Of a stretch of DNA of 64,000 nt, positions 1 to 64,000 are shown piece after piece; position 1 is the stretch's first letter; each line of letters begins with the position of its first letter. The position numbers and the translations under genes were made by a program. The DNA is taken from the NCBI RefSeq assembly GCF_000143415.4, contig NW_003314415.1, forward strand, positions 136,772 to 200,771, written 5' to 3'. The stretch is from Selaginella moellendorffii (Eukaryota > Plantae > Lycopodiophyta). The notes beneath the pieces were generated by a model that was not told the origin of the DNA, ran no database searches, and saw nothing but the letters and a program-made list of their open reading frames with translations.

Positions 1-1183
1 CCGTGATCTTGTCCATCAGCCTGTGAAAGTGTCCAGTGTTTGGAAAGATGAAAAAGCCCACCGTCGCCTCCTCCAAGAACAAGAGCTCCACGTCCTTGCC
101 GGCGTTCCTCATCCCCTCCACGTACTGGAGCTGCCAGTCCTTGATCATATCCAGCCCCGCCACCGCCACCAGCGAAGGTGGCAGCACCACGCCCTCGAGG
201 CTGCGGGAGCTCGGCCCGAATATGTTGCACGCCGGATGATCCCTGTCCGCCCCGGCCGGAAGAAAGGACTGCCAGTAGAAATCCCTGTCCTTGATCGTCA
301 CAAAGTACTGCCCGTCGAATCTCAGCTCCGACTGCGTCCTCCGGTTGCCACCAAACATTGGTATAATCAGAATGTGTCCGGCCACACGTAACGGGCCGAG
401 CTCCGCCCCCGACTCCGCTGCTCGGACTCCGACATGGTGGACAATGTTTCCACCGTTGCTGTCCCCGACCAAAAAGCACCGCCCGAGATCGGCAGTCCGT
501 GGAAGCCAGGCATGCGCGACGCCGCGCAAGACTTGGACTTTGAGCCAGGTGAGCGCTGCGTAGCAGTCGTTGTAGGCGGCCGGGTACTTGTGCTCGGGAG
601 CTCGCCGGTAGTTAACCGAGATGACTACCGCCTGGCACAGCCGGGCCAGCTGCTGGCATACCGTGTGGTAGACTGCACTGTTAGCGGACATGTGCACGAA
701 GCTGCCGCCGTGGAAATAGAAGAAAATTGGCGTACCGTGCGTCGTCGAGCTTGCGTTGTTGTTGTGGCTGGCGCGGGGGATAAAAATTCGCGACCAGATG
801 CCGCTGGTGCGGTCGATGGTCACGTCCATGAAGGTCACGGGGTCGTCTTCGCGCTCCACGCTGCTCACGGGGACTTTGCGGTCGAGGAATTCGTCCAGGT
901 TGCGGTTGAAGGAGCCGTCGGAATTGCGGGTGAGGTTGTAAGCTAGCTTGAGGTTGGAGATGAGGACCCAGGTGTTGAGCGGCACAACTTCCTGAGCAAA
1001 AAACGCAAGGGGTCAGCCATTATTTCTCCCTGATCTCTGCTCTCTAGGTTGCTGGAATGAAGAAAGAATCGAGGAGCAAAGGAAAAAGAGGATTTTTATG
1101 TCTGGAGAGTAGCCTAGCGATATAGGTACCTTGGATTCTTTGAGCTGCAATTCCTCGGCGCTGCTATCCTCCTCCGGTTCCAT
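1..1183 (-). CDS. GID1: Gibberellin receptor GID1 (2 exons; 3' end runs off the window)
   Basis: Exon 1 1183-1130 (MEPEEDSSAEELQLKESK), GT-AG intron, exon 2 from 991: EVVPLNTWVLISNLKLAYNLTRNSDGSFNRNLDEFLDRKVP...FYFHGGSF...GDSNGGN...EATVGFFIFPNTGHFHRLMDKIT. GID1-type N-terminal lid, and V in place of the catalytic His. Missed by the ORF track. Confidence 0.95.
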
Positions 1184-3367
1184 ATGCTCGCTTTGAAGCA
1201 GCATGAATGCCCGAGCGCTCGGAATTCCGGCCCTCTGTGGATCGCCTTCTAAATGTAGGAATTGTGGAGCTCTTGGCGTTCGATGCTATTTCATCGAATC
1301 ACGTCAAAAAAGAGAAAGGGAAATAAAAACAGAAAAGACGCGGATAGAGTCGATAGATGCCGACAAATCCCTGCAAACGCCACCCACCACTTAGAGCTTC
1401 GCAAAATTCAACATCGAAAAGGAAGTGACCAGCAAGCACAAGCAAAGAGTGGCAAGAAAACAAGCCCAGGAAGAAGAAAGAAAAGATGCACAAGCAGCAG
1501 GGGGAGACCCTACAGAGGCGTGTCAAGAGCACTCACTAGATTTGGCGCTGAGGAGGCCCTCCTCGCCCGCACTGTGCCTGCGTCGCTGAGCCGAATTCGT
1601 TGGTCAGATCCCCGCAAAAACAAAACTTTAGGCCGTCTTCCGGAATCTCTCTCCCCGAAAAGGAGACTGGTTCCAAGCAAGAAACGTGTTGTGGCAGCCA
1701 ATTCCTGGAGGGAGGGGTATTAGTAATCCGTCGTATACTGCCGTATCCCGCGCTATCAATCCATTACATCATCGTTCCGTCCCCCACCTTCCCTGCTGCC
1801 GAAGTACACACGTCGTCTCCTGAGCTAGCTTTCAATGCCGTCTATCCCTGTCCGTGCTTATCTGCAGAGAGAGAAACGCTACCAAGCGCTGGAAGCAGCG
1901 CCTCTTCCTGCTGCTGCCGCTGCGGCTGCTGCTACTACCGCCTGTGGCCACCCTTGAAGCGCGCAACAAACGCTGAGCAAACCAAAAGGGACCTTCAAGA
2001 GTGGAACCCACGCCAACGACAAACATGCCGCCATTGGCCCTGTGCTGGCCTTTCTTGTCCGTATCGGGCGGAAATGAAGCCTCCTCCCGTCCCTTAAGCC
2101 CCCCTCTCGCTCTGGAGCTTCACTTGGCAGCATTGCGGAGCATGGAAAGTCCAGCCTGCTGCCTCGCCCATCCCCGTCTTTTATCTCAACCGGACGCTGC
2201 GAGCGCGAGGCAGCAACAAGGTCTGCATTGGATCTGGTCCAGAATCTAGTGGAGAAAAAGCCTTTTTTTTCCGCCTCCTGCGTACGTACCCGACGGCCCC
2301 CGGGCTCCAAAATAGTAGCCGTCGTGTTTGTTGTTGCCGCTACGCTAACACCACTTGTTAAGTCTTTTTTAGTCTCTCCAGATACTGCCAGTCCCGCCGA
2401 ATCACTCTGCCTGCTACTCTTGTCACCACGTCGTTTGTTTTTCTAAGGCGTGTAAGCCAAGTCAAAACCCGTGCCCTCCATCCAAAGATCGTTGTGGATT
2501 GGATTGTTGGAACCCGGCCAAATTCTAAGCTGCCCAGCTGTGAGCCACCTACACCTCCCTACTTTGCTGTGCCGAAGGAAGTGCTTTTGACCCGATAGCT
2601 TTGGGCTTGGACCCCAGTACCAACTAGCCAGGCGTCGACGAGGCTTGCTTGTTATGACGGCCACCACCTCAAAAACAAATGCCGGAAAAAGCCATGACGA
2701 CCGCGCGCTGCTGCCGACTTAAATAATCCATCCCGGCCTGCCTGCCTACCTGCAACTCTGCTTGTTTTATCCAACTCCTTGCCACGGTGTGGGTAAATTG
2801 TAATGGCGACTGCAAAAGGAGAGACTTTGTTTAAGCGCGTAGAGTAAAAAGTCTTTGCTAACCTTTCGGATTAGCGAAGAGCCCAGGCAAGCGCATATCA
2901 TGGTCTGATATGGTTTACCGTAAACTAAAGCGTTGTCGGTCGCTGTTGGTGTCCCTTGGTAAATTTTCTTTTTGCCGGGGCGACCTTTCCCGGCTCGAGC
3001 TCGCCACGAAGGAGCTGTTGTTTTGTTTCTAGTCCCCTTGGAACAGATTGGCGGTGCGCTACACGTCAAGCCCGACTTGCAATCAAGGATAGTAACATGC
3101 TACTGAAAGACAAGGCCCTTGTGGACGCTTGCTGCTCTATGAAAATACATGCCTACCTGCAGCCCCACATCGCTCACTATAGCCATTTTCTCCAGTGGAT
3201 TGGCTCCGATCGGATAACTCCCGACTGAAACTCCCAGCCTGCGGAACCAATGCAAAGAAACAAACGCTGTGAGAGCGAGGGTGAAAACAAAATGGCAGAA
3301 GAACAACAGACAAAACGGGGAAAGGTTCCATGATTGTTACATGGACCAAAATCTCATTTTCTCGTAC

Positions 3368-3370
<3 letters not shown>

Positions 3371-3404
<34 letters not shown>
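3371..3404. repeat. (TG)n microsatellite
   Basis: Perfect TG dinucleotide run. Confidence 0.95.
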
Positions 3405-3406
<2 letters not shown>

Positions 3407-5151
3407 AAGTGCCACGTTCCATCTTGGTTGTCCATCGCTTTGCTTCAACTTCACTCCAAGGAAAAAAGCTCGCTTCGTTCCCTCTTTAAATAAAAAAGAA
3501 AAAGGAAAAAGGGAAAAAAGAGAAAAAGGATCGTCACATTCTGTCAGGAAGCCACAGTCATGCTTGAATCATCATCACCCTCAATTCCGTTAAACAAGTC
3601 CCACCCGGACCTCTTTCTTTTCTTACTAAAAGAGAATGAGAAGAAGCAAGGAAGGAAGAGCATTTGGCATTGACAGACACAAACAAAAAAAAGCCCGACT
3701 TTGACACCATCAAGCAGGCCCGGACTTTACCTCAGAATCTGCGCCATTCTTCTTCTTCTCGTCCTCCCCAACGTGACAAGCAAGCACAGTGGTCAAAAGC
3801 TCACGCCCGGTCCTTTTCCTCTGCAAAGATCTACACCTAACTCGGCAGCATTAGAGCGGCCCAGCGCGCTATCAAACAAGACGATCGCGACCGAGAAAGC
3901 CCTGGCCCTAAAATTTAAAAAATTTAGGGTTCTTGAGCTGCCACGTGGATTGGAACTTAAGCACGTTTTGGTCGAATGTTTAATCTGGACTGGCCGATAG
4001 TGTGGCTTGATTTTTCTTTTCTCGTGCACTTAAGAGCGCTTCTTCATTCATAGTACGTTTTTCAAGGCTCGATTTATGTCCTGTTGGCCTGCCTGTGGTT
4101 TTAAAGCTCTTTCTTCTTTTTCTTCTTGTCTTGCTGCCCGTTTTATCCCCTGCTTTTCTCGGTTTTGGGACTTTGCTTTTGAGCTCTAACGCTAGCGGCC
4201 ACCTCGACTTATTCTCCCGAGGAAAAGTATTCCCGAGAACTAGCTGACAAGTTCACATCTCGAAGAATAACAGGTAAAACCATCGTAACAGCCATGGCTG
4301 AACTCAGCGTTTGTATCTTTCGCGACAGACGGCAGAGCTCGTTAGAAAAATCAAAACAGGAAAGAAATTTGTGTAAGCTCTTCACTTTTTTTCCTTTTGA
4401 GTTGTTTCACAAATTTCATACTGTTTGTTGAGATAAGACCTGTGGTCCCGGAAATCTTGATGGAACCTTTTCGTGTTGTAGCACTTGTATTTCTGGACCT
4501 GGAAGCTTTGGATGCTCAAGACGTACCACTTTACTGTTTCGCGCTCTTCTCTCTTCCTTGACTTGCTGCTCTTGTTTTGCAGCCGGAAACTCGGGATAGA
4601 GATGGGAAATCACCAATCGTGTAAGTGTATTTTTCTTCAATCCGTCCTCTGAGGTCTAGTTTCTCACGTTCTTTTGTGTACGTGATTTCTAGTTGGTGAT
4701 CTTAACGTTGGTTGTGGTGATGATTCAGCTTTTGATCGATCAAAGCGTGTTTTCAATTGTCACAGTCTCCGCGCTAAGGAGCCGAAAGTTACGAACAATT
4801 TGTGCAGCTATGGTGGAGAGCCAAATACCAAAGTTTGGTTGGAGTTTTCTTTGCAATAAGCACAGGCTCGCAAGGTTCTAGTTGATTTTCTTTAGATTTT
4901 TGGTCTGACTGCAACAATCATTGATCGATTCCAAGCTTAGTATCATACATTTGCTTCTTATAATTGCTCCCATGCCTTAATACACCAAATCAAGTTGCTG
5001 GAGAGCAGGAATCCTGTTTTTCGCTTCCACGTAAGTTCGTCTCTGATTGCTCTGCCTTTCCAGAGAATTCTATCTTGCTGGAAAACATTCCACAAACACT
5101 TTCAAAAGCAAGACTCGAGCTTCTTTCATTACAATATTGCTATTATCTGAA

Positions 5152-6174
5152 TCATCCGCCGGTAACGTCAGTCTCAGTGACCGAAACACCAGTGTACGTA
5201 CCAGTCTGGGGGAAACTAAAGCTTTCGCCTGTGTCAAGCTTGACAACCATGACACCCGAGTATGGCACGTTGATCTTACCAGAGTAAGTTACTGCCTGGA
5301 TGTTAACTGACGCCCCCGGTGCCAGCGTATTTCCCTCGGATCACTCGAGGTTTTTGGTGCCGGAATGCTCAACCGTGTTGGTGGACTGCTCGCTCTCTTG
5401 CCACTGATAAGAGCTCTCGGTCTTGAAAATGTCGAGGATGCTGGCATTCACAGTGACGGTTTGGGAAGTGGTGAGGCCTTCGGCCTGAGACCACGAGTAG
5501 GAGATGGTCATATCTTTACTTCCATCGATCTTCCACTGAACAGGAACTTCACTGTTGTTGCTGCATTTCAGGGTGTCCAGTGTCTCTGGAACGATGCTTC
5601 CCAATGCAGAGATGTTGTAGTAGCGTACGTCTTGGAGCTGGCAAGAGACCAGCGGCAGGAGAAACGCAAAGCCCCGTGCGTTTAGGTCGTCACCGGCACG
5701 GATGTCGGCTCCCACCAGGATCCCGGAGTAGACATTGATCACCGTGGCGCTTCCACCTTGGTATCCATGCTGGAAAGTATTGCCGAGGCTTGTGGTAAAC
5801 ATGATAGCACTGGCGCGATCACCTGGTCGTCCAAAAGCACGAGCCAAGGTATAATGCATACCAAGAAGAGGTGATAGAGCAAGCTTACCAACGTGATCCC
5901 ATTCGCCAAGCCAGAGGGACATGGACGTGATGAGCTCCCCGGGCTGGAAAGTGTAGGTGGACGAGCTTCCAGCGGGGCTGCCATAGAGGTGGCATTGATT
6001 GTCCGTCTCACCCGTCTGCCACAACTTGACAGCTTTGGTTCTGTTACCATAGTCCCACACTTGGATCTGGCGGATGACCTTCCCGCTAGTCCAGGCTTCA
6101 AGCTGATAGTCAGTGCCACCCGAGGTGTTTCCCACAACTTGGACGGTGCCAATGACGGGGCTGGAGAGTGTCAT
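5152..6174 (-). pseudogene. Jacalin-like lectin + aerolysin-type beta-pore-forming protein (natterin/Dln1-like), copy A; in-frame TGA at 5341-5343
   Basis: MTLSSPVIGTVQVVGNTSGG...YTFQPGELITSMSLW...GFAFL lectin part, then Ser/Thr-rich SYSWSQ..TVTVNASI..YQW. The frame continues past TGA as SEGNTLAPGASVNIQAVTYSGKINVPYSGVM...TGTYTGVSVT..GG*. One 66-nt intron. Confidence 0.85.
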
Positions 6175-6516
6175 GAGCAAAAGGATGAATGCAAGGGAGT
6201 TCTAGGAGAGATGCTTTGGTGATGATGATCTAGAATGGACCTAGATTTATATTGTCCTCGACTTGGTGCTTGAGTCAACCATCGCTGGATTGTTGATCGT
6301 ACTCCATGTGCGCGTGATTTTCGATCTCTGAATGAAAGAGTTTCTTACGCTGTTGCTGTTCAACGTAATCTGCATCGACAACAGGTCCTGATTATCACAG
6401 AATAAACAAACACCAAAAAACTACGGTCGTGATGAACGCGCTGCACTTGAACGTAAAAAATCTGCCAGCAAGATGCAACAAGATTAAAAACATTTCTCGT
6501 TTTAATCATGTGAAAT

Positions 6517-6902
6517 TTTTCTAAGAGGTTTATATGTGTTTGTAAACGTCAGGATGCAGATTTGAGTCCTCGAGAACTGATATTTAGTCCTAATTAACAC
6601 AGAATAAACAAATCTCGAAAGCAATCTAGACAGTACATACAGGTTTCTCTTGGTGAACGCGCTGCATTACAAAATTCTGACTACGAGCTGCATCCTGATT
6701 TTGTTGACGTTAAGAGGTTTATCAGTGCTCCGCCGTTGGATCGGGGGCATCCGACGTACCGTTTAACATTTGGTTATGAACAAGAACAAGACATTGGAGC
6801 CTCCAAAAAATATAGCGATTTGTTCAAACGTCAACAAAATCGATGTCGTGGTCAAATCTCCATCCTGACGTTTACATTAACACATATAAACCTCTTAGAA
6901 AA
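6517..6902. repeat. Fold-back/MITE-like segment with ~50-bp inverted ends
   Basis: 6517-6565 TTTTCTAAGAGGTTTATATGTGTT-TGTAAACGTCAGGATGCAGATTTGA is the near-perfect reverse complement of 6852-6902. Confidence 0.75.
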
Positions 6903-6958
6903 CTTATAGGAAATATAATGTGATAATAAGTTCAACCTTTTAATGTTTTTGTTCCGCT

Positions 6959-8400
6959 ATGGTTCTTGTGGGAGCGGCGCTCGAGGCTTTGGATTTCAAG
7001 ACGCGGCGACCAAGGTACCACTTTGCTCAGATTTGCGAAGCGATTGCGTGTTTTTTTTACCACTTCACTTGCTTTGTAAGTTGTAGTTGGCTTGGCTCTT
7101 GGGTCATCCCACTTTGGTAGCTGATGCTTTAAAGGCATCGCCGGCGATAGAGATCAAACAGTCCAGCACTCCGCGTTTCGTGTGTGTTTTGCAAAAGGAA
7201 TTCGCGACCGCTATTCCAGCGCTTGTGGATGTAAGATCGATTTGGATACAAGCTTGGTTGCAACTCACTCATGTTCTTCCCTCTCTCTTTTTGTCTTGCA
7301 GTTTGTTGGCACAGATGATGCAACAACTTGTGTGGGAGTGCAAATCCGGACTGTAAGGATGCTCCAAGTTGGTGTGTTACGCTTCTGATGGCTTTGCGGA
7401 ACAAGCATCGGGCATTTGGACTTTGCAGGCTGCGTGAAAGAAGGCCTCGTCCAAATGCTTTCTTCGCTTTTTCCGGACAAGGACACCATCCTCGAGGTGT
7501 TGTTCTTGATTTTTTTTTCTTTCTATTTCCCCTGGTTTGTGAGTTGATTTCTACTGCTTGCCTTCTACACAGGTCCATATGGCTGGTGCTTACGATGACT
7601 CCATCGAGATGGGGCTCCGAGAAGATGAGATGGGACACTCTTGGCCTCTGTGCCTAGAACTTGTCGAGGAGTTGCAAGCTCTGCTTACAAGCTGGAAATC
7701 CGGACGCTTTGCATTCTCCGGCATAACACTGTCACAAGCGATGGGGGTTATCCTTGTCCTGCTGTGAGAGGCTTCGCGGTGAGCAAAGGTTCCATAGCTT
7801 TTTCGTTCTCTCTCTCTCTTTCTTTTATCAGTTCTCCTGGTTTCGCAGATCGAAACAAAATCTGGACGCTGTTTTCCAGCGAGCTTTTCAGCTGACGCCA
7901 GGGGTCCGGACGAAATCATTCGAGCACTCTTGATGCTGGCGGGGCCGGCAACCAGGCTCCGCCTCCCGTATGACACCGAGTCGGACACTTTCTCGATCAA
8001 ACCATTCCAGTGGTATCAAGTCTTCTTTCACCACGGTTTCCATCTTTTCTTCATGGTTTCTTTCTACCTTTCCAGGAGCCGAGGATGGAAAATGCTCGCA
8101 GCGCAGTCGCTAGCTCTGTCTGATGCCGAGCTACTCCAGACTCGATCAACGTCTCCACACGCAGAGAGCCCGAGCTTCGTCACCTCCATCAGAAGGTAGT
8201 GCAAGAGCTCCTTTCCTTTACATGCATCTTTACCACCTTTCAGGATGGACACTTATATTTACAACCATCCCGACTGGGAACACGCATTTCCAAACCGAGA
8301 GAGCCGAAGGTTAGTAAGAGATCCTGGAACTGGGAGATGGATGCGAGCGGAAGACCCAAACTCAAGAAGAGTTGCGAGCACAGCCAAAGCTTTATGGGAG
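6959..8400 (+). pseudogene. NTAN1: NTAN1 pseudogene (duplicate of 15409-16910)
   Basis: Colinear with the intact copy, but has a 14-nt deletion in the TTCVG exon, an AG>GG acceptor change, a 1-nt deletion near 7685 and a lost stop codon. Confidence 0.85.
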
Positions 8401-8455
8401 CTCTCGCTTTGAAAACCACAGGCTCTTCGTCACCACATCCCGAGAGAGAGCTTTG

Positions 8456-8795
8456 CTACGACAGATTCTCAAGCGAGGCAATCCACGAAGAGAGTCTCGC
8501 GTTTACTTGCACTGGTATCTCGTCGTGAGGACAGTGTCCGGCTTGGAGCTTCATGAGCGTTGCGTCGTTGTAAAGAGCTTGGATCTTGTCAGCTTTAGAA
8601 GACGGGGCCAGTGGATCCGACTCTCCCCACAGTACTAGCAGTGGACAATCCAAATCTCGCAAAAGTTTCTCCAGGGATAAATCAGATGGCTGGAACAAGA
8701 AGCGAGAGATCATCCTGTTCCAAGAAAAAAAAGCCATTCTTTTCGTAGTTTTTCATTTCTTTCCCTTCTACGAACCTGTAAAACACCACTGCTGA
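8456..8795 (-). pseudogene. 3' fragment of the alpha/beta hydrolase gene (duplication remnant)
   Basis: Near-identical to 16966-17308 (PLLVLWGESDPLAP...AGHCPHDE); truncated at the duplication junction. Confidence 0.85.
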
Positions 8796-8904
8796 GCAGC
8801 AAGGAAGGAACCAACAAAAAAAAGCCTGACTTTGACACCATCAAGCAAACTTGGACTTTACCTCAGAATCTGTGGCATTTTTCTTCTTCTCACCCGCCTC
8901 AACA

Positions 8905-11198
8905 AAGGAGCTGGGTGTTGGAAATGTAATTATTGTGGAAAAATGTATTGCGGTCCGCTAAAATGAATTAAAACGCATCTTGCTAAATTTTTTGGGTATA
9001 ACATTGAAGCATGTAATGCTTTAAATGTTCCTCTTCATGTTCAGAATCAAACTCGCTAAATGTTTGTGGATTAATATTAACATAGTGGGATTTTAATAGA
9101 CATTAAATTAGTTTCAATCTAGACCTTTCATATAATTTATGCCCTTTTGTCTTTACCTTTTACAACAAATCTACAGAATAGGCATTTTGATAGAGCATCT
9201 GCTTCTAGAGTTGGCACACAAAGTGCTAGTCAATCTTAGCCTATGAGTGCTTTTATAGGCTAGGGATCATTTGTTAGTCGAAAGCGAATGTAAGATGGCA
9301 ACATTGGAGAAATGCTTGATGATGTAAAAAACATGAATTTAGATGATGTGATATTAAAGTTCATTTTCTTGAATGCCATACTATTTAATGTTGTGAAAAG
9401 CCTATATTTTCGTGCAATGATCACAACCACTTGTAATGCCGGACATAATGCTGCATCGAGGATTCTTGGTTACAATAAAGTTTGTATTACTCAGTTCACT
9501 TGTCACTATACTCTAATCAAAGAGAAGTTAATTCCCTTTCATGATGGATGGACTCAATTTAAATGTACAATAGTGACTGATGGATGGTTTGATATAAAAA
9601 AACAGATCATTCATAAATTTCATAGTTACCTCTATCTATGGCTCAATATTTTGGCAGGGTGTTGACACCAAAGGGAAGAAAAGATTGGTCTTTGGCTTTG
9701 GGAGCAATTTAGACCCATTATTTTGGATGTTGGTATTGAAAATGTTCTTCAAGTCATTATTGATAGTATTTTGAATTGTGTATTAATGGGGGAACATATG
9801 AGAGAAGAATTCCCCTTTATCTTACACAATCAATGCATGTGCTGTGTTTTGGACTTGTTATTGGAGGATATTGGGAAGTTTGATTGAGTGTCTAAAATTA
9901 TAAATGACTGTGAGAAGATCGTGAAGTTCATAATTGAGAAGCTAATATTACTTGCTTTATTTTGAAAGTTTTGCTCTAGAGAACTCATGAAGCCTGCAAA
10001 CACTTGATTCGCTTACATCTTTTTTATAGTCAGCTAGCTCCAACATGAAAATGTTTTGCCATGCTTTCGACGATTCAAAGTGAGTGTAGAATTTGAATTG
10101 TCGAAATGGTATAACACAAAGGATGCTAAGAATGTTCGTACAACAACTTTCAATGATGAATTTTAGAAGAACACTTTTACTTTATTGGTCATGGTAACTC
10201 TTATTTTGAAGGTGTTATGTCTTGTAGATCGTAAGGGTGCAATAACAAGATTAATTTATGAAGCAATGTATTGTATAATTAAAGGATTAGAGCTTATAGC
10301 TCAAATGGCAAGCTTGATGCGGATAAAATTAATGCAATTAAGTGTATTTTGATTGAAGATTAACATAGACAAAAAGCTCGATGGTTTATGATGCATAGCT
10401 ATATGCACAATGCTACACATGCTTTGAATCTTTCATACCTTGAGCAAGACTTAAATGCTGAGGTAAGAAGCGATTGAATAGATTATTTATCACTCTATTG
10501 CTGTAAGGACACTCAATTGGAAGAAAAGTTAGATAAGTAATTCAATATGTTTCGACAAGGAAATGGAAGAGCTATCAATTAAGATTTGCTGAAGAGCAAA
10601 GCAAAAAGGAAATTCCTAGTGTCTTGGTGAGAATCCTATGGATATGAGATACATGAGCTCAGGAAGTTAGCATTTTGTGTGTTGAGCCAAAGAGTGTGCT
10701 CTTTTCCATGTGAGCAAAATTGGAATAGTTGGAACTTGATCCAAACCAAATAATATAATCACGTACTTCCAGAGAACTTGAAAAAGTTAGTTTATGTACA
10801 TAATAACACAAGAGTGGTGGATCGTATTGAAAGTGAAGGAATAAAATTCTTAAAAGATCAATCTCGACACAATTACAATCAAACCACAATGGATAAAGAT
10901 TGTAGAGTGAATCTCTTAGTATAGAAGATTTAGCCGAAGAAAATTTTCCAAATGAGGATGTGATTGTTAAAGTAGATGCCAGAGATGTTAAAGAACTTGC
11001 CGAAGATGTTGAAGAAGATAAGTAATAGTTGATTTGGTTTAATGCTTTGGTTTTCTTACTTTTATTAGTGTGGTTTTACTAAAAATGTTTTTTTTTAAAT
11101 AAAAAAATTTATGAACTGTTCTGCCGTTTAGCATTTTTACGGCCGGTCGATAACCACTGTTAACCAATCGGTCGGTCAATCAGTGTTCGGAACAATTG
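8905..11198 (+). mobile_element. Decayed hAT-family DNA transposon inserted in duplication unit 2
   Basis: AT-rich insert absent from unit 1. Broken frames show WKCNYCGK (BED-like zinc finger), CTIVTDGW, VGIENVLQVI and DLLLEDIGK (DUF659-type) motifs and C-terminal dimerisation-like remnants; many stops. Confidence 0.8.
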
Positions 11199-12526
11199 GG
11201 ACTAACCTTGCACCCCAGCGTGACAAACAAGCATAGTGGTCAAAAGCTCATGCCCAGTCTTTTTCCTCTGCAAAGATTTATACTGGCCAGCATTAGAGTG
11301 GCCCAGCGCAATCAGAAAGCCCTGGCCCTAAAATTTAAAAAATTTAGGAATCTTGAGCTGCCACGTGGATTGGTTCTTTTGGTCAAATGTTTAATCTGGA
11401 CTGGCCGATAGTGTGGCTTGCTTTTTCTTTTCTCATGCACTTGAGAGCGCTTCTTCAGTCATAGTACGTTTGTCAAAGCTCGATTTATGTTCTGTTGGCC
11501 TGCCGTTGGTTTTTAAGCTCTTTCTTCTTTTCTTCTTGTCTTGCTCTGCTTTTCTCGGTTTTGGGACTTTGCTTTTGATAGCGCCACCTCGACTTATTCT
11601 CCCGAGGAAAAGTATTCCCGAGAACTAGCTGACAAGTTCTCATCTCGAAGAATAAAAGGTAAAACCATCGTAAGAGCCATGGCTGAAATCACACTGCGTT
11701 TGTATCTTTCCTGACAGAGGGCAGAGCTCGTTCGAAAAATCAAAACAGGAAAGAAATTTGTGTAAGCTCTTCACTTGATTTCCTTTTGACTTGTCTCACA
11801 AATTTCATATTGTTTATTGAGACAAGACCTGTGGTCCCGGAAATCTTACCTTTTCGTGTTGTAGCACTTGTATTTCTGGACCTGGAAGCTTTGGATGCTC
11901 AAGACGTACCACTTTACCGTTTCGCGCTCTTCTCTCTTCCTTGACTTGCTGCTCTTGTTTTGCAGCCGGAAACTCGGGATAGAGATGAATCGTGCAAGTG
12001 TATTTTTCTTCAATCCGTCCTCTGAGGTCGAGTTTCTTACGTTCTTTTGTGTACGTGATTTCTAGTTGGTGATCTTAACGTTGGTTGTGGTGATGATTCA
12101 GCTTTTGATCGATCAAAGCGTGTTTTCAATTGTCACAGTCTCCACGCTAAGGAGCCGAAAGTTACGAACGATTTGTGCAGCTATGGTGGAGAGCCAAATA
12201 CCAAAGTTTCGTTGGAGTTTTCTTTGCAATAAGCACAGGCTCGCAAGGTTCTAGTTGAATTTTTTTTATTTTTTTTGGTCTGGCTGCAACAATCATTGAT
12301 CGATTCCAAGCTTAGTATCATACATTTGCTTCTTATAATTGCTCCTATGCCTTATACACCAAATCAAGTTGCTGGAAAGCAGGAATCCTGTTTTTTGCTT
12401 CCACGTAAGTTCGTCTCTGATTGCTTCTGCCTTTCCAGAGAATTCTATCTTGCTGGAAAACATTCCACAAACACTTTCAAAAGCAAGACTCGAGCTTCTT
12501 TCATTACAATATTGCTATTATCTGAA

Positions 12527-13549
12527 TCATCCGCCGGTAACGTCAGTCTCAGCGACCGAAACACCAGTGTACGTACCAGTCTGGGGGAAACTAAAGCTTT
12601 CGCCTGTGTCAAGCTTGACAACCATGACACCCGAGTATGGCACGTTGATCTTACCAGAGTAAGTTACTGCCTGGATGTTAACTGACGCCCCCGGTGCCAG
12701 CGTATTTTCCTCGGATCACTCGAGGTTTTTGGTGCCGGAATACTCAACCGTGTTGGTGGACTGCTCGCTCTCTTGCCACTGATAAGAGCTCTCGGTCTTG
12801 AAAATGTCGAGGATGCTGGCATTCACAGTGACGGTCTGGGAAGTGGTGAGGCCTTCGGCCTGAGACCACGAGTAGGAGATGGTCATATCTTTACTTCCAT
12901 CAAGCTTCTACTGAACAGGAACTTCACTGTTGTTGCTGCATTTCAAGGTGTCCAGTGTCTCTGGAACGATGCTTCCCAATGCAGAGATGTTGTAGTAGCG
13001 TACGTCTTGGAGCTGGCAAGAGATCAGCGGCAGGAGAAACGCAAAGCCCCATGCGTTTAGGTCGTCACCGGCACGGATGTCGGCTCCCACCAGGATCCCG
13101 GAGTAGACATTGATCACCGTGGCGCTTCCACCTTGGTATCCATGCTGGAAAGTATTGCCGAGGCTTGTGGTAAACATGATAGCACCGGCGCGATCACCTG
13201 GTCGTCCAAAAGCACGAGCCAAGGTATAATGCATACCAAGAAGAGGTGATAGAGCAAGCTTACCAACGTGATCCCATTCGCCAAGCCAGAGGGACATGGA
13301 CGTGATGAGCTCCCCGGGCTGGAAAGTGTAGGTGTACGAGCTTCCAGCGGGGCTGCCATAGAGGTGGCCTTGATTGTCCGTCTCACCCGTCTGCCACAAC
13401 TTGACAGCTTTGGTTTTGTTACCATCGTCCCATACTTGGATCTGGCGGATGACCTTCCTGCTAGTCCAGGCTTCAAGCTGATAGTTGGTGCCACCCGAGG
13501 TGTTTCCCACAACTTGGACGGTGCCAATGACGGGGCTGGAGAGTGTCAT
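12527..13549 (-). pseudogene. Jacalin-aerolysin protein, copy B; TAG at 12908-12910 and TGA at 12716-12718
   Basis: Near-identical to copy A over its full length; both stops fall at Trp positions. Confidence 0.85.
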
Positions 13550-14771
13550 GGTGGCAGGAGCTAGAGATTGAGCAAAAGGATGAATGCCAGGGAGTTCTAG
13601 GAGAGATGCTTTGGTGATGATGGTCTAGAATGGACCTAGATTTATATTGTCCTCGACTTAGTGTTTGAATCAACCATCGCTGGATTGTTGATCATACTCC
13701 ATGTGCACGATCTCTGAATGAAAGAGTTTTTTATGCTGTTGCTTTTCAGCAGCAGTATGATCAACAATCCAGTGATTCCACAACTTGCCAGCAAGATGCA
13801 ACAAGATGCCAGCAAGATGCAGCAGTATGATCAACATACTGCTGGTATAGGCCTTAGCATTCGGCTTCCATGAGCAAGACTGCTACAAGGTCGGGGTCCT
13901 GGAACACGCACAGCAGCAAGCCAGGATGGGAAAGGTGCCTCTGTATCAACAGCCAGAGTACTGCTGTGCAGGACAGCAAGGGAGCCATGCCAAGCAGCAG
14001 CTCCATACTGCTGCATCTTGTTGGCATCTTGTTGCATCTTGCTGGCCTTGATTGTCCATCTCACCCGTTTGCCACAACTCTTTCATTCAGAGATTGAAAA
14101 TCACGGGCACATGGAGTATGATCAACAATCGAGCAATGGTTGATTCAAACACTAAGTCGAGGACAATATAAATCCAGGTCCATTCTAGACCATCATCACC
14201 AAAGCATCTCTCCTGAAACTCCCTGGCATTCATCCTTTTGCTCAATCTCTAGCTCCTGCCACCATGACACTCTCCAGCCCCGTCATTGGCACCGTCCAAG
14301 TTGTGGGAAACACCTCGGGTGGCACCGACTATCAGCTTGAAGCCTGGACTAGCGGGAAGGTCATCCGCCAGATCCAAGTGTGGGACGATGGTAACAAAAC
14401 CAAGTCAAGTTGTGGCAGACGGGTGAGACGGACAATCAAGGCCACCTCTACGGCAGCCCCGCTGGAAGCTCGTACACCTACACTTTCCAGCCCGGGGAGC
14501 TCATCACGTCCATGTCCCTCTGGCTTGGCGAATGGGATCACGTTGGTAAGCTTGCTCCATCACTTCTTCTTGGTATGCATTATACCTTGGCTCGTGCTTT
14601 TGGACGACCAGGTGATCGAGCCGGTGCTACCATGTTTACCACAAGCCTCGGCAATACTTTCCAGCATGGATACCAAGGTGGAAGCGCGACGGTGATCAAT
14701 GTCTACTCTGGGATCCTGGTGGGAGCCGACATCCGTGCCGGTGACGACCTAAATGCATGGGGCTTTGCGTT
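13038..14771. repeat. Large inverted repeat: arms ~13038-13727 and ~14075-14771, with an inner 43-bp IR at 13787-13829/14004-14046
   Basis: The arms cover the promoter, 5' UTR and lectin-coding region of copies B and C, compared directly as reverse complements. Confidence 0.9.
14167..14173 (+). promoter_or_regulatory. Probable TATA box of toxin copy C (mirrored at 13640-13646 for B and 6245-6251 for A)
   Basis: TATAAAT ~95 nt upstream of the ATG, retained in all three copies. Confidence 0.6.
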
Positions 14772-15327
14772 CCTCAGGCCTCTTGTTTCGTGCCAGCTAC
14801 AGGATGTCACGTATGGCGATCTTTCAATGGGGTCTGTTTCGCTTCAAAGTCTAGACAGCTATTCCACCAACGTTGCTGGAGACGGCTCCTTTTCAAGCTC
14901 TGAGCAGTCTAGCATCCAAAAGACCATCTCGAGCTCTTGGTCCCAGTCCGAGGGAGTCACGTCCTCCATGGATGTTACGGTCACTGCGACGATCCCGGAG
15001 ATTGGCGAAGTTGGGGGCGCGGGCGCCGGGACAAAGTACGAGTGGCAGGAAAGCGAGACATACACGTCGCAGGCATCGATCCAGGCCGTGCAAACGCTCA
15101 CCTGGTCAGTGAACTGGACTCTCGTGGCTGGACAAAGCATAAGCCTCCAGGCTCAGACCCATACGGGGTCTATCAACGTTCCATACCAGGGTACCATGGT
15201 TGTCACCGTGGTAGAGACAACGGGTGATCCTCCAACGTTTTCGTTTGAGACTTTCAACTTCCCACAAAGTGGGACGTACACTGGTGTGTCTGTCACTGCA
15301 ATTGAAGTTCCCATCACGGTCAGCTGA
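14264..15327 (+). pseudogene. Jacalin-aerolysin protein, copy C; 4-nt frameshift deletion near 14403; distinct pore domain
   Basis: ACC AA GTC AAG versus ACC AAA GCT GTC AAG in copy B. Intron 14546-14611. C-terminal SSSWSQSEGVTSSMDVTVTATIPEIGEV...INVPYQGTM...SGTYTGVSVT is typical of the aerolysin/ETX-MTX2 fold. Confidence 0.85.
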
Positions 15328-15408
15328 TTCAATGGAAATATAATATGATAATAAGTTCAACCTTTTAATGTTTTTGTTCCGAGATGAAATGTGGTTACCC
15401 TAGCAGCT

Positions 15409-15709
15409 ATGGTTCTTGTCGGAGCGGCGCTCGAGACTTTGGATGCTCAAGACGCGGCGACCAAGGTACCACTTTGCTCAGATTTGCGAAGCGATTGCGT
15501 GTTTCTTGACTACTAAGTTGTAGTTGGCTTGGCTCTTGGGTCATCCCACTTTGGTAGCCGCCGCTGATGCTTTCAAGGCATCGCCGGCGATAGAGATCAA
15601 ACAGTCCGGCACTCCGCGTTTCGTGTGTGTTTTGCAAAAGGAATTCGCGACCGCTACTCCAGAGTTTGTGGATGTAAGATCGATTTGGAAAGAAGCTTGG
15701 TTGCAACTC

Positions 15710-15772
<63 letters not shown>

Positions 15773-16288
15773 CTGTCTGTGTCAGTTTGTTGGCACAGAT
15801 GATGCAACAACTTGTGTGGGAGTGGGAATCCGAGATCCCAAATCCGGACTGTAAGGATGCTCCAAGTTGGTGTGTTACGCTTCTGATGGCTTTGCAGAAC
15901 AAGCATCGGGCATTTGGACTTTGCAGGCTGCGTGAAAGAAGGCCTCGCCCAAATGCTTTCTTCGCTTTTTCCGGACAAGGACACCATCCTCGAGGTTTTT
16001 TTTCTTTCTTTTTCCCCTGGTTTGTGAGTTGATTTCTACTGCTTGCCTTCTACACAGGTCCATATGGCTGGTGCTTACGATGACTCCATCGACATGGAGC
16101 TCCGAGAAGATGAGATGGGACACTCTTGGCCTCTGTGCCTAGAACTTGTTGAGGAGTTGCAAGCTCTGCCTTACAAGCTGGAAATCCGGACGCTTTGCAT
16201 TCTCCGGCATAACACTGTCACAAGCGATGGGGGTTATCCTTGTCCTGCTGTGAGAGGCTTCGCGGTGAGCAAAGGTTCCACAGCTTCT

Positions 16289-16319
<31 letters not shown>

Positions 16320-16910
16320 GCCTGTCTCTCTGTTTTATCAGTTCTCCTGGTTTCGCAGATCGAAACAAAGTCTGGACGCTGTGTTCCAGCGAGTTTTTCA
16401 GCTGACGCCAGTGGTCCGGACGAAATCATTCGAGCACTCTCGATGCTGGCGGGGCCGGCATCCAGGCTCCGGTCCCCGTATGACACCGAGTCGGACACTT
16501 TCTCGATCAAACCATTCCAGTGGTATCAAGTCTTCTTTCACCTCGGTTTCCATCTTTTCTTCATGGTTTCTTTCTACCTTTCCAGGAGCCGAGGATGGAA
16601 AATGCTCGCAGCGCAGTCGCTAGCTCTGTCTGATGCCGAGCTACTCCAGACTCGATCAACGTCTCCACACGCAGAGAGCCCGAGCTTCGTCACCTCCATC
16701 AGAAGGTAGTGCAAGAGCCCCTTTCCTTTACATGCATCTTTACCACCTTTCAGGATGGACGCTTATATTTACAACCATCCGGACTGGGAACACGCATTTC
16801 CAAACCGAGAGAGCCGAAGGTTCGTAAGAGATCCTGGAACTGGGAGATGGATGCGAGCGGAAGACCCAAACTCAAAAAGAGTTGCAAGCACAGCCAAAGC
16901 TTTATGGTAG
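15409..16910 (+). CDS. NTAN1: Protein N-terminal asparagine amidohydrolase (multi-exon)
   Basis: Spliced: MVLVGAALETLDAQDAATK/LAWLLGHP...VLQKEFAT.../FVGTDDATTCVGVGIRDPKSG/LTSIGHLD.../VHMAGAYDD.../STSPHAESPSFV...; GT-AG introns in phase. Confidence 0.9.
15713..15767. repeat. (CT)n microsatellite in an NTAN1 intron
   Basis: Long CT run; the corresponding run in the duplicate copy is much shorter. Confidence 0.95.
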
Positions 16911-16965
16911 CTCTCGCTTTGAAAACCACAGGCTCTTCGTCACCACATCCCGAGAGAGAGCTTTG

Positions 16966-18303
16966 CTACGACAGATTCTCAAGCGAGGCAATCCACAAAG
17001 CGAGTCTCTCGTTCACTTGCGTTGGTATCTCGTCGTGAGGACAGTGTCCGGCTTGGAGCTTCACGAGCGTTGCGTCGTTGTAAAGAGCTTGGATCTTGTC
17101 AGCTTTCGAAGACGGGGCCAGTGGATCCGACTCTCCCCACAGCACTAGCAGCGGACAATCCAAATCTCGCAGAAGTTTCTCCAGGGATAAATCAGATGGC
17201 TGGAACAAGAAGCGAGAGATCATCCTGTTCCATGAAAAAAAAAAAGCCACTTTTTTCATAGTTTTTCATTTCTTTCCCTTCTACGAACCTGTAAAACACC
17301 TCTGCTGCGTTTGGATCCGCGGCAGGCTCGAGTATAGAATCGATAAGAAACTCGTCCACATGGCTCTTGTCTCTATACACCTGACAAAAAAATACAAACC
17401 AGACTTAAAGAATGAAAGAATGGATTCTTGGTTCTTGGGCTTACGTTGTTTAGTGCTGCCTGGATTCGCGAGCGTTGATTCAGCTGCTTGAAAACAAACA
17501 GTAGCGCTTCACGCCTTGCCCAGTCTCTAGCTTTCAAAAACGCCGGCCATCCAGCCGTGTTCTTCGTTGGTTTCTCGACAATCACCCGAGCTTTTCTACT
17601 CTGGAAACGACCAGCCGGGTTTACCAAAGCCAGTGCTGCGACGAGGTCGGGATAGAGCACTGCGGTCTGGAGAGAAGTAAGCCCACCAATGCTGTAAGCA
17701 CCAAGAAACTAGAGAGTAGAAGAGAAAAACTATGAACCAAACTTACCTGTTTCCAACAATCACAGCGGGTCTCTTGACAACTTGCTTGACGAAGTCCGCG
17801 ATCTGGCGGCTCCATAGCTGTGGATCATACTCGATCAAGGCCTTGTCACTCCATCCAAATCCCAGGAGGTCCAACGCAAAAACTTCGTGAGTTTTGGCAA
17901 GCTCGGGGATGTTGTATCTTGCAGCAAGCAAAAAGTTGGAGAAAAAACACACTCTCACACACAAGAAAAGAAAGAGCAAACCTCCAGTGATAAACAGATG
18001 CTCCAAAGCCATGGACGAGTAGAATTGGCACTCCTTTATGGCCCTGACGAACGTAGTGAATCTTGTGCTCTTGCCACTGCCAGTAATTGTGGCCGCCCTT
18101 CTTGAGCACAAGCTCTGGAAGTTCTTACAGTAAAGTCTAAGTTCTTCCTTGGAGATCAAATACCTGGAGCACTGGAGACGAACTCTTGCTGCTTGTGTGA
18201 AGAAGAACACCTCAATCTATCTAGCCATAGCTCAGCATTGGGATGAAAGCTCAGCTAGATCCTTACCTGGATGAAACACTGCCACCGCCATCGCCATAGC
18301 CAT
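16966..18303 (-). CDS. Alpha/beta-fold hydrolase (pheophytinase-like family), multi-exon
   Basis: PILLVHGFGASVYHW, ALDLLGFGWSDK, VIVGNS, PLLVLWGESDP and AGHCPHDE motifs. Confidence 0.88.
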
Positions 18304-18379
18304 TTCTCTTGGTATAAAAGAAAAGAGAGCAGCAAACTTTAAAACTTTGAAGGAAAGTTTTGGTTATAGAGTTTTTTTG

Positions 18380-18709
18380 TCAGCCACACCAGTTTAAGTT
18401 GCCACCCTTGTTCTCTACGCGCTCGTCCAGGTTGAGGCTCGTCCACTGGTAGCCGCCATGGAAATCCTTGCAAGACGCTGCGATGCCCTTGGAGCTCTGG
18501 CTCTCGCTCTCGGTGGCCATGTCTATGACTTCCAAGCCATAGCAAGTCTGGTAGAATCCCGAGCCTGGAGTTTCTAGCGTCCCATTGTTGTTGGAGATGT
18601 GAAGATCCAGCGAGAAAGAGCTCGCCAAAGGGCTCGGGTCGCAGATGGCCCAGAGATTATCATAAATCGTGAAAATGTTGTGGCATGTTTGGGAAAATCC
18701 TCCGCAAGC
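18380..18709 (-). CDS. Cyanovirin-N homologue (CVNH) lectin, main exon; upstream exon(s) unresolved
   Basis: After an AG acceptor: ACGGFSQTCHNIFTIYDNLWAICDPSPLASSFSLDLHISNNNGTLETPGSGFYQTCYGLEV...AASCKDFHGGYQWTSLNLDERVENKGGNLNWCG*. Two FxQTC...(S)LxLD..IxNxxGxL repeats as in cyanovirin-N. Confidence 0.85.
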   Translation of the reverse strand, partial: ACGGFSQTCHNIFTIYDNLWAICDPSPLASSFSLDLHISNNNGTLETPGSGFYQTCYGLEVIDMATESESQSSKGIAASCKDFHGGYQWTSLNLDERVENKGGNLNWCG

Positions 18710-19139
18710 CTGGAAACCAAGTCACGATTAAGTTTTTGGTGAAAAGAGAAGCTAAACAACCTCACTGTTCTTGAGCAACTGCAGCCCAATAAAAAGATCG
18801 ATCAACATCATGTTAGAAAATGGCCAGATGAACAAAAAGAGAAAAAAAGAGAAAAAGATCAGAAATAAAAGGCTTCGATCACTGCTTATACTAAGCAAAC
18901 GATGGACTTACACATGTCAAGCCTGTGTATCTCACCGAAGGAACATTGTCGTGTTCTTTCGATTGATCGAGGCCAGAGTTTCCAAGTTTCCAAATTTACG
19001 TGATGAATTCCCGATAAGTTATAACTTTGTTCTTATTGCCAGAGCGATAGCATTAAGTACTTTCTCGAGAGAAACCAAAGTAAGATACAAGATAGACAAA
19101 CTCTGCCATGTACCTGAGATCTCGCAGCGATGCTCTGGC

Positions 19140-20282
19140 TCAAAACAAGCTCCACTTCTTGGCCTTTTTCTTCTTCTTTTTGGAGCTGTCCTTTGGCGAG
19201 TGGAGCTTTCCTCCTCCATCGTGTTCTTCTTCTTCGTTTTCGTGCTCCATCCTCAGGAGTTCCTCCAGGTCCGAATCCTCATCACTGCCTCCTCCCGCGG
19301 GATTTGCCAGTTTCTCGAGCCGAGCTGCGTCCTTGGCCCACTCGATGACTTGCTGAGCCTCGCGAGTCAGTCTCTCCTCCTCGACCGATGCCACCGAGAG
19401 CTCCTTCTTAAGGTTCTTCACGTTTAAGTCCCGGAGAAGGCCATCCGCATCGATCTCCTCCTCGTCTTCGCCTTCGTCACCACCTTCTGTTTCAAAGCTT
19501 CTGGCACTTCCACCTAGACACTGGCTCTTCTTCTTCTGTTTTTTCTTCTTCTTCTCCAGCGAGACTTCGTCGGCCGCGGACGCTAGCAACCTGTTAACAC
19601 CATCGTTCTCCACCGAAGAGAAGCTTCCTTCGTCGGATCGCGACTGGCTTCTCGTTGGATCTTTCTTCTTAGTCATGCTAAGCTGCTTCAGCATCTTCAT
19701 CGGGGAGAAAGATCGGTTCTTGCTGGAAGAAGATGAGGAGGATGACGAAAGAGCTGAAGGAGACGACGAAACCTTGACCTGCTGACGCTGCTCCGGAGGA
19801 TTCGCTCCATGAAAAGAGTGTGATTCTTGAGAACCACTTGATGGAGACTTGAGTGCCTTGAGCCTGTTCTCGAGCTCAACGGCTAAGACGTCTTCTTCCT
19901 CCTCCTCCTCTTCTCCTTCATGATCTTCCTCCTCCTGATCTAGAGTAAGATCAAGCTCTTGCTGTGAACGAGAAGATTTCTTGGCATGGATGTCGACACC
20001 TGTGTCTTTGCCTTGATGATTTTTCTTCACTGCTGCTGCTGCCGCTGGTGGTGGTGGACGAGACTTGAGGTTCGCGAATCGAACGAGAAGATTACCCTCC
20101 AGCCCACCACCATCGTCCTGCCTTTCACCACTGCTAGGAGGGGCTTCGAATCCTTTAGCGGTCCTGTGACTAGTACCCACGGTGCTCAGCTTGAGCACAC
20201 TCTCTTCTTGGAACTGATTCAGCAAGTTCTCTACTTCTGCATCGTCGGCATTGCTAGAATCCCTGTTGTAAAATCCACCCAT
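19140..20282 (-). CDS. Uncharacterised intronless, low-complexity charged protein (380 aa)
   Basis: Long ATG-initiated ORF with D/E, S and K tracts and short helical motifs (LLVRFANLK, LENRLKALK, VIEWAKDAARLE). Confidence 0.8.
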   Translation of the reverse strand: MGGFYNRDSSNADDAEVENLLNQFQEESVLKLSTVGTSHRTAKGFEAPPSSGERQDDGGGLEGNLLVRFANLKSRPPPPAAAAAVKKNHQGKDTGVDIHAKKSSRSQQELDLTLDQEEEDHEGEEEEEEEDVLAVELENRLKALKSPSSGSQESHSFHGANPPEQRQQVKVSSSPSALSSSSSSSSSKNRSFSPMKMLKQLSMTKKKDPTRSQSRSDEGSFSSVENDGVNRLLASAADEVSLEKKKKKQKKKSQCLGGSARSFETEGGDEGEDEEEIDADGLLRDLNVKNLKKELSVASVEEERLTREAQQVIEWAKDAARLEKLANPAGGGSDEDSDLEELLRMEHENEEEEHDGGGKLHSPKDSSKKKKKKAKKWSLF

Positions 20283-20526
20283 CTTGAGAAGGAAAAACCC
20301 ACCTTGTCCTTGCTAGATTATCTTCTCCATCGCTTACACTACACGCATGAACCCAAGCCAGTGCTCAGTCTGAATCGCAGCTAGGCCCAGCCGTCGTCGT
20401 ACAGCATCTTCTTGTAGCCACCACAATTGACGCTCGCTGCTCTCTTTTGGTGACATCACCGGACTAGCCTAATGGAGAAAAGGAAAGTGGTGTTAGTAAA
20501 ATAGTACAGGAAGAAGGTAACTCACC

Positions 20527-24195
<3,669 letters not shown>

Positions 24196-24346
24196 GGCAA
24201 TGGGATGATAAAACCTAAGCCCGGGGAGAATACCATTCAACCATCAAATTAATATTCTCTTTAAGTTCTCTTATTAGTGGTAAGAATGTTTATCAAAACT
24301 TTGCTCCATAGCATTAGCTTTTATTCGCTCGTTTCTCTTCGCTCTT

Positions 24347-26488
<2,142 letters not shown>

Positions 26489-26702
26489 AGCCGAGGAGAG
26501 ATGCGTCGCGCCCTACTCGAAGCTCTCCCTGTGTAGAATCGTCCTCGATTATACCTACGTCTCCAATATAAAAGGGGAAAAAAATTTCAAAGGTGGAGGT
26601 AGAAGCAATCCTAGCCGCTCGTTTGGATGCTCAAGAACATTCCCATAAACCCTAATTTTTAGTCAGTCAACAAAAGGAGCTTTATTTCACTTGTAGTGAC
26701 TT

Positions 26703-27558
<856 letters not shown>

Positions 27559-27669
27559 GGCGCTCGCTCCCAAGAACCCTAAATTTGATAGTGCATTCAG
27601 ATTTAAAATCCAACGGCGGAGATTTGTATTACTTAATCGAACGGCCAGTATTCAATGGTGGAGATTCTT

Positions 27670-30308
27670 TCATTTTCTCTCTCGGAAATTTGCGAGGAGT
27701 TCTTCTCTTTCTTTTTGGCTCGCCGATACCATCCACTGGCTAAATTCTTTGACGCCCAATCCTTTGAACTTGGCGAGCTCGGAGAAGAGCTCCGATTTTT
27801 TCGTCGCTGGCTTTTGCTTCGCCGCTGTTGGTTCTTTGGAGCGATCCAATTCTTTGGCTGTTTGATCGCTCCGGTGTCTTTGCTTTGGCTTTGTTTCCTT
27901 TGGAGCGTTTGATCCCTCCGCTTCTCCCTGTGTTTGTTTTGGTTCCCTTCTTGTTGTTGATGCTGATTTTCGGACGGTCTTTTCTTCTATCACCCGAGTA
28001 ACTCTCGTTCTCCTGGTGATCGTTTCGCGCTCCTCGTCGCCTGAATCGATGACATCGACGAGTTCTTCAATCTTTTGGCCCCGAAGTAATCGAGCATTCA
28101 CCACCTCTTCGTTCTTGTGAGCGTAAACCACACCTACAAAACTCCGTAAGAAACAAACATCCGGTTCGCCAGAAAATCACGAACAATTACCTGATTTTGT
28201 CAGCATGTCTTGGAGTCCCACTGTTTCCTCTTCGTCTGTCTTCTGTGAGTCTTGCATATTTTCTTTCACCAGACGAGCAAGGCCGCTGACTCCATGCTCG
28301 TCATCTTCTTCTTCATCCCCGTCCTCAAGAGCTCTTGGCCTCCCTCTACGAGGCCTACACGGTTCATCGCTGTCGCTGTCGTAACTTTCGACCTGTATCT
28401 TCATTAATCTCTCTTCGTGCTGCTCAATGATGTCGCTTGTGAAGACTTTGTCTTGAAGATCCCGGAACAAGTTGCTCAGTCCAAAAAGCTCTCCTTTGTC
28501 ACCTTTGGAGTCCTGCCAATAACAAAGTTGAAACGAAAAAAGAAAGAAAAGAAGATGTTCTACCTGAACTCCTTCGAAGTATCGCTTCTCGCGATTTCCC
28601 GTGACTGCAAGGTTGAAAAGCTGCTGCTTGTATATTTGCCTGGTATAAATTAACTCCTCCAAAGACCCTGCAGCCAGTAACCGGAACACAGTGACATGGC
28701 GTTTCTGACCAAAGCGGAAAGAGCGATCTTGCGCTTGGAGATCTTGTGCTGGATTCCAGTTTGGATCAAAGACTACCACCCTGTTTGCACTCACCAGATT
28801 GAGTCCAAGACCACCAGCACGAGTAGAGATGAGGAACACCTGGAAAAGTAACAGTTTGTATAGAAAGAAAAAAACAAATCGTTCCACCACCTGTTTGCTA
28901 GGACTAGTATTGAACTCGTCGACAATGCCCTGTCTTGCATTCATAGGTGTTGAACCATCGAGCCGGCAAAAGCAGTATCCTCGACGAATAAGAAACTTCT
29001 CTAGAATTCCAAGCATCCTGTTTAAATACATGAATTCGCAAGTCAAACTCACCATAAAACTGTGTCACACCAACCTCACAGAGTAGCTAAAGAGCAGCAC
29101 CTTGTCACCTTGTGAAGTCCACTTGGACAAAAGGTTCTTCAGCGCAAGCATCTTGCCGCAATTCTGAGAGTCACTTAGACCGAGAAAGCTCTCATCTGGT
29201 TGAATGCCACCGAGAGAAGGAGCATCGTCACCGAACACTAGTGATGCAAACGCTGCGTCCTTCCTTCTCTTCTCGATATCGTCACTAAGATTTGGCTTAA
29301 GAAGCTCGAGATGATTGCTCACCTGGAGAAACCAACTCACGTTAGGAGATAAATGAGTAAAAACATGTTCAAACCTGCTGGAGTTTGTTCAAGCATGGAA
29401 GAACCAAGCAGCAGGGGCATGACTCGCATCCATCTGGATTGCCCTTGTGAAGATACGACCAAATCGGTCCCTTTGGAGCAGTTCTCAGGCAACACTTCGA
29501 GCTCGGCTCCTCACTACCGCAGCCACAAGGTTCGTTTTTCCTGACCAGGCACTGAAAGTCGGGACTTTCCAGGAGACGTTTGTAGACGCGCCTCTGTATA
29601 GGACTCATTGCGCAGAAGATGACAATGTCCTCCTTCCCTTTCAGCAGGTGTCCTATCGTCTCGTCTTTTGTTCGTCTCAAAGAGTACCTTCGTAGAACAG
29701 CCAATAGATGTTGTCTTCGTTTCTCCGCAAGCTCTACTAAAACCTGTGAGGCACTGATTTTCTGTCCCTGCTTGATTGGCTCATCGTAGTATCCTCGAAA
29801 ATGCTCTCTTGTCCCAAGGCATCCCGGAGCAGCCCACTCGAAAACGTTGAACAAATCGATCAACTTATTCTGTAAGATTGTCCCTGTCAACCCGAAGCGG
29901 CACTTCGTGCGTAGCCTGCAGCATGCCTTGTAGAGCTGAGACTTTTCGTTTTTCAGGCGGTGTGCCTCGTCCACAATCACACAATCCCAATCAATCTCCT
30001 GCAGCGAGCTTCCGTGTATTCTAAAAGTATCATGGCTGGTAATGACTACGTCGAGCTCGTCTCTCCGGACCTTGTCCACGATAGCCTCCCTTTGAGCACC
30101 ATGGTAAACGCCGAGAGGGAAGCTTCCCCAAGCTTCAAACTCCCGCTGCCAATTCTCTATCACTGAAGTTGGACAAAGCACCAGCACGACCTTCTTCTTT
30201 GCTTCACTTAAGTTTGCCTTCGATCGGAATGGAAGCCGAAAGAGCTCACCATCGTTGTGAAGTATAGCTGCGATGAAAGCTATCGACTGTATGGTCTTTC
30301 CAAGCCCC

Positions 30309-30343
<35 letters not shown>

Positions 30344-30919
30344 AAATCAAGAATAAACTTTTTGACGCGGCTTAGATGGTACTTACATATCATCACCAAG
30401 AATTCCACCGATTTTTTGCTTGTAGAGATTATAGAGAAACCGGACACCTTCACGTTGATGCTCCAGTAGCCTGCTATTAATCGGTGCTGGAACCTACAGC
30501 AGGAAAAATATCCATGACCAAAAATTTCTTGACAAAGAATGGCTAGAGAAATTGCAAGAAGGAAAGAAACAAGACGAAAAAACGTTTGAACAAACCTCTA
30601 CTCTCTCTGGTGATTCTTCGTCCGACAATACAAGAGGCTCGTATGGACCTTCTTTCTCGGATTGTACCAAAAGCCCAGCGTCGCTGTCCAAATTCTCCCC
30701 GGATTCTTCCTCGGCAGCCACAGAAGCAGCATTGTCTTCCTCGATTCTCACACACGGCCGTTTGAGAAGAGGCTCGTCGATTTTCTGAAGAGCTGTGCCG
30801 CTGGAATCCTCATACCTTTGCCTCTTGACGTTGCCGTATATCCGCGCCTTGGACGCCTCGAGCGACTCTAGCTGCTCGCGAATGCTCGTCTTGGCGGGCT
30901 TCCTGGCCAGCGTCTCCAT
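27670..30919 (-). CDS. SWI2/SNF2 ATPase, Switch2/CHR9 (ERCC6-like) type, multi-exon
   Basis: GLGKTIQS, VDEAH, LTGTILQN, RLDGST, STRAGGLGLNL and QAQDRSFRFGQ helicase motifs. Confidence 0.92.
30311..30338. repeat. (CA)n microsatellite in an intron
   Basis: Perfect dinucleotide run. Confidence 0.9.
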
Positions 30920-30933
30920 TACTACACTTCTAT

Positions 30934-30966
30934 AAACCCTAAAACTACAAAGAGAAAATAGGGTTT
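30934..30966. promoter_or_regulatory. Paired opposing telo-boxes in the divergent SWI2/PPR promoter
   Basis: AAACCCTAA followed by TAGGGTTT. Similar boxes occur near 26647, 27575, 35561, 39638 and 48446, each close to a gene start. Confidence 0.6.
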
Positions 30967-31044
30967 AAGCGCGCCTATCGCCAGTGCGAGAGATTTCGAG
31001 CGCCATTCTCTTTCTCGCAGGAAGATCCTCGCGTTCTTGCCGGA

Positions 31045-33279
31045 TTGAAAGCTTGCGGCAACTTGAGGGAGCTTGAGATTGGTAAGAGGATCCATCACAG
31101 CGGCTCTCCAAGCATTCTGGTCTCTAATGCCTCGATTTCCATGTACGCGAAATGCGGGAGCATGCCGGATGCGCGAGGAGTCTTCGATGGAATGGCGCGT
31201 CGCGACGTGGTTTCCTGGACAGCTTTGATCTCCGGGTATGTTGAGAACAGGGACATCGATCGGGCTTGTGAGAGCTACGATCAAATGGAAGGTTGCGAGC
31301 CAGATGCTCGAGCGTTTCTCGCGGTTCTTACAGCTTACGCCCGTCTAGCAGCTCAAGAAGAAGGAGTCCAAGTTTGTGGCAAGCTCGCTAAAGTTGAGGC
31401 TCTTGGAAAATCCATGGCCTTGCACGACCAGATTTTTGGAAGGGGCTGTGACAAGGATATCTTCGTAGCAAGCTCGCTGGTGGATCTCTATGCGAAGTGT
31501 GGGAGCTTGCTGGATGCCCGGATAGTTTTTGACAGGATGGCCGAGCACAACGTAGTTTCATGGACTAGTCTGGTGATGGGATACGTAGAGAATGGGGGGG
31601 CTGGAATCGCTTTGCAGCTTTTTAGTTGCTTCCACAGCACAGGACTGGTAGTGAATTCTCGAGTCATGGTTGCTGCGCTTATGGCCTGTGGAAGCTTGGC
31701 AACGAAGGAAGAGGGAACTCAAGTTTGTGGAAGGCTTGTCAAGATCGGGTGTCTAGAACAAGGTGTGGTTTTATACGAGCAGGCAAAGTCCCGGCAATTA
31801 GACTCGGAAGTTCACGTAGCGAACAGCTTGATTGACATGTTTGCGAAGTGTGGGAGCATGCAGAGAGCTCGTCGAGTTTTTGAGACAATGGAGCTTCGAA
31901 ACGTTGTGTCGTGGACGTCATTGATACAGGGGTATGTAGAGAACGGGAAGGAGGAGCTAGCTCTAGATCTCTTTGGCAGTATGGAAACTCCACCAAACGC
32001 TTGGACTTTTACCACAGTGCTTATGTGCTACGCTTCTTTAGCAGCAAAATCCAGTTGCGGAACCATGAAGACCAAGTGGCTAGAGAAAACGAAGGCTCTC
32101 CACGATGACGCTGTGAAGTCTGGCTGTTCTTTGGATATCGTTATGGCCAACACGCTAGTTTTTACCTACATGAAGTGTGGGAGCATGGTAGATGCCGATC
32201 AAGTTTTCAGCAGCATTGGACGGGTCGCAAACGTTGTCTCGTGGACGTCGATGATTCTCGGGTATACAGAAAATGGAGAGCACGAACAAGCTCTAGAACA
32301 TTTTTACAGGATGAAAGCAGCAGGAAGTGCTCCCGATTCTCGAGCATTTGTCGCAGCTCTTACGGCCATGGGAAGATTAGCGGAGAAAGAAGCGAATGAG
32401 CTCCAGGATTCTGCCAAGACCAAGTGTCTGGAGAGAGCAGTGGAGATGCACTTGGAAATCACAGCAAGCGGGCTCGACTCGGACAGTTTCGTCGCAAACA
32501 CGTTGATGGAGGTTTATGCAAAGTGTAGGTGCATGCCGAAGGCTCGCCAGGTCTTCCAAGGGATGGTGAATCGCAACACCGCAAGCTGGAACACTATGAT
32601 CCTGGGCTATGTCAAGAATGGTGCTAGCGAGCAGGCTTTGGAAACATTTACTCGTATGAAACTCGAGCCACGCCGGGGTTGTGAACCGAATCATCAAACT
32701 TACGTCGCGGTGCTGACTGCTCTTGGAGACTTAAGCACAGGGTTAGAGGCTGGCCGAGAAATCCATGGAGAAATATGCAGGAGAGGACTGATCGAAGAGC
32801 CATCATCAAGCTCTCCCCCGGTTCTAGCAACTTGTTTGCTGGATTTCTACGCAAAGTCCGCGAGCATGGCTGCTGCCCGGCACGTCTTCGACTCGGTTTT
32901 CCTCGGTGGTGGTGATGCTGCTATTTGGAACGCACTGATCTCCGGCTACAGCATCCAAGGTGACACTTTCCAAGTTTGTAGCTCGTTCCGGGAGATGAGA
33001 GGCGCAGGGATCCAACCGGACGAGGCTACGTTCCAATCGATCTTGATGTCGTGCAGTCACGCCGGTCTCTTGGACGAGGCAAGGAAGTTCTTCCGCGAGA
33101 TGGGCAGTGTTTATGGAATCGCTCCAAGGATGGAGCACTACAGTTGCATGGTCGATTTGCTTGGAAGAGCAAACCGTGTTGAGGAGGGTATGGAGCTTCT
33201 GGAAAGAATGCCATGGAAAGCTGATACTGTGGCATGGACGAGCATATTGAGCGCTTGGTCTCAAACGGAACAAAAGTAG
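31045..33279 (+). CDS. PLS-class pentatricopeptide repeat protein, intronless, truncated E domain (first ATG at 31141)
   Basis: Repeated MYAKCGS..DAR.VF..M..RNVVSWTS.I.GY.ENG; C-terminal SCSHAGLL..EHYSCMVDLLGRA..WTSILSAW. Confidence 0.93.
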   Translation: MKACGNLRELEIGKRIHHSGSPSILVSNASISMYAKCGSMPDARGVFDGMARRDVVSWTALISGYVENRDIDRACESYDQMEGCEPDARAFLAVLTAYARLAAQEEGVQVCGKLAKVEALGKSMALHDQIFGRGCDKDIFVASSLVDLYAKCGSLLDARIVFDRMAEHNVVSWTSLVMGYVENGGAGIALQLFSCFHSTGLVVNSRVMVAALMACGSLATKEEGTQVCGRLVKIGCLEQGVVLYEQAKSRQLDSEVHVANSLIDMFAKCGSMQRARRVFETMELRNVVSWTSLIQGYVENGKEELALDLFGSMETPPNAWTFTTVLMCYASLAAKSSCGTMKTKWLEKTKALHDDAVKSGCSLDIVMANTLVFTYMKCGSMVDADQVFSSIGRVANVVSWTSMILGYTENGEHEQALEHFYRMKAAGSAPDSRAFVAALTAMGRLAEKEANELQDSAKTKCLERAVEMHLEITASGLDSDSFVANTLMEVYAKCRCMPKARQVFQGMVNRNTASWNTMILGYVKNGASEQALETFTRMKLEPRRGCEPNHQTYVAVLTALGDLSTGLEAGREIHGEICRRGLIEEPSSSSPPVLATCLLDFYAKSASMAAARHVFDSVFLGGGDAAIWNALISGYSIQGDTFQVCSSFREMRGAGIQPDEATFQSILMSCSHAGLLDEARKFFREMGSVYGIAPRMEHYSCMVDLLGRANRVEEGMELLERMPWKADTVAWTSILSAWSQTEQK

Positions 33280-33451
33280 AATTTCTACACTTCCATCATA
33301 CGTATGATAAAAGGTTTGAAAGGTGACAAAACTTAATAACAAGAGAATCAAGCAGGATACTTGCTGATGTTTATATGATCTGCCAGAACATTACAAGCTT
33401 TTCTCTCTCCATTCTTATATACTACCAGAGTTAAGAAAGAATCACAAGCTA

Positions 33452-35539
33452 TTAACAAGATAAAGTTGTTGCAAGGAGGGCATAGGACGACGAGCTCTGA
33501 GGATCTAAAACGAATGCTTCTCTTGCAACTAATCTCCCTTGCGCCGCATTACTATGAAGTTTGCAAGCAGTGAGCAATGCCTTCCACCCAGCCCCATTTT
33601 GATACTTCCCAGGGATCAGTGCCATGACCTGAGACGCCTCACTCACAAGCCCCACTCTCCCCAGCAAGTTAATCATCGAGTAGTAGTGCTCCCTCGTCCA
33701 ATCCACCGAGTGGTCCATCAAGATCGATGTGAAGCAGCTCCGTGCTGCCACCAAAACACCAACGTCGCTACAAGCAGCGAGCAAACAAAGCCCACCGACG
33801 TGATCGATCTCGAGGCCATGAAGCAGCATTTGCTTCACGAGCTCTAGAGCTTCCTGGTTATGCCCGTTCTGGGCATATCCAGTGAGCATCGCATTCCAGG
33901 AGACGGCATTTCGTTCGAGCATACCATCGAAGAGCCTCTTCGCCGCTGCTACGTCTCCGGCTTGCGAAAACGCCGCCACCATTGCGTTTGTCGAAACCAA
34001 ACTCCTTTGCGGCATCTCATTGTAGATTTCCAACGCGTTTGAAAGTTGCCCAGACTGGGCAAATGCTGTGAGAAGTATGTTCCAGGACGCTGGATCTCTT
34101 TCCTTCATGCAATGGAATGCCTTGCTAGCGTCCTCCGTACAGCCCGCCTGCGCGTACGCTCCTACCAGCGTGTTCCCGCTCCGTACGTCCCTCTCCGGCG
34201 CGCTGTCAAAGAGAAACTTGGCCTCTTCGACGAGCCCGGCCTGCGATAAGGCGACGAGCATCGCGTTGCACGAGACGACGCTGATCTCCGGCATGGAATC
34301 GAATGTGAGCTTGGCGTCGCGGAGGTGCCCATTCTCGGCGTACGCTGCCACTGCCACCGTGCCCAGGACCACGTCCCAGCGAGGGAGCGATCGGAGGATC
34401 TCGCCCACTTGATCCACGAGCCCATGGCGTGAGTAAGCCGCGATGATCGCAGTGAAGGTCGCGAGATTGGGGCGATCCATCCGCGCGAGCAGTGCCTCTG
34501 CCTCGTCGAGGTTTCCCGAGAGAGCGTATGCCTGGATCATCGTGTTCCAGGAGACGTGATCCCTCTGCTGGGGATCCATTGATTCGAAGAACTCTCGGGC
34601 TCGATCTAGCGAGGGATCCATTGCGACGAGCACGCTCAGGATCGAGTTGCAAGAGACGGTGTCTTGCGCGGGCATCGAATCGAAGAAGCTCTTCGCTTGA
34701 TCGAGATACCCGTTCTGCGCATAAGCTTGGAGCATTGTGTTCCACGACACTGGATCTCTCTCCTGGGATGAATCAAAGAGAGCTTTTGCTTTCTCCAAAT
34801 GCCCAGCTTGGGCATATGTTGCAATCATTGCATTTCGCGACACAAGATTTGGACAGGGCATTTGGTGGAAGATCGCCTCTGCCTGATCGATCTGTCCTAA
34901 TCTTGCGTGGAGTGCCAGCACAGAATTCCAAGAGACGCTGTCGTGCTCCGGCATGGATTGCAGCATTGCTTTGGCCTCCTCAAAATGCCCGTTCACGGCA
35001 AGAGCTTGGATCATCGCATTCCAGACGAACAGATTCCTGATGGGCGATCGATCAAAGAGTAGCTGCGCTTCGTGGAGATTACCGTCCTGCGCGTAGGCCG
35101 CGATCATTGCTGTGATCGCGACGAGGCTCCCGGCGCCCGCCATAGCCGCGCTATCGAGCAAGCTCCTCGCTTGTTCTAGATGCCCAGTTTGGGCATTTAG
35201 GGTGATCATGGTGTTCCACGAGACAGCGTTCCTGTACGGCATGGCGTCGAAGACGCGCTGGGCCTGGTCCTCCTGGCCATTGCTGCCGTACGCCTGGATG
35301 AGTATGTTATAGGAGAAGAGATTGGGCCGCGCGATGGCGTCAAAGGCGCGTTGGGCGTCGCTAGGGCAGCGGCATTTGCCATACATTTGGATTAGGAGGT
35401 TGGAGATGTAGAGATTTTGGCGCAGGGCGGCGCTACTCGCGATGATCCGCGCGTGGATCTTTCTCGCCGCGGCTAGATCGCCGCTCTCACCGCAGATCTT
35501 CACGGCGCTGGCTAGCTCCTCGATCGATGATGATTGCAT
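33452..35539 (-). CDS. PPR protein with a long run of ~31-aa S-type motifs and an E domain
   Basis: Tandem ..VSWN.M..AYAQ.G.L..A..LFD.MP units; ends HYYSMINLLGRVG..WKALLTACKLH..SSYALL. Confidence 0.93.
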   Translation of the reverse strand: MQSSSIEELASAVKICGESGDLAAARKIHARIIASSAALRQNLYISNLLIQMYGKCRCPSDAQRAFDAIARPNLFSYNILIQAYGSNGQEDQAQRVFDAMPYRNAVSWNTMITLNAQTGHLEQARSLLDSAAMAGAGSLVAITAMIAAYAQDGNLHEAQLLFDRSPIRNLFVWNAMIQALAVNGHFEEAKAMLQSMPEHDSVSWNSVLALHARLGQIDQAEAIFHQMPCPNLVSRNAMIATYAQAGHLEKAKALFDSSQERDPVSWNTMLQAYAQNGYLDQAKSFFDSMPAQDTVSCNSILSVLVAMDPSLDRAREFFESMDPQQRDHVSWNTMIQAYALSGNLDEAEALLARMDRPNLATFTAIIAAYSRHGLVDQVGEILRSLPRWDVVLGTVAVAAYAENGHLRDAKLTFDSMPEISVVSCNAMLVALSQAGLVEEAKFLFDSAPERDVRSGNTLVGAYAQAGCTEDASKAFHCMKERDPASWNILLTAFAQSGQLSNALEIYNEMPQRSLVSTNAMVAAFSQAGDVAAAKRLFDGMLERNAVSWNAMLTGYAQNGHNQEALELVKQMLLHGLEIDHVGGLCLLAACSDVGVLVAARSCFTSILMDHSVDWTREHYYSMINLLGRVGLVSEASQVMALIPGKYQNGAGWKALLTACKLHSNAAQGRLVAREAFVLDPQSSSSYALLATTLSC

Positions 35540-35595
35540 AGGATCGCATCGCCGGGAGGTTTAGGGTTTATCGATCGGGGGCAAAATATGAGGAG

Positions 35596-37888
35596 ATGAG
35601 GAGAGCCGCGTCTCGGCTGCGCGGAGTCGTGCTGCATTCGATCCATCGGGAGTTTACCAGCAGCGGCGTGAGGAATGCGAGAGACAAGGTCGGACCGTCT
35701 GGAGAGATCAGTAAGTTTGCAAGGAAGAAATTCGAGAAGCTGCGGCAGCAGCCGGTGGAGAGGCCCTATGTCGCTCCACAGCCGGCGGCGCCGCTCTCGC
35801 CTGTCAAGGTGGTGGAGATTTTCGAGGGCATGACGATGCGGGAGCTTGCATCTCGGCTCCAGCAGACAGAGAGCGCTGTGCAATCCATCTTGAGCGATCT
35901 TGGCGAGAGCTGTGAGTCCGGTGACGAGGCGCTGGCCTTCGATGCATCAGAGCTAGTTGCACTGGTACGTGATCTTTTCTTTCTTTCTCTAGTTCTTTTC
36001 TTGTGGTTCTTTTCGCAAGTCTTTGCTGCTTCTCTTTAGATGACTTTGCTGCTTGTCTTAGATGAAAAGATCTTTGTAGCTTCTTATTGTTGATTCACTG
36101 ATCGTTACTTTTCCAGGAATTCGGAGCTCAAGTGAAAAGAGTTGACGCGGAAGTAAAGAAAGATGATCCTCAGAAGGAAGTGATACCACTGCGTCCTCCA
36201 GTGATCACTGTTATGGGGCACGTCGATCACGGGAAAACTTCGCTGCTCGATGCACTGCGCAAGTCATCTGTTGCTGCGGGTGAGGCCGGAGGAATCACGC
36301 AGCACCTCGGTGCTTTTGTCGTGAAAATGTCCTCGGGAGCATCCCTTACCTTTCTGGACACGCCGGGCCACGCGGCTTTCAGTGCAATGCGAGCTCGCGG
36401 GGCGGCAGTGACGGACATCGTCGTTCTCGTCGTTGCTGCCGACGATGGTGTCAAGCCTCAAACGCTAGAAGCGCTGTCTCACGCACAGGAGGCCAAGGTT
36501 CCGATAGTGGTGGCGATCAACAAGTGTGACAAGGAAGACGCGGATCCTGCCAGGGTGCGGCAGCAGCTTATCATGCACAGCGTCGAGCTTGAAGAGATTG
36601 GTGGCGACGTCCAGGTTGTCGAGGTCTCGGCTAAGCAGAGCACGGGACTTAACAAGCTAGAGGAAGCTCTACTGCTCATGTCAGAGATGATGGACCTCCG
36701 AGCCCGGACCGACGGCGATGCTCACGGGGTTGTCATCGAGGCAAGGCTTGATCGGGGCCAAGGGCCTTTGGCAACGGTGATAGTGCGATCGGGCACGTTG
36801 AAACAGGGAGCCATTGTCGTTGTTGGTCACCAGTGGGGGCGTGTGAGATGCTTGCGGGATATGGCAGGAGCTATTGTCAAGTCTGCTGGGCCTGCTACAC
36901 CTGTTGAGGTATCAGGACTCCGGGGAGCTCCGCTAGCTGGGGACTCGCTCAACGTTTTGCAAAGCGAGGACAGGGCTAAGAAGCTGGCCGAGAAGAGGCA
37001 GCTGATTATGGAGCACGACAGATTGCAAAAGCGTAACTTAAAAGCTGCTGCTGCTACTCCTGCTACTCCGGCCGCCGAAGATGAAGGGACCGACCAAGCT
37101 CCGAAGGCAGTCAACATGCCGCTCGTTGTGAAAGCCGACGTGCAAGGGACCTTAGAAGCTGTTCTTGAAGCCCTCGAAAGCTTGAACAACGAACAGGTGA
37201 AGTCCTATATTTTACCTTCTTTCATCTGAGGTTGTCTGTAACCTTTTGTACCAGGTATCTGTGAGTATCGTGCATTCCGGAATTGGCCCCGTGTCGGAAG
37301 CAGATTTTCTTCTAGCCGAAGCATGTCAGGGCTGCTTAATTGCTTTCACCGTCAAGTGCTTGCCATCGGTAGAAGCAATGGCTCGTCGTGCTAAAATCCC
37401 GGTATGTTCTTTTTTATGCATTGACTTGAAACTACTATTCATGTTTTCATTTACAGCTTGTTCATCACCGTGTTATTTACCATTTGTTGGAAGAAGTTGG
37501 GAAGCTGATAATTGAGAGGGCTCCAGGAACTTCGGAGACCCGGATTGCCGGGCAGGCCGAAGTTCTCGCCATCTTTGAGATTAAAGGCAAAGGCAGGGCA
37601 GGGGTTGGAGCAGCCAAGATTGCAGGCTGCCGAGTCTTCGAGGGACGCCTGCTCAAGGGTCAGCGTGTCAAAGTCCTCCGGAGTGGCACGGAGCTGTTTG
37701 ACGGGAAACTTTCGTCGCTCAAGAGGGAGAAGCTGGACGTGGACACGGTTGGGAAGGGGACGGAATGCGGGCTTATTGTCAACGAATGGATGGAATTCAG
37801 TGTCGGGGACGTTGTGCAGTGCATCGAAGAGTACAAGAGATTGCCGACGTTTGTTTCTTCGGATGGGAAAGCGAGGATCGAATGCTGA
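35596..37888 (+). CDS. Translation initiation factor IF-2, organellar (probably mitochondrial), multi-exon
   Basis: [38 protein letters not shown] and KADVQG motifs; Arg-rich N-terminal presequence. Confidence 0.93.
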
Positions 37889-38180
37889 GGTTTTGCTAGA
37901 ATGACACCAGAGTGGTTTTGGTAACTCCAATCTTGACAGAACCTTTTCAGGTACTGTATTCTTCTTCTCTTTTTTTTTCTTCTTCTTTCTTCTCTTCTTT
38001 GCGGTTAGCAATAAGAAGTGCTGTGCTCTTTAATAACCCCGTGCATTGCAGCTGGTTTGGTGTATACCTTGCTTCTTCTAGTGTCTTTGTCTACCTTTCC
38101 TTCGTAATCCGGCATTGCTCGAAGAGTCTTTGGCGTCGATATAAGCTGCTTGTTTCGTCCTAGGTAGAGCAACTAGAGCT

Positions 38181-38718
38181 ATGGAAGACGACTATCGCTA
38201 CTATCAGCTAGGATTGAGAGTCTTGGGATTTGCTCTTACTTCTGTGGCTTTTTCGTGTATGGGAGCAGCGCTTCCAGTGTCCCCGACATCTCTGACGAGC
38301 TATGCCTCTTTCAAGTAAGCAATCTTTGTGGAAGAGATCCTTTCTAACGAGTTTCCTTTGCAGCTTTTTGCTGGCTACCAATGTCCTTGCATGCCTCTAC
38401 TCGGGAGCTCAGGTTGCCGTTTTAGCAGCGAACAGAAAGAAGCTCACAGATTTTTACAAAACCTCCAGCTTAATCCTCGATCAAGTAAGTCACTACATCT
38501 ATAGTTTTCGTCAGGTCGCACGCATCCTCTCTTTGCAGATTTTCACTTGCTTGCTGCTTGCAAGCGCGTCGGCAGCTAGTGCCGCTTTCCAAGCGCTCGA
38601 ACTGTGTAAGCAAGACCTGGCCACTTGCCTACGAGTAACATCGTCGGTGGTAGCGGGATTTGTGGCCTTTTCAGCACTCTACGCCTCCACAGTCGTATCG
38701 TTCCTCACCGCAAGGTAA
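38181..38718 (+). CDS. CASP-like (MARVEL-type) four-TM protein, 3 exons
   Basis: LGLRVLGFALTSVAFSCM, YASF/FLLATNVLACLYSGAQV, LDQ/IFTCLLLASASAA, C..SSVVAGFVAF. Confidence 0.8.
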
Positions 38719-38785
38719 ATCCCGGCTTTTCCATATGTATATACATACATGCAATTGCTTACTACTTGTCATGTACAAAACAGGG

Positions 38786-39619
38786 CTATCGAGCTATCAA
38801 GTCGAGATCATCCTCCTCCTCCAGATCATGCTCATTCATCTGCTTGATCCTCTTGCCGTCTCGAGGGCCGGTTCGTCGCTTTTGCTTCCCGCTGCGATCC
38901 AAATAGAAGAAAGAAAGTTGAGAATAAGGTAAACAAGAAGTTCGCGTGCTCTACTTACGGCCCGTTTGCTGGCGTTCCCGCGATCTTGATCCGACTTTGG
39001 CCGCTTCCATCTAGTCTTCCCTCGGTGTCTCGTCCTAGAGCATTCTCTTCGGCCTTGGAAGAGACAACAAAAAGAAGAATGGCCGGGTATGGTGAAAAAA
39101 GTTGGCATTACTAGACACATAATTCTCTGGTTTTGGTGGTTTTTTTTTTCTTTCAACTTACAGCAGGGGAAGTGACCGAAGACAAAGAAAACAAACGATC
39201 CTCGGTGGAGAACTTGCGTGGTCTCTTCATGCTGAGAGAGAAAGAGAAAGAGATTCAAAGGTTACGTTAATCTTTGATTCGAGCAATGCTTCTTTTTTTT
39301 TTTTTTTTGGTTGCTTTGCTCGAGAGCAAACTTACTTTCCAGCTCCCTTGGCGGAGGAGAGAAATCCCTCGAATCCCTTGAGAACGTTGCCGCACTGGCT
39401 CGAGTCGTGCAGATAAGTGGTCTCGAGATCATACACCTGTAAATGATTCCGGAATATCCAGAGATGCCAAAGATATATTCCCTTTACACAAACCTGCTTC
39501 TCAACGTTTCGGAGCTCCTCGAGGAGCTTCTCCCGTTTGGAGACGCACAGGGCGAGATTGGCCTGTGGATTCAACTGCGCGGCCGCGCGCTGCTGCTGGC
39601 TCGCCGCCATATCTACCAT
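38786..39619 (-). CDS. EAF6: NuA4 subunit EAF6/MEAF6, 5 exons
   Basis: KREKLLEELRNVEKQ/VYDLETTYL...GNVLKGFEGFLSS/..RKFSTEDRLFSLSSVTSPA; last exon ends EEEDDLDLIAR*. Confidence 0.9.
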
Positions 39620-41318
39620 TTTGGCCCGGGGGAAACAAAACCCTAGCGCTAGGGCTATGGGCAGATATTCCGTCAGCTTGACGGAATGTCTTTCCCGACA
39701 TCTACTCCATACATTTTAAATATATATATTAGTTTTAATATTTTATGTATTAAATTGAGGAATCCAAAAACGAGGATTTGAAGAAACATCAGGTGGAGCA
39801 ACAATATATTCGTTGCCAGCACAAAGTCCTGTTAAGTGCTTCCATGACAGAAAAAAGAAAGATTCTTATTCATAAGAACAAGCAAAGGTGGAAGAACGAA
39901 GAAGATAGACCGACTGTTTTTTTTTATTCTGGAGGGCTGAATGTTGTGGCAAACCTCAGGTCCTATTTGCTGCCGCACTTCCACTGAGTAGGCAGACCTC
40001 TTAGACAAAGCACGATTGGGAAAACAAATCAACTGGGTGGATGAGAGTTGTATTTGCTGGTATGGTCTCACTTGTATGAAGAATGATCTTTAAATATACC
40101 ATCCACCAAAAAAGATGAAAATAATAGAAAAATTGAGCTTCACATTTGTGCAACTTATGACCTCAAAATTCTTCTGTCTCATCTAAGGGCATTACAAAAC
40201 TTATATTCTTTCGAAGGGAAGCTGTGAAGATTTACAACAAAACACAGAAAACAAAGCAGCATATAAACTTGATCAAGATGCCATCAGACTAGGACAACAT
40301 CAACTCCAACAACACATACCACCTCTCGTAAGGTGGCTGTATGGACCATCACCTCGTAGTTAAGATGCAACTCCAAGCACGTCTTGAGATCAGTGGAATC
40401 TGAAAATGCTGTCCACCCAAACATGCACAGTGCGCCTCAAATCTGCTGTCCATGTTATCAGATAGCTTTTTGAAGCCCTGCGAAAGAACACAAACAAAGT
40501 TATAGAAAGCAAAACGAGAGCAATCTAACTTACTAAAACGCATGGTTTGCATGGTGTCAAAGCCGAGACAATACTTGTGGCCGACTTCCAGCTCAGGAAC
40601 TCCAAAACTCTCCAAATAGAGCTTCACGATCATGGGCGTGTGCTTCCAAATGCTGTATATTACTTCCAGGAATTAGACTTCAACATTGTATAATCACAAG
40701 TGTTTTTCAAGATTGAGGGACACAATAACCAAACGCTCCTACTCCTTGGAGTATGGAAACATACCCTTCACAACATTTCTCTGGGTCACCAAAACCCTTA
40801 CACAAAGCCTTGAAACAATCCTGAAGTAGTTTGCGAGGCCCAGTCAAATGATCTAAAATGCAGAAAATTAGATTCAGTATTAAAATCTGGGCTTTATGAA
40901 CATGGCCGCAGAAGAACTTATTTGTGTCATAAACACAAATGAGATGAAAACAATCATGAACAAAACTAGACTCAGCTTCTGGAAATTGCCCATTCCCCAC
41001 TAGAGCCAAAGCAAAAGTTATGCCAGACTCGGTACAAAGTCAGCTTGACAGTGGATACGACCCGTCACACAGTGCATATGGTTGCTTAAGAATTTAAAGC
41101 CTTGAGTCACTTAAAGCTACCTTGAAAACTGATTATAATTCACAGGTGTTTCTATGGAACATGATACAATCCACTCAAGACGTCTTTCACTTTTAGTGTG
41201 AGCAGACATTCCGTCAACATGGGGAAATGAGCTCTTTGCCCTCCGTCAGTCGGTGGTTTCGGGGAGTGGATTTAAAAAGAACTGTGTAGAGATGTCCGTT
41301 CCCCCGCGTGTGTGAGGA

Positions 41319-41869
41319 ATGGAGGTTTGTCCGCTGCTTGCGCTTCGAATCAGGCTTGTGATCCAGAAGCTCAAACGCGCCACGCTCAGGCTTAAAGGTA
41401 GATCGTCCATTGTTCTTTGGATCCCACAGATTTAACTTCTTATCAGGAAAGAAGAAGAGGAAGAGCTCCACAGAGCAGAGAATCCAGCCGGCTAGAAGAA
41501 CACTCAAGGAAATCAAGAGAGAATATGGATTCGAGGTCTGCAAATCAACTGGCAATAGAGATGCTAGCTTTGTTTTGGATCTTACTTGAGGGCCTCTCTC
41601 TTATTGACAGAATTCTCCAGCAGCAAAGGCCAGAGCTGCTCTAGCAGAGCGCCAGGAGAAACTCAAGGTAAAGTGGATCTTAGATCTTACACTCTTTTTT
41701 AGACTAGGAAGAGAGATTCCAGCCCAGATTCCCACTATCTCACTTTTAAACAACGCTCCAGAGGGTAGAGGACAAGGCCCAAACATTACAGAGCAATGCG
41801 GAGAACTTCGCCGGGCTGACGGGAGAGCTGAAGGAGACTGTGGCCTCTCGCAAATGGTGGCAATATTGA
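41319..41869 (+). CDS. Tomosyn-derived soluble R-SNARE mini-protein 1 (~110 aa, 4 exons; start uncertain)
   Basis: MEVCPLLALRIRLVIQKLKRATLRLK/GKKKRKSSTEQRIQPARRTLKEIKREYGFE/NSPAAKARAALAERQEKLK/RVEDKAQTLQSNAENFAGLTGELKETVASRKWWQY*; GT-AG introns in phase. Confidence 0.72.
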
Positions 41870-42964
41870 TCGTTCGTTCCTTAGCTCTTTGTCAAACAAA
41901 CAAAAAGACTATGCTCGACCGATTTTGATGATCGAGTAGTTCGCGTAGTTCTTTCTGGAACCCACCTCGCTAAAGCAGAGAGAGGAAGGGGCGTGAACGC
42001 GCGCTTGTAAATCTCGTTGATCGATTCGCCCGGAAACCGGGTCCGGGGGTTGGGGTGGCTGAAGAAGGTTAAAAACCAGCGGAGAGCGGAAGAAGCGCCG
42101 ATGTTTGCTCGTAGGTGGCTGTATGCTCGTAATTAAGATGCAACTCCAAGCACGTCTTGAGAATCTAGAGATCAGGGTGGAATAGCCCTGTGAAAGTAAG
42201 CAAAGTTATAAAAAGAAAAACGAGAGCAATCCAACTTACTAGTAGAGAAAAACGCATGGTGCCAAGACAAAACTTGTGGCCGACTACTCCAAAACTCTCC
42301 AAATAGGGCATCACGATCATGGGCGTGTGCTTCCAAATGCTGTATATTACTTCCAGGAACTAGACTGCAACATTGTATAATCACACGTGTCACCAAAACC
42401 CCCACACAAAGGCTTGAAACAATCCTGAAGTAGTTTGCGAAGTAGTATCTGAAATGCAGAAGATTAGATTCAACATGAAAATCTGGGGTTTATGAACATG
42501 GCCGCAGAAGAGCTTATTTGTGTCATAACACAAATGAGATGTAAACAATCATGAAGACTCAGCTTCTGAAAATTGCCCATTCCCCTCTAGAGCCAGAGCA
42601 AAAGTTATGTCCTCGTCTTACACATTTATATATATATACAAAGTCAGCTCTACAGTGGATACGACCACATCACACTGTGCATATGGTTGCTTAAAAATTT
42701 AAAGCCTCGAGTCACATTCAATCATACAAGCAATTGGTTAAAGCTACCATGAAAACTGATTATAATTCACCAGGTGTTTCTATGGAACATGATACAATCC
42801 ACTCATCATCTTTCACTTTCAGTGTGAGCAGATATTCCGTCAACATGACGGATGTGCTTCTGCCCTCCGTCAGTCAGTGGTTTCGCGGAGTGAATATGCG
42901 GTGTGGATTTAAAAAAGAACTGTGTAGAGATGTCCGTCGTCTGTCTCCCTCGCGTGTGTGAGGA

Positions 42965-43508
42965 ATGGAGGTTTGTCCGCTGCTTGCGCTTCGAATCAGG
43001 CTTGTGATCCAGAAGCTCAAACGCGCCGCGCTCAGGCTTAAAGGTAGATTGTTTTTTGGATCCCAGAGATTTAGCTGCTTATCAGGAAAGAAGAAGAGGA
43101 AAAGCTCCACAGAGCAGAGAATTCAGCCGGCTAGAAGAACACCCAAGGAAATCAAGAGAGAATATGGATTCGAGGTCTGCAAATCAACTGGCAATAGAGA
43201 TGCTAGCTTTGTTTTGGATCTTACTTGAGGGCCTCTCTCTTATTGACAGGATTCTCCAGCAGCAAAGGCCAGAGCTGCTCTAGCAGAGCGCCAGGAGAAA
43301 CTCAAGGTAAAGTGGATCTTAGATCTTACACTCTTTTTTAGACTAGGAAGAGAGATTCCGGCCCAGATTCCCACTATCTCACTTTTAAACAACGCTCCAG
43401 AGGGTAGAGGACAAGGCCCAAGCACTACACAGCAATTCGGAGAACTTCGCCGCGACAGCGAGAGAGCTGGAGAAGATGATGGCCTCTCGCAAATGGTGGC
43501 AAGTTTAG
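42965..43508 (+). CDS. Tomosyn-derived soluble R-SNARE mini-protein 2 (~110 aa, 4 exons; start uncertain)
   Basis: Same exon structure as copy 1; last exon RVEDKAQALHSNSENFAATARELEKMMASRKWWQV*. Confidence 0.72.
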
Positions 43509-43677
43509 AGAGATTGCTCGTTCGTTCGTTAGCTCTTCGTCAAACAAACAAAAGAACTATGCTCGATCGATTTTGATGATCGAGTAGTTCGCGTAGTTCT
43601 TTCAAGCAATGAGAGGGAGGGACGTGGACGCGTGCTTGTAAATCTCGTTGATCGATTCGAAAGTGACAAGATCGGCT

Positions 43678-46600
43678 TTAGATTTCCCACCATTTTCTGG
43701 ACTCCATTTTCTTCGCGAGCTCTTCAGCCATTGATGCAAAGTTCTCTGCGTTGTCTTGCATTTCTTCCGTCCTCCGGTTTATGTTCTGTTACCAACGTTA
43801 GGCTCTTTGGATTGCAGAAAGATCATGCTCACCTGCAAGCGCTCCTGCCGTTCCATCAATCGATCTCTGGCGTGTGCCGCGGCGCTGCTTGCCTCCTAAA
43901 CCCCATTCATGCAAAATCGAGTGAGTGAATGAGCTGAAAGAAACTTCTCTGGTAGTTAGTTACCGCGGATCTCTTGTGACCATAGGCTGCCTTGATCTCT
44001 TCGGCTGTTCGCATTGTCGGCGTTTTGCTTGATTGTTTAGTCTCCGTTGAGCCACCTTCAAAAAGCATATTTCTCTCCTCGTCCTCGTCCCCTTTGATAG
44101 AAGCTTTCTTCTTGCCTGCTAAAAGCAAACGATTGTAAGATTGATTCTTGTACTAGAAAGAAGTACCTTTGTTGAAGCTACTTCTCAACTTTCTCATCAC
44201 ACCGCCCTTTTTTACCGAGCCTTCCGAAGGCGATGGCGATGGCGACTTCAAGTCGTCGTCACCGAGATCGATGTCATCTGCAGAGCCATAGAGTGAGAGA
44301 GAAAGAGAGAATTGGAACCTTGACCTTACCAATATCTAACTCAGTTTCTTTGTCAGGACTGTCGGTCTGCCGCTCGGCATTTCGATCATTATGGCGTTCG
44401 TTGGAAGAAGACTCTGAACTCGCAGCCGCCTTCAGCCTTTTCACTATACTAGTTCCATGGGAGGCGACCGGTGACACTTGCTTCGAGAAAAGCTTGGGGA
44501 GCTCAAGGGCCGTACGCTCCCCGCCCACAGCATTGCCTAGAGAATGCTTTAATTCTTTCATAACTCCGCCAAAAAGATCCTGGATCTGACTTTGCTGTAG
44601 AACGAAAGACATTTACATTTACATTTACATCAGTCAGTAAGCCAAGAGAAAAAACAAGCTCTCACCTTCTTCTTGGCTGCTTGAACACTCGCTTTAATGG
44701 CTGCTTCTGTTGCTGTGGCAACATCTTTATCGTATAGTAGCGGGTAAGAGCCCGGTAACCTGTTCCAAATGTTTTAGCCATTAAAGAAACTTTCCACTAA
44801 CACACCTCATGTCGTTTTCATCTGCAACGACTGACATAAACAAAACCTCCTGATCTGCATCAACCTGTCAAAAGACCATTCAGTATGGAGATGATGGAAA
44901 ATGATAGTCGACATACTGCAGTTACACGTCCATTGGATGCTACAGCAAAAGTTCTGAAGAAGCTTGGACTGCTGCCAAATTCCCAACGTAAAGACTCACT
45001 TAGCGAGGTTAATTTGATAACCTCCAACGCTGGTAACGACCTGCTGGCACAAAGAACATTAAAACAATGCATTACAACCCTGGCAACGTTACCGGATTTC
45101 AATATCACCGGTATCATATAGAAGAAGAAGACCGGAGCCGTGTATTCCGCTATCAAATACCGATGCCGCGCAGCAAGGCTTTTCAAGTCTTTCTTTTCTA
45201 ATTGTTGTTCGCATTCCCTGAAACAAAGCATTTGGAACAAAACCTTTGAATTCTTTAGAATAACGAACCTGAAGAACAGATGAAATAGAATACACGCGCA
45301 ATGAATCTTCAGAGCATAATAGTACGAGGTTGTCAGATCCTGTCCAGTCGTCGTCCTGTTTCACATCCTCCTCTATTTCTTCGTTCCCTTCGGCAGGTTC
45401 AATATGGCTACCTGAGCTGTCAGTCTCAATAACAGCCATTACAACGGACCGTTTAGAGGCTTTCCTTGAAGGAGCTCGAGATACTGATTTTACTGACGAT
45501 CCTGATGGATCTGATTAAGAGGACATACAATTCAGCATCCAGCCAGCTTTTGAAAAAAGGGAGACAGGCGTACCGAGAACATGTAGAGAAATCGCAACGG
45601 AAGGATTATTAGGACGACCAGAGCCAATAGTCTTCCCGCTGCTGCCATCAATTGCAGCAATACACGCATCCTTCAGTAACACAAGTACAATAGTGTCTTG
45701 TTTGAACGATTTTGGGTCGCGTGCTGGAAGACTTATAAAACAAGACGAGACAATTCCTGAGGGACTCCCACATTTCCCATGGAAACGAACCACGCAAGCT
45801 TCGATATCGAACAAGGTAACCTGTTTCAAAAAGCCGATCAGTCGTAAAAACAATAAATGGTTGTGCATACCAATCCATTGTCATCGCCAATTGCAATACA
45901 ACGACAGTCGGTTCTGATAGTTAAGCTTCTGATTGGTGCTGTGTGGAGGTTTAGAACAGCAAAACACTGAAACCCAGCAGAATACTCTATTTCTCTTTCT
46001 GCAGGCGGAAGGTGATTCTGTAAGCTTTGTAACGCAAAAACAAATATTACTTGTCGATGGCTCGTTCTTGCTGATAAAATGGCACGTCCCTTCCCCCGAT
46101 TCGCCTTGCATTGTATATACAAAAACCTGCGCGTGGTGAAATTCATTTCCATTGGGTAATTCTCCAAGAAAAACTTACAAGACCAGCCTCGTCACCAGCT
46201 GCTAGCAGCCCAACCGTTGGACAGAAGTCAATAGCACATGTGGAGGCTAATTCCGATCCTACCAGCTCCTGTACAATGGTTTTCAGCGTTTTGGAGTTAC
46301 ACAAATCATTCGCTTACTCTATTATTCACCGACGCCAAAAAATAGAGACATGGTGTTGAAGCGTCCCAAACGTTGATCAGACCATTTTCATGACCAGTTA
46401 TGTAGAGACAGGGTGGCGACCTTCTGTCAACAGTAGTAGAGCTGAAGTTTCCGCCACTGACATGCCATCTCATTCCTGATGGAAACGCAGGAGGCACGTA
46501 ACCCTTCATTAAGCGTGGAATCTGATCCATAAAAAGATTAGGCATACATCATAAAGCAAGAAGAACGAGCCTACCTTCAGTATAATACTCGCAACTATAC

Positions 46601-48370
46601 TTTGATCTGGAATGGCCAACAGTCTCGCACACGTGACTGTAGAAAACGTCAAAGGAAGCTGGAAGGGAACGGGTTGAGCAGGAGGCTTCTCAGCTTTTAT
46701 AGAGTCGTAGATGTTGGCTTCCTCATACACATCCAAAGAACCAGGTGATGAAAGCACCAACATCGCTCCGTTCCCGATACTCGGGCCACTAGGCAATATA
46801 ATCACGTCCGCAAAAGGTCCACGAAGTGGGAGTTGCATTTGACAAGTAGGATCTGTTACAGGTAAGACCTGCAAGAAAGGAAGATAAGAAAGATGCAGCA
46901 GGCACAAAATGTAAAGACAAACCGTCACAACTTCCGCCATTCCCATTTCCTGTCCTCCAAACACGTAAAGGTAACCACTAGGCCCCTTGTCACTCTTGAC
47001 AGAAGTAGACCACCTCATCACCACGACCGGCATTCGAAATTCCTCCGAAGATAAAATGATCTTGAGAACTGGTGAGCTCGAAACGTCTGGTTTTTCTGCT
47101 TTTCCCTTGGGATTGACAGGGATGTTCCACAACCAGATATCACCATCTGTGTAGCCGCAAGCGAGTAGCGTGCCAGACGGGCATGCCCAGCACGCACAGC
47201 ACGGTTCCTTCTCTTCCTCGTCACTACCTGAAGATTTCCCCCCAGAAAGTTTTCTCTGCTGATCTTCGGTTCCTCCGCGGATGGCAAGGACTTGAGCTTC
47301 ATGAAGTCCCCACAATACAATAACACCATTCCCATAGACAATAACAACCCTGGAAAAAGAAAAATCAGGACGATATCAGTCACAGAAACAACCAGAAACC
47401 ACTAGTTTTTTTTTCATTTCTCTTGCCTGCTATGAACAGCATCGGGTTGAGGAAGAATGCTCACCACCGACGGTGCACTTGAGTCGTCCGTATCTATCAA
47501 TCCACCTGCAATCGAATAGATAATAAAGAACTGCTAAAACATTTTCGCTAGAAACGTACTTAATGTCAAATGGGCAGGAACTGTGTATTGCATCTGGACA
47601 AAACAACGATCCTCGTTGTTGAAATGGAGTACAGAAACCTGCCCGGTTTCATCTCCAACGTACCTGAAAGAACATATAAACAACACCAAGTTAACACAAC
47701 ATGAGATACCAGACAAAAAACTCATACATAAATGCTGTTGCCTGAATAACTGCGAACGCACTGATGTCAGCTTCCCACGTTTTAGACGAGACAAGCTCCT
47801 TTGTACTCAAGTCCCAAACCTGTCCAAATACCAACGAAGATCTCTCTCAAGAACAGCAAGAAAGGTAACGAAGAAAATCCAAAGCTACCTCGATTTCGTT
47901 GCGAGTTGTGACATGGATCAATCGTCCTTCATTGTTAACGAACTGTGAAAAGAGACATGGCTAAACAACACACTCAAATAAACTACCTTACCTCGAGATA
48001 TTTACAAGGCGCATTCGCGGGCGATTTGAAAAGAACTTCAACTCCTTCACGGCCAAAGATTTTGATCCGTCCATCCCTGTGCCAAATAAAATCCGAGAAG
48101 ACTAACGAAAGAGATCGCTTGCATGCTGACAAACCTGGAGGCAATTGCCAATAAACGCTGGCCGGGCTCATACGCGAGGACAGAGGCCGAGGCAGGAATC
48201 CCGTGATGAACAGTCAGTCTCAGATCCACATGCGTGGGCTTGAGACTATTCACTGATTTCGGGGACGATGCCTGTAATGCAGATTCCAATCAAACATTGC
48301 CTCGATCCGGGAGGCTGGAGCTTACCTCGCCGCTGCCACTGGATTTCTGCTGGATCACGCGCTTAAACAT
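43678..48370 (-). CDS. Tomosyn / lethal-giant-larvae-like WD40 protein with C-terminal R-SNARE motif, multi-exon
   Basis: [55 protein letters not shown]; C-terminus [11 protein letters not shown]/..[47 protein letters not shown]. Confidence 0.9.
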
Positions 48371-49228
48371 CGCTGCTACGAATCAGGCACCATCACCTGA
48401 GCCGGTCCATCTTGATTTCACGGGCAATGCGGCCCTGCTGCCACAAAACCCTAGCCCCGGATCGGCGAGCGATCCAACGCGCGATATTACCACGCAGATC
48501 GATGCGCGCAGCGACGAGATCCAGCGCGATCAGCAGGAGGAGGCGCCAGAGCGGATTTGGGGCGAAGAGAGCACCACAATGAACGAGGAAATGAAGAGAA
48601 ATGTCGACGGCGTCCATTGGGGAGGCCAAGGCTAAAAGACCTAAGACTTACGAAATTTGGGCCATATGGTCCATTCAACTATTGTACGAATATTCGCATC
48701 GTGCTTACTTATTCTCTCTAAACCAAAGCCAATCGAAGCCGTCCACCTGGAGCCAATCGCGTCCGTCTCATTTTCATGAAGCATATTCTTTAATCACGTT
48801 CTTCAACGCCTCTGACAAAGAAAAGAATTCTGACCATTACCTAGGTACGTGCATGCATGAGTGCAAAAATGAGACAACATAGTGCTTAGACTCCATTCTT
48901 TTGGCAACGGGCAAATCACTGTCCGCCACCTTTTTATAACACGCAAAAATAAAACTGTAAGACCAGTTTGGAGTTACTACACACATACCAACACGGTTTT
49001 TGTCGACTCCCACAGGTGGACGCGGTGAGTTGTGCCAGCCAAGATTTTTTCTCACGAAAGTCTCACATCAACGCTGCCCAGCCAATCTTGGGCCGCCACC
49101 TTTGGAACGCCCAAGTCTTTCTTTAAAAGTCCTCACTACTAGATTAAAGACGGGTTAAGGTGGAGCTGGATCCAACTCAGCTTTCGTGCTGTGTTAACGC
49201 GCTTACTCCGCGGCTATGCGAGAAACAG

Positions 49229-49236
49229 TATAAATG
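49229..49236 (+). promoter_or_regulatory. Probable TATA box of XTH
   Basis: TATAAATG ~145 nt upstream of the ATG. Confidence 0.55.
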
Positions 49237-49374
49237 CCCGGCACCACCCTCACTCTCAACCATTCAAGCGATCTTCAGGGTCTCTAGGTGAAAGTGAAGT
49301 TCTCATTCGAGCGATCAATCTCTTATAGAGTGTTTCTCTGTCGCGATCTTGATTTTGCTTTCGTTTCTAGCAAA

Positions 49375-50399
49375 ATGGGTGTTCATGATACGGTGTTTGT
49401 GTCCGCTACTACTGCTGTGCTTCTGGTTTTGATGATCCAGAGCTCGCTCGCTGCTCGTCTCCCTATCAAGTCGGACGTTCCATTCGCCCAAAACTACTAT
49501 GTGAGATGGGCCGACGATCACACGAGAATGCTCAATGGCGGCACTGAAATGCATCTTGTTCTCGACAAGGCATCAGGTAAATCACGCCCTCTTGATCGAA
49601 GCTAGATGCTCATTAATCGATTGATGGTTTTTCTTTTCTTGATCCAGGTGCTGGATTTGGATCCCGGACCAAATACTTATTTGGTCATGTCAGCATGAAG
49701 ATCAAGCTGGTCCCAAAGGACTCCGCCGGGACCGTCACGGCATTCTACATGTCCTCGGAGACCGACAAGCACGACGAGCTCGACTTTGAGTTTTTGGGCA
49801 ACACTTCGGGGCAGCCATATATCGTCCAGACCAACGTTTTCGCCAATGGCGTTGGAAACCGGGAGCAGCGACACTACCTCTGGTTCGACCCCACTCAGGA
49901 CTTTCACAGCTACTCCTTCCTTTGGAACAAGCAGCAGATCATGTAAGTTAGCCCTCTATAGCTACTAGTTTATATCGATCGATCATTGCTGAAACTGTGG
50001 TTTTGGTCCCTCAGATTCTACGTGGACGATGTCCCTCTGCGTGTCCACAAGAATAACGAAGCCATTGGGATCCCATTCCCGAAGAGCCAGCCCATGGGGA
50101 TCTACTCGAGTCTGTGGAATGGAGACGACTGGGCTACTCGCGGCGGGCTGGAGAAGATCAACTGGGATCACGCTCCATTCGTGGCGGCGTACAAGGGATT
50201 CAGCGTGGATGCTTGCGCCGGGGGTGTGGAGTCGTGCAGCGCTCCCAGGGGCAACTGGTGGGAGCAAGAGGCATTCCAGAGCACCGACGAGGAGACCAAG
50301 AGCAAGCTCAAGTGGGTCAAGGACAACTACATGATCTATGACTACTGCAGCGACGGCAAGAGGTTTCCCACGACTCCCGCGGACTGTGGCCAGTTTTAA
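49375..50399 (+). CDS. XTH: Xyloglucan endotransglucosylase/hydrolase (GH16), 3 exons
   Basis: Signal peptide, [10 protein letters not shown], catalytic [31 protein letters not shown]. Confidence 0.96.
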
Positions 50400-52519
50400 T
50401 TTTCGAGCGAGATTCTAGAACGGGAATTTCTTGTAAATGGAAAGAGATTAGCATCTTGGTTGTATAGACATTCTTTTCATTCGAAGAAAAGCGCGAGTTC
50501 TAGCTTTTACCAGCAGAGAACGAAATGTAGATCCAAGTAGATTATTTCCTCAGTTCTTGTTGTTACTAATAAAGAGGATCCGAGATGCTTTGACCCGCAG
50601 TCAACGGACGGTCAATTGGCGAGCGTAGTCCAGATCTAGCGAACAGATCAAGAAGAGATTTTATTCAGGTACAAAGAATGAGCTGTAACGTAATTACGCA
50701 TGGCACATACTGTAGTGGACTTTTAGGGTAACCTTAAGAGCACGATGACGAACTATGATGTCGTGGTTGTAGTTGCGCTCGAAGGTGAACCAGTCCAGAC
50801 AGATCAAACTAGCTCAGCCATCAAGGTACGGCACACAAGGTCCCCGCTGATGTCTCCACATTCGAAATGCTCCGAACCTTTCTGGAGCATCTGCTCCACA
50901 ATGCTCGTATGCCTGTGCAAGAGACGAATCTACTGGTAGTGGTACAGCTTCGGCACAGACATTCTGTCTGTGAATGAAGACCTGTTTGTGCGGATTTGGA
51001 AGCCCTAGTGTATTTTTTCTGGAGGTGGTGATGTCACATTTGAGCTTCCTGCAAGGCCCCTTCCCAGCTGAGAGATTTCATTACTCAGGCACCGGGGCTC
51101 CGTTCGCCCTTACGTGAGGTTGCCAACGGGAGAAGATATTTAGGCCTGCAGAGCTTGGTGAGAACTGTTTGGAGATTGTACCTTTCGTTCTTCGCCTAAT
51201 CTCACCGCCGCAGCATAAATAACTTCCACCACCTTTATGATAGTCTTATCTCGGACGTCATGGCCTTTTTCTTCGTAGCAGAAGCCTGGGTGAGGATCAG
51301 GGATGATAACGCTGGTGAAGGTTACAGTGGCATCATTTGATTGCAAGATTTGCTGGGATGTATGCACTCTTTAGAGCTGAAGAGAAGGGGACGCGAAGCA
51401 AAGGGGACCTCGGGAAGAAACTCGTAGATAAACTGGAGTGGACTTATGAATCATTCCCGAGTACGTTGTAATGCTGTGTCCAGTTTGGTCGAACCCTAAT
51501 TGAGTGCTGACGTGGCAAGTGGGCATGCGAGGTTTTTTGGTTCAGAGAGAAGCAATGGGTGTTGGGTGTGAATGTGCAGGGTGTTTTAGTAGTGTGTTCT
51601 TCAGAGGTTGATCTCTCTTGGTTTCTCTAGTTTCTTGGCTTGGGTCCATGAATGGAGGGTTGGTCCCTGTTATGGTGGAATTGGCAGCCACATTGCTAAA
51701 TGATTTCATGAGCAGTGTGTAGCTATTCATTCTTGGACCATTTGTGGAAGATTGACGATTGCTAAATTAAGCATCATAAGTGGTTTTTAATTTGAGCAAT
51801 GTAAACAAAGCTTGCTTTGTGTGGCATCAAGGACTTTCAGTGAGAATGCTAAAGGCATTGCTGGAAAGTGATGCAAAAAATCGAGGCAAAAGGCCTGATT
51901 TTTGAGGCATACAAGTGAGCCAAACAAGAAAGCTGTTTGAACACCCCGTGCATGTGAGAAGAAGTTTATTGTGGCTAGTACTGTAGCATACTAGCATTTC
52001 TTTCTTGGGGGAAATGGCAAATACTAAGGCAAATGCTACTCAAATGTAAGGAATGAGGGAGAGAAAATCCCAAAGGTTGTATTTGTTGAGCAAATTGTCA
52101 AAGAGCCAGGGTGGGCAGGCTGTAGTGGCTTTGAAATCAACAGGGTATGGTGGCTCAAAATTCTTTCAAGTTGATGTAGAGGATTGCAAAGAGTTGGTTT
52201 TGATTCTACTGGCTGGGTATCTTGGCAAGATAAGAATGAGTGTGATATTATAAGTGGATGTTGGTTTGGCTTGGCTTGGAGCATGGAGGTTTGATCTGTA
52301 GATATGACACAAATTCAAAAATGTAAGAGGAGAAAATGGGTCTGTACATCTTAATTCAGAAGAAAACATGCACAATATTTATTTCCTGGTAGAGCATGGT
52401 ACAGATTTAGTATTCTGTCTTGTGTGAGGACACACAAATCTCACCGGGGGAACGACCGCTACATATGTACCGGGCTACCATGACGCTAGTTTGGGTCAAA
52501 CCCTAACCAATCACTGAGG

Positions 52520-52619
52520 NNNNNNNNNNNNNNNNNNNNNNNNNNNNNNNNNNNNNNNNNNNNNNNNNNNNNNNNNNNNNNNNNNNNNNNNNNNNNNNNN
52601 NNNNNNNNNNNNNNNNNNN
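52520..52619. other. Assembly gap (100 N)
   Basis: Run of N. Confidence 1.
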
Positions 52620-52620
52620 T

Positions 52621-52871
52621 TCAGCTAGAGTCACTGAAACAACTGGTGGAGTGCTTGTATTGCATATGCCAGGCAGTGGTGTGGCTGGACAGTGAGGCAT
52701 TGATGCCAAGGGACATCAGATGGGACAATGTAGCACGTCGATATGATGGAGGGGGATGGATACTGCTGGATTTTGATGAGGCTGCGGCAAGCCCAAGTGA
52801 ACGATGCTCGTTCATCATCTCAAGCCAGAGACACATGCACCGGAAATGAGGGTTGGAATTCACACCATAAG
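52621..52871 (+). pseudogene. Atypical protein-kinase-like fragment (RDIRWDN type), frameshifted
   Basis: QLVECLYCICQAVVWLDSEALMPRDIRWDNV...WILLDFDEA, then in a shifted frame HLKPETHAPEM. Confidence 0.65.
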
Positions 52872-55800
52872 GTTTGAGTAACTTTATATAGTATGATCTG
52901 CTTGCAAAGTTTTCTTGTCTACGTCCATTTTTAAGAGCTGAAGAGAAGCAAAACTTGTGGGGAAAATTGGAGTAGATTTTTGAAATATCCCTTATAAATG
53001 TGAGTCAAATAAGTATTTAAAGTTAGAATCTGCTATTAGTAGGTAATATTAAATATTACATTCATTAGACTGTGTATGATGAGGCCAAGAAAATGTGCTA
53101 GAGATTTCTCTTGGAAAAATGAGAAGTAATTATCCTAGAATTTATCCTTTTTTTTATAGGTACTTGAGTTTTTTATTTTAATCAGCTGCAATGAAAGTAC
53201 AAGAAACTTGTAAGAAAAAAAATCCTCAAAGAAGCCTGTAATATACAACACAAGAAATTTCCTAGGAAAATAGATGCCTAGAAAATTGTAAAAGAAAACT
53301 TAAAAAATAGAAAATTTCAAGTTCTAAAATGCTAGTCAAAGGTTTGTAGAGTTCTTTCAAACAAAAATCAACAAAGAAAAAAATTGTGTTATTATTCAAG
53401 AACAAAGAGAATAAATAGGCCTCGTTATGTTTCGGTCTCTACCTATGTTAACCTCTGGAATGGCCAATAAAGCTTGATGAGATTTTATCTCAGCTGGTAA
53501 CTAGGAATTCCTTTAGAAATTTAATATTTACAATATTTCATGATAATGATCTACATAAAGAAATCCTCACAAACATAAAATAAATGAAACAAATACATCT
53601 TTAGACTGTTAAGAGAATGAACTTCCACTTCTGATGGTTAGAAAGACAAACTTCCAAGAATAAGGTCTATAAAAATAGTGTATGCCCTTAATTTCTACAG
53701 TAAAGTTGCTCCACCAACTTGTCTATCTATTTCTATTTCAAGGTACATTTCCATTATATTATTTTTCATTTTGTGTGAATAGCAGAGGACTTAAAACGAT
53801 TGAGGAGAATAAAGTGATTGTGTTACATTTGGTGTTGATATTTTAGATAATTATTTGGTGAATGTGAAAGAATATGTTCTATCTCAATGTCATATTGATA
53901 TGAAAGTAACAGATAGAGCAGGGAGTTAGACTAAAAAAGTTTTCAACTCTCCAACCTAAACAAGTGATTCCTTTTTCATAGATGTCTAAAGGTATAATAT
54001 AAATCTTTTATGAGTTTTTTGGTAACTAAAACTCCTCACACAGTCACAATAGATAGTGTTGCTGGTGATGGTGGCAAAGATTATAGCAATGACACAGAAA
54101 GTATATAACTAAATCATATGTGATTTTAGACATATATAGCTAAGCACAAATTTCATGTGACTTGTATTGTAGTCTATTGCATTTATCAGCATGAGATGGG
54201 TAGAGTAGACTTAAGGGCATTTCTAGATGATTGACAAGGAGGGAACCATTGGTATATAGAGCTTGAGTTTCAAGTCATTTTACAAACAAGGGATAAATAG
54301 GTTAAGGCACCTTCTCACATAATAAGTGCAAGAGATTTAGTCCTTGTGGCTTTCCAAACTAGTGCAATAGGTGCTAAGTTATTCCCATGTGATTTCCAAA
54401 AAATTATAGTTAAGGGCTTTAGTCAACAATAACAAAGGTCAAGCTGGGTTATGTTATAAATCATGAGCTCTTGAAACAAACTCAATCAACAGTGATCAAC
54501 AATCACTGTCTTCAAAAGGAAGTATGGTTTACCAAGTCAGAAATCTTGGCTCCTTTGGTTTAAATGAAGACAGTATGAGAGTCTCTTGTGATGTCTACAA
54601 ATTGTATAAGGACAATAAGAGGGAAATTCAGGGCATGAAATTTTCTAACTATGAACTTGAATAAACCAAGCTAAAGTAAGTGGTGTAATGAGACAAGAAA
54701 ACAAGTATTTGAAACAGTTCATATTTAGGGTGGTACTCATTTTCATGATTTCTTAAGCATCAATTTAAAAGAACCACACATTTCTATAATAAAATATAGG
54801 TGTTGTTCTCACTTTGTGGGGCTACAAGAGGAAAACGAAATACATCTGCAAACATCATAAATAATATTGAACCCTAGGCTAAAATTAACTATCAATTTTT
54901 AGGTAATATACATATAATTTTTATTATATTCATAAGTTTGCATTCTCTTATACTATGACTATAATTTTTTGATGTAATTTACTATCAATTTTCAAAAGTG
55001 GTTCTAATAGTTCAAAATTATTTAGATTTTAGTTGCTAATAGCTTGACATACTTAGACTTAGATCATCTATGTAATTCTTTCTGAGTGATGTTAACTAAA
55101 CTATTTTAAATGGAAATCTATTAAACTTGAGCATAAAAGAACTTAGGTCCAATATGGATAGATAGTGGAGTATGATAATAATAAATAATCACATTATAAT
55201 CTCTATGAATAATTATAGAGTATATGAATTTTACAAAAATATTTACACATATAAACAATAATAGTTTTTTTAGTAGTTAATTCTGTCCATGTCTTTCATA
55301 AACTATGCAAGGTTTCTAATAACTGAAATATGCATCAATTATTGGTTTTCTTAATAGTAGTGTTATTTCTGTTTAGAATTATTAATTATTAATATTTATA
55401 TTTAAAAAAAAAAGATTAATACTATTGCATATCAACCATTAGATGGTAGAATAAACTTGAATATACTAGGAAAATTTAATATTTATAAATAAAAGATTAA
55501 TCTAAGTGAATAGGTGGTAGAATATCCTAAAATATTCAGGAATATTCTATATATACCTAAAAGTTTTCTTAAGTAAACCAAAAAATACTATAATCTAGAT
55601 AAATAATTATTTACTATATGAGTTTTAAAAAACTATTTACAATGACTATATAGATTTAATTATATTTAATATTTAATAAAAAATAAATAGTATTTGAGTT
55701 ATAAAAAATTGTAAGGAAAAATTCTAGAGTATAAATTTCTATTTGTAATGATGAATTTATAAAAAAACATACAAAATTTGCAAACCAAAACCATACACCA

Positions 55801-55889
55801 ATTTGAACTTAACATATGAAAAACCATACGAAATCCAAATACCATATTGGCGAGCATGCTATAGTACCTGCAAATTTCTACAATCATGG

Positions 55890-56430
55890 CTCTAATATCA
55901 ATCTTGGTCGCAATGTTGCCTTCCCCATATGGATGTAACGGATTCGAGTTGCTTGTTTGTGAAGATCATAACATATTCCGGAAGACAAGTGTATAGAAAT
56001 GACCTTCTAAGTTACCATTGAAATACAGCATCAAGTTCGCTCAAGAAAAAAGTAGAAGAGCTTGAGAAAGAAGTAGTTGCAAGGAAGGTAGAATCTACAG
56101 TTAAAAGTGCTTAGCAAGCAGTTGTGACGATAAATCTATTCATGCCACAGCCCAGCGTTGCAGGGCAGTAAACCAGCAAGGAGTGTGCGCATCTCCCCTC
56201 CTCGTTTGCTAACAGGATTCCTCCGGCAGCTGAGAGATGCACGCATGAGCACAACTAATCTTCTCCTTGAATACCTGAGACGTTCTCCTAGATATGGGAG
56301 AATCGCTTGATAGAAGATAAGAAGAACACGTCTACCAGGAGACGGGGGAAGGCCATATGCGCCTGCCACCTGATACGTGACAAGTTGAACAACTACTTAG
56401 ATCTTGCCTGTGAGATGTACAGTATTGGAT
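55890..56430 (-). pseudogene. PEX10: PEX10 relic (internal exons only, degenerate)
   Basis: VAGAYGLPPSPGRRVLLIFYQAILPYLGERL, ANLMLYFN and IRYIHMGKATLRPR resemble successive plant PEX10 exons. No start or RING exon found. Confidence 0.7.
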
Positions 56431-57168
56431 CGCTGTTGCGTACTCAACCCCTGTTGCAGCCGCCAGTGCTTGTTTTTTATCCAAGGTCTGTAATCCTGTC
56501 TGAAAGAGATTTCAAAAAGGAGAAAGGTGACTTTACCTCATTCTGCAAGTTGAATTGCTGCATTGACCAAATGCGTGGTGTAGCCTTTGCAGAAGAAAGA
56601 AGCACTGCTCGGCGGTGCACATAAAAATCTGGAGATGCAGCTTACTCCTTCAAATGTTTTGGACATTTAATTAAGCAATATAATATTCCAATATTTTAAA
56701 ACAATAAAGAACAATCTTTCTGTAAATAGTTCTGATAATGTGGCTCCAGCAGCGCCAAGCACTCTTTTGCTGTAGGCCTCAACTGTGGGACAGCCTGCAA
56801 GCAGCGATTCATGAGCCGACATCATCCCTGATTGACAATGAAAACCCCGAAAGTGCAAAGCCAAATTAAGAATTCTAAAGTACAAACATATACTTGTGTA
56901 CATTCTTTGGCAAAGTTGAATATAAAAAAGTAATAATTATTTATTAGAAAATAAAATAATGATAATAATTAATATATAATACTCAGCAGTGGTCTTATAA
57001 AGAACATAACCTCAAGTCTTTGAGAGTCAGCAAGTGTTTTTTAAGTTAAAACATAATTATTATCTTTAGAAGAACAAGATTAGCTACACAATAATAATAT
57101 AAACTTAATTTTAAGTTTTATATTTTATTCAATCATATCCATTTAAAATTAGTATAACTAGCAGTCTT

Positions 57169-57649
57169 TTACACCATGCATGTATCTCCTACATATGCTA
57201 AGTTATCTTGCTCAATCCAAGTTCCTATGTCAAAATGCACTGCAAAATTATTTGAGGGAGTTGAAAAATCAATCCAATCAATATACCATCCAGCATGAGA
57301 TCCTGTATCCTGTTCTCATGTGATACTATCACTTTACATATTTTATCTTATTCTGATAGACATGTACCTTGAACATCAAATACATCAGTATTGCAACGTT
57401 CAAAGTCATCATAACCTTTATGATCCAAATTTCTGTAAGCCAAACTGACTCCTGAAAATGAAGTAAATATTATATCCACATTTGCATTAGTACCCAGTAA
57501 CCAAACACATCCAGTTTTGATTATAATTTTATACTTACACTAAAAGAAAACATTAAGCTTGAAAAGTTTGAAACACAATTTACCTGTGCTAAAGAAATTT
57601 CAACATAAATAATAATATAAAAAATTGGTAATATAGTAAATTTCATCAT
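57169..57649 (-). pseudogene. Secreted PLAT/LH2 (ATS3-like) domain gene with one stop and one frameshift
   Basis: Exon 1 MMKFTILPIFYIIIYVEISLAQ; exon 2 CKYKIIIKTGC..GTNANVDIIF...DDFERCNTDVFDVQGTCLSE*DKICKVIVSH, then shifted frame HAGWYIDWI...HFDIGTWI. Confidence 0.75.
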
Positions 57650-58805
57650 CAAACTTCTATCAACTATTAAGATAATTTAAAACCTTTTTTACTTTGTAAA
57701 TTATATATCCAAAACTTTTAAAAAGTTATACATTGTGATGATCAATATAAAAAGTTTGATAACTTTAACTAGCTAAAATTAAATATAAGTCTTATCACTA
57801 CTTATAATAAGATAAAATATTATAAACTCCATATGTAAGGTCTATAAATATTTATACATATATACATATATTACAGTAATGCACTAATTATGGACAATCC
57901 ATTTAGGATTGAAACTTATTCTTGTATATAAGTAAAGGTTTAAGCCCTAATTAATATACTTACTCCTATGTCCCAAACACTCACATTGGTGGAAGTGCAA
58001 GGCACTATAATTTGTCCTTAGAGGGTAAAGCTTTTTGGTAGTGCTTTGCTGTAGTGTTTGGGATTATATTGTTATTTTTATTCCTTCATTCTTATTTAGA
58101 TCCAGATTTGTATTATCTTTTTGCTAGAACTTTAGTTATTGTTGTGGAAAGTTTGTTGTTCCTTATGATCTCCATTGCATTTCCTTTTACCATACCACAC
58201 TCTCATCACAAAAAAATGTCATTTGAGGTTGATGTTGCTCCATTGTATTGAGCTTTTGGTGTTATGAAGTATGATTATATTAATGTTGTACCCATCCTTA
58301 GTGTGTTGTCATCTCTAACTTCCATGGGATGTGATTATATAATTTTTTTTATTCTCAATGTCCTACCATCTTCTATTAATGTGGAGTGTGATCAATTGGA
58401 AAGTTATGGATAATGCAATCTAGTTCTTAGAGAATGTTTGAGCATCAAATGTATGGGAAAATGATGTGTACAAGCTCAAATGGATTCTAGATTATGATAA
58501 AGAGCTTGATTATTATAAAAATAACTTTAAAGATAAGTTATAGACTTTGTAGAGTAAGTGTTAACTCTCGCTTGCATGCCTATCCTTGTTCTACATTTGG
58601 CTTAGGTCTAAGCCCAAGCTCCATATAATGTTAGCTGGTGAAGTATTCATATTCTTGTGTTAGACCATCAGTATACTAAAATAACACTAAATTCTGTTTG
58701 TTCCATTTTGCATACTAATTTTGGCATTGGGATGTTGGAAACTCTCGGATTGTTCCAACATTGCTTCGTGCTTTTGTCCCTTCACTCCCTAGATTGTATG
58801 TTTGG

Positions 58806-61311
58806 TGTCAAGACCCCTAACAAGATCAAGACTGGAAAATGCAGAAGACAAAGAGAAAAGCTAGTGGAAACAAAAAAAGGCCTTAGACTAGCGTTGATTC
58901 AAATTGTGGAGAAATGGAACAAGGCTAACCTATATATACTATAGGTTGATAAACCTCCACCACTCTTGGATCGAAGGCGGCCTAAATATAACTGAGGTTG
59001 AGGAGGCGCCACATCATCATCAGGAATGTGGCTCGAGACTCAGGAATCGTACAGGAAATCAGAGAGTCAAAAATAGGGAAGTGTCTTGAGAGCTAGGAAT
59101 AGGGAAGTGTCTCGAGAGTTAGGAATGTGGTCTGCAAGTCAAGAATCTGGCGAGAGTCAGGAATGTGGCAAGAATTGGGGGATTCCTGATAGCACCCCCT
59201 CCTCAAGAATGAGTGGAACGAGGATGTGAATGAGAACGAAGAGGAGGATGAGATGGGCGGCGAGGGACGGGAGATGGAGAAAAAGATTGAGGACTGGGAT
59301 GAGAAGGATAGCAGCAGTGGAAGTCTTGAACAAGGTCAGGAGAATGAATCAGGTTATTTGCAGGTTCCCAAGTACGTTCTTCAAGTCCATAACCCTTCCA
59401 ATCGACCAGATAGTAGAGTTTAGACCGTGAGATCTTGGAATCAAGGATATCCTAAACCTTGTACTCAAACCCATCCTCAAGCTACACTGGTGGAGGCAGA
59501 GGAATGACCCAATTTGGAATAGGACTGAGAATATAAGGCTCAAGGAGAGAGGAGTGAAAAACATGGTGAATTTGATATGAAGAGGGAAGTGCAATGTGAT
59601 AAGTGACAGGATTAATGATGGTAGTGATAGGGAAAGGATCGAGGCGTTTGAAATAGAGTTTGGAACATGGCCTGGTGATGGAGATATTTCGCCTGAGGAG
59701 CTAGACTTTATCCCCGATATTGTAAGGGGGACAATCCTGACGATGGATATTGGCAAATGTTTTGTGAGATTCCTGAGCACGATGGAGGTGGAAAGAGATG
59801 GAGTTGTGGATTTCCTGGAGGTTGGAGACAAATGCCTCAGAGCGGGATTTGAATGACAAGATTCGGATGGAGAAGGAAGTGAGAGATTGAATTGGGGATT
59901 TCAGCCAGAGTTCGCAAAGAAGAGGGAAACTCGAAGAGAGGAGTGAACAGAGTTGTTATAGAAGAACTCAACAAGGGGAAGGATATTGAACCAGTCATCC
60001 TGATGATAGTTGATGAAACACCTTAGGAATTGTTCTAACATCTAAATCGTTTTCTTGGATTTTCCATCAGTTTGAGGATGATACGCCGAAGAGAGGTTGG
60101 CCTTCACTCCGAACAGCTGCAAAAACCGTTGCCAGAAATGAGAGATGAACTAAGGTCCCCGATCTGAAACCACATCTGTAGGAATCCTATGAAGTTGAAA
60201 AATTTCCCTGAATACAAATTTTGCCATGTCCTCGCTCGAAAACTCCTTGGTACACGGCAAGAAGTGCGCCATCTTTGTGAAGCGATCCACCATGACTAAA
60301 ATGCTGTTGAAGCCTCCAGATTTCAGAAGATCACTCAAGAAATCCATGGAGATGGATTCCCAAGGACCTGAAGGGACCGGGAGGGAACAAAGCAAACCTG
60401 AAGGAAGGTGGTGAGGTACCTTATTCCGGGCGCAAGTGTCATAGGAGGTAACAAAAGCTTTGATGTAGTTGTCCATGTGAGACCACCAAAAGTCCCATGT
60501 AATGAGCTCATAGGTTTTTGCAATGTCGAAGTGATCAGCAATTAGGCTATCGTGGCACGCCATCAGGACCAACCTTCGAGCATCACCTTTAGGAACGTAA
60601 AGTTGCTCCCCACGGTACAACAAGCCATCTAAGAACTCGAACTCGTCAAATCGTCGGCAGTCGGGAGTCACTGGGTGTCCAGCCTGAAGATGGGGGAAAA
60701 TGTCGTTGGCAAGGTCATCGGATTGAAGATCATTTCTGATCGCATCCATCAAGGAGGAGTCCTGAGGGGCTAGAGAAATTGCCATAACTTGAAGCCGATA
60801 AGGACCAAGGATAACCTGATCCTGTTGATCAAAGGCAGGATTACCAGGCTTGAGACTGAGATAGGAGCGCCTTGAAAGAGCATCAAGAAGGCCTTGAAGC
60901 TTTCCTGGTCTATATTTGATAACAAAGTCAAACCGACTTAGGAATTGTGCCCACCTTGCCTGACGACGGCTCAAAACTCAGGAAGTGGCAAAGTACTCGA
61001 GATTTTTGTGATCCGTCTAGACCGTTGTTTGATGGCTTCCCCCCTCCAAGAAACGATGCCACTCTTCAAAGGAATCCACGATGGCAAGGAGCTCCTTGTC
61101 GTGGATTTCATAATTGATCTCTGCAGGCTGGAATTTTCGAGAATGGAAAGCGACTGGATGAAATTCCTGATCTGCTCTGAGTTGAGACAGCACAAAACCG
61201 ATGGCAAAGTCAGAGGCATCAGCCTCAATGAAGAAAGACTGTGAGGGATCAATATGGATCAAGACGGGAGGAGAACTGAAGGCCGCCTTGAGTGTGTTAA
61301 AGGCCTGCTCG
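58806..61311 (-). mobile_element. Ty3/gypsy chromovirus 3' part: RNase H, integrase, chromodomain, PPT, 3' LTR (58806-59191)
   Basis: EADASDFAIG, NYEIHDKELLAI, RQARWAQFLSRF, WESISMDF, VDRFTKMAHF, VVSDRGP; chromodomain YYLVDWKGY..EERTWEP; PPT GAGGAGGGGG; LTR ends ...TGACA. Contains stops and frameshifts. Confidence 0.92.
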
Positions 61312-62294
61312 TGTAAGTGACTAAATTTTCCATTCTACTTTAGTCACTTAACCACACCTCCGACCACTTAGAGGAGTCTCACTCACAACCTCCATAAGTC
61401 TTCTTTTGGATTTGGGCTTGCTAGCCCCGAGAATGGCATCCCCGCCACTCAACCATTGCACTTGGTCCAAGTGCTCCACGTGTCCAACCCCATGACTGAC
61501 ACCCCAAGGTACCACTGACATATCAGCCCATTACGCTAAGGCCACGCCCATTCACCTTGGTTACACTAGTGGTCTGACACCACCTGCATCAAAGTCCCGT
61601 TTCTCAAAGACTAGGCCATCCATCCATGAGTGATCATCCCAGATCCACTCCTTAGCATCCTTAGGATGCCCACAGACATGGGGATTAGCCTTCCCCAATA
61701 TCCCTTTTCTAGTCCCCACCAAATCCCTTTCTGTCCATGGCCATGTTCGCCAACACTGCCACTAGATCAAGGCCCACAAGCCCGACCACTAAGTCCCTCA
61801 ATCCTCTGGGACCTCCTCCTCACATGACCGTATCCTTGGTTTTTACACTAGAAGATGGCTCTTCTTCCTTTTCACAGTCTGGGACTTTGGGGCAACATTT
61901 CGGAACACCGTGGTCTTACGCGAGCCTCGTGGGTACTCTCCCTGCCTTCTGCCCTTGGGTGCTCTAGCCATGGGCTTAGAGCGAGGTTCCGTTGAGCCAT
62001 GCTAGGTATCCAAGTAGGTAGTGCCACCTACACTTGGACTGGAAGCATCGGCCAGTCGATCTCCCGGGGGAACTAGAGCGGGCTCTTGAACACTTCACCA
62101 AGCTACCCTGCTTGTCAGTCCGTGTTCACTCTAATCTTGGACTTCCCAATAGGCAGCTCATCACCCAACACTGGGTACAGCCTTCTTAGGCCAAACTGGC
62201 TCCACTGCAGTCCTCCCCCCTTACTATACTTTTGGAGCTCACCAAGCCCCCCAGGGCCTGGAAGATGAACGCTTTGGGCTTTCACCCTCTCAGA

Positions 62295-62755
62295 CTCAAA
62301 CTCGGACTCGGACTCGGACTCGGACTTCGGGCTCGGGCTTGGTCTCGGCCTCGGTCTCAGTCCCGATCTCGGTCTCGGTCTCGGTCCCAGTCTCGGTCCT
62401 GGTCTCGGTCTCGGTCTTGACCTCAGATTCCATCTTGGGTCCTTCTCGGACTCCATCTCGAACTCCATCTCGGGTCCATCTTGGACTCCATCTCGGGTCC
62501 ATCTCGGACTCCATCTCGAACTCCATCTCGGGTCCATCTTGGACTCCAACTTGGGTCCATCTCGGACTCCATCTCAGACTCCAACTCGGGTCCATCTTGG
62601 ACTCCATCTCGGACTCATCTCAGACTCCATCTCGCATCCATCTCGGACTCTACCTCGGACTCCAACTCGGGTCCATCTTAGACTCCATCTCGGGTCCATC
62701 TCAGACTCCATCTTGGGTCCATCTCGGACTCCATCTCGAGTCCATCTCGGACTCT
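62295..62755. repeat. Tandem array: 6-bp units (CTCGGA/CTCGGT) grading into 12-bp units (GGACTCCATCTC/GGGTCCATCT(C/T))
   Basis: Periodicity is directly visible; it generates spurious overlapping ORFs. Confidence 0.9.
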
Positions 62756-63227
62756 TCCATATGTCATGTGTTGGTCCTTTTGGGTCCTTTTTTGGAGCCT
62801 CACTTATTGCTCGCTTCGTACTCGTTCCTCAAGCCCTTCGTTGGGAGTTCCACTCCTGCTCTCAACCTTTCAAGTCGGAGCTTTTGGTCCAAACGTGTTA
62901 CACTCGTTTGGCTTTCGCTTCGGCCACTACCACGTGGCACCCTTCCAGCTCCACTTTGGGGCCTAGGGCTTTGTGTCTCACAACTCCACCACCCATAGAC
63001 GAAGTTTGATATCCTCATCAAACGGTAACCCTTTTATAAAGTAACACCCACATGTATTACCGTTTCCATCCTTGGCACCCGGCCAATATTTGTCTATAGT
63101 TTGACACCGAAGGCTCACCATGCTTTGTCCATCCTCTAAGGAGCATAGTCTTTCCAACATAGGGACTCACTCGACCACCTGGGGTGGTTTGCTCCTTTTT
63201 ATTGGTTCAGTTCTCACTAAACCCGTT

Positions 63228-63384
63228 GGAGACACCCTCTCTAACTCAATTCCACTACTCATTCTCGAGTAATCTTAGATTCCATTGACATAACCTTTGC
63301 ACTTCTTAGAGACACCTTCTGTAACTCAATCCCATTACTCATTCTCGAGTAATCTTAGTTCGCATCGATATAACCTTTGCACTT
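63228..63384 (+). repeat. Two ~80-bp direct repeats
   Basis: GAGACACC..TAACTCAAT..TACTCATTCTCGAGTAATCTTAG..ATAACCTTTGCACT occurs twice. Confidence 0.8.
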
Positions 63385-64000
63385 TGGAACTTTTAATTTT
63401 GAGTTTTCAGAGTCAATTTCCTAGGTGTCTCCAACACCTTATGTTGCACATGGTGCAACTCCACTTCCCCATCCTAGGAAGTTCTTGACTTGAGGGCACC
63501 ATCATCCTCTCTTCAATATCATGCCACCTTTGGCACTATCCAGTTATCATATTTTGTGCTAGGGCTACCTACGACCTTATTATTTGGCTACCTTACTGCT
63601 CCCCCCCTTAAAGCGTCCACTTTCGCTAAATCGGAGCAATTGGGAATCCATCCTTGGAAAAACATTGCCTTTTCCATAATTCGTTAGCACCTAACACATT
63701 AGTGTTCCTGGCCTAACTTTGCCTTTTAAATTCTTCCCCATGATTCCCATGGCCCTTTTCTTAGCCACTAGTCTTTTGCTCCTATCCTTGATTGTTGCAC
63801 CTAGCAACATAGGATCGTTACCTCCATTTTCAAGGTATCTTTTCAGTTCCATAGCAAACATTTTGTTTTGCCAAGTCTAGAGGGGATTCACCCCTAGTAT
63901 GTCTCTTTAACATTTTCTGTTGTAGGCTCTATCCACAGCCCAACTTTGAGACCCTTTCTTGGATCTTTTATAGAGACTACTTTCCTTGGACTTACTATAC

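Follow-up and report, generated by a model that had tools for sequence, protein, structure and literature searches.

Two neighbouring genes of the lycophyte Selaginella moellendorffii, here called c1 and c2, are very probably genuine tail-only genes for R-SNARE proteins of the tomosyn type. Both are bona fide protein-coding loci with spliced transcripts, and they stand as tandem duplicates beside a full-length tomosyn gene in the window analysed, a stretch of 64,000 nucleotides (contig NW_003314415.1, positions 136,772 to 200,771 of the forward strand) to which all coordinates below refer. From homology with tomosyn, their products may serve as SNARE decoys, a reading to which we assign a probability of roughly 45%.

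The first gene, c1, occupies positions 41319-41869 and c2 positions 42965-43508, both on the + strand. As an earlier note on this DNA had claimed, each is a four-exon gene for a product of about 110 amino acids; the coding sequence is 333 nt in both, giving 110 residues, and all introns are GT-AG. Although invisible in the open-reading-frame list, as the note remarked, the genes are already annotated: both proteins exactly match hypothetical "V-SNARE coiled-coil" entries of GenBank and UniProt (SELMODRAFT_431478, LOC9640929), the c1 protein being 100% identical to SELMODRAFT_431478, and NCBI adds an isoform that retains intron 1. In c1, exon 1 (41319..41397) supplies the start codon and a basic amphipathic N-terminal helix, exon 2 (41447..41535) a polybasic KKKRK linker and an RT..EIK..YG box, and exon 3 (41611..41667) SNARE layers -3 to +1, among them the zero layer with Arg70; these three rest on the gene model together with RNA joints for introns 1, 2 and 3, respectively. 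Exon 4 (41762..41869, 108 nt) encodes layers +2 to +8, RKWWQY and the stop, and is the fast-evolving portion of the gene. The exons of c2 lie at 42965..43043, 43086..43174 and 43250..43306 (the last with the zero-layer Arg70), all three from the gene model and RNA contigs, and at 43401..43508, which ends with the stop and is given by the gene model with the intron 3 joint seen in RNA. Each gene sits within a tandem repeat unit together with its upstream and downstream regions (40492..42028 for c1, 42198..43659 for c2); the units are defined by ten direct-repeat families (D1-D10) with a spacing of ~1.6-1.7 kb and 89-97% identity. The tomosyn gene itself (43678..48370, - strand, ~1138 aa) was located by tblastn of protein P0032, and RNA joints confirm its last four introns. 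It is convergent with c2, the two stop codons being 169 nt apart.

Evidence for transcription comes from Logan contigs (runs X1, X3, X6 and X11), which are unstranded and able to cross repeats or merge two transcripts. Splice junctions had been proposed as a check on the gene models, and the contigs span all three introns of c1 (intron 1 in X1 and X11, intron 2 in X1, X3 and X11, intron 3 in X11) as well as introns of c2. The 42-nt intron 1 of c2 is retained in an X3 contig (43015-43170) and spliced elsewhere, where a loose end falls at 43044; the retaining form corresponds to the 124-aa product that NCBI designates isoform X1. A joint entering c2 exon 3 at 43248 occurs in X3, X6 and X11, with an exon 2 side assignable to neither c1 nor c2, and the intron 3 joint of c2 is found in X6. 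Read-through splicing from c1 exon 2 to c2 exon 3 was not accepted as an explanation of a joint between 41533 and 43248, since c1 and c2 do not differ over the final 31 nt of exon 2 and Logan contigs can cross repeats. A 34-nt loose end at 41302 (X3) has no match within the window and was treated as an assembly chimera.

Upstream exons restoring a larger protein, which the earlier note had named as grounds for dismissal, are ruled out by an in-frame TGA two codons 5' of each ATG (41313-41315 in c1, 42959-42961 in c2) and by RNA contigs that run unspliced through the c1 leader back to 41234, transcription of this leader beginning there or earlier. Upstream ORFs are present in the leaders of both genes and count against the decoy reading. 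The c1 leader has a 7-codon uORF (41292..41315, + strand, read from the sequence) whose TGA is the in-frame stop just mentioned, while that of c2 (42930..43007, + strand) runs across the main ATG in another frame. Downstream, a stretch at 43265..43677 is joined to the tomosyn mRNA (X3 record 19, X11 record 10, X1 records 4-5) and takes in exon 4 of c2 together with its intron 3, unspliced; it is likely the tomosyn 3' UTR, antisense to c2, although the contigs are unstranded.

The exon structure points to the source of the pair. RNA joints fix the tail exons of tomosyn on the - strand at 44167-44277, 43964-44115, 43833-43895 and 43678-43785. The alignment of both genes with these last four exons, proposed previously, is upheld by common intron positions and phases (1/0/0) and by a last exon of 108 nt in c1, c2 and tomosyn alike. 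At the exon boundaries, LK/GKKK of the micro genes corresponds to NK/GKKK of tomosyn, YGFE/ to YGHKRSA/ and EKLK/ to ERLQ/; the first tomosyn boundary had been written with AGKKK, and the RNA-supported junction corrects this to GKKK. By BLASTP, c2 is 45% identical to the tomosyn tail over 75 aa (E 2e-16). Judged from these comparisons, c1 and c2 arose by tandem duplication of an old gene that itself stems from the four final tomosyn exons, and the simplest account of its origin is that the neighbouring gene was partly duplicated in inverted orientation. Of the partial inverted duplication suggested in the note, derivation from the four 3' exons stands, but donation by the adjacent gene is not demonstrated by the tree. 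Built on only 80 columns, it puts the Selaginella micro clade on a branch of 1.05 basal to the land-plant sequences, a place that is probably due to long-branch attraction.

The proteins are small, soluble and basic (12.8 kDa, pI ~10.6), with a net charge of +13 over residues 1-45, the KKKRK run included. AF2 predicts a basic amphipathic helix at residues 5-26 and an R-SNARE helix at residues 59-104 (pLDDT >90), the two being separated by a disordered polybasic linker, GKKKRK. The KKKRK run is also readable as a classical nuclear localisation signal, which counts against the decoy reading. Within the motif, ERQEKL, NAENFA or NSENFA, and SRKWWQ are present; R70, the arginine of ERQEKL, occupies the zero layer when aligned to VAMP2 and rat tomosyn and is invariant across a 29-sequence alignment, and the other family-invariant residues of that alignment, Y53, L74 and W107, are likewise kept. 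Layers 0 to +8 read R-L-V-A-L-A/S-F-T/A-L against R-L-L-A-L-A-F-A-L in VAMP2. Layers are canonical from -3 to +8 and not over the full sixteen from -7 to +8: layers -7 to -4 are disrupted by a 5-residue deletion, by Glu56 at -4 and by the helix-breaking Gly54 and Pro59, so that nucleation of the four-helix bundle at its N-terminal end may be poor, a point against the decoy reading. The R-SNARE core described earlier is thus confirmed for the zero-layer Arg, N(A/S)ENFA and RKWW but not for layer -4 and upstream.

Pfam Synaptobrevin (PF00957) matches residues 67-106 with 26.0 bits in c2 (E 8.4e-6) and 21.6 bits in c1 (E 1.9e-4), both under the 26.4-bit gathering cut-off, which again counts against the decoy reading; precomputed annotation gives PF00957 for the alleles. 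Among solved structures, 1URQ gives the best match, through its tomosyn SNARE helix. The C-terminus is RKWWQY or RKWWQV, and the best 19-residue Kyte-Doolittle mean is 0.91, so the protein has no transmembrane segment and the C-terminal anchor of fusogenic VAMPs is absent. WD40 beta-propellers are absent as well, as the 110-aa product, the upstream in-frame stop and the lack of a WD40 Pfam match indicate; in both respects the original description was accurate. No PH domain is matched in Pfam, and AF2 gives helices only. Like the tomosyn tail, c1 and c2 each present an anchorless R-SNARE ending in K/R-W-W/Y, and their conserved part is exactly the R-SNARE core and RKWW end common to all plant tomosyns.

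Comparison with tomosyn and between haplotypes indicates that the genes are of long standing and have been maintained. Relative to tomosyn, synonymous sites are saturated, with a difference of 0.75 against a nonsynonymous value of 0.41, and all four copies on the two haplotypes have intact ORFs with zero stops or frameshifts, in agreement with the claim of divergence from the parent free of disabling changes. The split of the micro genes from tomosyn is, by this divergence, evidently ancient. Between c2 and its allele, 7 differences are synonymous and 2 nonsynonymous (p 6e-4), and exon 4 has a single difference; the constraint is not significant when introns replace synonymous sites as the yardstick (p 0.15). 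For c1 the corresponding dN/dS is ~1.2, and 25 of the 108 exon 4 sites differ, the C-terminal layers evolving fast. The excess change in this exon is nonsynonymous and lies five-fold above intron divergence (p 1.6e-5), a pattern that selection or complex mutation fits better than uniform decay. No orthologue of c1 or c2 was seen outside S. moellendorffii by a word-based protein search or by exhaustive HMMER.

The word-based search was too insensitive to delimit the tail-only class; a poplar query gave poplar paralogues only. The hits of the exhaustive HMMER search are nearly all tomosyn C-termini. Uncharacterised tail-only genes, whose proteins of 99-153 aa have a tomosyn-type R-SNARE helix at the end, are also present: Populus LOC7460359, barley LOC123448916, Setaria LOC117838980, genes of Nepenthes and Lonicera, and SELMODRAFT_411303, a third Selaginella gene, with a transmembrane segment at its N-terminus. 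The poplar gene lies 725 bp downstream of the poplar tomosyn, thus adjoining its relative as c1 and c2 do, and is kept across Populus species; the grass gene is syntenic between barley and Setaria. Unlike c1 and c2, these genes have the N-terminal half of the motif at full length and lack a basic N-terminal helix. Because the tree groups tail-only genes with the tomosyns of their own lineages, so that at least four origins are needed, those of other plants and the third Selaginella gene appear to have arisen independently. The suggestion that no plant equivalent had been described holds for the literature searched, in which no description of tail-only tomosyn genes was found, c1 and c2 included, but annotated, uncharacterised ones exist in poplar, barley, Setaria, Nepenthes and Lonicera. 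Small, soluble proteins that brake vesicle fusion may have evolved repeatedly among plants.

Known systems suggest how such a brake could work. The tail of tomosyn (STXBP5; AtTMS/TYN11 and TYN12 in Arabidopsis) shares with c1 and c2 a homologous helix, intron positions and phases, the zero-layer Arg, the AENFA box, RKWW and the absence of a membrane anchor. The micro proteins differ from it in size (110 against ~1138 aa), in the missing WD40/Lgl propellers, in a new basic N-terminal helix and KKKRK linker, and in the 5-residue deletion with loss of packing at layer -4 and upstream. Amisyn (STXBP6) is a small, soluble, vertebrate-specific relative of tomosyn with a single anchorless R-SNARE-like helix and an N-terminal PH domain, a lipid-binding module, and has been proposed as a VAMP competitor. 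Where amisyn has the PH domain, the Selaginella proteins carry no more than a polybasic amphipathic stretch; the two are analogous products of independent origins, not orthologues. MicroProteins are proteins of <20 kDa with one interaction domain that derive from a larger multidomain protein and are expected to trap partners non-productively (PMC5381583). At 12.8 kDa, with one SNARE helix taken from the tomosyn tail, c1 and c2 fall within this size and relationship, and they resemble plant microProteins such as LITTLE ZIPPER, miP1a/b and the miPFinder candidates in being small, single-domain and parent-derived. Described microProteins aim mostly at transcription factors, whereas c1 and c2 would be decoys of the SNARE type; the miPFinder supplement holds VAMP72-derived synaptobrevin candidates in Arabidopsis and zero tomosyn-derived ones. 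As putative decoys, c1 and c2 would insert their R-SNARE helix in place of VAMP72 in Qa/Qb/Qc (SYP1 and SNAP33-type) acceptor complexes, which would be fusion-incompetent because nothing ties the helix to a vesicle. The basic N-terminus may concentrate the protein at anionic membranes. A protein that bound Q-SNAREs, inhibited fusion and associated with membranes in this way would restrain secretion as a small stoichiometric brake, comparable in plants to the tomosyn tail or to amisyn.

The same helix could bind SNAREs to another end. The proteins may be functional SNARE binders and not simple inhibitors, with a neutral or positive net effect on fusion, either by pre-structuring or protecting Q-SNARE acceptor complexes in their C-terminal half over layers -3 to +8 or by vying with full-length tomosyn for Q-SNAREs and so relieving its inhibition. 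The combination of disrupted N-terminal and canonical C-terminal layers speaks for this, as do the position beside tomosyn, whose transcripts may overlap theirs, and the microProtein concept, which permits titration of a parent's partners (PMC5381583). We nevertheless regard it as unlikely: the only plant evidence on a helix of this type, that from AtTMS as summarised in a review, points to inhibition. A loss of protein function is also conceivable, with one or both genes, and c1 more readily, persisting as transcribed relics of a partial duplication that decay or drift. The allelic dN/dS and the exon 4 changes of c1, the uORFs, the undetected orthologue and the sub-threshold Pfam scores all suit such relics, but saturation at synonymous sites with ORFs, splice sites and family-invariant residues intact in four copies does not, nor does the predominance of synonymous differences in c2, and the nonsynonymous excess in c1 exon 4 is unlike uniform decay. 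This makes a relic status quite unlikely.

Two further possibilities concern where the product goes and whether the RNA matters more than the protein. With its charge, its nuclear-signal-like KKKRK and a predicted amphipathic Arg/Leu helix that resembles an organelle presequence, the N-terminus might target the protein away from the plasma membrane and TGN, where the coiled coil would pair with a non-SNARE partner. This we think improbable, since polybasic stretches are equally typical of anionic-lipid binding and what is conserved is the tomosyn R-SNARE core with its RKWW end. Very improbable, in our view, is a main role at the RNA level, in which transcription of c2 would modulate tomosyn by antisense pairing. 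The close stop codons and the tomosyn-joined contigs that cross c2 exon 4 and intron 3 to 43265 invite the idea, but the unstranded contigs may merge two transcripts, c1 is kept and spliced with no partner gene, and the conservation of coding sequence is left unexplained; antisense pairing is in any case compatible with a protein function.

To our knowledge, negative regulation of plant exocytosis is known through full-length tomosyn only, and the Arabidopsis tomosyn knock-out lacks an obvious phenotype. A wider and decidedly tentative proposal is that land plants repeatedly made tail-only micro-tomosyns by duplicating part of the tomosyn gene, an unrecognised class of dominant SNARE regulators, and that layers +5 to +8 of c1 are under diversifying selection. 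The members of this proposed class are the Selaginella tandem pair, the N-terminally anchored Selaginella form, and the poplar and grass lineages. If the proposal is true, then since layers +5 to +8 set final zippering and partner specificity, the change in c1 would perhaps retune which Q-SNARE complexes are blocked. It would also widen the concept of microProteins beyond transcription factors to include the membrane-fusion machinery, with recurrent birth beside the parent gene offering a natural experiment on microProtein origin, and the c1 and c2 proteins are short enough for direct biochemistry. Small soluble R-SNAREs derived from tomosyn would then add a tunable layer of control on secretion, cell-wall deposition and possibly immunity-related exocytosis.

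The two tail-only tomosyn genes on the plus strand, c1 and c2 (the micro genes), each consist of four exons with 333 nt of coding sequence, encoding 110 amino acids. As assembled from the sequence of 40800-44200, the exons lie at 41319-41397, 41447-41535, 41611-41667 and 41762-41869 in c1 and at 42965-43043, 43086-43174, 43250-43306 and 43401-43508 in c2. Every intron is GT-AG, and in both genes an in-frame TGA stands two codons 5' of the start codon. The pair is held in a tandem repeat of ~1.64 kb, with c1 in unit 1 (~40492-42028) and c2 in unit 2 (~42198-43659), and the gap-free blocks of the units are 89-97% identical. The anatomy given for the pair in the earlier note is correct, far beyond chance. 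Its description of the genes as invisible in the ORF track holds for a bacterial-style ORF list but not in the sense of unannotated, since public gene models exist. A word-indexed protein search matched c1 to SELMODRAFT_431478 of Selaginella moellendorffii at 100% identity, placed SELMODRAFT_413339 and 413340 as two alleles on the other haplotype scaffold, and returned as its fourth match NCBI LOC9640929 isoform X1, which is c2 keeping its 42-nt intron 1 in frame. UniProt labels these proteins 'V-SNARE coiled-coil homology domain-containing protein'.

Both genes are expressed. At least 16 RNA-labelled runs contain 0.18-0.36 of the words sampled from 41200-43700, and unstranded contigs from four runs of four studies (X1, X3, X6 and X11) were placed on 40400-44600. 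Splice joints were found for all three c1 introns (intron 1 in X1 and X11, intron 2 in X1, X3 and X11, intron 3 in X11) and for c2 introns 1 and 3 (intron 1 in X3, as both spliced and retained forms; intron 3 in X6), supplying the spliced transcripts that the earlier note had named as a check. A further joint enters c2 exon 3 in X3, X6 and X11; exon 2 ends in the same 31 nt in c1 and c2, so that either gene could supply the other side of this joint. At 43603, RNA contigs of X1, X3 and X11 contain 17 nt more than the window, an insertion that matches c1-type downstream sequence, and therefore the allele expressed there in these samples is not that of the window haplotype.

Other transcripts are seen around the pair. 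In X6 only, a contig at 41920-42474 (depth ~55-84) has a 52-nt CT..AC joint (42187-42238), which points to a transcript spliced on the minus strand that lies between the two genes and runs convergently to c1. No ORF was recognised in this contig, and the homologous stretch 5' of c1 had no coverage. At 42029-42071, contigs of three runs match for about 40 nt and continue on both sides into unrelated G+C-rich sequence; this is probably a short piece common with an abundant RNA encoded elsewhere.

The full-length tomosyn gene (43678-48370, minus strand) is convergent with c2. Its last four exons, defined by RNA joints, are at 44167-44277, 43964-44115, 43833-43895 and 43678-43785, and joints for its last four introns occur in three or four of the four runs. 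Contigs joined to tomosyn mRNA reach 43265, crossing c2 exon 4 and unspliced c2 intron 3, and therefore the tomosyn 3' UTR probably overlaps c2 in antisense, though this is not proven by contigs that are unstranded. Intron positions and phases agree between the micro genes and the tomosyn tail: phases are 1, 0 and 0, and the introns interrupt corresponding residues (micro genes vs tomosyn: LK|GKKK vs NK|GKKK; YGFE| vs YGHKRSA|; EKLK| vs ERLQ|). A final exon of 108 nt is common to c1, c2 and tomosyn.

Beyond this shared architecture, divergence is considerable. By BLASTP, c2 is 45% identical to the tomosyn tail (E 2e-16), and in nucleotide sequence exon 4 alone can still be aligned (66% over 91 nt). 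The split between the micro genes and tomosyn is old, because synonymous differences are saturated (pS ~0.75; pN 0.41). To derive the micro genes from the adjacent tomosyn is economical but not proven, because in a maximum-likelihood tree of 50 tails the Selaginella micro clade has a long branch (1.05) and does not group with Selaginella tomosyn. The other haplotype scaffold (L001, GL377585.1) has the same gene order of micro, micro and opposite-strand tomosyn, with the micro genes spaced 2398 bp apart vs 1646 bp in the window. Between them, at L001:10870-11054, lies a tomosyn 3'-end fragment (98-100% identity to window 43667-43695 and 43793-43940) in which the last exon is largely deleted; almost the whole fragment has been lost from the window haplotype. 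This fragment suggests that the unit of the later tandem duplication extended into the tomosyn 3' end.

The micro proteins retain the core of an R-SNARE helix. Pfam Synaptobrevin matches residues 67-106 with 26.0 bits in c2 (E 8.4e-6) and 21.6 bits in c1 (E 1.9e-4), against a cut-off of 26.4, and the top solved-structure match is 1URQ_A, the rat tomosyn helix in the tomosyn/syntaxin/SNAP25 complex, followed by VAMP2 and VAMP4. Y53, R70, L74 and W107, invariant in an alignment of 29 plant and algal tomosyn-tail sequences, are all present. Layers 0 to +8 read R-L-V-A-L-A/S-F-T/A-L (R70 being the zero layer) vs R-L-L-A-L-A-F-A-L in VAMP2. Further towards the N-terminus, L, A and A occupy layers -1 to -3 and Glu56 occupies layer -4, and a five-residue deletion relative to every other tail is flanked by Gly54 and Pro59. 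AlphaFold2, run with the 29-sequence alignment, predicts helices at 5-26, 46-52 and 59-104, with pLDDT >90 across 61-100 and a low-confidence linker at 27-45. Residues 1-45 hold 15 Lys/Arg and 2 acidic residues, and no segment of the micro proteins reaches transmembrane-grade hydropathy.

The two copies differ in their pattern of change. c2 differs from its allele by seven synonymous changes and two nonsynonymous ones (dN/dS ~0.08), a nonsynonymous deficit with binomial p 6e-4 against the site ratio and not significant against intron divergence (p 0.15). Between c1 and its allele a1, 36 of 333 coding sites differ (dN/dS ~1.2). Exon 4 differs at 25/108 sites between c1 and a1 and at 19/108 between c1 and c2, compared with 10/218 and 5/211 intron sites; for nonsynonymous vs intron change, p is 1.6e-5 and 6e-5, respectively. 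c1 and c2 diverge by ~2% in exons 1-3 and introns vs 5-11% in the flanks, which points to gene conversion across 41300-41800. Over the final 80 nt (layers +5 to +8 and beyond), the extra change is mostly nonsynonymous and greater even than in the flanks, and 41815-41869 differs from L001:10500-10560 by a dense, equal-length substitution patch. The L001 copy 1 allele has a three-codon extension, ending WQVWRY, and His in place of Gln beside the zero-layer Arg (ERHEKL). Diversifying selection is a possible source of the exon 4 patch, as is a complex mutational event such as a templated patch or micro-inversion.

Tail-only genes occur elsewhere. Of 71 matches from an exhaustive HMMER search against 1.84 billion representatives, nearly all are tomosyn C-termini and some are short proteins. 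Cluster look-ups tied several of the short ones to annotated genes: Populus LOC7460359 (104 aa, found in five taxa of poplar), barley LOC123448916 (103 aa), Setaria LOC117838980 (129 aa), genes in Nepenthes and Lonicera, and SELMODRAFT_411303 of S. moellendorffii. The P. trichocarpa gene lies 725 bp downstream of a full tomosyn gene on the same strand (L003:1130-10757, CM009305.2), its exons correspond to those at the 3' end of tomosyn, and a further poplar paralogue shares 77% identity. The 281-aa poplar protein P0021 has the appearance of a read-through prediction that joins a tomosyn tail to exons of the small gene. The two grass genes, from barley and Setaria, share 63% identity, and each is found 3' of a Syja_N gene, a position that implies a syntenic orthologue conserved in both Panicoideae and Pooideae; at the Setaria viridis (L005:10001-10772) and barley loci the gene is just 3' of this SAC-domain phosphoinositide phosphatase. 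The tree requires at least four origins of short forms. SELMODRAFT_411303 (P0041, 153 aa; L002:10001-10582, GL377579.1), a third tail-only tomosyn-type R-SNARE of S. moellendorffii, neighbors a mitochondrial-carrier gene rather than tomosyn and keeps the N-terminal half of the motif at full length. It alone among these short proteins has a TM-grade segment, and because this is N-terminal (residues 8-26, KD 2.54), the protein would carry its anchor at the end unsuited to fusion.

The literature searched yielded no account of tail-only tomosyn genes, leaving a class that is undescribed in the publications reached though present in public annotation. The miPFinder supplement contains VAMP72-derived synaptobrevin microProtein candidates in Arabidopsis and none derived from tomosyn. 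For Arabidopsis tomosyn, overexpression of AtTMS is reported to block pollen secretion, and the CRISPR mutants to have no obvious phenotype (PMC8964185). c1 and c2 are real and old genes that are expressed, and at least one copy has been maintained. The reading best supported by homology to the tomosyn tail is a decoy, in which the micro helix would join Q-SNAREs in place of the vesicle R-SNARE and, having no anchor, inhibit fusion; because the N-terminal layers are lost, the effect could be strong or weak and of either sign. The class is best filed as a putative anchorless R-SNARE regulator of the tomosyn/amisyn type reduced to a microProtein.
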